Part shown: positions 1-64,000 of the stretch, one piece after another
Layout: each line of letters begins with the position of its first letter
Position numbering within the stretch: position 1 is the first letter of the stretch
Assembly: GCA_963719225.1 (NCBI GenBank)
Contig: CAVRAY010000001.1
Span: forward strand, 1,024,001-1,088,000
Source of the DNA: Thermoanaerobaculia bacterium
GTDB lineage: Bacteria; Acidobacteriota; Thermoanaerobaculia; UBA5066
Reading direction: 5' to 3'
Length of the DNA stretch: 64,000 nt
Made by a program: the position numbers and the translations under genes
Notes under the pieces: model-generated
Database searches by the model: none
Told to the model about the DNA's origin: nothing
Seen by the model: only the letters and a program-made list of their open reading frames with translations

Positions 1-565
1 GGGCGCTTCTCTTCGCGTGATCGAAGTGCGCGCGGGCTCGCTCGCGACGGGCGCGTCGACGGTGCCCGCGCGGCTCCTGGACGGCGCGGCCGCGGCGGAC
101 ACCTCGCGTGACGTCTTGAAGCTCGCGGTCGTCGAGCGGCACCGCGGCACGGGCAACGTCGGCGTCGCGTTCGCCCGGGGCTTCGGCCTGAAGCGGGGGG
201 CGATCGCGTCGTCCGTCGCCCACGATTCGCACAACATCGTGGTCGTCGGGGCGGACGACGCCTCGATGGAGACGGCCGTGCGCCGCGTCGCCGCGATCGG
301 AGGCGGCGTCGTCGTGGCGGACGGCGCGCAGGCGCTCGCGGAAGTTCCGCTGCCGGTCGCCGGGCTGATGTCGAACGCGCCGATGGCCGACGTCGATGCG
401 AAGGAGCGCTTCGCGAACGAGGCGGCGCACGCGCTCTCCGGGACGATGGACCACCCGTTCATGACGCTCGCCTTCCTCGCGCTGCCCGTCATCCCGGAGC
501 TGAAGCTCACGGACAAGGGTCTCGTCGACGTCGGCAAGTTTGATTTCGTGAGTCCCGTGGCGTGA
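1..565 (+). CDS. ade: Adenine deaminase, C-terminal part (5' end outside window)
   Basis: Motifs AVVERH, GAIASSVAHDSHNIVVVG, LPVAGLMS and FLALPVIPELKLTDKGL are typical of the adenine deaminase C-terminal domain. Confidence 0.92.
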   Translation, partial: GASLRVIEVRAGSLATGASTVPARLLDGAAAADTSRDVLKLAVVERHRGTGNVGVAFARGFGLKRGAIASSVAHDSHNIVVVGADDASMETAVRRVAAIGGGVVVADGAQALAEVPLPVAGLMSNAPMADVDAKERFANEAAHALSGTMDHPFMTLAFLALPVIPELKLTDKGLVDVGKFDFVSPVA

Positions 566-1533
566 TCGTCGACTGCGGGATCTACGATGCCGGCGTCCGC
601 CGCTCCGGCACGTTTTCGTTCGAGCAGGCGTTCGAGGCCTCGAAAGCCCCGGGGACGTTCGTGTGGCTGGGCCTCTACGAGCCCACGGAAGAGGAGTTCG
701 CGAAGGTGAAGTCCTCGTTCGAGCTCCACGAGCTTGCCGTCGAGGACGCGCTCAAGGCGCACCAGCGCCCGAAGCTCGAAGTCTACGACGATACGCTGTT
801 CGTCGTGATCAAGACGGCGCGCTACGTCGACCGCGACGAGGCCGTGACGCTCGGCGAGATCCTCCTCTTCGTCGGGGCGAACTTCGTGATCGCCGTGCGC
901 CACGGGGAGGGGAGCCCGCTCGTCGAGACCCGGAAGAGCGTCGAGAAGCGGCCCGAGCTGCTCGCGTGCGGGCCCGGCGCCGTCCTCTGGGCGATCGTCG
1001 ACCACGTGGTGGACGACTACCAACCGGTTCTGCACGGCCTCGAGAGCGACATCGACGAGGTCGAGGATGCGGTCTTTTCGGCGAAGGAGGACAACCCGGC
1101 GGAACGGATCTACTTCCTCAAGCGCGAGCTCATGGAGTTCCTGCGCGGTGTGCGCCCGTTGCTGGAACCGCTCGACCGGCTCTCCCGCGGGACGTTCACT
1201 CTCCTGCACGAGGACGTGCGCCCGTATTTCCGCGACGTCGACGACCACCTCATGCGTGTCGTCGATCAGCTCGAAGGCGACCGCGACCTCCTCACGAGCA
1301 TCCTGCAGTCCAACCTGACGCAGCTCTCGATCAGGCAGAACTCGGACATGCGGAAGATCTCCTCGTGGGCGGCCATCCTGGCGGTGCCCACGATGATCGC
1401 GGGGATCTACGGCATGAACTTCCAGCACATGCCCGAGCTGAAGTCTCCCTTCGGCTACCCGTTCGCTCTCGGGCTCATGCTCGTCGTTTGCGGCGGCCTC
1501 TGGAAGGCCTTCAAGCGCTCGGGCTGGCTGTAG
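562..1533 (+). CDS. corA: CorA-family Mg2+/Co2+ transporter
   Basis: LAVED..HQRPK motif, C-terminal YGMNF..MPEL signature and two TM helices. The start overlaps the ade stop (GTGA). Confidence 0.93.
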   Translation: MIVDCGIYDAGVRRSGTFSFEQAFEASKAPGTFVWLGLYEPTEEEFAKVKSSFELHELAVEDALKAHQRPKLEVYDDTLFVVIKTARYVDRDEAVTLGEILLFVGANFVIAVRHGEGSPLVETRKSVEKRPELLACGPGAVLWAIVDHVVDDYQPVLHGLESDIDEVEDAVFSAKEDNPAERIYFLKRELMEFLRGVRPLLEPLDRLSRGTFTLLHEDVRPYFRDVDDHLMRVVDQLEGDRDLLTSILQSNLTQLSIRQNSDMRKISSWAAILAVPTMIAGIYGMNFQHMPELKSPFGYPFALGLMLVVCGGLWKAFKRSGWL

Positions 1534-1539
1534 AAGACC

Positions 1540-2028
1540 TCAGTTGACCGGCGGCGGGCCGCCGAACGCGCGCATCGCGGCGCGGCGCCGCTGCTTGTGG
1601 GCGGCGATCCAGCCGTCGAGCCTAGCCTTCTGTTCCGGCGTGAGGACGCCGTTGATCTCGGCGTGCACGCTCTCGAGCTGAGCCCTGGCGGCCTTTCCGT
1701 CGGCCCGCACCTTGAGGAACGCGGCCCCGACGACGGCAGGATCCGGATTCTCTGCAGAGGCGGCGGCCCTGAGGGCCTCGCGGTTCGCCTTCGCGTGGGA
1801 CCGGAACGCCTGGAACTGCTCCTTGTGAGACGAGAAGATGGCCTTGACCTTCTCCTTCTGGGTGTCGCTCAGATCGAGAGTCGCCATCGCCGCCCGGATC
1901 CCGCGGCCGAAGCGGACTCCGCCGCCCGGCCTCTGTGCCAGGGCCACGCTGTTGGCGAGGGCCAGAGCCAGAACAGAGGCTCCGATTCCAAGGCTGATCA
2001 TGTTGCTGCCGAAGACTTTGCGGTTCAC
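1540..2028 (-). CDS. Spy/CpxP-family periplasmic chaperone (LTXXQ)
   Basis: Signal peptide plus two LSDTQ/LTPEQ motifs in a helical body; located downstream of an ECF/anti-sigma pair. Confidence 0.8.
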   Translation of the reverse strand: MNRKVFGSNMISLGIGASVLALALANSVALAQRPGGGVRFGRGIRAAMATLDLSDTQKEKVKAIFSSHKEQFQAFRSHAKANREALRAAASAENPDPAVVGAAFLKVRADGKAARAQLESVHAEINGVLTPEQKARLDGWIAAHKQRRRAAMRAFGGPPPVN

Positions 2029-2081
2029 TTGAGTTTCCCTTCCTGCGGAGCCCTTCGCTCTTCGAAGGGTCGCACGTGATC

Positions 2082-2107
2082 AGACGCAGGACCGTGTCGG
2101 GCGTTTA
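2082..2107 (-). promoter_or_regulatory. Candidate ECF-sigma promoter for the Spy-like gene
   Basis: Minus strand TAAAC-N16-CGTCT matches the generic ECF AAC-N16/17-CGT pattern. Confidence 0.4.
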
Positions 2108-2125
2108 CGCTCCGGGTTCCGAGCC

Positions 2126-2887
2126 CTAGAACCGCTCCCCGACGAGGACGATGGCGCCGGTGGGTTTCGGGACGCCGCCCTTCGGCTCGACCGAGACGGC
2201 GAACTTCACGGGCGCCTCGCCGAGGTTCTCCTGCCTCGAGATCGGGATGACCGTCGCGCCGTCGGGGCGGGCATCGAACGTGCCGGCGGGCTCCGGCTGG
2301 TCGCCCACGAAAGCCCAGAGCTCGTAGCTCTTCTCGAGCGGCAGCGGCGGAAGGCCGCTGACCCAGAGGATTCCCTGCCTCGTCTCGGGGTGCCACAGGA
2401 GCTTCGCCTTCGCCGTCGGATTCGACTCGAGGCCCTTCAGGAGGGCGACTTGCACGCGAGGATCCTTCAGCCATGCGAGCTCCGCGTCCTTCGCCTTCAG
2501 GTCGCGTTCCTTGTCGTGAAGCATTCCCTCGAGCTGGGCGACGTTCGCGCGCGTGGCGCCCAGGTCCGTGCGCGTGGCGTACCAGAGAGCCGCGAACGCC
2601 GCGGCGAGCATGAAGGAGGCCGCGACGCCGAGCGCCCAGGCCATGGTCGCGAGGCCGCGGTCCGGCATTCCGGCCGACACGCGGCGCGGGGGGGCGCTCG
2701 GGACCTCGTCTGCCTGGCCCCGGATCTGCCAGAGAATGCGCTCCTTCAGCCCGGGTGGCGGCGCGGTTTCGGGCGGCGGGGGAGCGCCCTCGTCCGTGGC
2801 GTCGAGCTCGGCCTCGAGGGCATCGCACCACGTCGCGAACTCGGTCGCGAGGAGGGAAGCCTTGGGGTCGATGCGGTCGTCAGCCAC
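2126..2887 (-). CDS. Anti-sigma factor, RskA-like
   Basis: One TM helix, a coiled coil, and C-terminal YELW...FAVSVEPKGG...PTG motifs of the RskA domain; overlaps the ECF sigma gene. Confidence 0.85.
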   Translation of the reverse strand: MADDRIDPKASLLATEFATWCDALEAELDATDEGAPPPPETAPPPGLKERILWQIRGQADEVPSAPPRRVSAGMPDRGLATMAWALGVAASFMLAAAFAALWYATRTDLGATRANVAQLEGMLHDKERDLKAKDAELAWLKDPRVQVALLKGLESNPTAKAKLLWHPETRQGILWVSGLPPLPLEKSYELWAFVGDQPEPAGTFDARPDGATVIPISRQENLGEAPVKFAVSVEPKGGVPKPTGAIVLVGERF

Positions 2888-3443
2888 GGCCGGCCCCTCC
2901 TTCCCCGGCGATCGCCCGGAGCTTCGCGAGGCCCGAACGCGTACGGCTCTTCACCGTGCCGAGCGGCTCGTTCAGGCGCGCGGCGATCTCCTCCTGCGTG
3001 TAGCCGTCGAAGTAGGCGAGGCGAAGGACGGCCTGCTCCTTCTCGGACAGCTTTTCGAGACAGCGCGAGACGTAGTCGCGCAGGGCGGCGGTCTCCTGCC
3101 GTCCGTCGCCGACGGCGCCGGCGCGGTCGAGCGACTCGTCCGGAGCAGAGGAAAAGCGCTGCTCGATCGAGTGGCGGCTCCGCCAGCGGTCGAGCGCCCG
3201 GCTCCGCGCGATCGTGAACAGCCACGTCTTCACCGACGCGCGCGTCGCGTCGAACCGGCGCGCGTCGCGCCACACCTGGATGAAGGCTTCCTGCAGCACG
3301 TCTTCGGCATCCCTCGCGTCCTTGAGAATACGAACGCAGAAGGCGAAAAGGACCGGTGCATACCGGTCGTAGAAGAGACCGAACGCGTCGCGGTCGCCAT
3401 CGGCGATCCGCGCGAAAAGCTCGGGGTCGGCCGGCGTGCTCAC
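2880..3443 (-). CDS. ECF RNA polymerase sigma factor (SigK-like)
   Basis: AEDVLQEAF, WLFTIARSRALD and EIAARLNEPLGTVKSR (regions 2 and 4). Confidence 0.92.
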   Translation of the reverse strand: MSTPADPELFARIADGDRDAFGLFYDRYAPVLFAFCVRILKDARDAEDVLQEAFIQVWRDARRFDATRASVKTWLFTIARSRALDRWRSRHSIEQRFSSAPDESLDRAGAVGDGRQETAALRDYVSRCLEKLSEKEQAVLRLAYFDGYTQEEIAARLNEPLGTVKSRTRSGLAKLRAIAGEGGAGRG

Positions 3444-3525
3444 GGTGAACTTGCGCGCAGCGTGACCGCGCCGCGCGAGCCTGTCAAGCGGGAGAACCTC
3501 CGACGGCTAGAATCCCCCGAAAACC

Positions 3526-5166
3526 ATGCGCGACGGCTCGTTTCTGAAACGAACTGCAGTCGGTCTTCTCCCGTGTCTCGTGCTGCTCGTTCCCGCCGGC
3601 GGCGCATCGGCGCAGAACGCGTCGAACCCTCCGACGATCACGATCGCTCCGTCGCCCGGGCCGCCGAAGTGGTTCGTCGCGGGCATGGCGTACGTGCAGG
3701 GCTCGCTCGCGGGCACGCTCTGGCAGACCGACGTCACTCTCTTCAATCCCGACCCGAGCCGTCCGGCGACGTATTCGCTTGCCTTCCTCGATGGACGAAA
3801 CCCCACCGATGAGGCCAACCTCGTCTGGAAGCCGATCGCTCTCGGCGCGCAGGAGAGCTTCTCGTCGCCGAACATTCTGGCCTTCTTCGGGCAGCCGCTG
3901 GGGAGCTTCGGCGCCCTTCTGGTGCGCGGCGAGTCCGCGCCCGTGCCGCCCGTTCTCACGGCGCGCACGTTCAACAACGGGGATCTCGCGAAGGGCACGT
4001 TCGGGCTGTCCGTCCCGTCCACGCAACTGGAAAACGCGGTGACGGCCCAGGCGGGTCTTTCGCAGCAGCTTCTCATCGGTCTGCGCGATGACGACACGGC
4101 CTATACGAATATCGGCCTCATGAACATGTCGACCGACTGGAGCCAGGTTCGGCTCACGTTTCTTGGCGGTGCCGACAGCGAGAATCTGGGCCAGCTGGAC
4201 GTGGACGTTCCTCCGTACGGCGTCGCGCAGCTCAACCGCCCCCTCGCCGCGCCCCCGCCGAGCGGCGTGGGATATCCGAACCCTCTGAATCAGTTCAGCG
4301 TGAAGGTCGCGGTGCTCTCCAGCGGCTCGGTTTTTCCTTACGCCACCGTCATCGACCGCCGTTCGACGGACCCGATCGTCGTGATCGCCTCCGACCGGCC
4401 TTCGTCGAGGTACCGGATGCCCGGCATCGTTCGCCTCCAGGGCGCGAACGACACCGTCTGGCGGAGCCGCTTCTTCGTCTCGAACCCGTCGACTACCTCC
4501 CGCAAGGTGACCATTTCCTACTCCTTCGTGCCATGCGACGCGACGGGCTGCCAGGGGCGTGTCACGGACGCGCAGAGCGACGTGACGCTGCTCCCCGGCG
4601 AAACGCTCTGGGCCGACGACTTCCCGAAAGTGTGGCTGGCCGCCTTCGGGTACGACGTGTCCGACACCACGGCCTACCAGGCGTCGTACGTCGACGTCTT
4701 CCCGGCGGCCGGCGACGCGAACCAGGAGCCGCTGCTCGTTCTCGGCGAGACGTACAACGACCAGCCGACGGGTCCCGTCGGCCTTCAGGTTCCGGGCTTC
4801 ACCGACGCGGACGCGGTCTCGAGGACGGGCGCCAACAAGCGCCTCCTCCTCGCGGGCCTCGTCTCGAACGCCTCGTATCGCAGCAACGTCGCGCTGTTTC
4901 TCCAGAGCGGCGCGTCGGGCCGGTGCACGGTACGTGTGCTGTCGGAGGTCGGCGTCGAGGTGGCTCACCAGGACATCGGGTTCAGCGGCGCGACCACGTT
5001 CGTCCAGCTCAACGACGCCGGGCTCTTCGGGTCCCTCCCGGGCGAGAGGAATCGGCTCGCGGTCGTGATCGACTCGTTCGACGGCGATCCCGTCTCGGCC
5101 TATGGGACGATCGTCGACAACATCTCGGGCGACGCAACGTTCGTGAAGGCTCAGCCGGCGCCCTGA
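3526..5166 (+). CDS. Secreted hypothetical protein with two tandem beta-rich modules
   Basis: Signal peptide; internal duplication ([17 protein letters not shown] / [16 protein letters not shown]; YTNIGL / YRSNVAL; [12 protein letters not shown] / [12 protein letters not shown]). Confidence 0.75.
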
Positions 5167-5186
5167 CGCTCGCGTACGAACGCGGA

Positions 5187-5215
5187 TTGACGCCCCCGGA
5201 CGGGGCCGGTACCGT
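5187..5215 (+). promoter_or_regulatory. Sigma70-type promoter, probably leaderless, for the parC-ispH operon
   Basis: TTGACG-N17-TACCGT ends 6 nt before ATG 5222; no Shine-Dalgarno. Confidence 0.5.
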
Positions 5216-5221
5216 CCTTCC

Positions 5222-7546
5222 ATGTCGAAGAGAAAGCTCTCCAGCGCGGGCGGCCAGCCGCCGCTGCCGTTCGATGCCGAGATCCCGCTTCCCGACGAGG
5301 CCCGGCGCCGGTACCTGAACTACGCCCTCTCGGTCATCACGTCGCGCGCGCTGCCGGACGTGCGGGACGGGCTCAAGCCCGTGCAGCGCCGCATCCTCTT
5401 CGCGATGTTCCAGAACCTCCACCTCATGCCGGACGCGAAGTTCAAGAAGTCCGCGACCGTCGTGGGCGACGTCATTGGCAAGTACCACCCGCACGGCGAC
5501 GTCGCGATCTACGACGCGATGGTGCGCATGGCGCAGCCCTTCTCGCTCCGCGCGCCGCTCGTGGACGGGCACGGCAACTTCGGCTCGCTCGACGGCGACT
5601 CGGCGGCGGCCTACCGCTACACCGAGGCGCGCCTCAAGCCGCTCGCGATCGAGCTCCTTTCCGAGATCCGGAGGAAGACGGTCGACTGGCGCCCGAACTT
5701 CGACGGCGTCCACTTCGAGCCCGTGGTCCTGCCGGCGCGGTATCCGAACCTGCTCGTCAACGGCGCGACGGGCATCGCGGTCGGAATGGCGACGTCGATC
5801 CCGCCTCACAATCCCGTCGAGGTGCTCGACGCCGCGATCGCGGCCGTGGACGACCGCGAGTCGGACCCGCTGCGCTTCATCAAGGGCCCGGACTTTCCGA
5901 CGGGCGGGCTCCTCGTCTCCGGAAAGCGCGAGCTCCGCGCGATCTACGAGAGCGGACAGGGCACGCTGAAGCTGCGCGGCGAATGGGAGGTCGAGGAGGG
6001 CGCTCGCGGCGCCCGGATGATCGTCGTGACGTCGATCCCGTACGCGCAGGAGAAGGCGAATCTCGTCGCGAAGATCGCGGACGTCATCATCGAGCGGCGG
6101 CTCGCCTCTCTCGTCGACGTGCGCGACGAGTCCACGGAGGACGTGCGCATCGTCCTCGAGATCAAGCGCGAGGCCGACCCGGCGCTCGTCATGACGTACC
6201 TGTACAAGCACACGCCTCTCGAGACGACGGTGCCCGTGAACCTCACGTGCCTCGTGCCGACGGCGAACCCCGACGCCTGCGAGCCGGCGCGCCTTCCTCT
6301 CGCGACGATGCTCCGGCACTTCCTCGACTTCCGGCTCGAGACGGTCCGGAGGCGGTTCCTTTTCGACCTCGAGGAGCTGAAGAAGCGCCTGCACCTCCTG
6401 GAGGGCTTCCTCGTCATCTACGACGCTCTCGACGAGGCGATCCGCATCATCCGCAAGTCCGACGGAAAGGCCGACGCCGCCGGGAAGCTCATGAAGCGCT
6501 TCTCGCTCGACGAGGAGCAGGTCGAGGCGATCCTCGAGACGAAGCTCTACAAGCTCGCGCGCCTCGAAGTCGACGCGATCCGCGCCGAGCTGAAGGAAAA
6601 GACGGCCGAGGCGGCCATCATCGAGGCGATCCTGAAGTCGCCAAGGAAGCTCTGGAACGAGGTCAAGGGCGAGCTCGCCGAGGTGCGCGAGACGCTCGCG
6701 GGCGAGAAACGCCGGACGAAGGTCCAGGCGAGCGTCGAGGAGCCGACGTACGACGCGGAGGCCTTCATCCAGCACGAGGACACGTACGCCGTCGTCTCGC
6801 AGGACGGATGGCTGAAGCGCCAGCGCGAGATGAAGGACCCGAAGTCCACGCGCCTGAGGGAAGGCGACGAAGTGCTCGCCGTGCTCCAGGGCTCGACGAA
6901 GGAGGCGGCCGTCCTCTTCTCGAATCGAGGCACCGCGTACGTCCTGAAGCTGAACGACGTGCCGCCGTCGACCGGTTATGGCGAGCCCGTGCAGAAGATC
7001 TTCAGGTTCGGGGACGGCGAACGGGTCGTCGCGGCCCTCTCCCTCGATCCCCGGGTCGTGCCGGAGAAGAACGTGCTCCTCCTCGCCGCCACGCGCCGCG
7101 GCCTCGTCCTGAGGTTCTCGCTGGACCCCTTCCGCGAGGTGACGACGCGCGCCGGGCGGCGCTTCGCGAAGCCCGCGAAGGGCGACGAGATCGCTTCCGT
7201 CTTCGTGTGCCAGGAGAGCGACCTCGTGGCCCTCGCGTCGGAGAAGGGGCGCGCGATCCTCTTCCCCGCGAACGAGGTGCCCGTGCTCGCGGGGCCGGGC
7301 AAGGGCGTCCTCGGCTTCAAGCTCGGGCCGGACGACCGCCTCGTGGGCGCGGCGCTGTTCGGGGACGACGAGAAACGGGCGACGCTCACGCTCGTGAACG
7401 GCAGGGGAACCGAGCACACGATCAGCCGCCGCTACACACCGGTCTCGCGCGGCGGGAAGGGCTTCGAGCTGATCAAGCGCGACCGGCTCGTGAAAGCTCT
7501 CTTTCCCGAGATCGTTCTCGTAGACTTCGAGGGGAAGGGGGATTGA
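5222..7546 (+). CDS. parC: Type IIA topoisomerase A subunit, probably topoisomerase IV (ParC)
   Basis: [21 protein letters not shown], catalytic AAAYRYTE and GIAVGMAT motifs; beta-pinwheel CTD without a GyrA-box at the canonical position. Confidence 0.8.
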
Positions 7547-8394
7547 TGGAAGTCGTCCTCGCCGAAAAGTACGGCTTCTGCGCCGGCGTTCGCGTCGCGG
7601 ACAAGCTCGTCCGCCTCGCCGCAAAGAAGGGCCAGAAGGGCGCGATCTTCGGGCAGGTCGTGCACAACGAAAGCGTCGAGAGCGAGATGGCGCGTCTCGG
7701 CTTTCCCACGGTGCACGATCTCGAGGCCGCGAAGGCCCACGAGGCACGCATCGTCTTTTCGGCGCACGGCGTCGCGCCGTCCGTGCGCGCGGAGGCCGCG
7801 TCGCTCGGCCTCGCGACGATCGACACGACGTGCAAGTTCGTGACGGACATTCACAACGAGATCATGCGGTCGCTGGACGACGGCTGCTTCATCGCGATTC
7901 TCGGTCAGGCCGACCACCGCGAGGTCGTCGGGTACACGAAGGACCTCGATCCCGCGCGCTACCACGTCTTTTACCGGCTCGACGAGGTTACGGCCTTCGA
8001 CTGGTCCTGCATTCCGCGCGTCAAGATCGTCTTCCAGACCACGATCAACTCCGAGACGTTCGCGCCGCACGTGGAGGAGATCCGCCTGCGCGTCCCGGAC
8101 ACGCGCGTGGCCGACACGATCTGCTATGCGACGAAGGAGAACCAGGACGCCCTGCGCGTCCTCTGCGCCGATCCTGCGATCGACGCGATCATCGTCATCG
8201 GCGGCAAGAACAGCAAGAACACGAAAGAGCTCGCGCGCATCGCTCAGGCGAAAAAGCCGACGTTCCTGGTCGGCACGGCCGCGGAGCTCGACGTCGCTCA
8301 GCTCGCGGGGATGAAGAAGATCGGGGTTTCCGCGGGGGCGTCGACTCCGGATTACGACGTCGAGGCCGTGGTCGCGAGACTCAAGGCGCTCTGA
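7546..8394 (+). CDS. ispH: 4-hydroxy-3-methylbut-2-enyl diphosphate reductase
   Basis: GFCAGV, VHN, SAHGV, DTTC, HREV, QTT, TICYAT and GASTP motifs. The ATG overlaps the parC stop (TGATG). Confidence 0.92.
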   Translation: MEVVLAEKYGFCAGVRVADKLVRLAAKKGQKGAIFGQVVHNESVESEMARLGFPTVHDLEAAKAHEARIVFSAHGVAPSVRAEAASLGLATIDTTCKFVTDIHNEIMRSLDDGCFIAILGQADHREVVGYTKDLDPARYHVFYRLDEVTAFDWSCIPRVKIVFQTTINSETFAPHVEEIRLRVPDTRVADTICYATKENQDALRVLCADPAIDAIIVIGGKNSKNTKELARIAQAKKPTFLVGTAAELDVAQLAGMKKIGVSAGASTPDYDVEAVVARLKAL

Positions 8395-8439
8395 CCAAAG
8401 AGCGACGCGAAGCTGTCAGCGGATCGTGCGGTTCGCTCG

Positions 8440-8652
8440 CTACGTTCGGCCGAGAATTCCCTTAGCACGTTCGGTCATGTGAGGAAAGAGGTCCGGCGGT
8501 ACGTTAAGGCCCGCCGTGCTCACCATGTAGCGGGCGCAGCTTGCCCTGTCGCTTCCGCAATAGGCCTCCTTCATCGCCGGCGATGTCGGGGGCATGTTGT
8601 CCATCTTGTCGTTGAAGAACTGGCATTTTTCGATTTTCTCGCAACAAGCCAT
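8440..8652 (-). CDS. Small Cys-rich hypothetical protein (70 aa)
   Basis: CC..C.FF...YC......CARY...VP.DLFP pattern; strong RBS (AAAGGAG) and its own promoter; lower GC than the flanks. Confidence 0.7.
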   Translation of the reverse strand: MACCEKIEKCQFFNDKMDNMPPTSPAMKEAYCGSDRASCARYMVSTAGLNVPPDLFPHMTERAKGILGRT

Positions 8653-8693
8653 CGTCGTTCTCCTTTCTTCTCTTTATAACCACATGAATATAT

Positions 8694-8722
8694 ATTATTT
8701 CGCCTTCCCTTATGAGTGTCAA
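8694..8722 (-). promoter_or_regulatory. Sigma70 promoter for the 70-aa Cys-rich gene
   Basis: Minus strand TTGACA-N17-AATAAT in an AT-rich patch. Confidence 0.65.
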
Positions 8723-8836
8723 GGCTGGTGCGGCCCTCTCGCGACCGGGCCCGAGGTGACGAAGAAGTGCTTCGACTACTGGGCGAAGTACGACTGGACC
8801 CTGAGGAAATCGAAGGGTAACGAGCATGCGCCTTGA
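8723..8836 (+). pseudogene. Orphan 3' gene fragment (GWCGPLATGPEVTKKCFDYWAKYDWTLRK...)
   Basis: Coding-like G/C third positions start abruptly at the edge of the AT-rich patch, with no plausible start codon. Confidence 0.4.
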
Positions 8837-8888
8837 CCGGTCTCGCCTGATGCAGGCGCCTCATGACCGGGGCGGGCGGGCGCGTGTA

Positions 8889-8910
8889 CATTTCGTCTTG
8901 TTCCGAAATG
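8889..8910 (+). promoter_or_regulatory. Inverted repeat, candidate ArsR operator
   Basis: CATTTCG-N8-CGAAATG; the right arm contains the permease ATG. Confidence 0.5.
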
Positions 8911-9987
8911 ACGAACGCCACGCTCTCCCTCCCGACCTACGACCCTGTTGAGGCCCCGGCGGCTGGCCTGCGGCCCCGGACTGTCATCCTCCATCTCGCG
9001 GCGCTCGCCGTCTGGGTCGCCGCCTACGCAGTCATCGGAGACCTCTCGCGGGTCGTCACGACCCGCCTCCTCGGCCTCACGCCCGGGACGCACCTCGGCG
9101 CGGCGGTCGAGTTCTTCGTCTTCGAGGTCCCGAAGGTCCTTCTCCTCCTCACGCTCGTCGTCTTTGTCGTCAGCATCGTGAGGAGCTTCTTCACCCCGGA
9201 GAGGACTCGGAGCCTGCTGGCGGGTCGGCGGGAAACGGCCGGAAACGCGCTCGCGTCGCTCCTCGGCGTCGTCACGCCGTTCTGCTCGTGCTCGGCGGTC
9301 CCGATGTTCATCGGCTTCGTGACCGCGGGCGTGCCGCTTGGAGTGACGTTTTCGTTCCTCGTCGCCGCGCCCATGGTCAATGAGATCGCGCTCGCACTCC
9401 TTTTCGGCCTTTTCGGCTGGAAGGTCGCCGGGCTCTACCTCGGCACCGGTCTCCTCATCGCGTTCGTCGTCCGGCTGGGTCATCGGACGTCTGAAGCTCG
9501 AGGCCTGGGTCGAGCCGTGGGTCTACGGGACCCGTGGTCCCGTCAACGGCCCGGCGGGGGAGAGCGCCCGGCTGGGAGAGGCGTCTCGCGATCGGGCGCG
9601 AAGCAGGTCCGCGAGATCGTCGGAAAGGTGTGGCTCTACGTCGTCGCGGGGATCGCCGTCGGCGCCGGAATCCACGGCTGGGTGCCCGAGGACTTCATGG
9701 CGTCGGTCATGGGCAAGGGCGCCTGGTGGTCCGTGCCGCTCGCCGTCCTGATCGGCGTCCCGATGTACTCGAACGCGGCGGGCATCATCCCGATCGTGCA
9801 GGCGCTCCTCGGGAAGGGCGCCGCGCTCGGCACCGTCCTCGCGTTCATGATGTCGGTCATCGCCCTCTCGCTTCCGGAGATGGTGATCCTCCGCAAGGTC
9901 CTCACGCTGCGCCTCATCGCCGTCTTCGTCGGCGTCGTGGGAACGGGGATCCTCCTCGTCGGATACCTCTTTAATGCGCTCCTCTGA
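8908..9987 (+). CDS. ArsP/DUF318-family permease with a compensating internal frameshift pair
   Basis: TPFCSCSAVP, FLVAAPMVNE, GVPMYSNAAG and MMSVIALSLPE motifs. Between ~9470 and ~9595 the family-like sequence (SGWVIGRLKLEAWVEPWVY) lies in another frame. Confidence 0.85.
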   Translation: MTNATLSLPTYDPVEAPAAGLRPRTVILHLAALAVWVAAYAVIGDLSRVVTTRLLGLTPGTHLGAAVEFFVFEVPKVLLLLTLVVFVVSIVRSFFTPERTRSLLAGRRETAGNALASLLGVVTPFCSCSAVPMFIGFVTAGVPLGVTFSFLVAAPMVNEIALALLFGLFGWKVAGLYLGTGLLIAFVVRLGHRTSEARGLGRAVGLRDPWSRQRPGGGERPAGRGVSRSGAKQVREIVGKVWLYVVAGIAVGAGIHGWVPEDFMASVMGKGAWWSVPLAVLIGVPMYSNAAGIIPIVQALLGKGAALGTVLAFMMSVIALSLPEMVILRKVLTLRLIAVFVGVVGTGILLVGYLFNALL

Positions 9988-9988
9988 G

Positions 9989-10354
9989 ATGACGAAGTCC
10001 GGCCTCTCCGCCACGACCGCCGCCGCCAAGGCCCTCGCGCACCCCGCGCGACTCCGAGTCCTCGCGATGCTCTCGGGAGGGCCGCTCTGCGTGTGCCAGA
10101 TGACGGCCGTTCTCGGCTCGGCGCCGTCCACGGTCTCCGAGCATCTCCGGGAGCTGAAGCAGGCAGGTCTCCTCGTCGAGGAGAAGAACGGCAAGTTCGT
10201 CTTTTACCGGCTCGCGTCGTCGGCGGACGCGGCCCCGTGGCGGGACGCCGTACGCCGCGGTCTGGACGGCGATCCCGTCGCCCGCGCCGACGCGGCGCGC
10301 GTGGGCCGGATCCGCAGAATTCCCGTCGAGAAGTTCGCCGCAAGGAGAAGGTGA
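9989..10354 (+). CDS. arsR: ArsR/SmtB-family repressor with an As(III)-type CVC site
   Basis: KALAHPARLRVL, LCVCQM, STVSEHL and GKFVFYRL motifs. Confidence 0.85.
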   Translation: MTKSGLSATTAAAKALAHPARLRVLAMLSGGPLCVCQMTAVLGSAPSTVSEHLRELKQAGLLVEEKNGKFVFYRLASSADAAPWRDAVRRGLDGDPVARADAARVGRIRRIPVEKFAARRR

Positions 10355-10416
10355 TGGAGAACGTGGGCCGCATCCCGAAGGCGGACGAGATCCGCAGGCT
10401 CCTCGCGGGCGCCTGA
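10351..10416 (+). pseudogene. Probable 3' remnant of a small thioredoxin-like gene
   Basis: Reads ..VGRIPKADEIRRLLAGA*, which resembles the C-terminus of the small thioredoxin-family proteins that accompany ArsP; the CxxC-bearing N-terminus is absent. Confidence 0.45.
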
Positions 10417-10427
10417 CGCGCGGAAGC

Positions 10428-10590
10428 TCAGGCTCGGCGGCGGGCGAAGAGGCGTTCGAGCAGGGGCTTCGGCGGCGGGCACGTGCAGCGCTTGTCGCGC
10501 GGAACGCCCGCGCGGCGCGTTCTCCACGTGCCGGCCGCACCCGGCAAACGTCGGCTTTCCGCACCGGGAACAGGTCACTCGATGACACAT
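10428..10590 (-). CDS. Small Cys-rich peptide (~53 aa) with a 1-nt frameshift
   Basis: MCHRVTCSRCGKPTFAGCGRHVEN, then after a shift at ~10512 AGVPRDKRCTCPPPKPLLERLFARRRA*. The start overlaps the DUF6125-like stop region. Confidence 0.6.
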
Positions 10591-11204
10591 GGCGGAACCT
10601 TCCTGAGCTGAAACTCCCATCCGCAATGCCCGTGGGCGTCCGGGTCCGGCGGGCAGTGGAGGCAGCGGGTCTCGATGCGCGCGTCGACGGTGCGCGCGAA
10701 CGTCTCGAACTCGACCTCGCCGACGGGCCGGCACGGGAAGTCCGGGAGACCCTTGTGCCGCCGCGTTTCCTGGACGCGGCAGGACGTCATGAAGAAGCGC
10801 AGGACGGGCCCGTCCCGCTCGGTCCGGCTGGGGTTGACGAAGCTGTACGCCCGGAGAGAAAGCGCCCGCGCGAGCGCGTCGAGGCCGCCGTCCTTCGGGA
10901 TCGCGTACGCCTCCAGGATCCGGCGCGCCTCGGCGGCCGCGAACCGGCGCCAGGCTGCGGCGTCGAGGGCGATCGCGACGTCCATCCCGAAGCGTTCCTC
11001 GGCGGCGAGGAACCAGCTGCCGTCGTGCGCGAGCCAGTTCCTGGCGAAGACGTCGAGAGCCGTGAAGAGACCCGCACGGTCGAGCGCCTCGAAAGCGGGC
11101 GGGACGGCGGCGCGCGCCGCTTCGTGTCCGAGCGCCGCGAAGGCCTCGCGCCTCTTCCGGAAGGATTCCTTCCGGCGCTCGATCTCGTCCGGGGGCAGCG
11201 TCAC
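10575..11204 (-). CDS. DUF6125-like protein (V4R-like, Cys-rich C-terminus)
   Basis: NWLAHDGSWFLAAEERFG..A..LD..AW, SCRVQ..R..KGLPDFPC and CLHCPPD..HCGWEF motifs; GTG start at 11204 with a GAGGAAGGGG RBS. Confidence 0.75.
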   Translation of the reverse strand: MTLPPDEIERRKESFRKRREAFAALGHEAARAAVPPAFEALDRAGLFTALDVFARNWLAHDGSWFLAAEERFGMDVAIALDAAAWRRFAAAEARRILEAYAIPKDGGLDALARALSLRAYSFVNPSRTERDGPVLRFFMTSCRVQETRRHKGLPDFPCRPVGEVEFETFARTVDARIETRCLHCPPDPDAHGHCGWEFQLRKVPPCVIE

Positions 11205-11374
11205 GCGTCCGTCCCCTTCCTCGCCTCCGGCCGGGTCGGCCTCGAGCAGCTCGTCCCGCCGCCGGCGGGACCACTCGCCCCTCACGTCGGGACGCCGAGG
11301 CGCGGGAAGACGAACGTCTGGAGCAGAACCCAGACGAGCAGGGCGCCCCAAAGCCACGCGGCGTCGCTGCTCAT
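11201..11374 (-). CDS. Candidate selenoprotein: 57-aa single-TM peptide with UGA at codon 31
   Basis: MSSDAAWLWGALLVWVLLQTFVFPRLGVPT-UGA-GASGPAGGGTSCSRPTRPEARKGTDA*. GGAG lies 6 nt before the ATG, a SECIS-like hairpin follows the UGA, and the second stop overlaps the next GTG. Confidence 0.6.
11253..11271 (-). promoter_or_regulatory. Candidate bacterial SECIS element
   Basis: GUCCCGCC-GGC-GGCGGGAC is a perfect 8-bp stem starting 10 nt after the UGA (11282..11284); the apical loop begins with G. Confidence 0.55.
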
Positions 11375-11404
11375 CCGCGGCTCCGGGCGCCCACAGGGGT
11401 GGTG

Positions 11405-11454
11405 TTGGCGATGACCATTAATTACAATATAATCATTAAGTTATAGATGGTCAA
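11405..11454. promoter_or_regulatory. Overlapping divergent sigma70 promoters with a Fur/PerR-like box
   Basis: Plus strand TTGGCG-N17-TATAAT (11405..11433); minus strand TTGACC-N17-TATATT (11454..11426); ATATAAT-C-ATTAAGT at 11427..11441. Confidence 0.6.
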
Positions 11455-12667
11455 CCCCCCCGACCGCCGCCGCGTCCTCCTCTTCGCGTCGCCCGTCCTC
11501 GCGGCGCTGCCGCTCGCTGCGGCGCTCGTGGGCGTCTCGCTCGTCGCGGCCGACTCGCTTCGGGCGCGGGACGCGGCCGTGCGCGACGGGCTCCTCGCCC
11601 GCGCGGGCCACGAGCTCGAGGCCCGGCTTCGCAACGACGGGCCCGACGGGGCGCCGCAGGCCCTCGGGGAGTTCCTGGCCGCCCACGCGGCCCTCGTCCG
11701 GGGGGTCGAGGTGGTGGGACCCTCGAGAACGGCGGAGCGGCGAGGCGAGACGGAGGGGACCCCGGTCGAGATGCCCGCGATGCTGGGCCCGGGCTGGCGG
11801 CCCGCAGGCGGCTTCGGCGCGATGGCCGGCCCCGGGTTCGCGGAAGGCCGGCGGGGTTCCGGCCGCAGTCCCTTCGTGCTCCGCTTCTATCCGGCCCGCG
11901 GCGCCGGTGCCGAGGGCGGCCTCGCGCTCGCGCTCGTCCTCGGGTCGGTCGCGGCGGGAGCGGGCCTCGTCGTCCTGTCGCTCGCGGCGGCGCGCGGCCT
12001 CGCCGAGCGGGCACGGCGCGAGCGGCTCGAGGCCGAGCGCGAGCGCCTCGACGCCGTCGCCCTCACGGGCGCCGGCCTCGCCCACCGCGTTCGCAATCCT
12101 CTCGCCGCGATCAAGGGCACCGCGCAGCTCATGGCCGACCGCCCCGGCCAGCAGGTCGCCGAGCGCTCGCGGCGGATCGTCGAGGCCAGCGCCCGGATCG
12201 AGGATCTCGTGGCGCAGATTCTGAGGTTCGCGCGGCCCGTCGAGCCCCAGCCGGAGAGTCTCGACCTCGCCGCGCTGGCACGGGAGGCTGCGGAGCGCGC
12301 GGGCGAGGGCGTGACGGTTTCCGGCACTCCTTCGGTGGAAACGTTTGCCGACGCAGGCCACGCGGCCGACGTGCTGCACGAGCTCCTCGCCAACGCGCGC
12401 GCGCATGATCCCGGCGGGACGCTCGCCGTCGCCGTCGGAGCGGACGGCGGCACGGCCTGGGCGGAGGTGCGCGACCGCGGCCCCGGGCTCTCCGTCGATC
12501 CGGCGCGGGCGTTCGACCCCTACGTCACGGGCCGGCCCGGCGGCACGGGGCTCGGCCTCCCGACGGTGAGGGCGCTCGCGCGCGCGAACGGCGGCGACGT
12601 GACGCTCGCCGCGCACGCCGGCGGCGGCTGCGTGGCGCGGCTGACCCTGCCCGGGGTCCGGGGCTGA
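11447..12667 (+). CDS. Membrane sensor histidine kinase
   Basis: Two TM segments, H-box AHRVRNPL, N-box ELLANA, and DRGPG and GTGLGL boxes. Confidence 0.88.
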   Translation: MVNPPDRRRVLLFASPVLAALPLAAALVGVSLVAADSLRARDAAVRDGLLARAGHELEARLRNDGPDGAPQALGEFLAAHAALVRGVEVVGPSRTAERRGETEGTPVEMPAMLGPGWRPAGGFGAMAGPGFAEGRRGSGRSPFVLRFYPARGAGAEGGLALALVLGSVAAGAGLVVLSLAAARGLAERARRERLEAERERLDAVALTGAGLAHRVRNPLAAIKGTAQLMADRPGQQVAERSRRIVEASARIEDLVAQILRFARPVEPQPESLDLAALAREAAERAGEGVTVSGTPSVETFADAGHAADVLHELLANARAHDPGGTLAVAVGADGGTAWAEVRDRGPGLSVDPARAFDPYVTGRPGGTGLGLPTVRALARANGGDVTLAAHAGGGCVARLTLPGVRG

Positions 12668-12668
12668 G

Positions 12669-13952
12669 ATGGCGCGCGTCCTCGTCGCCGACGACGATCC
12701 GTCCTTCCGCGCGCTCCTGCGCGACATCCTCGAGGGGGAGGGACACGCCGTCGTCGAGGCCCGCGACGGGGAGGAGGCGCTGCGCTTCGCGCGCCGCGAG
12801 CCCTTCGCTCTCGTGCTGACGGACCGCCGGATGCCCGCGCGGGACGGGATCGCGCTCCTCAAGGCTCTGCGCGACGAGCTCCCGGCGCCGCCCCCCGTCG
12901 TCGTCCTGACGGGGTTCGGGACGATCCCGGAGGCCGTGGAGGCCGTGCGCCTCGGAGCCGCGGACTACCTGACGAAGCCGCTCGAGTCCCCGCGCGCGCT
13001 CCTCGCGGTCGTCGACCGGCTCCTCGCTCCCGAGGCGCCGGAAGAGGAGATCGTGACCTCGGACGCGCGGCTGCTCGAGGCCCTCGCGCTCGTCGACCGC
13101 GTCGCCCCGACGGACGTCCCGGTCCTCGTGACGGGGGAGTCGGGCACGGGCAAGGAGCTCGTCGCGCGACGGCTCCACGCCCGCTCGGCGCGCGCCGCGG
13201 GCCCTTTCGTCGCGGTAAACGCGGCGGCGCTGCCCGAGTCCCTCGCCGAGAGCGAGCTCTTCGGACACGAGCGCGGGGCGTTCACGGGCGCGGACCGCAC
13301 GCGGGCGGGGCGCTTCGAGGAGGCGAGCGGCGGCACGCTCTTCCTCGACGAGATCGGCGACCTCGCGCCCGCCCTCCAGGCCAAGCTGCTGCGCGTCCTC
13401 GAGGACGGGCGCGTGCGGCGACTCGGAAGCGAGAAGGACGTCACGGTCGACGTCCGCCTCATCGCCGCCACGAACCGCGACCTCGCGCGCGAGGCCGAGA
13501 TGGGCGGCTTCCGTCGCGACCTCTACTTCCGCCTCGCGGTCGTGCCCATCGCCCTGCCGCCGCTCCGCGAGCGCCCCGGCGACGTCCCGCTCCTCGCCCG
13601 GCACTTCGTGTCGCGCCTCGCGGCGCGTCATCGCCTGCCCGAACCGGAGCTCACGCCGGAGGCGCTCGACGTCCTCGGGGCTCAGAGCTGGCCGGGCAAC
13701 GTCCGTGAGCTGCGCAACGCGCTCGAGCGGGCGGTGGTGGTGCGTGGCGGCCTCGCGATCCGTCCGGAGGACGTGCGGCCGGCCGCCGCGTCCGCCGCGC
13801 CGACGCATACCCTCGACGAGGACACGCGCGAGCGCGAAGCCGCGCTCGAGGCCTTGCGCCTGTCGGGCGGGAACCGGGACGCGGCCGCCCGGAAGCTCGG
13901 GATCTCGGTCCGCACGCTCTACTACCGGCTCCGCCGCTGGGGCCTCAACTGA
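12669..13952 (+). CDS. Sigma54-dependent response regulator (NtrC/ZraR family)
   Basis: Intact receiver (DD, D-RRMP, KP), [22 protein letters not shown] and a Fis-type HTH. Confidence 0.93.
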   Translation: MARVLVADDDPSFRALLRDILEGEGHAVVEARDGEEALRFARREPFALVLTDRRMPARDGIALLKALRDELPAPPPVVVLTGFGTIPEAVEAVRLGAADYLTKPLESPRALLAVVDRLLAPEAPEEEIVTSDARLLEALALVDRVAPTDVPVLVTGESGTGKELVARRLHARSARAAGPFVAVNAAALPESLAESELFGHERGAFTGADRTRAGRFEEASGGTLFLDEIGDLAPALQAKLLRVLEDGRVRRLGSEKDVTVDVRLIAATNRDLAREAEMGGFRRDLYFRLAVVPIALPPLRERPGDVPLLARHFVSRLAARHRLPEPELTPEALDVLGAQSWPGNVRELRNALERAVVVRGGLAIRPEDVRPAAASAAPTHTLDEDTREREAALEALRLSGGNRDAAARKLGISVRTLYYRLRRWGLN

Positions 13953-14080
13953 CTGCAGGCGTTGCGCGGCGGACTGCAGGTCCTGCAGGGACGATCCGGG
14001 GATCGTTGGAGGCAATTTCTCAGAAAGCGTTGGGCGACGGGGCCTTGGGCCCGGCCCCCGAGGCGGGCACGAAGCGTGCG
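13953..14080 (+). promoter_or_regulatory. Sigma54 promoter with tandem upstream activator sites
   Basis: GGGCAC-N5-GTGCG at 14065..14080; CTGCAGGCGTTGCGC (13953) and CTGCAGGTCCTGCAG (13974) lie 21 bp apart. Confidence 0.55.
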
Positions 14081-14106
14081 ATGACATTCGCCGAAAGGAG
14101 AACGAC

Positions 14107-14646
14107 ATGAAACGCACCCTCATCGCCCTCGCTCTCGGCTCTCTCGCAACCTTCCCGCTCGTCGCGCAGCAGGGGTCCGGCTATGGCCGCGGCCCGGGCT
14201 ACGGTCGCACGGCGGCCGCATCGAGTATCGACGTCACGAAGCCGTCCACCGTCATCGGCGACGTCGTCTCGCTCAAGGGCGGTCCCGGCCTCGGGATGCC
14301 GACTCTCACCGTGAAGGTCGGCGGCAGGGAGGAGGCTTACGTCCTCGGCGCGTACCGGTATCTCACCGCGCAGAAGTTCGCGCCCGTCGCCGGCGACGCG
14401 GTCCGCCTCCTCCTCTATACGTGCGAGGAATGCCCACAGGGATTCGTCGTTGCCGAGGTCGAGAACCTCACGCAGAAGACCACGCTGAAGCTCCGGAACA
14501 CCGACGGCACGCCGGTCTTCGTCGGCGGGCGCGGCGGGCACGGATGGGGAGCGGGCGCCGGCTGCTGCGGCGGCAACGGCCCGATGGACGGCACCGGCCC
14601 GATGGACGGCACCGGCCCGAACCCGAACTGCCCGAAGAAGTCCTGA
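14107..14646 (+). CDS. Secreted OB-fold-like protein with a Cys/Gly-rich tail
   Basis: AAAGGAG RBS, signal peptide, CEEC, LRNTDGTPVF, and tail GCCGGN(GPMDGT)2GPNPNCP. Confidence 0.7.
   Translation: MKRTLIALALGSLATFPLVAQQGSGYGRGPGYGRTAAASSIDVTKPSTVIGDVVSLKGGPGLGMPTLTVKVGGREEAYVLGAYRYLTAQKFAPVAGDAVRLLLYTCEECPQGFVVAEVENLTQKTTLKLRNTDGTPVFVGGRGGHGWGAGAGCCGGNGPMDGTGPMDGTGPNPNCPKKS
14578..14620 (+). repeat. 18-nt tandem repeat encoding GPMDGT
   Basis: GGCCCGATGGACGGCACC x2 plus a partial third copy. Confidence 0.8.
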
Positions 14647-14650
14647 CGCC

Positions 14651-15862
14651 TCAGGCGCTCACGGGGACGGCCGCGGCCGCCTTCACGAGCGCCTGCTCGA
14701 GGTCGGCGATCAGGTCGCGCACGTCCTCGCAGCCCACGGCGAGACGCACGAGGTCGTCGGAGATCCCGGCGACCTCGCGCTCTTTCTTCGGCATCCCCGC
14801 GTGCGTCATCGAGGCAGGGTGCTCGATGAGCGTCTCGATGCCCCCAAGGCTCACGGCGAGCGTCGCGAGGCGGACCGAATCGATGAGAGCCTTGCCCGCC
14901 TCGAGGCCGCCCTTGACGCCGAACGAGAAGACGGCCCCCGGCCCCGCCATCTGCCGGAGCATCAGCGCGTGCTGCGGGTGGCTCGGGAGTCCGGGGTGGA
15001 GGACCCACGCGACTCCCGGATGCGTCTCGAGGAGGCGCGCGATCTCGAGCGCGCTCGCCTGCGCGCGCTCCATTCTGAGCCCGAGCGTCTTGACGCCGCG
15101 CAGCACGAGCCAGGCCTGGTGCGGGTCCATTGTCCCGCCGAAGGCGCAATGGACCTTCCGGAGCCGTTCGTGGAGCGCGGGGGAGCCGGTGACGATCGCG
15201 CCGCCGACGACGTCCGTGTGGCCGTTGATGTATTTCGTGAGGCTGTGGACGACGACGTCGGCCCCGAGCGCGAGCGGCTGCTGCAGGACCGGCGAGGCGA
15301 ACGTGTTGTCGACGACGAGGAGCGCGCCGTGCGCGTGCGCGATGTCGGCGCAGGCCCTGAGGTCCGTGAGCTTCATGGTCGGGTTCGCGGGAGTCTCGAC
15401 GTAGACCATCTTCGTCGAGGGCCGCATCGCAGCCGCGACGTTCTCCGGCTTCGAGGAGTCGACCCACGTCGAGGCGACGCCGAAGCGCGGGTACTCGTTC
15501 TCGAGGACGAGGCGCGACGGCCCGTAGACGGAGTCGGTCCCGACGACGTGCGCGCCCTGCTCGAGGAACGTGACGTAGACGGTGTTGATCGCCGCCATTC
15601 CGGTCGCAGCGCCGAGCGCGCCGCAGCCGCCCTCGAGGATCGCGAGACACTCCTCGAGCGCCGCGACGGTCGGATTGCCGAGCCGCGTGTACTTGTACCC
15701 GGGATCGCGGCCCTGGAAGCGTGCGGCACCCTCGTCCGCGTTCTTGAACGCGAACGTGGACGTCTGGTAGATCGGCGTCGAGACAGCGCCTGTGGCGGGA
15801 TCGGGACGCTGCCCCGCGTGGATGATGCGGGTGGCCGGGTGCATTCGGCGGATGTCGGTCAT
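14651..15862 (-). CDS. PLP-dependent trans-sulfuration enzyme (methionine gamma-lyase/cystathionine gamma-lyase family)
   Basis: PIYQTSTF, YTRLGNPT, ETPANPT, VDNTF, HSLTKYINGH and AVSLGG motifs. Confidence 0.9.
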   Translation of the reverse strand: MTDIRRMHPATRIIHAGQRPDPATGAVSTPIYQTSTFAFKNADEGAARFQGRDPGYKYTRLGNPTVAALEECLAILEGGCGALGAATGMAAINTVYVTFLEQGAHVVGTDSVYGPSRLVLENEYPRFGVASTWVDSSKPENVAAAMRPSTKMVYVETPANPTMKLTDLRACADIAHAHGALLVVDNTFASPVLQQPLALGADVVVHSLTKYINGHTDVVGGAIVTGSPALHERLRKVHCAFGGTMDPHQAWLVLRGVKTLGLRMERAQASALEIARLLETHPGVAWVLHPGLPSHPQHALMLRQMAGPGAVFSFGVKGGLEAGKALIDSVRLATLAVSLGGIETLIEHPASMTHAGMPKKEREVAGISDDLVRLAVGCEDVRDLIADLEQALVKAAAAVPVSA

Positions 15863-17403
15863 TGCGTTTCCTTTCCGTTCGCGAGCGCGTGCGCCGCCGT
15901 CCGCGGCTCCCATTCGCCCGTCTTGTCGTCGAGCACGTAGCCATCCGCGAGCTCCCGGCCGCGGCGAGCGACGTGGTCGACCCCTTCGAGGAGGGCCTGG
16001 AACTCGTCCTCGCTCACGGTGGGCGACAGGCTGATGCGCACCCAGCCCGGCTTCTCGCCGAGGTGGCCCTCGTCGAGGCGGTGGCGGATCGCCTTCGAGC
16101 GCGTCTCGTCGATCGCAAGAAGGAGGTGGCCGTACGGTCCGGCGCACATGCAGCCCGCGCGCACCTGGATCCCGAAGAGGTCGTTCAGGAGCCGCGCCGC
16201 GAGGTTGTGGTGGACGTTCGGGAAGATCACCGAAAGGACGCCGAGGCGGCGTGTTTCGAGATTGCCGAGGATCGCGAGGTCGTCGCGCGGTCGCCACGCC
16301 GCGATCGCGCGGGAGAGGTAGTCCCGTTCGATGCGTTCCGTTCGCGAGGCACCGACAGCCGCCTTGAGGTCGAAGGCGAGGGCGGCCTGGATCGTCTGGA
16401 CGATCGGGGGCGTCCCGCCCGTCTCGCGCGACTCGATCGCGCCGAGGTAGCGGTGGTCCCAGGGGGACGTGTAAAGGACCGTCCCGCCACCCGGTTCGGC
16501 CGGCACGCGGTTCGTGAAGAGGCGCCGGTGCGCGACGAGGAGGCCGGGCGTTCGCGGGCCCCCGAGGAACTTGTGGACGGAGAAGAACACGGCGTCGAAA
16601 GCGGCCGCCGGATCGCCCCCGGGGTGCATGTCGACGTCCACGTACGGGCCCGCCGCGGCGTAGTCGAAGAACGCAAGAGCGCCGTGCCGGTGGAGGACGC
16701 GCGCGAGGCCGTGCACGTCGTTCAGGATCCCCGTCACGTTCGATGCGGCGCTGAACGTCCCGATCTTCCAGGGCCTGTGCGCGCTCTCGGCGAGCTTGCG
16801 ATCGAGGTCCTCGAGGCTGATGCGCCCGTCCGGGTCGAAGTCCACGTAGACGGAATCCCCGATCGTCTCGCGCCACGCGATGTCGTTCGAGTGGTGCTCC
16901 ATGAGGGACCGGAAGACGACGGGCCGGCCCTCTCTGGGAATCCGGGCCGCGAGGCCGAAGCGCTCGTCGAGCTGATCCGGGAGCCTGAGGCCGAGAACCT
17001 GGATCAAGCGGTTGATCGCGCCCGTCGAGCCCGAGCCGACGGGGATCACGACGTCTTCGCTCGTGGCGCCGACGTACGCCCCGATCTTCCGGAGAGCCGC
17101 GTCATAGCGCTCCGTCATGAGGCGGCCCGTGGAGCTGCTCAGCGTGTGCGTGTTCGCCATGTAGGGGAGGACGCGCTCGTTCAGCTCGTCCTCGACGTCG
17201 CGGTGGAAGCGGCCGGACGCGATGAAGTCGAAATAGCGGAGGGGCCGCTCGCCGAAGGGGCCGGAAATCGTCGCGTCGACGCCGACGATCCGTGCGCGGA
17301 GATGCGCGAGGAACGCGGCCTCCTCGCCGGCCGAGAGCGTGACGACGGGGCCGCGGGTCGCGGCGGAGGCCGCGTCGACGAGTCGGGGCAGGCCGGAGGC
17401 CAC
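15859..17403 (-). CDS. Aminotransferase class V (cysteine desulfurase/selenocysteine lyase-like)
   Basis: ANTHT, EHHSN, AASNVTG, DYAAAGPY, SVHKFLGG, GGTP and RAGCMCAGPYG motifs. Confidence 0.88.
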   Translation of the reverse strand: MASGLPRLVDAASAATRGPVVTLSAGEEAAFLAHLRARIVGVDATISGPFGERPLRYFDFIASGRFHRDVEDELNERVLPYMANTHTLSSSTGRLMTERYDAALRKIGAYVGATSEDVVIPVGSGSTGAINRLIQVLGLRLPDQLDERFGLAARIPREGRPVVFRSLMEHHSNDIAWRETIGDSVYVDFDPDGRISLEDLDRKLAESAHRPWKIGTFSAASNVTGILNDVHGLARVLHRHGALAFFDYAAAGPYVDVDMHPGGDPAAAFDAVFFSVHKFLGGPRTPGLLVAHRRLFTNRVPAEPGGGTVLYTSPWDHRYLGAIESRETGGTPPIVQTIQAALAFDLKAAVGASRTERIERDYLSRAIAAWRPRDDLAILGNLETRRLGVLSVIFPNVHHNLAARLLNDLFGIQVRAGCMCAGPYGHLLLAIDETRSKAIRHRLDEGHLGEKPGWVRISLSPTVSEDEFQALLEGVDHVARRGRELADGYVLDDKTGEWEPRTAAHALANGKETQ

Positions 17404-17408
17404 GTCTC

Positions 17409-17771
17409 TCAGCGGCGGACGCCTCGTCGGGCGCGCCCGAGAATCGCGTCGGCCTTGTGGCGTGCCCCGCGCTCGACACCCTCGCAGACGATCGAGCAGA
17501 TCCTGAGGAGAGTCGGGTCGGCGATCGAGTAGACGGTGCGCGTGCCGTCCTTGCGCCGGCCCACGAGCGCCGAGCCGTGCAGGACGGCGAGGTGCTTGCT
17601 CACGTTCGCCTGCGTGCCCCCGACCTCGTCGAGGATCTCGCCGACGGAGGCATCGCTCCGAAAAAGCCGCCTCAGGATCTTGAGGCGCATGGGCTCGGAG
17701 AGCGCCCGGAAACGCATCGCGACCTCTTCGCAGCCGGCGTCCGTCAGGGGGAGGTGGGCGTTCATCGCCAT
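17409..17771 (-). CDS. ArsR/SmtB-family repressor, copy A
   Basis: FRALSEPMRLKIL, QANVSKHL and a C-terminal ICSIVC; near-identical to 39206..39559. Confidence 0.88.
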   Translation of the reverse strand: MAMNAHLPLTDAGCEEVAMRFRALSEPMRLKILRRLFRSDASVGEILDEVGGTQANVSKHLAVLHGSALVGRRKDGTRTVYSIADPTLLRICSIVCEGVERGARHKADAILGRARRGVRR

Positions 17772-17779
17772 ATGGCGAT
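17764..17779. promoter_or_regulatory. Perfect 16-bp palindrome over the arsR copy A start
   Basis: ATCGCCATATGGCGAT. Confidence 0.5.
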
Positions 17780-17836
17780 CATGGGTCTCGCATCGGAGCC
17801 GGTCAATGATGCCGATGGAGGAGGCGTCTCCGGGCG

Positions 17837-18325
17837 TCAGCGACGGGCGCGTCGGCCGGTGGAGGGCGCGGACTTCTCGAGGAGCGCCGCGGCCACGGCG
17901 GCGAGGAGCTCGGCGGCGGGCCGAAGGCGGCTGGCGGGAATCCCGGACAGCGCGCGCGCGACGGCGGCCTCGACCGTGCCGGCGGACGGGGCGTCGAGCC
18001 TCCGGCCGTGCGGGGTGAGCTCGAGGCGCGTCCGGCGCCGGTCCTTCGGGTCGAGCCTCCGCCGGACGAGATCGCGCCGCTCGAGACGGTGGAGGATGCC
18101 CGTCAGCGTGCTCGGGTGCAGCCGCAGGATCTCCGCGAGGGCGCCCGCCGAGATTCCGGGCCTGCGGCCGAGGACGCGGAGCGCGACGCGCTGGGGCCCA
18201 GTCAGCCCGAGGGAGGCGTGCATGCGCTTCGAGAGGGACTGCAGACCGTGGTCCAGGGCCCAGATGAGCCGCATGAACTCGAGCACCCTCCCGAAGCGCT
18301 TCGCCGTTCCGCGTGCCGCAGCCAT
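17837..18325 (-). CDS. MarR-family transcriptional regulator
   Basis: LGLTGPQ, LHPSTLTGILHRLE and DPKDRRRTRLELT motifs. Confidence 0.88.
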   Translation of the reverse strand: MAAARGTAKRFGRVLEFMRLIWALDHGLQSLSKRMHASLGLTGPQRVALRVLGRRPGISAGALAEILRLHPSTLTGILHRLERRDLVRRRLDPKDRRRTRLELTPHGRRLDAPSAGTVEAAVARALSGIPASRLRPAAELLAAVAAALLEKSAPSTGRRARR

Positions 18326-18350
18326 GACGAGATGATCCCACGGATATTGA

Positions 18351-18366
18351 TTTGACCTCAAACGAA
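18351..18366. promoter_or_regulatory. Candidate MarR operator 1
   Basis: TTTGACCTCAAACGAA between the divergent marR and CLC genes; matches the palindrome at 25491. Confidence 0.55.
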
Positions 18367-18387
18367 AAATGCGGGAGACTCGCGCGA

Positions 18388-19806
18388 ATGACGGAACCGG
18401 AACAGCCGCCGCCGAGGCTCGTCGACGAGACGCGCTGGTACACGGAGCACACGGCGCTTCTGATCAGCACCCTGAAATGGACGATCCTCGGCGCGACGGC
18501 AGGTCTCTGCGTCGGGTTCGGCACGCGCGCATTCCTGTGGGCGCTCGGGGCGTCCGGGACCTGGGTGAGGCGTCTGACGCCGGGCGGAATCCACCCGGTC
18601 TGGCTCCTCCCGCTCGCGCTCCCCGTCTGCGTCCTCCTGATCCGGACGTTCGCTCCGACGGCGCGCGGCCACGGCACCGAGGCCGTCATCGCCGCGGTCC
18701 ACCGGGACTCGGGCCGCGTCTCGTGGAAGGTGGCTCCGATCAAGCTCCTCGCGACCGTCGTGACGCTCGCGTTCGGCGGTTCGGTCGGCAAGGAGGGCCC
18801 CTGCGCGCAGATCGGCGCTTCGATCACGAGCCTGTTCGCGGACATCCTGAGACTGAAGGACGAGGACCGGCGGCGCCTCGTGATCTGCGGAATCGCCGCC
18901 GGCTTCGCCGCCGTCTTCGGGACGCCGATCTCGGGCGCTCTCTTCGGCATCGAGGTCCTCTACCTCGGGCGGATCGAGTACGCGGTCCTGTTCCCGTGTC
19001 TCGTGTCCGGCATCGTCGCGCACCTCGTCTGCGGGGTACAGGCGCCCGTGCCGGATCTCCTCGGAGGGATCGGCGCGCTCGGGCACTCCGAGCTAGTCGG
19101 GCTCTCGATCGCCTTCGGGGCGGTCTTCGGCCTCGTCGCGCTCCTGCTGATCGAGACGATGCGGGGGATCGAGCACGGGCTGCGCCGCTTCGAGCACCAT
19201 CCGTACCTCGTCGCCGCCGGAGGCGGCGTCTTCCTGGCGGCGTTCTACTCCCTCGTCGGGGACTCGTACGCGGGGCTCGGCGTCGCAACGATCGACAGCG
19301 CCCTCGCCGCGACGGGCAGAGTCGCGATCCTGGCCTTCCTCTGGAAGATCGTCGCGACGGCGGTCACGCTCGAGTCCGGCGGCAGCGGAGGAATCGTGAC
19401 GCCGCTCTTTTTCATCGGGGCCACGAGCGGGGCGGCTCTCGCGCGGCTCCTGCACCTCCCGACAGGCCTCTTCGCGGCGTTCGGCTTCGTGAGCGTCGTC
19501 GCAGGGGCGGCGAATACGCCGATCGCGGCCGCCGTCATGGGCATCGAGCTCCTGCCGCGGGAGGTGGGCGTCTACGCGGCGCTGGCCGCGGGAACGGCGT
19601 TCCTCCTCGTCGGACACCGCAGCGTCTACGCGAGCCAGAAGATCGGGCTGTCGAAGTCCGCGGGCCTCGACGTGCGCATGGACGTCGCGATCGGCGACCT
19701 CACGCGCTCGGGAATGCAGATCCGGCCGGGAAGCCTCGTGGACAGGGTCCACCAGATCCGGAGCCGCCCCGCTCCGCGCACGAAGGACGAGCCGCGGGAC
19801 CCGTGA
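18388..19806 (+). CDS. CLC-family anion channel/antiporter
   Basis: GGSVGKEGP, FGTPISGALF, GGIVTPLF and AANTPIA motifs; many TM helices. Confidence 0.88.
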   Translation: MTEPEQPPPRLVDETRWYTEHTALLISTLKWTILGATAGLCVGFGTRAFLWALGASGTWVRRLTPGGIHPVWLLPLALPVCVLLIRTFAPTARGHGTEAVIAAVHRDSGRVSWKVAPIKLLATVVTLAFGGSVGKEGPCAQIGASITSLFADILRLKDEDRRRLVICGIAAGFAAVFGTPISGALFGIEVLYLGRIEYAVLFPCLVSGIVAHLVCGVQAPVPDLLGGIGALGHSELVGLSIAFGAVFGLVALLLIETMRGIEHGLRRFEHHPYLVAAGGGVFLAAFYSLVGDSYAGLGVATIDSALAATGRVAILAFLWKIVATAVTLESGGSGGIVTPLFFIGATSGAALARLLHLPTGLFAAFGFVSVVAGAANTPIAAAVMGIELLPREVGVYAALAAGTAFLLVGHRSVYASQKIGLSKSAGLDVRMDVAIGDLTRSGMQIRPGSLVDRVHQIRSRPAPRTKDEPRDP

Positions 19807-19816
19807 CCCGGACGAG

Positions 19817-22207
19817 TCACCCCTCCGGGACCGCTGATGCGAGCGGGAGGAACTGGAGCCGGTAGAGGACTTGCAGGTACCGCTTCGTCTCCTCGCGCTG
19901 TAGATCGGTCACGAACTTCCAGAAGCCGTAGATCCGCGAGAGGGTCATCACGCGCTCCGCGTAGCTCGTCCACGTGTAACGGGCCGCCACGCGCGCGAGC
20001 GCCTGGCGTGAGATCCGCTCCCACCTCCCGGGATCCGTCGCGCAGCGCTCGAGGAAGTCCGCGATCACCGCCGCGGCGCGGTCGCCGGCATTCGGGTCGA
20101 TGTGGAACCCCGAGCGGCCGTTCTGGATGATCTCCGACGGGCCGCCATGGCGCGTCGCGAACGTCGGCAGGCCGGACGCCATCGCCTCGACGACCGTGAG
20201 GCCGAAGGCTTCGAAGAGCGCCGGCTGGACGAAGACGCCGTGCCGGTCCGCGACCCAGCGGTAGAGCTCGCCGGCGAGGTTACGTTCGAGGCGCATTCCG
20301 AGCCACCGGACGCAGCCATCGAGGCCGTGTTCGTCGAAGAGAGCGTGCATCCTCTCGATCTGGGCCCGCTCCTCGTGGTCGGCTGACGCAGCGGGGTCGA
20401 GGCTCCCGCCGACGACGAGGAGGTTCGCGATCCGCCTCAGGGACTCCGAACGGGCATACCACTCCACGAGCCCGGCGAGGTTTTTGACGCGGTCGAGCCG
20501 CGCCATCGTGAAGACGATGGGCTTGCCCTTGTCCGCGAGGCGGCCCCGGGTGGACGGAAGCGGCTCGTCGCCGAGGACGAGCGCCTCGATCCGCGGCGCC
20601 AGGCTCGTGAGGCGCCGCGGGGCGTCCGTGAACGGGAAGTAGACGTCGGAGTCCGCTCCGGGCGACACGATGTTGAACTTCGGGTCGAACACGTCGATCC
20701 CGTTCACGACGCGGAAGAGGCCGGGCATCGTGAACGACTGATAGCTCTCGTACTGGCCGACGCTCTCCTCGGTCCCCGCGATCTCCTGATACGTGCTCGT
20801 GATGATGAAGTCCGCGGCGTTCATCGTGATGAGGTCCGCCGTGTACTGGCACGAGAAGTGGTACTGCGGCTCGAGCTCCTTCCAGTGCATGGCCGAGAGG
20901 AGGTACTTCGTCTTTTCGAGGGCGTGGGCCACGTGGCACTGCGTCACGCCGAGCCTCTTCGAGACGAGGGTCGCGACGAGGCCGCCGTCGGAATAGTTGC
21001 CGATCACGAGGTCGGGCCGCCCGCCGAGCTCCGACGGGGCCTCGCGCTCGACCTCGCGCGCGAACCGTTCGAGATAGGGCCAGAGCTGGAAGCGCGAGAT
21101 CCAGTGCGGGAGGATCTCCCCGCTGGGCTTGCGGAAAGGGATGCGCAGGATGTGCGTCGACTGACACCCCGCGACGCGCTCGAGGCGCTGCCCGCACGTC
21201 GTTCCGGGGGAATCCGGGATGAGCCGGGTCGCGATGAGGATGCGCGGCTCGACGGCGACGCCCTGGCCCGAGAGCCGGGCGCGCATCTCCTTCTCGAGCG
21301 CGCGCACCTGGTCGAGGATGTAGACGACCTGCCCGCCCGTGTCCGGCAGGCCCAGGACCCCGTCCTGGCCGAAGAAGCCGTGCGGCGAGACGACGAGGAC
21401 GCGGGAGATCATCGGAATCCGGGCGAGGAACGTCTCCAGGGCCGCGGGGGAGGGCGCCTCGAAAAGATCGGCGAGGACGCCCATCGTCTCCACGGCGCGG
21501 GCGGCCGTGTCGCCCCAGCCCGGCGCGAAGCCCAGCCGCCCGAGCATGGCCTCGAACGCGGCCCAGGGCGTGTCCTCGGGCAGGGCCTCGACCGCGACGA
21601 TCGCCCGCCGGAGCGTCGCGCGCAGCGCCGCCGTCGTCGGAAACCGGTGCTGAAGGAGCATCTGCTGCCCGTCGATCGCGTGGAGCCCGAGGAATCCATG
21701 GAGCGCCGTGCTGCCCTGCTCCGGATTGGCGAACATCCGGCTCGCGAGCTGCCGGTTGAGGAACGAGAGACCCTGTCCCACGGAGCGCGGCTCCGTGAGC
21801 TTCGGGAATTCCCGGTTGAACGGGCCGAAGTCGATCTCGAGGATCCCGTTCTCGCCGGTCCCCGGGGCGACGAGGGACTCCTTGAACGCGAGAAAGTCCG
21901 CGACCGGAACCTCCTCCGGAACGAGCCGCTCGCGGTGGATACGCGCGAAACGCCAGCGGCCGAGGGACACGCGCAGCGAGAAGTAGAACCACGGGTCGCG
22001 GATCTCCGCCTCCTGCGCGGCGCGCGCGAAATCCGCGAGCGGCGTCGTATCGAGATCGACCTTGTCGTACGTCCGCCGGACGTCCTCGAAGCCCTCCAGC
22101 AGGTCGGTGTGCAGGAGGCTCGACCGGCCGCCGGCCGCGTAGCGCTCGAGGAGCAGGAGGAGCGGCTCGCGCCGCTCGGCCGCATACGCCGTCAGCTCGT
22201 CGATCAC
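19817..22207 (-). CDS. sus: Sucrose synthase (GT4)
   Basis: [54 protein letters not shown] and [11 protein letters not shown] motifs. Confidence 0.95.
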
Positions 22208-24372
22208 GGCCTGACCTCCTCGGCGACGGGAGAGGCGAACCGGTAGTGTCGGATTCCCTCCACGATTCCGCCGGCGAAGCCTTCGCGCGCGAAGTAGACG
22301 CGGTCGAGGCCCTCGAGGACGTTCAGCTCGGGCTTGTGGTTCCCGACGACGACTCCGAGCGTGTCGCCGAGGAGCATCTCGACGTCATTGCCGGAGTCGC
22401 CGGCGACGAGGAACCGCTCGAGGGGCAGTCCGAGCCGGTACGCGAGGTGCCGGATCGCGAGGCCCTTCGAGGCACGCACGGGCAGGACGTCGAGGAACCG
22501 GTCCTGGGAGCGGATGAGGCGCGCGTGGAGAGAACGCGCGCGCAGGTGGGTCTGGAGGCGCTCGAGCGGCCAGATCCGCGCGGGGTCGATGTCGTAGCTC
22601 AGCTTGAACTGGCCCTGTTTCACGGCCGGCTGCGGCTTCAGGCCCGGTAGCCCCTCGAGCGCCTCGGCCAGGCTCGCCCGCCTCCAGTGGGGGCGGATGT
22701 GACGTTCCCACGCGAGGTCGCGCACGAGCGCGGGCCCGTAGTGGATCTCGGTACCCACGGACGTCACGAGGAGGTCCGGAAGCGGAACGTCCCACTCCCC
22801 GAGAATCGCGCGCGCCATCCCGAGAGTCCTGCCCGTCGCGATTCCGAAGGCGACGCGAGGCGCCTCCTCTTCGAGCCAGCGGAGCAGCTCGCGGAGGCCC
22901 TCCCGCTCGCCGAGGAGCGTGTCGTCGACGTCGGTCACGAGCACGTATTCGGCCTCGCGCAGGCCCGGCGGAAGAGTCGCACCGCGCATGGACGTGACGT
23001 GCCGGCGCAGGCGCTTGCGCTCGCGGTGGAGGATTCGCCGGACGGCCTTCGCGTAGCGGTCGACGTGCGCGGGCCAGCCGTAGTGATCGCGCACCCCCTT
23101 CGGTCCGTTCCGCGACCACTGCCGCCAGCGCCGGCCGTCCGACAGCGCGTCCTTCAGCGACGCCGCGATCGCCTTGGGGTCGAGGGGGTCGAAGAGCAGT
23201 CCGTTGCGGCAGTTCGCGACGATGTCGCGCGGACCGCCGTCGTGCGTCGCGGCGACCGGAAGGCCGCTCGCGGCGGCTTCGATGAGCGTGAGGCCAAACG
23301 GCTCGTTGAGAGCGGGATTCACGAAAACGCCCCGCCGGGCCGTGGCAAGGCGGTAGAGGCCGGGGACGTCCTCGGGCCGGTGGCGCTTCGGAATCGCGAC
23401 CTTTCCATACAGGTCGTACTTGTCGATCAGGTACAGGAGCTCGGAGTGAACCATGCGCTCCTCGGGTTCGGCGACCCGGAGGTCGTCGCGGTTTCCGGCG
23501 ACGAGGACGAGGTTCGCGCGCTCGCGGAGGTCCGGGTCCGTGCCGTACGCCTCGAGGAGCAACGCGAGGTTCTTCTTCGGCGCGGGACGGCAGAGGGCGA
23601 GGATCATCGGCAACCCGGGTTCGCGGAGAAACCGGTCGATCCACTCGGCGCTGGCGGGCTCTCCGGGGCCGGGCGGCGAGAAGCGCGATGTGTCGACCCC
23701 GGGCGGGATCACGACGGCGCGTCGAGGCCGGAAGTTCTCGTACGTGCCCCACTGCCTCTCGAGCTCCTCGTGCGTCGACGCGACGACGAGGGACGCCTGC
23801 CCGAGAGTGTCCTCCTCGGCGGCGATGCGGCGCCGGAAGTTGAACTGCCGCTCGATCGCCTCTTCCCGGCGGCCCGCCTCCAGGAGCCGGCGCTTCTTCA
23901 CGCGCCCGAGCGAGTGCCCCGTGTGCACGAGCGGAATCCCGAGGATGCGCGAGAGCTGTGTGCCGACGTATCCGGCGTCCGCATAGTGGCTGTGCAGGAC
24001 GTGGGGGAGGCCGACGGACTCTCCGAGGAGCGTCAGGCAGCGGTCGACGAGGTGGTCGAGGTCGCCCCAGAGGTGCACCTTGCGCACGTACCGCCGAGGG
24101 CCGAACGGCACGCGGAGGATCCGCGCGCGCCCTCCGAGCTCCTCGACCGGACATGCGTAGTCGGACGAGACGCGCGGGTCCTCGACGAGACGGGTCAGAA
24201 GGTCGACGCGCTCGACGGCGGGGCTTCGGCCGAGAGCGCGCGCAAGCTCGACCACGTACGTGACCTGGCCGCCGGTGTCCGCGTCGCGCCCGAGCTCGAG
24301 GTCGTGGCCGCGCACCAGCCCGTGTAGGCTCAGCATGAGCACTCGCAGGGGGCGGTCGTCGCGCTCGATCAC
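22204..24372 (-). CDS. sps: Sucrose-phosphate synthase with fused HAD (SPP) domain
   Basis: [38 protein letters not shown] and [10 protein letters not shown] motifs; C-terminal DVDDT...GDSGND. Confidence 0.93.
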
Positions 24373-25310
24373 GCGAGTCCCCACCGCCGGTGGAACGGCT
24401 CGTAGAACGCGTCCGATGCCGGGAGCGCTCCCCGTACCGTGCACATGGCCGCGCCGAGCCGGTTCGCGCGGTCGAGCGTCGTGGCGGCCGGCCAACCGAG
24501 AAGAAGGCCGGCGAGAAAGGCCGCCGAGAACGCGTCGCCGGCGCCCACGGAATCCTCGGCCGGTCCGGGCAGCGGACGGCCCGGCGCGGCTTGCGCCGTC
24601 ACCGCGCGTCCCCGGCGTGCGAAGAGGACCGCTCCTGACGCGCCGCGTGTCACGACGAGCCTCGAGCACGGGAAAGCCGCGAAGAGGGCCTCGGCGCGCC
24701 CGCGCGTGCCGCGCCCGCGCAGGTGCAGCGCGGCCGCCAGAGTCAGGAGCTCCTCCTCGTTCGCCTTCACGGTCGTGGCGGCCTCGAGCGACCGCGCGAG
24801 CGTCTCGGCGTCCCACCAGGGAGCCCGCAGGTTGACGTCGAGGAACGTGGCGGCCTCCCGGCGGGCGAGGAGCGCCGCGAGGGCGGCGCGGGACGAAGCG
24901 GCGCGCTGCGCGAGGGTGCCGAAATAGAGCAGGCCGGGACGGGCGCGGACGAACGCGGTGCGTGCGGCCCTCGCGTCGATCGCGTCGAACGCCTGCCGGG
25001 CGGGGATCTCGAACGACGGGCCTTCGGCGCCCTGGCGGACGCGGACGCGTGCCGTGTGCCGCCGCGGGTCGACCTGGACGCCCGACCGAGGGAGACCGCA
25101 TGCACGGATCGCGCGCAGAATCTCGCGTCCGCCGGCGTCCGCGCCGACGCGCGTCAGGAGGCGGGCCTCGAACCCGAGCCTGCCAAGGTGGCAGGCGACG
25201 TTGAACGGCGCTCCGCCGGGCGTCGTTCCGGAGGGCGCGGCGTCCAGGACGGCCTCGCCGAACAGGACGATGGGCGGCGCGGCGGGGCGGCGGGCGTGGT
25301 CAGCCGGCAA
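24369..25310 (-). CDS. PfkB-family sugar kinase (fructokinase-like)
   Basis: FGEAVLD, GGAPFNVA, DVNLR, KANEEE and DSVGAGDAF motifs; the start (TTG 25310) is uncertain. Confidence 0.88.
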   Translation of the reverse strand: MPADHARRPAAPPIVLFGEAVLDAAPSGTTPGGAPFNVACHLGRLGFEARLLTRVGADAGGREILRAIRACGLPRSGVQVDPRRHTARVRVRQGAEGPSFEIPARQAFDAIDARAARTAFVRARPGLLYFGTLAQRAASSRAALAALLARREAATFLDVNLRAPWWDAETLARSLEAATTVKANEEELLTLAAALHLRGRGTRGRAEALFAAFPCSRLVVTRGASGAVLFARRGRAVTAQAAPGRPLPGPAEDSVGAGDAFSAAFLAGLLLGWPAATTLDRANRLGAAMCTVRGALPASDAFYEPFHRRWGLA

Positions 25311-25437
25311 GCGCCGCGACCACGCCCGCGACGGCGGCAAGCAGCGCGAAAAGGAAAGGCCAGATCCGGCGCTTCGAACGCGACACGATCGCGAGAAAAT
25401 CGGGTTCGAGAACGGGATTCGGGGAATTGATTGGCAC
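25300..25437 (-). CDS. 45-aa membrane leader peptide heading the sucrose operon
   Basis: Perfect AAAGGAGG RBS before GTG; C-terminal hydrophobic helix; the stop overlaps the start of the pfkB frame. Confidence 0.5.
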   Translation of the reverse strand: MPINSPNPVLEPDFLAIVSRSKRRIWPFLFALLAAVAGVVAALAG

Positions 25438-25490
25438 GATGAGCCTCCTTTCCGGCGGTGAATCCGACCCGTTCGCATTATAGGACGACG

Positions 25491-25510
25491 TTCGTTTGAC
25501 GTCAAACGAA
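25491..25510. promoter_or_regulatory. Perfect 20-bp palindrome, candidate MarR operator 2
   Basis: TTCGTTTGACGTCAAACGAA upstream of the sucrose operon. Confidence 0.6.
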
Positions 25511-25619
25511 TCCGGGGAGAAAACCGCCCTCTCGAATGGCGTAGGACGCGGACGAACGCCACGGCACCGCCCGATCGGGTCTCGTTCGCGGCCCGCGCGG
25601 ATGGCCCGACGGGGGCCGC

Positions 25620-25709
25620 GTGAACGTCCCGGAGGAGCGCGTCCACTGGTTCTCCGCGGTGAGCGGAAAGAGGGTCGAGCCGGGCGGAGGGCCGTCCGCC
25701 GCGCTGTAG
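25620..25709 (+). pseudogene. Possible 3' remnant of a MalK/UgpC-type ABC ATPase
   Basis: VNVPEERVHWFSAVSGKRVE resembles the ..HLFD..TG.RL terminus of sugar ABC ATPases. Confidence 0.3.
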
Positions 25710-25723
25710 ACTTGTCTCCTCGC

Positions 25724-26956
25724 ATGGAATCCGCTTTCGTGGTCGCGCTGCTCGGCGGGCTCCTCGTCCTCTCGTATTTCGCGGACGTGCTCTTCGAGAC
25801 CACCCGCATTCCAGCCGTCGTCCTCCTCATCCTGTCCGGCGTGGTTCTAGGGCCCGTGCTCCGGATCGCTCCCGGGACCGAATTCGAGAAGGCGGCTCCC
25901 TACTTCGGCGCCGTCGCTCTCGTCGTGATCCTGTTCGAGGGCGGACTCGGCCTCGACCTCGAGGAGTCCGCGCGCGGCCTCCTGGCGGCCACCGCTCTCG
26001 CCGCCGTCTCGTTCTTCCTGACCGCCGTGACGCTGACGCTGTTTGCCCACGCCCTCCTCGGGCTCCCGTGGCCATCCTCGTTCGCGCTCGGCTCGCTGCT
26101 CGGCGTGCCGTCGAGCGCAGTCGTCTTCCCGATCGCCGGAAAACTCGGGCTGCGCTCGGATCTTCGAACCCTCGTCGTCCTCGAAGCGGCCCTTGCGGAC
26201 GTGCTCGGAATCCTCGGCGCGGAGGTCGCGATCGAGGCCGCGAGCGGCGGCTCCGTCACGGGCCTGGCTCTCCGCCGCCTTTTCCTCGGCTTCGCGATCG
26301 GCGCCGTCGTGGCCCTGATCGTGGGTCTCGTCTGGAGCCGCCTCCTCCGTGGCCTCAAGACGATGGAGGGGCACGGCTACGGCGAGGTCCTCACGTTCGG
26401 CGTCGTTCTCCTCCTGGACGGCGCCGTGCATTCCCTGGGCGGCGCTTCGGCCATCGCAGTCGTCGCCTTCGGCCTCGTCCTCTCGAACGAGCCCGTCATC
26501 ATGGCCCGCCTGTTGCACCGGCCGCTCTCGGGCGAGGACGAGGCGCTCTTCGGCGAGCTTCGCGTCGGCGTGCATCGATTCGCGAACCAGCTCACGTTCC
26601 TCGTGAGAACTTTCTTCTTCGTGTTCCTCGGAATGGTCGTGAGGTGGACGGGGCTCACGTTCGAGTCGGCGCTCACCGCGGCTCTTTTCGTGGGCATCGT
26701 GTTCCTCGGGCGCCGCGCCGCGGTCGTCCTCATGAACCGGGCGGGCCTTCTCTCCGTGGGCCAGGAGGAGGGCCGGGCGTTGTCCGCTCTGATGCCGCGC
26801 GGGCTCGTCACGGCCGTGCTCGCGTTCGGCGCCGTCGAAGCGGGCCTCGCGGGCGCGGAAAGCTTTCCGCTTTACGCGTTCGTGCTCCTCGCCGCCACGA
26901 ACCTCCTGATGGTCGTGGGCCTGCACGGCGCCCGGCCGCAAACCGCGAGGCCCTGA
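25724..26956 (+). CDS. Cation:proton antiporter (CPA1/NhaP-like)
   Basis: ILFEGGL, LEAALADVL, RTFFFVFLG and MPRGL motifs; about 12 TM helices. Confidence 0.85.
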   Translation: MESAFVVALLGGLLVLSYFADVLFETTRIPAVVLLILSGVVLGPVLRIAPGTEFEKAAPYFGAVALVVILFEGGLGLDLEESARGLLAATALAAVSFFLTAVTLTLFAHALLGLPWPSSFALGSLLGVPSSAVVFPIAGKLGLRSDLRTLVVLEAALADVLGILGAEVAIEAASGGSVTGLALRRLFLGFAIGAVVALIVGLVWSRLLRGLKTMEGHGYGEVLTFGVVLLLDGAVHSLGGASAIAVVAFGLVLSNEPVIMARLLHRPLSGEDEALFGELRVGVHRFANQLTFLVRTFFFVFLGMVVRWTGLTFESALTAALFVGIVFLGRRAAVVLMNRAGLLSVGQEEGRALSALMPRGLVTAVLAFGAVEAGLAGAESFPLYAFVLLAATNLLMVVGLHGARPQTARP

Positions 26957-26968
26957 CGGGACGTCATT

Positions 26969-28897
26969 ATGTCTTCCGAGCCCCACGCCGTCCCGCCTGC
27001 TCCCGAACCGCGGCCGACCGGCGGCGGAGGGCCGGGGGGTACGGGGCCCGAGAAGACGTATCCGTGGCACCGCGTCCTTTGGCTCACGGGCGTCGATTAC
27101 TTTTCGACGCTCGGCTATCAGCCCGGCATCGCGTCTTCTCGCCGCTGGCGCGCTCGCGCCGTTCGCGACGGGGCTCCTCGTCCTCGTCACGCTCTTCGCC
27201 GCGGTGCCCGTCTATCGCGAGGTGGCGCGGCATTCGTACGTCGGCCAGGGTTCGATCGCGATGCTCGAGAACCGGCTGACGGGCTGGAAGCACAAGCTGT
27301 TCGTCCTCGCGCTCCTCGGCTTCGCGACGACCGACTTCGTCATCACGATGACGCTCTCGGCCGCGGACGCGGCCGAGCACGCCTGCGAGAACCCGTATCT
27401 CTCGCACGCGCTCGAGGGGCACCAGCTGGGGGTCACGCTTGGGCTCCTCGCCGTCCTCGCGGGCGTCTTTCTCCGCGGCTTTCGCGAGGCGATCGGCGTG
27501 GCGATGTTCGTCGGAATCCCCTACATCGTCCTGAACGCCGTCGTCATCGTCCGCGGCTTCGTCGAGATCGCGCACCGGCCCGAGGTGCTCGGGCGCTGGA
27601 CGGAGGCGCTCCACGCGCACGGGGACCCGGCGTCCCTCGCGATCGCGGCCGTGCTCGTCTTTCCCCGGCTCGCTCTCGGCCTCTCCGGGTTCGAGACGGG
27701 CGTCGCCGTGATGCCGCTCGTCGACGGCGGGCCGCCCCGAAGCGACGGGGAGAAAGAAAAGCCGGAAGGAAGGATCGCGGGCACCGGGAAGCTCCTGACG
27801 GGCGCCGCGCTCATCATGAGCGTGCTTCTGCTCTCGTCGAGCCTCGTCGCCGCGGTCCTCGTGCCCGAGACCGCGTACCGCCGGGGAGGCGAGGCGAGCG
27901 GGCGGGCGCTCGCGTGGCTCGCGCACGGCCTCCTCGGCAAAGGCTTCGGGACCCTCTACGACGCTCTCCACGATCGCGATCCTCTGGTTCGCCGGCGCGT
28001 CCGCGATGGCGGGCATCCTGAACCTGATCCCACGTTATCTGCCGCGCTTCGGGATGGCGCCCGCGTGGGTCGCGCGCGCGCGTCCGCTCGTCGTCCTCGT
28101 GTTCGCATTCGACGTCGTCATCACCCTCGTCTTCAAGGCGGACGTGAACGCGCAGGGAGGAGCCTACGCGACCGGCGTTCTCGTCCTGATGCTCTCGGCC
28201 GCCATGGCCGTGACGCTCGTGCTGTGGCGCGAGGCGAGGGCTCGCGCCCTGTATTTCCTTCTCGCGTCGTGCATTTTCGGCTACGTCCTGGAGAAGAACG
28301 TCCGCGACCGGCCGGACGGCGTGATCATCGCCTCGTGCTTCGTCACCTTCGTCGTCCTGACGAGCGTCCTGTCCCGCGGAGCCGGCGCGGCACCGAGCTT
28401 CGCGTCGAGAGCCTCGTCTTCGCCGACGACGAGTCGAAGGTCCTGTTCGATTCGATCCGCGGCGAAGAAGGTCGACCTCGTCCCGATCAAGCACACGGGG
28501 AAAGCGGACCGGTGGGAAAAGCTCCGGAAGTCAAGGAGCGGCACCGGATCGAAGGCCCCTTCGCCTTCCTCCACGTCACCCTGCGCGACGACCGGAGCGA
28601 GTTCGAGGCGAAGCTCGAGATCCAAGTCCGGCGCATCGTGGAGACGGGCAATTACTTCCTTCACGTGACCGGCGCCGTCGCGGTCGCGAACACGATCGCC
28701 TTCATCAGCGAGCAGATCGATCCCCGGACGCTCGATCCTCGGCCTGACGCGCACGAGACCCGATGACGCAGGCCCTGCGCTTCTTCTTCTTCGGCGAAGG
28801 GGAGACGGGCGTCCTCGTCTACCAGATCCTGATCCAGTACTGGGACTCGACTCCGGAGGACGACATCCGCCCGCTCCTCGTACTCGTGAGCGACTGA
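26969..28897 (+). pseudogene. APC-superfamily transporter, multiply frameshifted
   Basis: [48 protein letters not shown] and FFGEGETG occur in successive different frames (at least five shifts). Confidence 0.8.
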
Positions 28898-28903
28898 GGC
28901 GGG

Positions 28904-29806
28904 TCAGGCGGGCCAGCGGCCCGGGTGGAGGCGCGTCACGAGGACGGAGCACGGCGCCCTGCGGACGACATCCTCGGCGACGCTTCCGAGCATCATCCGC
29001 GAGAGCCCGGTGAGGCCGGCGGTCCCGATGACGAGCAACTCCGCGGGCAGCTCCGCGGCGACGCGGAGGATCTCGTCGACGGCCGGTCCTTTCTCGACCC
29101 GGATCTCGCCATCGGCACGATATCGCCGCAGCGCCTCCTCGAGCTGCTCCGCGGCCCATCGCCGAAACTCGTCGATCGCGCCGGGCGGCGGGTCGGAAAA
29201 GACCGGGGGGATCTCGAATCCGTAGCCCAACGTGGAGACGTGAAGGTCGATCACGTGGAGAACGGTCAGGTGCTTGCCGCCGCGCCGCGCCCATTCGGCT
29301 CCGGCGAGAACGGCGGGCAGCGACGGATCCGAGAGGTCCGTTGCGGCCAGCACGTGCCCGCTCGCCGCCGAGGGCCGGGCGACGAGAACCGGGCAGTGGG
29401 CGTACCGGAGAACTCTCTCGGCCGTGTCGCCGATCCACGAGCGCCCCGGGCCGGCGGCAGGCCGGGCTCCGACGACGACGACCTCCGCATTCGCTTCCTC
29501 GGCGCGCCGCACGATCGCCGCGTGAGGCGCGCCCGTGTCGACTTCCGCCCGGAAGTCGCCGCTTCCGCGACCGGTCAGGGCCACGACCCGCCTGGACAGC
29601 TCCTCGCACGCGCGGCTCTCGAGCGCCGCGAGTTCGACGTTCTCGCGGGGATAGAGCTGCGGAAAGAGCGGATGGTGTCGGAGGGGGTTCGGGAGGATGT
29701 GCAGGACGACGAGCGGTGAGCCGATGCCCTCCGCGAGCGCGGAGGCCTGCCGTAAAGCCTCGTCGGAGGCGTCGTCCAGGTCCGTGGCGCAGACGACCGG
29801 TTTCAC
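28904..29806 (-). CDS. Universal stress protein, tandem USP domains
   Basis: ATDL x2, IGDTAERVLRYAHCPVLV and LGSVAEDVVRRAPCSVLV motifs. Confidence 0.92.
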   Translation of the reverse strand: MKPVVCATDLDDASDEALRQASALAEGIGSPLVVLHILPNPLRHHPLFPQLYPRENVELAALESRACEELSRRVVALTGRGSGDFRAEVDTGAPHAAIVRRAEEANAEVVVVGARPAAGPGRSWIGDTAERVLRYAHCPVLVARPSAASGHVLAATDLSDPSLPAVLAGAEWARRGGKHLTVLHVIDLHVSTLGYGFEIPPVFSDPPPGAIDEFRRWAAEQLEEALRRYRADGEIRVEKGPAVDEILRVAAELPAELLVIGTAGLTGLSRMMLGSVAEDVVRRAPCSVLVTRLHPGRWPA

Positions 29807-29958
29807 GTCGCACCCCCTCGGTCAAGTTAGGCCTCGGATCTGGCGGCGTCAATCGTCGGGATCCGGTCTCGCGCCCTCCCGCGGAACGGCGCGTTCTCCG
29901 GCGTTGACACTGCCAATGCGGCGCCGGTACGCTCGACTGTCCGGTGCGGAGGGATGCG

Positions 29959-30426
29959 ATGAAGAAGGCTCTCGTCTTCGGCGTGGTCCTCCTCGTGGGG
30001 GCCTCATATCTTTTCGGCCTCGTGCCGCAACGCCGCCGCCGCGTCGCTCTCGAGGCGGAGGTCGCATCGCTGGAACTCCGGCTAAAGAATGCCGAGGCCC
30101 GCGGGCGGCTGTACACGCTCTACACGCGGAGTCACGGACTCATCGATCTCGTCGCCCAGCAGAACTATGGCCAGGCCCAGCAGCTCTCCTCGGGCTTCTT
30201 TGACGACGTCCGGGCTGAGGCGGGCCGCACGCCCGAGCCGGAGTTCGGCAAGGCCCTCCTCGGCGTGCTCGGGACGCGGGACGCCGTGACAGCGGGGCTG
30301 ACGAAGGGCGATCCAGCGACCCTCGACCCGCTGCGGCGCGTCGCCGAGCTGTTAAGGGCCGTCCTCGAGAAGCCGGAGGCCACGACGACCACGACGCCGG
30401 CGCCCGCGCCTGGGCCGAAGACCTGA
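29959..30426 (+). CDS. Hypothetical membrane-anchored helical protein
   Basis: GGAGG RBS, N-terminal TM, coiled coil; TTGACA upstream. Confidence 0.6.
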   Translation: MKKALVFGVVLLVGASYLFGLVPQRRRRVALEAEVASLELRLKNAEARGRLYTLYTRSHGLIDLVAQQNYGQAQQLSSGFFDDVRAEAGRTPEPEFGKALLGVLGTRDAVTAGLTKGDPATLDPLRRVAELLRAVLEKPEATTTTTPAPAPGPKT

Positions 30427-30475
30427 CGCCGCGTCCCGCAACAGGACATTCACGGGTTCCGGGTTTTGCTGGGGG

Positions 30476-31520
30476 TCAGAACCACGCCCCCTTCTTGACC
30501 CGCAGCTGATTACGCACCGTCGCACCGCTCCGGCGCGCATCCTTGTCCGCCTCTTCGTAGCCGATCCAGCTTCCGACGGTTCCGGTCAAGGTCGCGACGC
30601 CGCCGTGAACGGTCACCGTCACGTCGGCCCGGTGCACGAACGGGCTCCAGAAGAGAGCGTCCTCGATCTGTTTCCTGATCTCGTCGTCGCCGAGATAGGG
30701 CTGCGGCCCGACGAACTCGGCGACGGGGATATGGTGGGCCAATCGTAGTAGACGATCGACACGGGCGGCTCGACCGTCAGGCGGTTTCGGATGAGCGCCA
30801 CCACCCTGACTCGAGAGGCGACATCCTGCGCTTCAGCCTTTTAACCGACCGAGTCCACCGTGCCCGACAGATAGGCGACACGGTTGATCACCGCGACGTC
30901 GATCGACACGTCCGCGAGGAGCGGGTTCCAGAACAACGCCGCCTTCAGCTGCTTCTCCATCTCCGAGTCGCTGCGAGGCCCCGTCGGCCTGACCTGCAAC
31001 AGGTTCTCCACCCGCCACACGCCCGCGATGTTGATCGCGTCACGCTCCGCCGCTGTCTTCGCCTTCACGTTCCCGACGACTCCGCTCAGGATCGCGACCC
31101 CTCCCTGGACGGTGACGTCGGGCGAATAGGCGACGACGCGCGGGTCCAGGCGGAACGCCATCTCGACGGCTTGCTTGATTTCACTGTCCGGCTTGATGAC
31201 GTACTTGAATTGCTGCCGCGCCTCGTCGTTTCGCCCGGGCTCGACCGCCAGCTTGCTCACGTCCACGGATGTGACGCCGTTGACCCACGCATCGTCGAAC
31301 GCCCGCGACTTCGCGACCGCGCTTCCGACCGAGCCGGTCAGGACCACCTTGCCCTTCGTGACGGCGAGGTGGACATGGCGAACCAGCCGATCACGTGCTT
31401 TTCAAAGACTCCGCCCGCTACCATGTTCTCAGGCATCGTGGCACCCCCGGCCGCGATACGGCAATCCACGTGCCTCGCCGTTCTCACGCCGGCGGTGCGT
31501 GTCTCCGGGTCATGGATTCC
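30476..31520 (-). pseudogene. Multi-BON-domain (OsmY-like) protein, fragmented
   Basis: BON motifs (VVLTGSVGS, GVAILSGVVG, VAYLSGTVDS, GVATLTGTVGS) are spread across frames with apparent internal deletions; the 5' limit is uncertain. Confidence 0.75.
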
Positions 31521-31584
31521 CCGGCTCCCTGTAGGTCGCCGGTCGCGCCGAAGAACACGAAGGCGTCGAACCGCGGGATCGCGC

Positions 31585-32473
31585 TCAGTTGCGGCGCCTC
31601 ACGACGAGGACGGAGCAGGGCGCCCAGCGGACGACCGTCTCGGCCACGCTGCCGACGAGGACGCTCGCGAGATTCGTGCTTCCCGAGTTGCCGATCACGA
31701 CGAGCTCCGCCGGCAGCTCCTCCGCGAGGCGGAGGATGGAGGCCCCCGCCGCACCGTTCTCGACAACCGCGTCCGCCTTCACGCCGAGCTTCTCGAGCGC
31801 CTCAGCCCGTCGCGACGTGGCCAAGCTCGGACATCAGGTCCTCCGAGAAGAGGCCCATGACCGTCGCGAAGACCTCCGAGCCCATCGCCTTCTCGGGGTC
31901 GACGACGTGCGCGACGGTCAGGCGCGCGCCCCGGTGCCGCGCCTCGTCCGCGGCGGCCGTGAGCGCCGGCAGGGACGGGTCCGAGAGGTCCGTCGCCGCG
32001 AGGATCCGCCCGCTCGCGGGCGAGGTCCGGGCCACGAGGACCGAGCCATGGGCGTGCCGGACGACCTTCTCGGCGACCTCGCCGAGCCGCTGCGTCCTGA
32101 GGCCCGACGCGCCGCTCCCCCCGACGACGACGAGGTCCGCACCCGTCTCCTGCGCGCGGGAGACGATCGAGGCGTAGGGCACGCCCTCGGCGATGTGCAC
32201 CCCGGCTTCGGGAGGGGCGCCCTTCGTGATCGAGGCGACCCTCGCCGCCAGCTCGTCGCGCGCCTTCTCGCGTGCGGCGTCGAGAGCCGCGCGGGCGTCG
32301 TCGCGATCGGCGAGATGGGCGAGACCAGGATTCCCGGCAAGGAGGTTGGAGACGACGTGGAGAACCTCGAGCGCCGCCTTGCGGCCTCGGGTGAACGCGG
32401 CGGCCTGGCGGATCGCATAGTCGGCGCCCTCGCTCAGGTCGCTCGCGCACAGGACGCGGCGGATGGGGCTCAT
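31585..32473 (-). pseudogene. Second tandem-USP protein, frameshifted near 31805
   Basis: The USP N-terminal part (31802..32473) and C-terminal part (VGSVAETVVRWAPCSVLV, 31585..31824) are in different frames. Confidence 0.82.
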
Positions 32474-32530
32474 TTCTCTCCAGCCTACCATCCGCGCGGC
32501 GAACGTTGCGCTTTGCGGAAGTCAGACACG

Positions 32531-32557
32531 AAAAAAAGGGAGGCCGTCGGGCCTCCC
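32531..32557 (-). terminator. Rho-independent terminator
   Basis: Minus strand GGGAGGCC-CGAC-GGCCTCCC-T7. Confidence 0.8.
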
Positions 32558-32585
32558 CTCGGAATCGCCCCGGAGGGCGACCGTC

Positions 32586-32882
32586 TCAGGCGACGAGCGT
32601 CGTCGCGCTGATGTCGTAGGTCTCGACGCGCGGGATTCCCTCGAGGACGGGGTTGAGCTTCTCGACGACCTTCGGGTACGTCGAGGTCTGGTAGGCGTCC
32701 GCGTGCTTGCGGTCATCCCAAAGGCTGATCCCGACGGCCGCGTTGCGGTTCACGAGCATCAGCTCCTGCTCGAAGCCTTCCTGCTTCTTGAGCATCGGGA
32801 GGATTTCGTTCGCGAAGAGCGTGTTGAAATCCTTCTCACGGCCGTTCTTGATCTGGAAATGGACGTTGCGGGCAAACTTCAT
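32586..32882 (-). CDS. Small ABM/Dabb-like protein, copy 1
   Basis: 98 aa with LKKQEGF, ISLWD and PRVETYD; paralog at 38803..39099. Confidence 0.75.
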   Translation of the reverse strand: MKFARNVHFQIKNGREKDFNTLFANEILPMLKKQEGFEQELMLVNRNAAVGISLWDDRKHADAYQTSTYPKVVEKLNPVLEGIPRVETYDISATTLVA

Positions 32883-33018
32883 CTGGAAACCTGGTCCTGA
32901 CTCCCTTGCCGGGGTTGACGAAACAGCAGACCTGCTGGACAGAAGGGGCCGGGCGCCGCAAGGGGAGGAACTCGACCCGAATTCAGTATGCCAGAAGGGA
33001 GATCGTTTGTCCAGCAAC
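32883..33018 (-). promoter_or_regulatory. Conserved promoter and structured 5' leader, copy 1
   Basis: Homologous to 39100..39233; hairpins are retained despite substitutions. Confidence 0.5.
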
Positions 33019-33737
33019 TAATTCCGCGTGGACGGCCGCACACGAGCCGATCCGGCCTTGCCGGGAGCGACGCGCACGACCTCGGCGAGCTGCTCCTCGA
33101 GGACTCTCCGGAGCGTCGCGAAAGGAAGAGGCATCGTGAGGTAGTCGTCGACGCCGAAGTGCCGGAACGCCTCGTAGCGGTAGCCCGGCGCCGTGTAGAG
33201 CGGCGTCATGATCACGACGCGGATCGCCGAGGTCGCGGGATCGTTCTTGAGCATGCGGCAGAGCGCGCGCCCGTCGCCCTTCCGCAGAAGAGCGCGGGAA
33301 AGCACGAGGTTCGGCGTGTAGATGCGGGCGCTTGCGAGGGCCTCGTCACCCCGGGAGGCTTCGATGACGCCGTAACCGAGGGCGGAGACGGCGCGGACGG
33401 CGAAGCCTCGGACGTGCTTCTCGCTCTCCGCGACGAGCACGAGCGGCCGGGCGAGCGCGAGCGGGTCCGGATTCCGGATCGGGACGTCCTCGACGAAGTG
33501 CTCGGTTCGACGTCGCGCCCAAAGGCGCGCCGGAGCCGCGAGCCAGAAACCCTGTTTGTAGGACCGCGGCGCCAGGCAGAAGCATTTGAGACAGGCCGGG
33601 CAGCAAAGCGACTTCACGCGTGCGATGCAGCTGCACCACGCGGCTTCGAGGACGTCGAACGGGACCCGGCAGCTGTAGCAGATCGGCCGCCGGAGGTTTC
33701 CTCGCCCCCTTCGAATCCCCGGCGGATGCGCGCTCAT
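33018..33737 (-). CDS. Cys-rich domain fused to a pseudo-receiver domain
   Basis: CYSC..WCSC..CCPACLKCFC followed by a CheY-like fold lacking the phospho-Asp and conserved Lys. Confidence 0.7.
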   Translation of the reverse strand: MSAHPPGIRRGRGNLRRPICYSCRVPFDVLEAAWCSCIARVKSLCCPACLKCFCLAPRSYKQGFWLAAPARLWARRRTEHFVEDVPIRNPDPLALARPLVLVAESEKHVRGFAVRAVSALGYGVIEASRGDEALASARIYTPNLVLSRALLRKGDGRALCRMLKNDPATSAIRVVIMTPLYTAPGYRYEAFRHFGVDDYLTMPLPFATLRRVLEEQLAEVVRVAPGKAGSARVRPSTRN

Positions 33738-35491
33738 CGACACCCGTCGTTCTCCGGCCGCGGCGGGGACGCCTGCCGTTCCAGGGAGAAAAATCGGAAC
33801 GGCGGCGCCTCGTAGGCCTTCGGCCGCGAGGCCGGCGGGATCGTCACCTCGTTGCCGTCGCGCAGGCTGGAGTAGTGGGGCGACATGATCTCGATGCCCG
33901 CCTCGTTGAACTTGTCCTGGATGTTCGTGTGGAGGTCGGAGTACGTCGCGGCCATCCGGCTCGCCTCGTCCGTGTAGGCGTTTATCTCGTACGCGACGTA
34001 GAAATCGTCGAGACTCGTCTGGAAGACGAATGGCGGCGGTGTCTCGAGGACGTGCTCCGTCGCGCGGGCCGCCGCGAGGAGGGCCGCGTGCACGTCGCGC
34101 CAGGGGGCGTCGTAGCCGATCGTGACCGACGTGTTCAGGATCAGGCCCTTGTCGCGCGCCGACGTCGAGTAGTTGAGGATGTGGCTGCCGAGCACCATGC
34201 CGTTCGGAATCGTGATGTCGACGTTCTTGATCGTGCGCACGCGCGTCACGAGCAGGCTCTTCTCGACGACGTCGCCGACCGTGTCCGCGATCTTCACGCG
34301 GTCGCCGATCCGGAACGCCTTCGTGTACGTCAGGATCACGCCGGCGACGATGTTCGAGATGGCCGAGCTGGACGAGAGCGAGAAAAGGACGCCGAGGAAG
34401 AGGGACACCCCCTTGAACGCCGCGGACTGCGAGCCCGGGATGTAGGGAAACGCCACGACCACGGCGAAGGCGATGATCAGGAACCGGACGATGTCGTACG
34501 TCGGCGTCGCCCATTCGGGCTCGAACCTGGAGAGAGCGATCCGCCCGCTCTCGATTCCCATGAAGAAGAGCCGCACGAGCTTGAGGCCCCACCGCGTCAG
34601 GACGACGATCACGGCAAGGAAGAAAAGGTCCGGGAGGTACGCCACGAACGCGCTCCAGATCGACCGGAGCGGAGTCGTGACGTAGCCGAAGAGCGAGCCC
34701 ACCATCCCGCGCGTCCAGGGGAAGAAGCTCAGCACGAGCGGGAGGTACAGGAGGACAGCCGTCAGCGAAACGGCGAACCGCAGCACGCGCACGAAGAGCT
34801 TGAGCACCGCGGTCATGCGAGCCGCGCCGACGAGCTCCAGCTTCTGGACCCGAATCGCGGGGATCCGCGTCTCCCGCCAGGACTCCAGCCTTTCGAGCAC
34901 CGCCGGCGTGATCCTCGCGAGAGCGTAGAAGAGGAGCACGAGAACGGTCGTGGCCAGAAGCGCCCACAGCCCGTCGACGACGAGGGCCCGGGCGCCGGTC
35001 TCGGTGCGGGCTGCGTTGACCGCACGCTCGATGGCCCGGGCGCGATTCTCGGCGAGAACGTGTCGATCGGTCCCGGCCGCCGCCGCGTCCGAGTCGGAGA
35101 TCGTGGCGAGGACATGGTCTCCCGCGAGGATGTCGGTCGTCGTCTCGTTGTCGGCCAGGATCAACGCGAGGTCGCCGGCGTGCGGATCGTGCGCGAGCTT
35201 CTCGATGCGCCCGGCCGCCGCGGTAGCCCGCTCCCGCGCGCTGAACGGGCCGAGCCGTTCGGTGACGAGAAAGAGCGTCTTACCGTCGAAGACGACGGGC
35301 GCTCCCCCGGGTCCGGGCGCCGGCGCCGTGGACGTCGAGGCCGCGGGGACGCCGCCGCCGGGCGTCGGGGTCCCCTGAGGGTCCGCGCGTCCGGGACAGG
35401 GAAGGGCGAGGGCGACGGCCGTCAGGATGCTCGCGCGGAGGAAGTCCGCGGCCCGCCCGGAGCGCGAAGACGCCGTCGGGGGCGGGTTCAT
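33734..35491 (-). CDS. MscS-family mechanosensitive channel with a large periplasmic N-terminus
   Basis: SNIVAGVIL, FRIGDRVKI, TIPNG, IGYD and AGIEIMSP motifs. Confidence 0.9.
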   Translation of the reverse strand: MNPPPTASSRSGRAADFLRASILTAVALALPCPGRADPQGTPTPGGGVPAASTSTAPAPGPGGAPVVFDGKTLFLVTERLGPFSARERATAAAGRIEKLAHDPHAGDLALILADNETTTDILAGDHVLATISDSDAAAAGTDRHVLAENRARAIERAVNAARTETGARALVVDGLWALLATTVLVLLFYALARITPAVLERLESWRETRIPAIRVQKLELVGAARMTAVLKLFVRVLRFAVSLTAVLLYLPLVLSFFPWTRGMVGSLFGYVTTPLRSIWSAFVAYLPDLFFLAVIVVLTRWGLKLVRLFFMGIESGRIALSRFEPEWATPTYDIVRFLIIAFAVVVAFPYIPGSQSAAFKGVSLFLGVLFSLSSSSAISNIVAGVILTYTKAFRIGDRVKIADTVGDVVEKSLLVTRVRTIKNVDITIPNGMVLGSHILNYSTSARDKGLILNTSVTIGYDAPWRDVHAALLAAARATEHVLETPPPFVFQTSLDDFYVAYEINAYTDEASRMAATYSDLHTNIQDKFNEAGIEIMSPHYSSLRDGNEVTIPPASRPKAYEAPPFRFFSLERQASPPRPENDGCR

Positions 35492-35594
35492 GGCGAAAAA
35501 GATATCACGTGCGGGCCGGAGAACTTCCGTTCCGGACGTGCAGGTCCCTCCGGGGAAACGGGATCTGGCCCGGCACACACGATAGGATGGTTTC

Positions 35595-36476
35595 GTGAAA
35601 CGGATCCGCGTCGCGACGCTCCAGTACTTCATCCGGCCCGTCGCGACGTTCGACCAGTTCCGCGACCAGGTCGCCGGGCTCGTCGACACCGCGAAGGACT
35701 ACCGCTGCGACCTCCTCGTGTTCCCGGAATACTTCACGCTGCAGCTCCTGACCCTCGGCGACGTCCGCCGCCCGATCCGGGAGCAGGTCCGGGGGCTCTC
35801 CGGCCAGGCGCCGCGGTTCCTGGAGCTCATGGAGAGCCTCGCCCGGAGCTCCGCGATGCACATCGTGGCCGGCACGATCCCGATGGAGCGCGACGGCCGC
35901 ATCCGGAACGTCTCGCACGTCTTCAGCCCGGGCGGCGGGCACGGAGAGCAGGGCAAGCTCCACATGACGCGTTTCGAGTCCGAGGAATGGGGTGTCGTTC
36001 CGGACGTCAACCTCCGGGTGTTCGAGACCTCCTTCGGCCCTCTCGCGATCGCCGTCTGCTACGACGTGGAGTTTCCGGAGGTCGCCCGCGTCGCCGCGCG
36101 AAGCGGAGTCCACATCCTCGTGGTGCCGAGCTGTACGGACGACCGCCAGGGCTATCTGCGCGTGCGGTACTGCGCGCACGCCCGCGCGATCGAGAACCAG
36201 ATGTACGTCGTCCAGTCCTCGACCGTCGGGTCGCTTCCGATGGTGCCCGCGGTGTCGCTGAACTACGGACAGGCCGTGATCGTGACGCCGAGCGACTTCG
36301 CGTTCGCGCGCGACGGCATCCTCGCCGAGGGCATTCCGAACCAGGAGACGATGGTCATCGGAGAGCTGAACCTCGAGACGATCGCGGAGAGCCGCAAGAC
36401 GGGGACCGTCCTGCCTCTCCGGGACAGTCAGGAGACGGCCGAGGTCGTGTCCCGTCTGGAGCGGGTGGTGCTTTGA
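35595..36476 (+). CDS. Carbon-nitrogen hydrolase (nitrilase family)
   Basis: E-K-C triad: FPEY, KLH and CYDVEFPE; ARAIENQ. Confidence 0.9.
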   Translation: MKRIRVATLQYFIRPVATFDQFRDQVAGLVDTAKDYRCDLLVFPEYFTLQLLTLGDVRRPIREQVRGLSGQAPRFLELMESLARSSAMHIVAGTIPMERDGRIRNVSHVFSPGGGHGEQGKLHMTRFESEEWGVVPDVNLRVFETSFGPLAIAVCYDVEFPEVARVAARSGVHILVVPSCTDDRQGYLRVRYCAHARAIENQMYVVQSSTVGSLPMVPAVSLNYGQAVIVTPSDFAFARDGILAEGIPNQETMVIGELNLETIAESRKTGTVLPLRDSQETAEVVSRLERVVL

Positions 36477-37129
36477 CCGCCGGAGTCGACGTTCGCCGGA
36501 TGCGCGCCGAGGACATCCCCGGGATCATCGCGCTCTGCCAGCGGGTCTACCCGCACTCCGCGCCGTGGACGCCCGAGCAGCTCGAGTCGCATCTGAGGGT
36601 CTTTCCCGAGGGCCAGCTCGTCGCCGTGGATCCGGTCTCGGGCGCCGTCGTCGGGATGGCGGCGAGCCTCGTCGTCTACTGGGACGACTACGACCTCTCG
36701 GCGTCGTGGCGGGACTTCACGGACCACGGCATGTTCACGAACCACGATCCCGAGCGGGGGCGGACGCTCTACGGGGCGGAAGTGATGGTGGACCCGGACC
36801 AGCGCGGCCGCGGAATCGGCAGCGCCCTCTACGGGGAGCGGCGCCGTCTGACCGTTCATCTCGGCCTCCTCCGCATCCGGGCGGGCGCGCGGCTGCGCGG
36901 CTACGGCCGCCACGCGTCGTCGCTTATGCCGGAGCAATACGTCCGGAAGGTCGAGTCCGGGGAGCTCTACGACGCGACGCTCTCGTTCCAGCTCGAGCAC
37001 GGGTTCTCCGCTCTCGCCGTCGTGCGGAACTACCTCCTGAACGACCCGGAGAGTCTCGGCTGGGCCGCCGTGATCGAGTGGCTGAATCCGAAAGCGACCC
37101 CGGAGGCCGGCCGCATCCCCCTGCGCTAA
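36473..37129 (+). CDS. GNAT N-acetyltransferase
   Basis: FPEGQ, LYGAEVMVDPDQRGRGIG, LSFQL and DPES motifs; overlaps the nitrilase stop. Confidence 0.85.
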   Translation: MTAGVDVRRMRAEDIPGIIALCQRVYPHSAPWTPEQLESHLRVFPEGQLVAVDPVSGAVVGMAASLVVYWDDYDLSASWRDFTDHGMFTNHDPERGRTLYGAEVMVDPDQRGRGIGSALYGERRRLTVHLGLLRIRAGARLRGYGRHASSLMPEQYVRKVESGELYDATLSFQLEHGFSALAVVRNYLLNDPESLGWAAVIEWLNPKATPEAGRIPLR

Positions 37130-37139
37130 TCTGCGCGGC

Positions 37140-38699
37140 GTGCGTCCGGAGCTCGTCGTCCTCCTCCTGTTCACGCTCGCGACCGCCGTCGCGCTCCTCG
37201 CGCGCCAGATCCGCCTCCCGTACACGGTCGCCCTCGTCGTCGCGGGTCTCGTCTTCGGGTCTCTCCGGCTCGTCGAGCCCCCGCACCTCACGCAGGAGCT
37301 CCTCTACGCCCTGATCCTCCCGGGTCTCCTGTTCGAGGCCGCGTTCCACCTGCGGTCCTCCGAGGCGTGGCGGAACCGCCTCGCGATCAACGCGCTCGCG
37401 GTGCCCGGCGTCGTGGCCGGGATCGTCGTCACGGCGGGGATCCTGCTCGCCTTCTCCCGCGCAGGAGGCCTCCTCGGCCCGATAACGGTCGGGCAGGCAG
37501 TCGTCTTCGGCGCTCTGATCGCCGCGACCGACCCGATCGCTGTCGTGGGCCTGTTCCGCTCGCTCGGCGCTCCCGCGCGGCTTCGTGCCATCGTCGAGGG
37601 AGAGAGTCTTCTCAACGACGGGACGTCGCTCGTGCTCTTCACGCTCGCCCTCGGCTACGCGGCCGGGCGCCCGGTGTCCATCGCCGGAATCGCGGTCGAC
37701 TTCGTCCGTGTCGCCGGGACGGGCCTCGGCGTGGGCATCCTCGTCGGCCTCGCGGCCTCGAAGATCATCCAGCAGGTGGACGACCCGATGATCGAGATCA
37801 CGCTCACGACGATCGCCGCCTACGGCTCGTTCGTCGCGAGCGAGGCCGTCCACGGCTCGGGGGTCCTCGCGACGGTCGCCGCCGGCATGCTCTGCGGGAG
37901 CTATGGCGCGCGCACCGGGATGAGCCCGACGACGCGCGTCGCGACCGAGACCTTCTGGGAGTACGTCGCGTTCGCGCTCAACTCCGTCGTGTTTCTCCTG
38001 ATCGGTTTCGAGATTCACGTCCGGGACCTGCTCGGCTCATGGAAGGTGATTCTCGCGGCGTGGGCGTCGGTCCTCGCCGCCCGCGGCCTCGTCGTCGCCG
38101 TGGTCTCCGCCGGCCTGCGCGGGACACGCGAGAGACTCCCGTGGCGCTGGAGCGTCGTGATCGGATGGGCCGGCCTGAGGGGCGCGCTCTCCATGGTGCT
38201 CGTCGTCGGCCTCGCGCGCTCCTTTCCGGGGCGCGATCTCCTCGTCACGATGACGTTCGGCGTCGTCCTCCTGACGCTGCTCGTACAGGGCCTCACGATG
38301 TCCGCGCTCCTGAGGGCCCTCGGGCTCGCGCGCGAGTCCGGCGGGCGCGCCGCCTACGAGCTCGAGCGGGGCCGGCTTTCGGCCGTACACGCCGCACTCG
38401 CCCAGCTCGAGGAGATCCGGCACGCGCGCGAGGCGCACTCGAAGACGCTTGACGCCCTCCGGAGCGAGTACGCCGCGCGGTCCGGCGAGATCGAGGAGAG
38501 GATGACGAGGCTCTTCCAGGGGAGGGAAGCTCTGCAGCTCGAGGAGCAGAACGCCGTCGCGCGCCACCTCGTGCAGGTCGAGAAAGATGCCGCCATGGAG
38601 GCCCTGCGGAAGAACGCCATTGGGCACGACGCCTACCGGAAGCTTCTCGCGGAACTCGACGCAAGGCTCCTGAAGCTCGACGAGCGGTTCGAGGACTAG
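37140..38699 (+). CDS. Na+/H+ antiporter (CPA1)
   Basis: LPGLLFEAA, ATDPIAV, EGESLLNDG and GLRGALS motifs. Confidence 0.92.
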   Translation: MRPELVVLLLFTLATAVALLARQIRLPYTVALVVAGLVFGSLRLVEPPHLTQELLYALILPGLLFEAAFHLRSSEAWRNRLAINALAVPGVVAGIVVTAGILLAFSRAGGLLGPITVGQAVVFGALIAATDPIAVVGLFRSLGAPARLRAIVEGESLLNDGTSLVLFTLALGYAAGRPVSIAGIAVDFVRVAGTGLGVGILVGLAASKIIQQVDDPMIEITLTTIAAYGSFVASEAVHGSGVLATVAAGMLCGSYGARTGMSPTTRVATETFWEYVAFALNSVVFLLIGFEIHVRDLLGSWKVILAAWASVLAARGLVVAVVSAGLRGTRERLPWRWSVVIGWAGLRGALSMVLVVGLARSFPGRDLLVTMTFGVVLLTLLVQGLTMSALLRALGLARESGGRAAYELERGRLSAVHAALAQLEEIRHAREAHSKTLDALRSEYAARSGEIEERMTRLFQGREALQLEEQNAVARHLVQVEKDAAMEALRKNAIGHDAYRKLLAELDARLLKLDERFED

Positions 38700-38744
38700 A
38701 GCTCTTGACGGTCGGAAAGAAGGCGGACGGTTCCGGGACCCCGG

Positions 38745-38779
38745 GAAAATGCGGGAGGCCCAGGGGCCCCCCGCATTTC
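38745..38779. terminator. Hairpin between convergent genes, probably a bidirectional terminator
   Basis: AAATGCGGGAGGCC...GGCCCCCCGCATTT. Confidence 0.6.
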
Positions 38780-38802
38780 GTCACGACCCGCCTCGCGTAC
38801 GG

Positions 38803-39099
38803 TCAGGCCGGGAGGGTCGACATGCCCACGTCGTACGTTTCGACGCGCGGGCTCCCCTCGAGCAGCGGAGTGAGCTTCTCGACGATCTTCGGGAACGTCG
38901 CGGTCTGGTAGGTGTCCGCGTACTTGCGGTCGTCCCAGAGGCTGATCCCGACGGCGACGTTGCGGTTCACAAGCATCAGCTCCTGCTTGAAGCCTTCCTG
39001 CTTCTTGAGGAGAGGGAGAACTTCGTTCGCGAAGAGCGTGTTGAAGTCCTTCTCGCGGCCGCTCTTGATCTGGAAATGGACATTGCGGGCAAACTTCAT
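38803..39099 (-). CDS. Small ABM/Dabb-like protein, copy 2
   Basis: 98 aa; about 80 residues identical to copy 1 by manual comparison. Confidence 0.75.
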   Translation of the reverse strand: MKFARNVHFQIKSGREKDFNTLFANEVLPLLKKQEGFKQELMLVNRNVAVGISLWDDRKYADTYQTATFPKIVEKLTPLLEGSPRVETYDVGMSTLPA

Positions 39100-39233
39100 C
39101 TTGAAATGGTCCTGACTCCCTTGCACCTGGTTGACGAAATCGCAGGCCTGCGCGACGAGGGACCGCGCACCGCAAGGGGAAGGCGCTCGGTCCGAGGTCA
39201 ACGTATCAAAGGAGAGATCGTATGTCCAGCAAC
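39100..39233 (-). promoter_or_regulatory. Conserved promoter and structured 5' leader, copy 2
   Basis: Homologous to 32883..33018. Confidence 0.5.
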
Positions 39234-39559
39234 GGATTTTGGGCGCTTCGAGCCTCGCGCTCGACGCCCTCGCAGACGATCGAGCAGATCCGCAGGAGCG
39301 TCGGGTCGGCGATTCTGTAGACGGCGCGCGTGCCGTCCTTGCGGCGGCCGACGAGCGACGAGCGGTGGAGGACGGCGAGGTGCTTGCTCACGTTCGCCTG
39401 CGTCCCGCCGACCTCGTCCACGATCTCGCCCACCGAAGATTCGCCGCGCGCGAGACGGCGCAGGATCTTGAGCCGCATCGGCTCCGAGAGCGCGCGGAAC
39501 CGCGACGCGACCTCCTCGCAGCCGGCGTCCGTCAGGGGAAGGTGCGCCTTCATCGCCAT
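39206..39559 (-). CDS. ArsR/SmtB-family repressor, copy B
   Basis: 12 differences from copy A over the first 104 aa; unrelated C-terminal tail; TCGCCATATGGCGA palindrome at 39553..39566. Confidence 0.85.
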   Translation of the reverse strand: MAMKAHLPLTDAGCEEVASRFRALSEPMRLKILRRLARGESSVGEIVDEVGGTQANVSKHLAVLHRSSLVGRRKDGTRAVYRIADPTLLRICSIVCEGVEREARSAQNPLLDIRSLL

Positions 39560-39567
39560 ATGGCGAC

Positions 39568-39845
39568 TCAGGCGTCCCAGGACTCGAGGGTCCAGGTGAT
39601 GACGTGGGGACAGGGCCCGGCGCCCGGCAGCGCCTTGAGAGCCGCGCGCAGTTTCGGGACCTCCTCGTCCGCGACGAAGGACATGATGATCGTCGACGTC
39701 TTCGGGAACGCCGCCGAGCCGAGGTGCCGGCCCGACGACCCGACGCCCCGGGCGTCGACTTCGGTGTAGCCGGTCGCCCCGGCGCGCTCGAGGGCGATCT
39801 CGACGTCCTCGCGGCAGGCGGTGCCGGCGACGACCATGAGCATCT

Positions 39846-39849
<4 letters not shown>
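39568..39849 (-). CDS. P-II/GlnB-like small protein
   Basis: MKMLMVV...GATGYTEVDARGVGSSG pattern; coupled to the RND stop. Confidence 0.65.
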
Positions 39850-43114
<3,265 letters not shown>

Positions 43115-43118
<4 letters not shown>

Positions 43119-44305
43119 CGGGCGGTTCCCTTCGCCCCGGCGTCTTTCGGTTCTGCGACGGGCGCACCGTCCGCGGGCGGCGCCGTGAGGCCGACGAGAA
43201 CCGTCTCGCCGCCGGAGAGGCCGGAGAGAATCTCGATCTTCCCGCCCTGCGAGGCGCCGGTTGTGACGATGCGGGTACGCGCCTTGCCTGCGTCGTCCTT
43301 CACGGCGACGAGGGTGACTCCGCCGCTCGCGAGAACGGCGCTCTCGGGAACGAGAACCGAGGAGCGGACGGCGGTCTCGAGCGTCGCGCGGCCCGTGAGG
43401 CCGGTCGCAGCGGGCGAGCCGGACAGCTCGAGCGTCACCGTGTAGGTGTGGGTGGCGGAGTCGGCGCCGGGCGACATCTCGACGACCGTGCCCGTCATGC
43501 CGGCGGCCACGCCGTCGATCCGGACGGGCAGCTTCTGCCCTGCCTTGAGGCCGGACGCGGCGACGGTCCCGGCCGGGACCTGCACGACGAGGCGGCGGCC
43601 CGTCGCGGATTCGATCGTGACGAGCGGGCGGCCCGGAGCGGCGAGGTCGCCGGCCTCGACGAGGCGAGAGGCCACGCGGCCGGCGAACGGCGCCGTGACG
43701 CGGGACTCCCGTGCGACGGAGGAGGCTGCGTCAACCGCTCCTTCGCCCTGCTGGACGGCGCCCTTCGCCTGCTCGTACTGCATCCGGTTCATGTCGAGCT
43801 CGAGCGGCGAGGCGGAACCCGAGGCCGCGAGGGCCTTGTAGCGTTCGTAGTTGCGCTCGGCGAGGGAGAGCGCCGCGCGAGCCTGCGCGAGCGCGCCCCT
43901 CGCCTGAGCCTCCTGGCCCTTCGCCGTCTGCGGGTCGATCTCCACGAGGACGTCGCCGGCGGCGACGGACTGGCCGACGCGCGCCCGCACCGCCACGACG
44001 TTCGCCGTGACGCGCGATGAGACGGCGGCGGAGCGGTCGGCCGTGACGGTGCCGTAGAGAGTCAGGCGGTCCGGCTGCGAGGCCCTCTCCACTGTTGTTG
44101 TGGCAGCGGATACGGGAGGAAGAGGAGGATTTTTCTTAGAAGGTGAATGCGGGGAGCCGCAGGCGCCCAGCGAAGCCGCGCCCGCGGTGACGAGGCCCAA
44201 TACCACCGTCAAAGGAACTCCGGGTCTTCCGGTCTTCACCTTCGAAGAAAATCCGAATCCGAATCCGATCTTGGTCCCGATCTTTCTCAATCCGATCACC
44301 CTCAC
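43115..44305 (-). CDS. RND periplasmic adaptor (MFP), lipoprotein
   Basis: LGAC lipobox, lipoyl/barrel motifs (GQSVAAGDVL, VTAPFAG), EILSGL; the start is uncertain. Confidence 0.88.
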
Positions 44306-45681
44306 TCCGTTCCTCCGTTCAAGACACTCTCGGGGCGGCGTCCCGCCTTGACGGCGAGCTTCAGCGCCGCCGTGTGCGCATCGGCGCGGGTGACGAGCTC
44401 CCGCGTTTCCGCCTCGCGGCGGGCCGTCGTGACGTCCAGGAGATCGAGCGTCTTGACGACACCCGCCCGGAAACGGTCGTCCGTGATGCGCTCGGCCTCG
44501 CGCGCAGACTCGAGCGCCCTCTTCGCGGTCTCGTGCCGGGCCTCGGCGGTCCTCGCCTCCTCGAAGGCCTGCCGGACCTCGAGGCGCACGCCTTCCGTGA
44601 ACCGGGCGAGGTCTTCGCGGCCGGCCCGGGCGTCCTCGCGCGCCGCGATTGCGGCGGCTCGGTCCGCGCCCCCCTGAAACACGTTCCAGGTGGCGACCGC
44701 CATGATCGAGCCCGACGTGCCCGTCGAGCCGAACGGCTTGTCTCCGTAGAGCTCGCCCTTGGCGACGAGCGCGAGCTTCGGCCAGAAGGGCGCCCGCTTC
44801 ACCTTCTCCTCGAGCTGGCCCGCCGCGAGGAGCTTCTTCGCCGAGCCGAGGTCGGGGCGTTCGGCGGCGGTCGCGAGCCAGCCGTCGACCGGCGTCGCGA
44901 CGGGGCGCGGGTCGGGCAGCGGGGCCAGGTCCCACGAGGACCCGCCTGCGGCGCCGAGCCGGAACGCGAGGTTCGCGTTCGCGACCCGCACGCGGCCGTC
45001 GGCCTCGGTCACGAGGTCGTCCATCCGGGCGAGCTCGACCTCGGCCCTCAGGAGCTCCGACCGGACGAGCATGCCCTGCGTGACGAAGTCGCCGGCGAGC
45101 TTGACGTGCGCCGCGACCGTGTCGCGCGACTTGTGGAGGAGCGCCGCGTGCTCCTCGGCCTGTGCGACCATAACGTACGCCTCGGCGGCCGAAAGGGCTG
45201 CGTTGTCGGCCACCCACGCGGACGTGCCGGAGGCGGCCCCGGCCGCGAGGCGGGCCTGGTCGATACGCCCCGAGAGCTCGCCGCCCGTGAAGAGGGGGAA
45301 GACGATCTCGGCGCGCGTGATGCCGGTGTTCAGGGGCGCCGCGTCGTTCGGGTCGCTCGCGACGAACTCCGGGAACGAGAACGTGCCCTGGTTGAGCTTC
45401 AGGGCGAACGCCTCGGCCGGGTTGTTCGTGCGCATGAAGAGCGCCGTCAGGTTGAGCGACGGGAGGCGCATGGCCTTCGCCTGGGAGGCCCTGGCCTCGG
45501 CGGCACCCTGGCGGGCCTGTGCAGCCGTCACTTCCCGGGCGCTTTCCCGAGCCTTTTGCATCGCGCTCGCCAGAGTGAGAGGCGAAGGGGCCGGCTCGGC
45601 GGCCCGGACGGACCCCGCCAGGGCCCACGCGAGAAAGAGGAGAACGAGGGGGTTGCGTTTTTCCTTCACGGCTGCTACCAT
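44302..45681 (-). CDS. TolC-family outer membrane protein
   Basis: Signal peptide, PLFTGG, WNVFQGG and paired helical repeats; alternative GTG start at 45669. Confidence 0.88.
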   Translation of the reverse strand: MVAAVKEKRNPLVLLFLAWALAGSVRAAEPAPSPLTLASAMQKARESAREVTAAQARQGAAEARASQAKAMRLPSLNLTALFMRTNNPAEAFALKLNQGTFSFPEFVASDPNDAAPLNTGITRAEIVFPLFTGGELSGRIDQARLAAGAASGTSAWVADNAALSAAEAYVMVAQAEEHAALLHKSRDTVAAHVKLAGDFVTQGMLVRSELLRAEVELARMDDLVTEADGRVRVANANLAFRLGAAGGSSWDLAPLPDPRPVATPVDGWLATAAERPDLGSAKKLLAAGQLEEKVKRAPFWPKLALVAKGELYGDKPFGSTGTSGSIMAVATWNVFQGGADRAAAIAAREDARAGREDLARFTEGVRLEVRQAFEEARTAEARHETAKRALESAREAERITDDRFRAGVVKTLDLLDVTTARREAETRELVTRADAHTAALKLAVKAGRRPESVLNGGTE

Positions 45682-45694
45682 ATAGCTATATGGT
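45677..45694. promoter_or_regulatory. Perfect 18-bp palindrome, candidate ArsR operator
   Basis: ACCATATAGCTATATGGT between the divergent tolC and DUF2892 genes, inside a minus-strand TTGACT...TATGGT promoter. Confidence 0.65.
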
Positions 45695-45740
45695 TATAGA
45701 AGTCAATGGCCCCGTTACGGTCGATCCAAAGGAGACACCG

Positions 45741-45974
45741 ATGACCATCAACGACGCCCTCCGCAGCATCGCCGGATTCTTCGTCCTCGCCTCGGTCGCC
45801 CTCGGATACTTCGTCCACCCGGCCTTCTTGATCTTCACGGCCTTCGTGGGGGTCAACCTGCTTCAGAGCGGATTCACGAAGTGGTGCCCGATGATGTTCA
45901 TCCTCGGCAAGACAGGGCTGAAGGACGCGGTCGACCAGCCCAAGGCGCCCTGCTGCGCCGGGGAGGCCGCGTGA
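45741..45974 (+). CDS. DUF2892 (YgaP-like) membrane protein
   Basis: FVGVNLLQSGFTKWCPM motif; AAAGGAG RBS. Confidence 0.82.
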   Translation: MTINDALRSIAGFFVLASVALGYFVHPAFLIFTAFVGVNLLQSGFTKWCPMMFILGKTGLKDAVDQPKAPCCAGEAA

Positions 45975-46357
45975 ACGTCGCCGTCTCGTTCCCCGGCGGA
46001 GTGGCCGTCGAGGCCGACGTGAAGGGCCACCGGGTGCGGACCGACCAGCCGCGCCCCTACGGGGAAGACTCCGCGGCCGCGCCCTTCGACCTCTTCATCG
46101 CCTCGATCGCGACGTGCATGGGCTTCTACGCCCTGCGCTTCTGCCAGGAGCGCGGGATCGCGACGGAGGGACTCGGCCTCTCGGTCGAGACCGTCCGCGA
46201 CGAGGTGAAGAAGCGCCTCGCGACGATCCGGGTCGCGCTCACGCTCCCTCCCGGCTTCCCGGAGAAATACCAGGGCGCCATCCAGCGCGCCGTCGACCAG
46301 TGCGCGGTCAAGAAGCACATGGTCGAGCCGCCGGCGTTCGAGCTGACGGTCCACTAG
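45971..46357 (+). CDS. OsmC-family protein
   Basis: TDQP, PFDLFIASIATC and DQCAVKK motifs. Confidence 0.85.
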   Translation: MNVAVSFPGGVAVEADVKGHRVRTDQPRPYGEDSAAAPFDLFIASIATCMGFYALRFCQERGIATEGLGLSVETVRDEVKKRLATIRVALTLPPGFPEKYQGAIQRAVDQCAVKKHMVEPPAFELTVH

Positions 46358-46363
46358 CGCCGG

Positions 46364-46741
46364 TCAGACCGCGCCGAAGAAGCCCCAGGAAAGGGCGAGA
46401 AGCACGGCGAGCGTGACGCCGACGTAGAGTCGGTCGCGCTCGCGCGCGAACTCGACGAGGCACAGGGCGACGCGCGCGAACGGCGTCGCGATGAGGAGCA
46501 GGACACCGAGCTGCATGATTCCGCGGGGGTGGGCCCATCCCGCGTACGCGAGCAGGTCCGGGATGGCGCGAAAGACCGCCGGCTCGCCGCGAAACATGTG
46601 GTAGTCGACGTGCCGGGCGCCGTCGCGCACGAGAAACGGAACGAGGCCGAGGACGATCACGGCGCTCGAGACGAGCACGCCGAGGCGCAGGATCGCCCCG
46701 ACCTCCCGCCCGAGGCGGCGCACCCTCCATCCGTCCGTCAC
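46364..46741 (-). CDS. DUF1634 membrane protein
   Basis: LRLGVLVS and LGVLLLIATPFARV motifs; follows TauE. Confidence 0.8.
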   Translation of the reverse strand: MTDGWRVRRLGREVGAILRLGVLVSSAVIVLGLVPFLVRDGARHVDYHMFRGEPAVFRAIPDLLAYAGWAHPRGIMQLGVLLLIATPFARVALCLVEFARERDRLYVGVTLAVLLALSWGFFGAV

Positions 46742-47574
46742 GCCGCACCCCGAAGGCCATGGACGATCATCTGGACGGCCATCACGAGGACGACGGCCGT
46801 GAAGACGAGGCGGAGGACGTTCGAGCGCGCCCGGGTGAGAATGCGCGCGCCGAGCGCCGAGCCCGCGAGGACACCGAGGACGACGGGCGCGGCGAGCGCC
46901 GGGTCGACGTATCCGCGGCTCAAGTAGACGCCGGCGCTCGCGGCCGCAGTCACACCGATCATGAAGTTGCTCGTCGTCGTCGAGACTTTGTAGGGGAGCC
47001 CGAGCACGTTGTCCATCGAGAGCACCTTGAGCGCGCCCGAACCGATCCCGAGGAGGCCGGAGGCCGCGCCCGCGACGACCATCAGAGACCACGCGAATGG
47101 GACGCGCCGCGGGTAGTACTCATGCTCGCCGGCGAGGGAGGGGTACGAGCCATTGAGGCCGAGACGCGTCGCGAGCGGATCGGGTGACCCGCTTGCCCCG
47201 GTCACGCGGTGCTCCTTCCACGAGAACGCCACCGAGGTGACGAGGACGACGCCGAAAATCACGGCGATCGCGGACGTCGGGACCCGCGATGCGAGGAACG
47301 CGCCCAGGAGAGCGCCGAGGGTCGTCGCGATCTCGAAAAAGAGGCCGATCCGCACGTTCGAGAATCCCTCGCGGACGTAGGCCGCCGCGGCGCCGCTCGA
47401 CGTCGCGATCACGGCGACGAGGGCCGTCCCGATCGCGTACTTGATGTCGACGCCGAGACCGAGCGTCAGGAGCGGGACGAGGACGACGCCGCCACCGAGT
47501 CCCGTGAGCGCGCCGACGAAGCCCGCGGCGGCGGCGCCGGAAAGAAGGAGCGCGCTGAAGGCGAGGACGTTCAC
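46738..47574 (-). CDS. TauE/SafE (TSUP) family permease
   Basis: GALTGLGGG, ATSSGAAAAY, GLLGIGSG and STTTSNFMIGVT motifs. Confidence 0.88.
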   Translation of the reverse strand: MNVLAFSALLLSGAAAAGFVGALTGLGGGVVLVPLLTLGLGVDIKYAIGTALVAVIATSSGAAAAYVREGFSNVRIGLFFEIATTLGALLGAFLASRVPTSAIAVIFGVVLVTSVAFSWKEHRVTGASGSPDPLATRLGLNGSYPSLAGEHEYYPRRVPFAWSLMVVAGAASGLLGIGSGALKVLSMDNVLGLPYKVSTTTSNFMIGVTAAASAGVYLSRGYVDPALAAPVVLGVLAGSALGARILTRARSNVLRLVFTAVVLVMAVQMIVHGLRGAA

Positions 47575-47625
47575 GGCCTCACTTTACCGGGGTGCCGGTC
47601 CGGACCCCTGCGCTAAGCTGGGCTC

Positions 47626-48414
47626 GTGGGAGGGTCGGCTCTCCGCGCGGTCGCCTTTCTCGTCGGGCTGCTCGGTTTCAAGGCGGTCGAAGCGCTGGAG
47701 CCGCATCATGCGCCCACCGCCCCTCTCCGGCTGCGTTGGATCACGAATCTCGGCCTCGGGCTCGTCAACGGCGTTCTCGTCTCGCTCCTCTGCGCCTCGT
47801 GCTTCATTCTGACGGCACAGGGCCGACTCCCCGCGGCCTTCGCCCCGCTGCCACGGCTCACATCGAACCTCTGGGTCCAGATCGTCGTCGCCGTCGTGTT
47901 CCTCGACCTCCTCACGTACGCGCTTCATCGCGCCTACCACCGCGTCCCGTTCTTCTGGCGCTTCCACCTGGTGCACCACACCGATCTCGATCTCGACGTC
48001 TCCTCGGCGTCGCGTTTCCACACGGGCGAGGTGCTCTTCTCCTCCGTCGTGAAGCTCGGCGCGATCACCCTGGCCGGCATCCCGCCTCTGGGACTCGTCG
48101 TCTTCGAGGTCGTGATGCTCGCCTGCGCCCAGTTCCAGCACGCGAACATCAAGGTTCCGGCGCGGCTGGAGCCGATTCTCTGGCGGACGCTCGTGCCCCC
48201 GGCGATGCACCGGCTCCATCATGCCCCGAACCGCAAGGACACCGACTCGAATTACGGGACGATCCTGACCACCTGGGATTACCTGCTGGGGACGTTCAAT
48301 CGCCGGGCGGCCGAAGACCAGCCGTCGTTCGGCGTTCCCCGGATGCGCGATCCGAAATTGCTCTCCCTGGGCTCGCTCGCGACGCTGCCGTTCCGGCGCT
48401 CCGCCGAAGGCTGA
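47626..48414 (+). CDS. Sterol desaturase/fatty-acid hydroxylase family protein
   Basis: His boxes HRAYH, HLVHH, FQH and HRLHH; SNYG..WD. Confidence 0.88.
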   Translation: MGGSALRAVAFLVGLLGFKAVEALEPHHAPTAPLRLRWITNLGLGLVNGVLVSLLCASCFILTAQGRLPAAFAPLPRLTSNLWVQIVVAVVFLDLLTYALHRAYHRVPFFWRFHLVHHTDLDLDVSSASRFHTGEVLFSSVVKLGAITLAGIPPLGLVVFEVVMLACAQFQHANIKVPARLEPILWRTLVPPAMHRLHHAPNRKDTDSNYGTILTTWDYLLGTFNRRAAEDQPSFGVPRMRDPKLLSLGSLATLPFRRSAEG

Positions 48415-48417
48415 CGC

Positions 48418-49119
48418 TCAATCCGCGAGAATCGCCGACAGCCGTTCCACGATCGCGTGTCCGGCTTCCTTGTCGTAGGGAGCCGCGTAGAACTGAGCGA
48501 GATCGAGGGGAGCGTGCATGGCGACGCGGCAGGTCTTCAGGATCTTTCCCGGGAGCTGCTTGTGGAGGAGAAGCCTGCGGAAGCCGTCCACGCGCACGGG
48601 GACGGCCACGGCCTTCGTGCGATGAAGGAGCTGGGCGACGCCCGGCCTCAGCGGCGCGCCCTTCTGCGTCGTGCCGGCGGGAAAGTGGAGGAGCCACCCG
48701 TTCGTGATGGCCTCCTCCACTTTCGCGACGCCCTCGAAGTCGACGGTCCTCTTCACCTCTTTCCCGCCTTCGCGAAAGCTGCGTCGGAACGTGACGCCGC
48801 CCGCCTTCGTGAAGAGCTGCGTCAGGGGGTTCTGCTTCATCGTCTCCGTCGCCGCCGAGAAGCGCATGAACGGGTTCTCGAGGGGGAGGTGGTGCTTCAC
48901 GTACACGATGTCGAAGATCGCCATCGCCTCCATGAAATACGTCTGGTGGTTCGACAGAAAGACGACGTTCTTCCGCGGTAATCTGTCGATGATCGAGTCG
49001 CCGGTGACTTTCACGCGGTTCAGCAGCCTGAAATAGGGCACCGTGAATCCGAGCCCGAGGCTCGTGATGATTCCGCGGCGAAGCCAGCGGTCGAGAAACG
49101 TCTGCTTGAGCGAGGCCAA
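48418..49119 (-). CDS. Lysophospholipid acyltransferase (PlsC-like)
   Basis: SNHQTYFME and FPAGT motifs. Confidence 0.75.
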   Translation of the reverse strand: MASLKQTFLDRWLRRGIITSLGLGFTVPYFRLLNRVKVTGDSIIDRLPRKNVVFLSNHQTYFMEAMAIFDIVYVKHHLPLENPFMRFSAATETMKQNPLTQLFTKAGGVTFRRSFREGGKEVKRTVDFEGVAKVEEAITNGWLLHFPAGTTQKGAPLRPGVAQLLHRTKAVAVPVRVDGFRRLLLHKQLPGKILKTCRVAMHAPLDLAQFYAAPYDKEAGHAIVERLSAILAD

Positions 49120-49148
49120 CCTGGGCGGATTCTAGGACGAGGACGCGG

Positions 49149-49658
49149 TCAGGGGCGGGCGGCCTGCTCGATTCCCCAGACGACCATGTCGGTCGATCTC
49201 GGAGCGTGGCCGAGGCGCCGCACCATCGAGGAAATCTGGCCCCGATGGTACGTCTGATGGTTCACGACGTGCCGGACGGCCACCCAGAAGGGGACCGTCC
49301 TCTCCTCGCCCTTCAGGTTCTTCCAGACGAACGGTCCCTGGAGGCGTTCTTGCGTGTAGGTCGCGAGGAGAGCCCGGTGCTTCTCCTGCGCCGCGAGCAG
49401 CACCCGCGCCGCGTCCTCGAGGCCGGGAAGCTCGTCGACCGCCGGAAGGCGCGTCGCGTCGCGGCCGGAGAAGCGCACGGCCCAGGCGTCCGTCGCGCCC
49501 GCGAGATGGACGAAGACGGCTCGCAGCGAGGGCCAGCCGCCCCCCTGATCCTTCGCGTAATCCTCCCCGGGCAGCACGCTCAGCGTCTCGAGGACGCGCG
49601 CGTTCGCCCACTCGTTGAAGGAGTAGAGGGAAGGGAGGTCGTCCGGCGGAAAGCTCAT
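49149..49658 (-). CDS. DinB-family protein
   Basis: FNEWAN, HL and HVVNHQTYHRGQ motifs. Confidence 0.85.
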   Translation of the reverse strand: MSFPPDDLPSLYSFNEWANARVLETLSVLPGEDYAKDQGGGWPSLRAVFVHLAGATDAWAVRFSGRDATRLPAVDELPGLEDAARVLLAAQEKHRALLATYTQERLQGPFVWKNLKGEERTVPFWVAVRHVVNHQTYHRGQISSMVRRLGHAPRSTDMVVWGIEQAARP

Positions 49659-50647
49659 TTGGTCGGGTCCTCGACGATCGTGTTCGTGAGAGTCCCGAGC
49701 CCGTCGATCGTGAGGCTCACGACGTCGCCCGGCTTCAGCCACTGATCGTGCGTGATCTTGGAGCCGTTCAGCTCCAGGAAGCAGCCGGTCCCGACGGTGC
49801 CCGAACCGATCACCTCTCCGGGTTCGAGCGTCACGCCGTCGGCGGCGCGCCGGATGATCTCGGCGAAGGTCCAGTTCATCTCGGAGACGTCGCCGTTCGA
49901 GACGGGAACGTGGTTCACCGTCGCCGACATGCGCGCGTGAAGCACGTTGCCCTTCGATGAAGGCTTCAGCCGGTCCTCGAGCTCGTCCTTCGTGACGAGC
50001 CACGGGCCGAGCCCCGTCGCAAAGTCCTTGCCCTTCGCCGGTCCCAGATTCAGCTTCATCTCCGCCGTCTGGAGCGCGCGCGCCGAAAAGTCGTTCAGGA
50101 CGCCGTAGCCGAAGATCGCGTCGTCGGCCTCGGCGAGCGTGGGGTTCGTGATCCTCTTTCCGATGACGCAGAACGCCTCCAGCTCGAAATCCAGCTTCTC
50201 GAGCCGGCTCCGGCCCACGCGCAGCTCGCCGGGACCGGTGACCGCGAGCGCGTTCGTGAAGTAGAAGACGGGGAACGCGTCGAACTCCGGGATCATCTCG
50301 AGGCCGCGGTTCCGGCGCGCCGTCTCGACGTGCTGGCGAAACGCGTATCCGTCGCGGATCGAAACCGGTCGCGGCAGCGGGGCGAGAAGGGTGACCGCCT
50401 GCTCCGAATGAAAGGCCTCGCGCGGCAGCTCGGAAGCCATCCCGAGGAGGGACCTCGCTTTCGGCACGAGCTCTTCGGCGCGCTCGACGAGGTCGAGCAT
50501 CCCGACCTTCGCGAACCGCGCGTCGGCGCGGGCGAACTCGAGGATCCGATCCTCTCCGACGAACGCGCCCAGACGCGGGCGCGGGAACGTGAAGACCCCC
50601 GAAGCCCCGGAATCGCCTTCCGAGGGAAGGAACGAAACCAGTCTCAT
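49655..50647 (-). CDS. Fumarylacetoacetate hydrolase family protein
   Basis: SIRDGYAFRQHV, PVFYFTN, DFELE, NDFSAR, KGKDF and GSGTVGTGC motifs. Confidence 0.9.
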   Translation of the reverse strand: MRLVSFLPSEGDSGASGVFTFPRPRLGAFVGEDRILEFARADARFAKVGMLDLVERAEELVPKARSLLGMASELPREAFHSEQAVTLLAPLPRPVSIRDGYAFRQHVETARRNRGLEMIPEFDAFPVFYFTNALAVTGPGELRVGRSRLEKLDFELEAFCVIGKRITNPTLAEADDAIFGYGVLNDFSARALQTAEMKLNLGPAKGKDFATGLGPWLVTKDELEDRLKPSSKGNVLHARMSATVNHVPVSNGDVSEMNWTFAEIIRRAADGVTLEPGEVIGSGTVGTGCFLELNGSKITHDQWLKPGDVVSLTIDGLGTLTNTIVEDPTK

Positions 50648-50698
50648 TTGACGGGAGTCTATCGCCGCGGAGCCCGGGCCGCCGTAAGCTCGCGGGTC

Positions 50699-51394
50699 AT
50701 GCCCCGGCCCTTCGGTCGCGATCGCCTCGGCGGTGTCCGGGACGGGAAGCTGCTTCTTCTCTGCGAGAGATCGAAGGGGTGGCGCGCCCGGTCGGGCGCC
50801 ACGGCGACGTCCCCCGAGCATCCGGGCACCTGCGTGCGGTGGGAAGACGAGCTCTTCGAGGTCGAGGACCTCGAGGCTTGCGCGGACGGGAGCGTGACGT
50901 ACGCGCTGCGCCCCTGGGACGTGCGCCACGCGATCCGCGTCGTCGACGCCTACAGCCCCGAGTCCGAGGCCGCGCGATCGGCCCGGGCGCGCGACGCGCG
51001 CCGCCGGGTCGAAGGACACACGGGGATTCTGCTCCTCGCGCCCCTGCTCGGTTGCCTTCCGGCCCTCGTCCAGGAGCGGCTCGAGAACGAATACAACGTC
51101 CGGGCGTCGTGGATGTCGCTCGCCTCGGCGCTGCCGCTCTTCATGTTCGGTGCGTTCTGCTTCATCGTGGCACTTGCTTCCGCTTTTGGAGGGCCGCCAA
51201 TCCTGCCGGACCGGGTCCTCTTCGTTGGGCAGTACCTCTGGATTGAATCTGCCGTGCGTATCACGGTCGCCTCCAGGCAGAACCGCGGTATCGGCAACGT
51301 CGCCGGAACGCTGCTCTACGAGATCTGGCATCTCGCGCGCAGGGGCCTTGACCGCGCCCGCCGCACGTCGCCTCCTCGAAAGGACACCGCTTGA
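50699..51394 (+). CDS. Hypothetical membrane protein
   Basis: Coding-like bias, C-terminal TM helices, and TAAGCT 8 nt upstream of the ATG. Confidence 0.55.
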   Translation: MPRPFGRDRLGGVRDGKLLLLCERSKGWRARSGATATSPEHPGTCVRWEDELFEVEDLEACADGSVTYALRPWDVRHAIRVVDAYSPESEAARSARARDARRRVEGHTGILLLAPLLGCLPALVQERLENEYNVRASWMSLASALPLFMFGAFCFIVALASAFGGPPILPDRVLFVGQYLWIESAVRITVASRQNRGIGNVAGTLLYEIWHLARRGLDRARRTSPPRKDTA

Positions 51395-51431
51395 ATGATT
51401 ATCCGGTCCGCTTCTTGCGTCGGCCCGGCGC

Positions 51432-51920
51432 GTGAGCATCACGGAGAAGCGCCTTCGCAAGCCCTTCGCGGCCATCGTGGCCGGGGGCTGGCTCGGGATC
51501 GTCGGCCTTCTCACGTTCGTTTTTCCGGCGTCCAACCGCTATACGGGCCGGGTCGTGTCGATCTCGGAAAGCGCGCGGATCTTCGTTCTCAAGGACGGCC
51601 GTCCCCGGAGCCTTCGCGTCGCCGAGATCGATTTCCCCGAAAAGGGACATCCGCGTGCCAGAGAGGCACGCGAGCTCGCGAATCGTCTCGCCCTGGGCCG
51701 CGACGTGAAGGTCGAGGAGGCCCGGCTCGCGGACGGAAGCCGGGAAGCCTACGTGACGCTGCCGAGCGGCCGGAACCTCAGCGCCGAGCTCGTGAGGGCG
51801 GGCCTTGCCTGGCCGAGCACGCGCCGCGCGGGCCGGCTGTCGTCACATCTCGCGGCTCTCGAGACGCGTGCGATGTCGGACCGGCGAGGCGTCTGGGCAG
51901 CCCCGCTCGCCGAGAACTAG
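51432..51920 (+). CDS. Thermonuclease (SNase)-like protein, divergent
   Basis: TM anchor, GRVVSI, EIDFPE, ELVRAGLAW and RRGVWA motifs. Confidence 0.65.
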   Translation: MSITEKRLRKPFAAIVAGGWLGIVGLLTFVFPASNRYTGRVVSISESARIFVLKDGRPRSLRVAEIDFPEKGHPRAREARELANRLALGRDVKVEEARLADGSREAYVTLPSGRNLSAELVRAGLAWPSTRRAGRLSSHLAALETRAMSDRRGVWAAPLAEN

Positions 51921-51932
51921 CCGAGCGCCGGC

Positions 51933-52676
51933 TCAGCTCTTCGGCTTGCGGGCCGTGACGATGCGCATCGGCGGATACGTCTCGAAGAGTCCGAGGCCGG
52001 ACCTTTCGACGCTGAAATCCGCCTCGCGAAAAGCCGTCGCGTAAAGCGATGTGTCGCGGAAGTCCGAGATGAGGGCCAAACCTCCGGGCCGCAGCACCCG
52101 CCCGATCTCGCGGCAGGCCTCCGCGCGGCCCTTCGCGTTCGGGATGTTGTGGAGACAGACGTTCGAGAGCACGACGTCGAACGAGGCGTCGGGAAAAGGC
52201 ATCTTGCGGGCGTCCGCGGTGCGCACTTCGATGCGCTCGGCGACGCCCTCGGCTTCCGCGTTTGCGAGGAAAGAGTCCGCGGTGTTCCCGGTGAGGTCCG
52301 CCGCGTTCCAGATGTCGATCCCGACGACGCGGCCGGTCGTGAGCTTTCCGGCCGCGCCGATCGCGAGAAGCCCGCGCCCGGTTCCCACGTCGAGGACGTT
52401 TTCCGCTCCCGTCCATGGGATCATCGCGAGCATCCGGTCGCGATGGCGGAACTTGCCGACCTCGGAATAGAGGATCATGAGAGCGCCGCCGAGCAGGCAC
52501 GCCACGGCCCCTCCCGTGAACATGCCCCGGACCTCCAGCGTCACGCTCGTGCCGGCCACCGCGAAGGGTCCGACACGCGACGGCCCGAACAGCGCCGCCG
52601 CGAGCAGGACCCCTCCGATGACGAAGAGATTCCGGATGACGCCCGGGGCGTCGATCCCGTAGTCCGCTTTGCGCAT
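51933..52676 (-). CDS. Class I SAM-dependent methyltransferase, membrane anchored
   Basis: YGIDAP, VLDVGTGRG, FDVVLS and RVLRPGG motifs. Confidence 0.88.
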   Translation of the reverse strand: MRKADYGIDAPGVIRNLFVIGGVLLAAALFGPSRVGPFAVAGTSVTLEVRGMFTGGAVACLLGGALMILYSEVGKFRHRDRMLAMIPWTGAENVLDVGTGRGLLAIGAAGKLTTGRVVGIDIWNAADLTGNTADSFLANAEAEGVAERIEVRTADARKMPFPDASFDVVLSNVCLHNIPNAKGRAEACREIGRVLRPGGLALISDFRDTSLYATAFREADFSVERSGLGLFETYPPMRIVTARKPKS

Positions 52677-52693
52677 GGTGAGATGCTACGACG

Positions 52694-54991
52694 ATGCCAA
52701 ACCGGCTCGGAGCCGAATCATCCCCCTACCTCCTCCAGCACGCGCACAACCCCGTGGACTGGTACCCGTGGGGCGACGAGGCGTTCGAGAAGGCGCGGCG
52801 CGAGGAGAAGCCCGTCTTTCTCTCGATCGGATACTCGTCCTGCCATTGGTGCCACGTGATGGAGCGCGAGTCGTTCGAGAGCGAGGAGATCGCGCGCTTC
52901 CTGAACGAGCACTGGGTCAGCATCAAGGTCGACCGCGAGGAGAGGCCCGACGTCGACGACGTCTACATGACGGCCGTCCAGCTCATGTCGGGGCGCGGAG
53001 GCTGGCCCCTGTCCGCATTCCTCCTTCCCGACAGGAGGCCGTTCTTCGCGGGAACGTACTTCCCGCCCGACGACCGCCATGGCCGGCCGGGCTTCCTCAC
53101 GGTCCTGAAGCGCCTCGAGGCCGCATGGCGCGAAAAGCGCGCCGACCTCGAGAGCGGCGCCGCCGAGCTCGCCGAGGAAATCGCCTCCGCGTCCGGTCTC
53201 GCGGCCCGCGGCGCGGCGGAGCCCCTTTCGGCCTCCCTGCTCGGCCTCCTGGGAGGGGCCTTGACGCGACTCTTCGACACCTCTCACGGGGGTTTCGGCG
53301 GCGCTCCGAAATTCCCCCCGCACCTCGCGCTCGCGTGGCTCCTCCGCCGGGGGGCGGGAGGCGACGCGGCCGCGCTCGGAATGGCGCAGGCCACGCTCGA
53401 CGCCATGGCGTTCGGCGGAATCCGCGACCATCTCGGCGGCGGCTTTCACCGGTATTCCACCGATGCCGAATGGCTCCTCCCGCACTTCGAGAAGATGCTC
53501 ACCGACAACGCGCAGCTCCTCGGGCTTTACGCGCGCGCATACGCCCTCAGGGGCGACGAGGCGTACGCGCAGGTCGCACGCGAGACGGGCGATTACCTGC
53601 TTCGTGAGATGCGTGGAGAAGAAGGCGGGTTCTACGCGGGGACGGACGCGGACTCGGAGGGGGAAGAGGGGAAATTTTTTGTTTGGGACCCGAGCCAGAT
53701 CCGCGAGGTCCTCGGGAAGGAAGAAGCCGAATACTTCTTAGAATGGTATTCGGTCAAAGAGGGAGGAAACTTCCTCGAAGAATCGACGGGGCGTCCCACG
53801 GGCCTCAGCGTTCTTCACCTTTCTAAGAGAATCTCCTCTTCGCCGGGCGCGGAAGCTCGGCTCGGGCCGCTTCGGCAACGACTTCTCGAGGCGCGCAGCA
53901 AACGAGTCCCCCCCGCGCTCGACGACAAGCGCGTCGCGGGGTGGAACGCCCTCGCCGTTTCTGGTTTCGCCGTCGCCGCGTCCGCGCTCTCCGAGCCGCG
54001 CTACCTCGAGGCGGCGCGCAGAGGGGCCCGCTTCCTTCTCGAGGACTGCCGCGGCGCCGAGGGACGGCTCCAGCGCACCTGGAAGGACGGCGTCGCGAAG
54101 ATCCCTTCCTTCCTCGAGGACGACGCTTTTCTCGCGCACGCTCTCCTCGACCTCGAGGAGGAGGACGAAGAGGGCGCCCAGAACTGGCGGCGCGAAGCGG
54201 CGGCCGTGATCGCGGGAATGCGCGCGCGATTCGGCAGGAGGGACGGCCCTGGCTTCACGTTTTCCGGAGACGGAAACGAGACTCTTCTCGTGAGCGGGCG
54301 GGACCTCTTCGACAAGGCCACGCCCTCGGCCTCCGGCGCCGCCGCATGGGCCCTCGCGCGCCTCGCGCTGAAGACGGGCGACCGCGCGCTCGCGCGCGAA
54401 GCGCGCGAAGCGGTCGAGGAAGTGTCGTGGCTCATGACGCGTTCGCCGCACGGCACGGAATCGTGGTTCTTCGCGCTGGAGACTCTGCTCGAGTTCGAGG
54501 AGAAATACGGTTTGCTCCCTCTCGCGGACACCGGCGGAGCGCGGCGACCTACAGTGGGGCAGGGCCTGGGTGGTTTTTCTTCGAAGGTGAATAGGGCTGA
54601 AACATGGGAAGCGCCCGTGCGCGTCGAAGGAGTGGCCGTCGAGACCCGAGTGCCGCGCGGTGAAAAGGGTGTCATCCGCATGCGGATCTCGGTCGCTCCC
54701 GACTGGCATCTGCAGGGGCCTGACGGTTTTCGCATCGAAGCATGGGCCGGGTCCGATTTCACCTTCGAAGAAATCCTCCTTCCGCCGCCCTCGCGCATCG
54801 AAGACACGAGTGGCGAGGCGGTCTCCGGGTGGCACGGGACCCTCGAAGCAAATCTCTCTTTCTCCGCATCCCGAAAGGCATCGAAAGGGATGAAGGAAGT
54901 GAGCGTCCGTGTGATCTATCGCGCCTGCGGCGAGGGCGCCTGCCGGCCCGAGGAAGTTCTCTCTCTGTCGGTGCCGGTCGAAGTCGTCTGA
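52694..54991 (+). CDS. YyaL/SSP411-like thioredoxin-domain protein with a C-terminal DsbD-N-like domain
   Basis: [37 protein letters not shown] and ADSEGEEG motifs; C-terminal YRACGEGAC. Confidence 0.9.
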
Positions 54992-54998
54992 GCGGCGC

Positions 54999-55469
54999 TC
55001 ACTTCCCGAGCATCTTCCCCGCCATGACGAGCTGGCCGACGTGATACGCGTTGTGGTCGAGGACGAGAAGGACCGACCTGAGGTACGACTTTCCTTTCGC
55101 GTGCGGGATCGCCGCCGTCAGGTCGGGCACGCGCGCGAGGAATTCCTCGAGAGCCTTCCGGTCCTGGGCCACCGCCTCGACGCTTTTTTTCCAGCTCGAC
55201 GCCGAAGGCGGCGCCGGCCCCTTCGGCCAGTAGTCGTCCGGCCACGCCCCGGCCTCGTAGTCGGGCTGCGTGCAGAACTCGAGGAGATCGCGCTGCGCGA
55301 GCCGGATGTGCTCGAGGAGCTCCCACGGCGAGTGCTGGAAGCCGTGCGGCCTCTTGCCGCGGGCCTTCGCCGGGATCCTGGCGACCGCATCCTCGAACGT
55401 CAGATGGGCCTCGCCCCAGCCGAGGGCACGGGAGACGTGCTGCCGGAACGCGTCGTCGCTTGGCGTCAT
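54999..55469 (-). CDS. DinB-family protein
   Basis: SPWELLEHIRLAQ and DHNAYHVGQ motifs. Confidence 0.82.
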   Translation of the reverse strand: MTPSDDAFRQHVSRALGWGEAHLTFEDAVARIPAKARGKRPHGFQHSPWELLEHIRLAQRDLLEFCTQPDYEAGAWPDDYWPKGPAPPSASSWKKSVEAVAQDRKALEEFLARVPDLTAAIPHAKGKSYLRSVLLVLDHNAYHVGQLVMAGKMLGK

Positions 55470-55479
55470 CGGACCTCCC

Positions 55480-56124
55480 TCACTTCCGGAGCATCTTGAA
55501 CGCGTGATCCCAGCTCCCCGCGACGGCGCCGTACTGAACCCAGAGGATGCACATCGGCTCGAGGAGGCGCGCGCCCTCGATGCCGCCGAGGTCGACCGTC
55601 TCCCAGCCGAATGCCTTGCACACGTCGGCGGCAGCGGCGCGGGCGGAGGGATCGTTCCCGCAGAGGAACATCGTCGGCGGGCCTCCGGGGAATTTCGGGT
55701 CGACCATGTGCTTGTTGCCCACGATGTTGAAGACCTTCACGACGCGCGCGCCCGGCAGCCAGCGCTGGACCTGCTCGCCGCCGGAGTCCGTGTGGCCCAG
55801 GGCGAGCTTCGGGGCCTGGTTCTGCTCGAAGAGGAGCGGGTTCGTCACGTCGAAGACGACCTTGCCCTTGAAGTTCTCGATTCCCGCGAGACGGAGCGCA
55901 CCTTCGGTCCCGCTCCAGAGCGTCGCGACGACCACGATCTCGCCGAAGGCCGCCGCGTCGTGGAACGTTCCGGGAGAGCCTTTCGCCCCGTGCTTCGCGG
56001 CCCACTTCGTGATCTTTTCGTTCGTGGCCTCCCGCGCGCCGAGCTTCACGTCGTGTCCGCGCGAGACGAAGCCGTCTCCGAGGGCCTGGCCGACTTCACC
56101 GCTGCCGAGGATTCCAACCTTCAT
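55480..56124 (-). CDS. NADPH-dependent F420 reductase-like oxidoreductase
   Basis: GILGSGEVG, DVTNP, SGGE and VVKVFN motifs. Confidence 0.85.
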   Translation of the reverse strand: MKVGILGSGEVGQALGDGFVSRGHDVKLGAREATNEKITKWAAKHGAKGSPGTFHDAAAFGEIVVVATLWSGTEGALRLAGIENFKGKVVFDVTNPLLFEQNQAPKLALGHTDSGGEQVQRWLPGARVVKVFNIVGNKHMVDPKFPGGPPTMFLCGNDPSARAAAADVCKAFGWETVDLGGIEGARLLEPMCILWVQYGAVAGSWDHAFKMLRK

Positions 56125-56211
56125 GACGAGACCTCCGCCCGCCGCAAACGCGCGAAGCGGCACCGAAAATTCCAGGGCGTGAAAGAAAGGCACGTCCTAG
56201 AATAGTGATGG

Positions 56212-56664
56212 GTGTTCGAAGACATTTCGGATCCGTCCCGGAACGCCATTCCGAACTGGGGGGATACGCCTCCCATCGACTCCGACGAGGCGTCCCGCGC
56301 CGCGAGATTCTGGGCGGGCGCCGCGTTCGTTCTGGTCGCGCTGGATTCGTGGGTGGACTACAAGAGGCTCGCGAGCGCCGACCTCCTCCGGAATCTCGTG
56401 TTTCTAGGCTTCCTCGCCCTCGTCTGGCTCTTCCGGAGCGAGATCGCGGCCGCGCTGGCGTGCCTCATGACGCCTCTCTTCTGGTTCGGGGGAATGACCC
56501 GCTGGCGGGGCGTCCCCGTGGACAACTACTATCGGACCCGAGGCGCCCTCATTCTTCTCGGCGCGTGCGTAATCGCCGCGTGGTCGTGTCACCGCTACCA
56601 TCGGTTCAAGATGGAAGAGTCGGCGCTTCCCCCGGATTCGAACGACGGCGTAGGGCCTGCCTGA
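56212..56664 (+). CDS. Hypothetical membrane protein
   Basis: ORF fills the intergenic space and has several hydrophobic segments. Confidence 0.45.
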   Translation: MFEDISDPSRNAIPNWGDTPPIDSDEASRAARFWAGAAFVLVALDSWVDYKRLASADLLRNLVFLGFLALVWLFRSEIAAALACLMTPLFWFGGMTRWRGVPVDNYYRTRGALILLGACVIAAWSCHRYHRFKMEESALPPDSNDGVGPA

Positions 56665-56675
56665 CGCGCCGGGAG

Positions 56676-57113
56676 TCAGCCCGCGACGCCGTCGTAGCCG
56701 AGATAGGCTTCGAGGACGTTCACCTCGTGCTCGAGGTCGGCGATTCGCTCCTCCATGATTCCGCGCAGAGAGACCATCCCGACGACCTTCTTCTCGTCGT
56801 CGAGGATCGGGAGGTGGCGGATGTGGTGCTCCGTCATGCGTTCGGCGGCTTCCGCGTCGTCGGCGTTCCCGGGCACCGCCAGAACCGGCGACGTCATGAC
56901 CGCGAAGACGCGTGTCTTCGCCGGATCCTCGTGCGCGAGGATGATCTTGTCGAGGATGTCGCGCTCCGAGAAGATCCCGACAAGCTCTTTTCCTTTGAGG
57001 ACGACCACCGCCCCGATGCGGTGCTTCACCATGACCTTCACGGCCTCTTCGACGGTCGCGTCGTGCGGAACGCTCACGGCGGGTCGGGATGAATTCCTGA
57101 GAAGCTTCGCCAT
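56676..57113 (-). CDS. CBS-pair protein
   Basis: LVGIFSERD, VMTSP, IRHLPI and VGMVS motifs. Confidence 0.88.
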   Translation of the reverse strand: MAKLLRNSSRPAVSVPHDATVEEAVKVMVKHRIGAVVVLKGKELVGIFSERDILDKIILAHEDPAKTRVFAVMTSPVLAVPGNADDAEAAERMTEHHIRHLPILDDEKKVVGMVSLRGIMEERIADLEHEVNVLEAYLGYDGVAG

Positions 57114-57190
57114 GATGGACTCCTCTCGCAGGTTCGCGCCTGGAGTCAATCTGGGAGCCGCTCCTCAGTGCGCTCCATGATGCAGGTGTC

Positions 57191-57985
57191 TCATCGGGCG
57201 CGTGCGTAGCCCGGTTTTCGGTCTCCGAGCACCGGGAACTTCGCCCGCGCGTCGGCGACCTGCGCGGGATCCACGTCCACGAGGAGGACCGTCTCGATCT
57301 CGGCGGCGCTCGCGAGCGTCTCTCCCCACGGCGAGATCACGGCCGAGTCACCCGCGTGATGGAACCCCTTGCCGTCGTCTCCCACGCGGTTGACGCCGGC
57401 GACGTAGCAGAGATTCTCGATGGCACGCGCCTTCAGGAGGAGCTGCCAGTGCGCGCGCCTCCGTTCGGGCCAGTTCGCGACGACCGCGAAGAGATCGGTC
57501 CCGTCCGCGGCGAGGCGGAAGGGCTCCGGGAAGCGCAGGTCGTAGCAGACCTGCGGCGTCACGCGCGCGCCTTCGATCGTCCACGTCACGACGCTGTCGC
57601 CGGCTCCGAACGCCTCGTGCTCGCCCGCGAAGGAGAAGGGGTGGAGCTTCGTGTAGCGCGAGACGTCGCCCTCCGGCGTGACCCAGAGCGCGTTGTTCCG
57701 CGGCAGCTCCGACGGCGCCCCGGCGGCGTCGCACGTCTCCGCGAGGCCCGCGATGAGGTGCAGCCCGAGGCCGCGCGCCATTCCGCGAAGCCACTGCTCG
57801 CTCGGGCCGCCCGGCGGCTGGGCGATCTTCACTCCGTCCAGAGAGAAGCCCGTCGCGAACATCTCCGGCAGGAGGGCGAGGTTCGCGCCGCCGTCGGCCG
57901 CGCGCTTGAGCAGCTTCGCGGCGCGGGCGTGGTTCGCCTGCCAGTCTTCCCAGGCGAGGTCCATCTGCAGGAGCGCGACGCGCAC
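57191..57985 (-). CDS. Carbon-nitrogen hydrolase (omega-amidase/YafV-like)
   Basis: LPEMFATGF, KLHPF, CYDLRFPE and ARAIEN motifs. Confidence 0.88.
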   Translation of the reverse strand: MRVALLQMDLAWEDWQANHARAAKLLKRAADGGANLALLPEMFATGFSLDGVKIAQPPGGPSEQWLRGMARGLGLHLIAGLAETCDAAGAPSELPRNNALWVTPEGDVSRYTKLHPFSFAGEHEAFGAGDSVVTWTIEGARVTPQVCYDLRFPEPFRLAADGTDLFAVVANWPERRRAHWQLLLKARAIENLCYVAGVNRVGDDGKGFHHAGDSAVISPWGETLASAAEIETVLLVDVDPAQVADARAKFPVLGDRKPGYARAR

Positions 57986-58047
57986 GGCGGGATTATGGAC
58001 GCGCCCGCGGGGACGCGCCGGTATGATTCCGCCCGAACGGAGATCGC

Positions 58048-58329
58048 ATGGCCACGAAAAAAGGCTCATCCGCCGCGGAAAAGTTCAACGACGCGAAGGC
58101 GCGCGTCGAAAAACTCTCGAAGCGGCCGTCCAACGACCAGCTCCTCGACCTCTACGCGTTCTACAAGCAGGCCACTGAGGGGGACGTTTCCGGCTCGCGG
58201 CCGGGCATGCTCGATCTGAAGGGCCGCGCGAAGTACGACGCCTGGGCCGCGCGGAAAGGACTGTCCAAGGACGACGCGATGAAGAAGTACGCCGCGCTCG
58301 TCGACAAGCTCGCGGCCGAGCTGGGCTGA
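58048..58329 (+). CDS. Acyl-CoA-binding protein
   Basis: LYAFYKQATEGD and AKYDAW motifs. Confidence 0.9.
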   Translation: MATKKGSSAAEKFNDAKARVEKLSKRPSNDQLLDLYAFYKQATEGDVSGSRPGMLDLKGRAKYDAWAARKGLSKDDAMKKYAALVDKLAAELG

Positions 58330-58378
58330 ATCCCGGGGTCGCCGGCGAACGGCCCCGCCTTTGCTAGCGTTTTCCGAC

Positions 58379-59188
58379 ATGAAAACTCTGCAAGGGCTCG
58401 TCGCCACGGCCGTCGCCTTCCTTGCCGCGAACGCGGCCTTCGCGAAAGTCGTCACGAAACCCGTCGTCTACGAACACGCGGGCACGAAGCTGGAAGGCCT
58501 CCTCGCGTACGACGACGCCAAGACCTCGAAGGGAAGGCTCCCGGGCGTCCTCGTGATTCCCGAGTGGTGGGGGCTCAACGCGTACGTGAAAAGGCGCGCC
58601 GAGCAGATCGCCGCGATGGGCTACGTCGCCTTCGCCGTGGACATGTACGGGCAGGGCGTCGTCACGGAAGATCCGAAGAAGGCGGCGGAGCTCGCGGGTC
58701 AGTTCCACGGGAAGCCGCTCATGGCCGAGCGTGCGAACGCCGGCCTCGAGCAGCTCCTGAAGATGGACCGCGTCGATCCGAAAAAAATCGCCGCGATCGG
58801 CTTCTGCTTCGGCGGCTCCACGGCGCAGGCGCTCGCCTACAGCGGCGCGCCGCTCGCGGGCATCGTCAGCTTCCACGGCGGGCCGGTGAACGCTCCCGCG
58901 TCGGCGGCGGGCAACGTCAAGGCGAAATTCCTGCTCCTCAACGGCGCAGACGACCCGATGGCGAAAGCGGACGCGCGGGCGGCGCTCGAGAAGTCTCTCG
59001 AGGAGGCGAAGGTCGACTATCAGTCCGTCGACTACTCGGACGCCGTCCACGCGTTCACGAACCCCGATGCGGACAGGCTCGCGGCGGCCGGCGGAATGAA
59101 GGGCGTGATCGGCTACAACGAGACCGCCGCCCGGCGCTCCTGGAAGGCCATGCAGGTCTTCTTCGAGGAGATCTTCGGCGCACGCTGA
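58379..59188 (+). CDS. Dienelactone hydrolase family protein, exported
   Basis: Signal peptide; EWWG, GFCFGG, FHG and HAFTNP motifs. Confidence 0.9.
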   Translation: MKTLQGLVATAVAFLAANAAFAKVVTKPVVYEHAGTKLEGLLAYDDAKTSKGRLPGVLVIPEWWGLNAYVKRRAEQIAAMGYVAFAVDMYGQGVVTEDPKKAAELAGQFHGKPLMAERANAGLEQLLKMDRVDPKKIAAIGFCFGGSTAQALAYSGAPLAGIVSFHGGPVNAPASAAGNVKAKFLLLNGADDPMAKADARAALEKSLEEAKVDYQSVDYSDAVHAFTNPDADRLAAAGGMKGVIGYNETAARRSWKAMQVFFEEIFGAR

Positions 59189-59212
59189 GCGGCGGCCCGT
59201 CTCTTCACGACT

Positions 59213-59458
59213 TCAATCGAGCTGCAGGTCCAGGCAATCCCGGTCCGCGATCGCTTCGCGGGGCGAAATGGTTCCCGGCAGCGCGGTGGAGGCCGTCTCG
59301 GCCCGGGCGCCCCCGACGGACGAGGCGGCGGTCTTCGTGGAAGTTCCTCCCGCCGCGAGCAGAGTCCCGGCCGCCAGCGCCAGAACCGCCATGGCTCCCG
59401 CCAACCCCGCTCTCGACCTCATCTTCACCGTCTTCGCCTTCGCGCGTTCGATTCTCAT
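59213..59458 (-). CDS. Small exported peptide (81 aa)
   Basis: AAGGAGG RBS, signal-like segment, C-terminus DRDCLDLQLD; sigma54 promoter upstream. Confidence 0.55.
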   Translation of the reverse strand: MRIERAKAKTVKMRSRAGLAGAMAVLALAAGTLLAAGGTSTKTAASSVGGARAETASTALPGTISPREAIADRDCLDLQLD

Positions 59459-59493
59459 GGTGCCCTCCTTGGTTCTGATCCCGAAGGGCGTAG

Positions 59494-59600
59494 AGCAAGG
59501 GCGAGGCCACCTCATCGCGCCAACGCAACTCTCTGATTTTCAGCGGGGTTTTCTTTCGCGCGTGCCTGGCGTCACATCCGATCGTCCGCATTGCGGACGA
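59494..59600 (-). promoter_or_regulatory. Sigma54 promoter, IHF site and palindromic UAS
   Basis: Minus strand TGGCCT-N5-TTGCT (59494..59509); AATCAG-N4-TTG (59526..59538); TCGTCCGCA-T-TGCGGACGA (59582..59600). Confidence 0.65.
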
Positions 59601-59606
59601 CAGTTT

Positions 59607-60956
59607 CTAGTTCCTGGACACGACGATCCCGTACCTGCGGATCTTCTGGTAGAGCGAGCTGCGCGAGACGCCGAGCGACTCCGCCGCGCGGCTGATCCGC
59701 CCGCGCTCCTTCTCGAGCGTGATACGGATCAGGTCTTTCTCCGTCTCGCGGAGACTGCCGTCCCCGGCAGGCTGTGGAAGGGCCGACGGCGCGGGCTCGA
59801 ACGAAAAATCCTCGGGTCCGACCTCCTGGCCGTGCGAAAGCAGGACGGCGCGCTCGAGCGCGTTGCGCAGCTCGCGGACGTTCCCCGGCCAGCGATGGAG
59901 ATGGAGCTTCTCGAGAGCCGCGGGTGCGAGTCGCATCGGCTCGCGATCGAGCTCGAGGGCGATCTGCCCGAGGAGCAATTCCACGAGCGTGTCGAGATCG
60001 TCGGGCCTCTCCCGAAGCGGCGGAATCTCCAGGAGGACCGTGTTGATCCGGAAATAGAGGTCGGCCCGGAATTCCTTCCTCTCGACCAGGGCGTCGAGGT
60101 GCTCGTGCGAGGCGGCGATCAGGCGGATGTCGACCTGGCGCTCGCGCACGTCGCCGAGGCGCCTGAATTTCTTCTCCTCGAGGACCTTCAGGAGCTTCGG
60201 CTGGACGGAGAGCGGGACGTCCCCGATCTCGTCCAGGAAGAGCGTCCCCTTGTGCGCGACCTCGAGGAGCCCGAGCTTCGTGGCGACCGCGCTCGTGAAG
60301 GCGCCCTTCTCGTGGCCGAAGAGCTCGCTTTCCAGGAACTCCGGAGAGAGCCCGGCGCAGTTCAGGTCCAGGAAACATTCCTCGGCGCGAGGCCCGTTGC
60401 GGTGGATCCAGGCGGCGAGGACGCCCTTGCCCGTGCCCGTCTCTCCGCGGATGAGAACCGGGACGTTCGCGCCGGCGACACGCTGCGCCCGGTCGTGGAG
60501 CAGGCGGATCGCCGGACTCGAGCCGCGGAAAGGGTCGATCTCTCCCCGCGCCCCGCGCGCTTCGTCGCGAAGGCGGCGGCGGCGGTTGCGCTGGTTCTCG
60601 AGCACACGGTCGACGACGAGAAGGAAGGCCGCGAGCTGCACGGGCTTCGTCAGGAACTGCTCCGCTCCTTCCTGGAGGGCCTGAACCGCGACGTCGAGCT
60701 CCTCGTAACGGGCGAGAACGACGCAGCCGACGCCCGCGTCGGCCCGCTTCGCGTGCGCGAGGATCTCGAGAGCGCTCCCATCCGGCAGGCGCGCGGCGAC
60801 GACGAGAGCGTCCGGTCTCGAGGTCTCGAAGGACTGGAGGGCGACCCGGCAGGAAGCCGCCTCCTGCACGTCGTACCCGTCGATTCGGAGCATGTTCCGC
60901 ACGTTCTCGCGGATCGCGTCATCCGCCTCGACGACCAGGATCCGTCCCTTCGTCAT
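59607..60956 (-). CDS. Sigma54-dependent activator with a degenerate receiver domain
   Basis: [22 protein letters not shown] and an HTH; the receiver has VEADD and LVVAARLP (phospho-Asp replaced by Ala). Confidence 0.88.
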
Positions 60957-61017
60957 GCGCCGCCCCCCACGAACATCGGCGGCATTCTCCACCCACCGCT
61001 CTGCTAGGCTGAAAGGG

Positions 61018-62430
61018 ATGCGCGCGACCCTCTTCTCGAAGGTCTGGGACCTTCACGCCGTCCGCAAGCTCCCGACCGGGCAGACGCAGCTCTTCGTGGG
61101 TCTCCACCTCGTCCACGAGGTCACGAGCCCGCAGGCCTTCGAGATGCTGCGCGTGCGCGGCTGGAGAGTGCCGTTCCCGTCTCGCACGGTCGCGACGGTG
61201 GACCACATCGTCCCGACGAAGAGCATCGCGCGGCCCTTCGCCGACGCCCAGGCCGAGGAGATGCTCACGTCGCTCCAGCAGAACTGCCGCGAACACGGCG
61301 TCCCGTTGCACGACCTCGGCTCGTACGAGCAGGGCATCGTGCACGTGATCGGCCCCGAGCTGGGGCTCACGCAGCCCGGCATGACGATCGCGTGCGGCGA
61401 CAGCCACACTTCCACGCACGGCGCTTTCGGCGCGCTCGCGTTCGGCATCGGAACCTCGCAGGTCCGCGACGTCCTCGCGTCGCAGAGCCTCGCCCTCGAC
61501 CCGCTCAAGGTGCGGCGCCTCGACGTCGGGGGCACGCTCCATCCCGGGGTCTACGCCAAGGACGTCATTCTCGCGATCATCCGCCGGCTCGGCGTGAAAG
61601 GCGGCGTCGGGTACGCATACGAATACGGCGGCGAAGCCGTGTCGCGGATGTCGATGGAAGAGCGCATGACGCTTTGCAACATGTCCGTGGAGGGCGGCGC
61701 GCGCGCGGGCTACGTGAATCCCGACGCGACGACGTTCGCGTACCTGAAGGGGCGGCCCGCGGCGCCGTCCGGCGACGCCTGGGATCGCGCCGTGACCTGG
61801 TGGACATCGATGGCGTCCGACCCGGACGCGCGCTACGACGACCGCGTCGCGCTCGACGCCGGCGCCCTCGAGCCGCACGTGACGTGGGGAATCAACCCGG
61901 GCCAGAGCGTGAGCGTTTCGGGCCGAGTCCCGAAGGCTTCCGACGAGGCGCCCGAGGCGCGCGCGCAGGTCGCCGAGGCGCTCGACTACATGGGCTTCTC
62001 CGGCGGCGAGACGATTTCCGGCACGAGGATCGACGTCGCCTTCATCGGGTCCTGCACGAACGGCCGGCTGTCGGATCTCCGCGAGGCGAGCCGCGTCGTC
62101 AAGGGCCGGAAGGTCGCGTCGCACGTGAAGGCCCTCGTCGTTCCCGGCTCGAATGCGGTCAAGGCCGCCGCCGAGAAGGAAGGCCTCGATTCGGTCTTCC
62201 GCGACGCGGGCTTCGAGTGGCGCGGAGCGGGGTGCTCCATGTGCCTCGCGATGAACCCGGATCGGCTCGAGGGGCGGCAGGTGTGCGCGTCCTCGTCGAA
62301 CCGCAACTTCAAGGGCCGGCAGGGGAGCCCGACCGGCCGCACGCTCCTCATGAGCCCCGCGATGGTCGCGGCGGCGGCGCTGGCGGGCGAGGTGGCCGAC
62401 GTGCGGCCGATGCTCGGAGGCGGCCGATGA
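61018..62430 (+). CDS. leuC: 3-isopropylmalate dehydratase large subunit
   Basis: [34 protein letters not shown] and NRNFKGRQG motifs. Confidence 0.95.
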
Positions 62431-63035
62431 CGCTTCCCGCGATCCGCCGTGTCTCGGGCACGGCGCTCCCGCTGCGCGGCGACGACATCGACACGGACCG
62501 CATCATTCCGGCGCGTTTCCTGGTCTCGATCACGTTCGACGGGCTCGGGGCGCACGCGTTCGAGGACGACCGCCAGGCCGCGAAGGCGAAGAGGACACCG
62601 CACCCGTTCGACGATCCGCGCTTCTGGGGCGCGCGGATTCTCCTCGTGAACCGCAACTTCGGCTGCGGCTCGTCGCGCGAGCACGCGCCGCAGGCGATCG
62701 CCCGGGGCGGCATCCGCGCCGTCGTGGGCGAGTCCTTCTCGGAGATCTTCTTCGGGAACGCCGTCGCGATCGGCCTGCCGTGCGTCACGCTCCCGCGCGA
62801 AGACCTTGCCGATCTCCAGAGTCTCGTGGAGCGCGACCCGAAAGCCGCTCTCTCGCTGGACCTCGAGGCGAGGACGCTGATCGCCGAGGGGAAGGAGCTG
62901 CCGGTCTCGATTCCCGGGAACGCGCGCGAGGCGTTTCTCTCGGGCAACTGGGACGGGACGTCGATGCTCCTCGAGCGCTTCGAGGACGTGGAAGCGGTGG
63001 CCGCCCGCCTGCCTTACGTGGCGGGCTTCCCGTAA
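62427..63035 (+). CDS. leuD: 3-isopropylmalate dehydratase small subunit
   Basis: [13 protein letters not shown] and [12 protein letters not shown] motifs. Confidence 0.95.
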
Positions 63036-63949
63036 TGATGCGGCGAGCCCTTCTTCTCGCGAGCGTGGCGCTCGCGACGGTGTGCCGCGCCGAGGAGGAA
63101 CCGGGGATTTCTCTGCAGAAGAAGGCCTTCGCGGCCAAGGAGGCCAAGGATTACGCGGCGTGCGCGGCGACAATGGACCGGATCTTCGAGCGCGGCGAGA
63201 AGTCGATCGGCGCTCTCTACTACGGCGCGGGCTGCTACGCCCTCACGGGGCAAAGAGACAAAGCCTTCGCCGTTCTCGAGAAGGCCCTCGACCAGCCCGT
63301 CGACCGGAACTCGTACTTCAACTTCGAGCGGCTCGAACGCGATTCACGCCTCGATCTCGACGGACTGCGCGCCGACCCGCGTTGGAAACCGTTGGCCGCG
63401 CGGACGTCCGAGCGAAGAAAAGCCTTCCTCGCCTCGGAGGCGAGCGAGATGTTCCGGATCTACGTCGAGGATCAGGCGGACCGCTGGAGGCTGCCGCTCG
63501 ACCGTGCGTGGATCGCATCTCGCGACCGGGAACGCCGCGAAAGGACGAAGGCTCTGATCGGGGGCGGGCGGCTCCGGAACGCCGAGGACTACAACGAGGC
63601 TGCCTTCATCTTCCAGCACGGCAACGACTACGTGGACATAGGGCTCGCTCACGAGCTCGCCCGGAAAGCGTACGCGATGGAGCCCGACGGACTCGGCGTA
63701 CGCTGGACGGTGGCTGCCACTCTCGATCGCTATCTCTGGCTCGTCTGCCGCCCCCAGATCTACGGGACCCAATTCCAGATCACGGACGGCCGCTACACGA
63801 TCGAGCCCATCGATGCCGACCTGATCGACGATGCCGAGCGGGAACGCTGGGGCGTGCCGCCCCTTTCCGCCGCGCACGAGCGCGAGAAACGGCTCAACGC
63901 GGACCTCGCAAAGCAGGCAGCGGAAACGGAAAAGGCCGGGAAGAAATGA
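63035..63949 (+). CDS. Exported hypothetical protein (TPR-like N-terminus, DUF6624-like C-terminus)
   Basis: Signal peptide; EDQADR, IFQH, DRYL..PQIYGTQF and R..WGVPPL motifs. Confidence 0.65.
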   Translation: MMRRALLLASVALATVCRAEEEPGISLQKKAFAAKEAKDYAACAATMDRIFERGEKSIGALYYGAGCYALTGQRDKAFAVLEKALDQPVDRNSYFNFERLERDSRLDLDGLRADPRWKPLAARTSERRKAFLASEASEMFRIYVEDQADRWRLPLDRAWIASRDRERRERTKALIGGGRLRNAEDYNEAAFIFQHGNDYVDIGLAHELARKAYAMEPDGLGVRWTVAATLDRYLWLVCRPQIYGTQFQITDGRYTIEPIDADLIDDAERERWGVPPLSAAHEREKRLNADLAKQAAETEKAGKK

Positions 63950-63952
63950 AAA

Positions 63953-63984
63953 GAAAGGAGGGGGCAGGCCGCCCCCTCCCTTTC
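63953..63984. terminator. Rho-independent terminator hairpin
   Basis: GAAAGGAGGGGGC-AGGCC-GCCCCCTCCCTTTC, flanked by an A-tract on the left and a T-tract on the right. Confidence 0.65.
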
Positions 63985-64000
63985 GGTCGAGTTCGGGAAT

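Follow-up and report, generated by a model that had tools for sequence, protein, structure and literature searches.

Organization of the locus

The window, a stretch of 64,000 nucleotides, corresponds to positions 1024001–1088000 of contig C1 in a 4.75 Mb assembly of two contigs (genome G000). At the locus described here, three overlapping ORFs are located on the minus strand: ORF1 (11374–11201), ORF2 (11204–10575; 209 aa, GTG start) and ORF3 (10428–10590). They are preceded by a sigma-70-like promoter, TTGACC-17-TATATT (11454–11426, minus strand), which is overlapped by an AT-rich, conserved operator-like element. Between 8300 and 11700, 3 promoter-like sites were counted against 0.3 in shuffled sequences. 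The unit converges on arsP (ArsP_1) and on an arsR whose product carries a CVC motif, and diverges from a histidine kinase/sigma-54 regulator pair; both neighbours had been pointed out in an earlier note made from the DNA sequence. The same note described three overlapping ORFs under one promoter. The ORFs and the promoter were confirmed, but ORF3 is not one open frame (see below). Directly behind arsR lies a 3′ remnant of an MTH895/ArsE-family thioredoxin gene (10354–10416, plus strand), a deletion scar, and arsP of the window has indels like those of ORF3. An Rfam search of positions 8000–15000 gave no match.

The operator-like element was found in the window at 11445 (ORF1 promoter), at 8675 (between a gene for a 70-aa Cys protein and arsP) and at 45681/45698 (with an RND operon on one side and a YgaP-like gene on the other). 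By pattern scan, 11 of 22 loci have it 5′ of their ortholog, and it also precedes a SAM-methyltransferase::DUF6125 gene in G030, a genome whose locus does not have the ORF1-type gene. A common regulon defined by this motif was not supported and is kept as a lead: the genome contains 4 sites, including the training site, and column-shuffled matrices gave 0–4.

The in-frame UGA of ORF1 and the family it defines

ORF1 is interrupted by an in-frame TGA at 11284–11282. When this codon is read as selenocysteine (Sec), the translation runs through a hydrophobic helix and the sequence PRLGVPT into U31, then through 11 residues (GASGPAGGGTS) to Cys43, and ends at a stop (11203–11201) that shares the sequence GTGA with the GTG start of ORF2. 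The overlap of the read-through stop with the next start was observed by pattern in 11 of 17 genus loci, a twelfth locus has the same GTGA, and it is kept at tail lengths of 26, 28 and 29 residues; in 5 of the 17 loci the next start lies 14 nt before the read-through stop.

We collected 105 distinct loci of this type from the genus and its phylum (103 by pattern and two by hand correction) and observed that the codon after GVxT is TGA in all of them. It was never TAA or TAG, although 35 of the final stops of the same loci are (TGA 69, TAG 20, TAA 15). Elsewhere, TGA occupies this position in 30 of 31 loci in the phylum of G356 and in 3 of 3 in that of G357. Past the TGA, 103 of 103 loci have 15 or more open codons in this frame, compared to 86 and 71 for the other two frames, and a Cys codon occurs within 15 codons in 96, compared to 46 and 10. 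Cys homologs are rare; they were found at locus L254, where the codon is TGC, and in proteins P0253 and P0258. The genome of L254 has both selA and selB. In the ESM Atlas the best match of P0253 (0.83) was unnamed.

A hairpin of the bacterial SECIS type is located at 11253–11272 on the minus strand, with an 8-bp stem, a GGC loop, a distance of 18 nt from the UGA and a folding energy of -14.9 kcal/mol. Bacterial SECIS elements are described by a loop of 3–9 nt, a stem of 4–16 bp, an MFE of -7.5 or lower, a G in the first two loop positions and a distance of 16–37 nt from the UGA (PMC13188914), and the hairpin in the window satisfies all four constraints of that study. Taken alone, its stability does not exceed that of shuffled versions (z = -0.98), the sequence being GC-rich. 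Across the family, a hairpin of the SECIS model (loop 3–14 nt, stem of at least 5, without an energy cut-off) was present at 87 of the 105 loci. The controls gave 10–14%: 109 hairpins for 1050 TGAs drawn at random from these loci, and 152 for 1050 synonymous recodings. Among 66 of the 72 loci with the spacing U-x4-C, the stem showed 114 double-sided changes, compared to 44 ± 6 after shuffling, and none of the 500 shuffles reached this value. This covariation signal exceeds that of every slid register; there is also a second register, whose loop has 4 nt.

The family is also associated with the machinery for Sec incorporation. G000 itself carries tRNA-Sec, selA and selB. Of 236 genomes in which selA is clear, 89 have a family member; of the 65 in which it is not, one does, and this single exception has selB. 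These counts treat kin genomes as separate and so overstate their independence.

A different explanation is that the TGA is an ordinary stop, which would leave a membrane peptide of 30 aa with GVPT at its C-terminus and would make the hairpin some other RNA element. That 15 of 22 library matches are 29–31 aa long, and that GVxT forms the C-terminus in 14 of the 20 examined, would fit this explanation, as would the tail past the Cys, which is poorly kept and shifts in register across the family. Moreover, these GC-rich genomes use TGA more often than any other stop (69 of the 105 final stops). An ordinary stop is, however, difficult to reconcile with a codon that is TGA in every locus and never TAA or TAG, or with its replacement by Cys codons in three homologs. 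The Cys at +5 is preserved through both TGC (51 loci) and TGT (20 loci), and the restriction of the family to Sec-using genomes and the SECIS geometry also argue against termination. We therefore regard an ordinary stop as very improbable, and SelB-dependent read-through of the ORF1 UGA into a 57-aa protein as highly probable from the sequence comparisons. The Sec peptide with U and C proposed in the earlier note is strongly supported.

The product of ORF1 is very likely a small single-helix membrane selenoprotein of 57 residues. In the family, the best 19-residue hydropathy has a median of 2.0, and the mean number of K+R is 2.1 after the helix compared to 0.35 before it; since basic residues follow the helix and do not precede it, the tail is predicted to be cytoplasmic (N-out/C-in). 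The family motif is LPxLGVxT-U...C, with an invariant P-x-x-G-x-x-T helix face. In 71 loci the Cys is found at +5 (U-x4-C); 19 loci, those of this genus among them, have it at +12, and 8 of the 105 tails have no Cys. ORF1 was also compared with the end of the YgaP-like domain, with which it shares LxxLGV, and homology was rejected (hhalign probability 7.5% over 15 columns; no Pfam match).

A first profile, built from 17 genus copies, led to distant members, and a second profile was made from 25 members. With the latter, a phylum-wide sample of 301 genomes yielded the family in 90 (∼30%; the raw count was 91, and G262 was dropped as a chance match with E = 5.7e-4 and no motif). The unpublished genome G037 contributes to denominators of the genome counts only. 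It was found in 39 of 201 genomes (19%) of a second phylum, that of a Deltaproteobacteria-titled reference genome, and in 3 of 151 genomes of the phylum of an Anaerolineae-titled genome (G357); it was absent from the 151 genomes sampled in the phylum of a Bacteroidetes-titled genome (G358). The predicted LPxLGVxT-U selenoprotein family, as defined by sequence, thus spans at least three phyla.

Databases mostly carry its members as ‘hypothetical proteins’ of 29–31 residues. Searches of the 25 members against NCBIfam (June 2026) and Pfam found no selenoprotein model and no fitting Pfam family, the best NCBIfam match being to ATP synthase b (E = 0.0088). In a 2026 table of 119 selenoprotein families (PMC13188914), we recognized no matching row, no GVxTU motif and no one-helix peptide by name, the rows without a motif being compared through NCBIfam/Pfam models only. 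A literature search on selenoprotein families and small membrane selenoproteins, which drew on parts of the deep-Sep (PMC12013277) and BSepDB (PMC13326102) reports, returned nothing on the family. Relative to the lists compared, mostly by description, this is an uncatalogued selenoprotein family. In the portion of its report consulted, deep-Sep states as a limit that homology-based screens miss families with rare Cys homologs (PMC12013277); the rarity of Cys homologs here would explain why such screens miss the present one.

The ORF1 family shares with the SelB/bSECIS selenoproteins, of which Sao, Tso, UXX-star and KCU-star are small examples (PMC13188914), the in-frame UGA, the bSECIS hairpin, the existence of Cys homologs, the confinement to Sec-using genomes and the annotation as a truncated protein. 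It differs from the small bacterial selenoproteins by having no thioredoxin fold and by a U-to-C spacing of 4 residues (71 loci) or 11 residues (19 loci). In eukaryotic SELENOK and SELENOS, one membrane helix is followed by a flexible tail in the cytoplasm, where the Sec is located. The layout of the ORF1 product is similar, without any claim of homology, but its Sec is ∼7 residues past the helix rather than C-terminal, in a protein of ∼55 aa.

DUF6125, the Cys micropeptide and probable erosion of the operon

ORF2 belongs to DUF6125 (PF19620; E = 1.3e-56, 191.5 bits against a gathering threshold of 27). Five Cys residues (C142, C158, C181, C184 and C194) are invariant in 109 aligned homologs, which supports the earlier description of a DUF6125-like protein with five Cys. 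The predicted structure has a pLDDT of 92.8 and matched DmpR (Z 10.3), BcsD (10.3), Bet3 (10.1) and PoxR (9.9); the top ten rows have Z of 8.6–10.3, with 130–155 aligned residues and an rmsd of 4.1–6.8, and Bet3, BcsD and PoxR are also the top Foldseek matches. According to this model, DUF6125 has the V4R/H-NOX/Bet3 fold. In the part of PMC7264223 consulted, the zinc ligands of DmpR are given as C151, E172, C177 and C185. C158/C181/C184/C194 of ORF2 follow in the same order with spacings of 23/3/10 compared to 21/5/8, a comparison of sequence positions only, and by analogy these four residues of DUF6125 are a candidate zinc site. As the four follow the DmpR ligand order, C142 is left as an extra invariant thiol. 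We thus predict from the model that DUF6125 is a zinc-stabilised, small-ligand-binding domain with the additional C142. It shares the fold with DmpR, PoxR, MopR, Bet3 and BcsD, and its Cys order resembles the DmpR zinc ligands; it is unlike the DmpR-type proteins in its low identity (5–15%), in C142, and in being fused in one lineage to a SAM methyltransferase instead of an AAA+ regulator. A search of PDB sequences with the DUF6125 profile gave no match, and a literature search on DUF6125 found no paper. In the ESM Atlas, the nearest clusters to DUF6125 are ATC_hydrolase clusters (0.89), which is a lead only.

In most close relatives the counterpart of ORF2 is a SAM-methyltransferase::DUF6125 fusion, the methyltransferase part being class I and UbiE-like (Methyltransf_11). 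ORF2 retains ∼33 N-terminal residues of this methyltransferase, fused in frame to DUF6125. Comparison with G006 revealed a 537-bp in-frame deletion whose junction is a 10-nt short repeat (11107–11116, minus strand); the two blastn matches to L126 overlap by these 10 nt. At a second junction (10594–10612, minus strand) relatives have ∼290 nt that include a gene for a 73-aa YgaP-like membrane protein (PF11127). As this gene is missing between 10612 and 10594, ORF2 runs into ORF3, and the last 9 residues of ORF2 come from this downstream deletion. Both the ORF2/ORF3 overlap and the shortness of ORF2 are due to deletions relative to the relatives. The methyltransferase has been lost at least twice, because the junction in G012 and G008 differs from that in G000.

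The earlier note had assigned ORF3 six Cys residues and made no mention of a frameshift. From the ATG at 10590, ORF3 encodes MC, CSRC and GCGRH and then goes out of frame, the reading from this ATG comprising 128 codons and reaching 10204; another frame holds the CTC...ARRRA* half, and hence the CTC. The difference is one extra base near 10514 relative to G006, G020, G023, G001 and L037; in relatives the ORF is intact, with 53 aa and the pattern MC-x4-CxxC...GCGxH...CxC. Relatives' contigs from two public runs also do not have the base at 10514. The highest share of the words of the window in any public sequencing run was 0.11. A frameshift check on other genes of the assembly gave 1 of 17 loci, a small sample. 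On comparison with these relatives, ORF3 is probably non-functional or mis-sequenced here. Its unnamed family comprises at least 113 proteins, some of them in actinobacteria, with conserved MC, CxxC, GCGxH and RC, and its C/H residues resemble a zinc finger. There was no Pfam or NCBIfam match, and the model of an intact ORF3 from a relative (pLDDT 72.7) gave no Foldseek match below E 2.

The gene order was then compared among 29 genomes of the genus. The Sec gene, i.e. the ORF1-type gene with its predicted Sec codon, is present in 22. It is followed by DUF6125 in 15, as a methyltransferase::DUF6125 fusion in 12 and with the methyltransferase missing in 3 (G000, G012 and G008). In the others, it is followed by the methyltransferase alone (G001, G026 and G016), a YgaP-like gene (G013 and G014) or the 70-aa Cys protein (G003 and G007). 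ORF3 is present in 8 of 29 (G018, E = 9.3e-4, was dropped from this count): downstream on the same strand in G000, G020, G006, G001 and G013, divergent in G023, and on other contigs in G024 and G021. All three genes occur on one strand in 3 of 29 genomes (G000, G020 and G006), and only G000 has the trio without an intervening methyltransferase domain and YgaP-like gene. Outside the genus, DUF6125 was beside the Sec gene in 0 of 118 loci and ORF3 in 1 of 118, and neither the Sec gene nor ORF3 was found at 64 distant DUF6125 loci. A conserved operon of Sec peptide, DUF6125 and Cys peptide, as the earlier note had proposed, was therefore not upheld. These comparisons make it quite probable that the three-gene arrangement arose by deletions from an operon that varies within the genus, and caution that a seemingly tight three-gene operon may be a deletion product.

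The hope that the trio would supply DUF6125 with a functional context was realized in part: a SAM methyltransferase is its partner in one lineage, but a family-wide context did not emerge. Among the 64 more distant loci (flanks up to 4 kb), a methyltransferase was present at 9 and CinA at 26, and 13 of the 52 DUF6125 genomes in the phylum sample do not have a clear selA. The fused methyltransferase was considered as ArsM and rejected (38.8 and 30.7 bits against a cut-off of 263). It has no Cys in P0008, P0010 and P0015. In many genus loci it sits behind a methionine gamma-lyase-like gene, and because of this placement we guess, by analogy, that it might carry out an MddH-like thiol methylation. 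As far as the portion of PMC11445057 consulted describes MddH, the likeness is confined to the Methyltransf_11/UbiE class and the position behind the methionine gamma-lyase-like gene. Compared to ArsM, the methyltransferase of the relatives falls far below the models and does not have Cys, and in the window it is deleted.

Gene neighbourhood and proposed function

We examined flanks of 1.5–3 kb at 118 Sec-gene loci outside the genus, many of whose neighbours come from one family, f31, and are not independent. A YgaP-like membrane protein with one invariant Cys (CP) was encoded in 43 of the 118, on the same strand in 40 and at a distance of 20 nt or less in about half. Other neighbours were FmdB zinc ribbon (35), thioredoxin (24), AcrB (18), DUF302 (17), a class-V aminotransferase of the desulfurase type (15), USP (11), ArsR (9) and PII-like (8) genes. 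No YgaP-like gene was in the flank at 75 loci, and many loci have unrelated neighbours. The islands of the genus contain rhodanese, YeeE/YedE, TauE and polysulfide-reductase subunit genes, methionine gamma-lyase-like and desulfurase-like genes (both under equivalog cut-offs), and also arsP, cation efflux, chromate transport and P-type ATPase genes. Most genus loci have no arsP close to the unit, and outside the genus arsP does not recur as a neighbour. The ArsR encoded beside the cluster genes scored 44.9 against the BigR cut-off of 155 and has an alpha-5 CxxxC.

E. coli ygaP encodes a rhodanese with the YgaP membrane domain and shares its transcript with the gene for YgaV, a regulator that responds to sulfide (PMC9774250). 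As in ygaVP and in the SqrR/BigR operons, an ArsR-family regulator, a YgaP-like domain, rhodaneses and sulfur transporters are clustered here; unlike in those systems, the YgaP-like domain is free-standing, the ArsR with its alpha-5 CxxxC falls below the BigR cut-off, and a selenoprotein is added. Judging from the neighbours, we lean slightly towards a sulfur role of the Sec peptide, a reading limited by the fact that FmdB, thioredoxin, DUF302 and RND neighbours are not specific to sulfur.

We suggest, with the balance tipping only a little in favour, that the Sec peptide is a fast redox/sulfur-transfer handle in a reactive-sulfur (persulfide) cluster, and that the trio is a shortened version of a variable operon. 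SelB would read through the UGA to give the 57-aa protein, whose stop would be coupled to the start of ORF2, and Sec and its partner Cys would be placed at the cytoplasmic face of the membrane. The U...C pair could then cycle between selenol/thiol and a selenylsulfide or (seleno)persulfide, taking up and passing on sulfane sulfur or oxidising equivalents; thioredoxin would reset it, and YgaP-like membrane proteins would work alongside. In the genus, the Sec gene would have become the head of, or a link in, a larger operon with methionine gamma-lyase-like, cysteine desulfurase-like, SAM methyltransferase::DUF6125 and YgaP-like members and sometimes ORF3.

Two other readings of the neighbourhood were weighed. 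The genes may bind or transform a metal(loid) (As, Se, Hg or Zn), with the Sec peptide and ORF3 as ligands and the operon in an ars regulon, as the earlier note had supposed. Metal(loid) genes do occur in the same island. arsP and the gene for the CVC-motif ArsR are convergent with the unit; the region that separates arsP from the 70-aa Cys gene contains, at 8675, an element resembling the ORF1 operator; genus islands include genes for cation efflux, chromate transport and P-type ATPases; and ORF3 keeps zinc-finger-like C/H residues. Several catalogued selenoproteins are, in addition, linked to Hg or As resistance (PMC13188914). We nevertheless consider this reading unlikely, as the recurring neighbours favour sulfur/redox over As, Se or heavy metals. 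arsP accompanies a minority of genus loci and does not recur beyond them, the number of operator-like motifs is within the shuffled range, and the fused methyltransferase, Cys-free in the sequences read, scored 31–39 bits compared to 263 for ArsM.

Alternatively, the ORF1 selenoprotein could serve as an accessory or general redox subunit, such as a small partner of thioredoxin or of the RND pump, that has no particular tie to sulfane sulfur. AcrZ is a single-helix partner of AcrB. A single helix with the invariant P-x-x-G-x-x-T face would suit such a subunit, and AcrB-type genes (18 of 118 loci), thioredoxin (24 of 118) and OsmC, USP and peroxiredoxin-like genes are among the neighbours; but 100 of the 118 loci have no RND gene in the flank, and it is desulfurase, rhodanese, YeeE/YedE, TauE and polysulfide-reductase genes that recur. 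A general accessory subunit is thus improbable in our view.

Returning to the persulfide-handling role, a more elaborate form of it can be imagined, which we consider rather doubtful. The peptide family and the free-standing YgaP-like proteins would constitute a membrane selenol/persulfide relay between desulfurases, rhodaneses or thioredoxin and export. In the genus this relay would be wired to methionine gamma-lyase and to the methyltransferase::DUF6125 protein, which would dispose of thiols or selenols by methylation, DUF6125 being a cysteine-armed ligand-binding arm.

The gain and loss of DUF6125, a predicted V4R-fold domain, on a SAM methyltransferase offers a lead to the function of this domain. 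For the ORF1 family, gene callers end the proteins at 29–31 residues. If the reading of the UGA as Sec is true, it adds to the bacterial selenoproteome a family present in ∼30% of the genomes sampled from a dominant soil phylum and in 19% of those from a second phylum, with a minimal, testable design of a single helix, a single Sec and a single Cys. If the proposed role is also true, selenium use in these bacteria would be tied to reactive-sulfur stress clusters.

Genes in the window that accompany the Sec gene in other genomes

A gene for a 70-aa Cys-rich protein (8440-8652, minus strand; MACCEKIEKCQFF...YCGSDRASCARY), for which no match was found in Pfam or NCBIfam, is preceded in the window by a strong promoter of its own at 8722-8694. 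As this gene lies directly behind the Sec gene in two compared genomes (G003 and G007; loci L294 and L296, respectively), gene order indicates that it is an alternative operon partner of the Sec gene. Class-V aminotransferase (desulfurase-like) and methionine gamma-lyase-like genes occupy 14651-17403 (minus strand). At about half of the genus loci, these genes immediately precede the Sec gene; in the window, an insertion of the two-component system and a periplasmic gene separates them from it.

Two near-identical ArsR regulators (∼17440-17770 and ∼39230-39560, both minus strand) carry a CSIVC motif in alpha-5 as well as an N-terminal Cys. Regulators of this type are found repeatedly next to the Sec gene throughout the phylum and score under the BigR cut-off; they are possibly an undescribed sulfur-sensing subtype. 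At 44302-46357, a TolC/RND operon diverges from YgaP-like TM and OsmC-like genes, and many other genomes have this gene set around the Sec gene. Within this region of the window, a palindromic AT-rich site (45681-45698) is similar to the element at the ORF1 (Sec gene) promoter.

Indels and a gene remnant beside arsR

The arsP-family permease gene (8863-9987, plus strand) is garbled near 9480-9600. Single bases at 9466/9467, 9565 and 9602/9604 are missing from the contigs of relatives, and these differences appear to be compensating indels, arising from either sequence error or decay. The 3' remnant of an MTH895/ArsE-family thioredoxin gene (10354-10416, plus strand) is fused behind arsR; a paralogous arsR/thioredoxin pair is intact at ∼109000-110900 of contig C1 in the source genome.

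DUF6125 and Sec-family proteins in other settings

Outside Thermoanaerobaculia, the commonest follower of DUF6125 is a CinA C-terminal (PF02464) gene, found at 26 of the 64 loci (L076:2973-3458 and 25 others). Three loci (L050, L051 and L099) have methyltransferase::DUF6125 fusions without the Sec gene, with a CGGC-domain gene and a cation-efflux gene nearby. One protein (P0023, 349 aa) consists of two DUF6125 domains in tandem, with fewer cysteines in the second.

Two Sec-family members have read-through frames that run on into zinc ribbons, FmdB-type at L151:1216-1644 and double at L141:1378-1605 (both minus strand). These natural fusions hint that the Sec family may have a metal- or Fe-S-binding partner.
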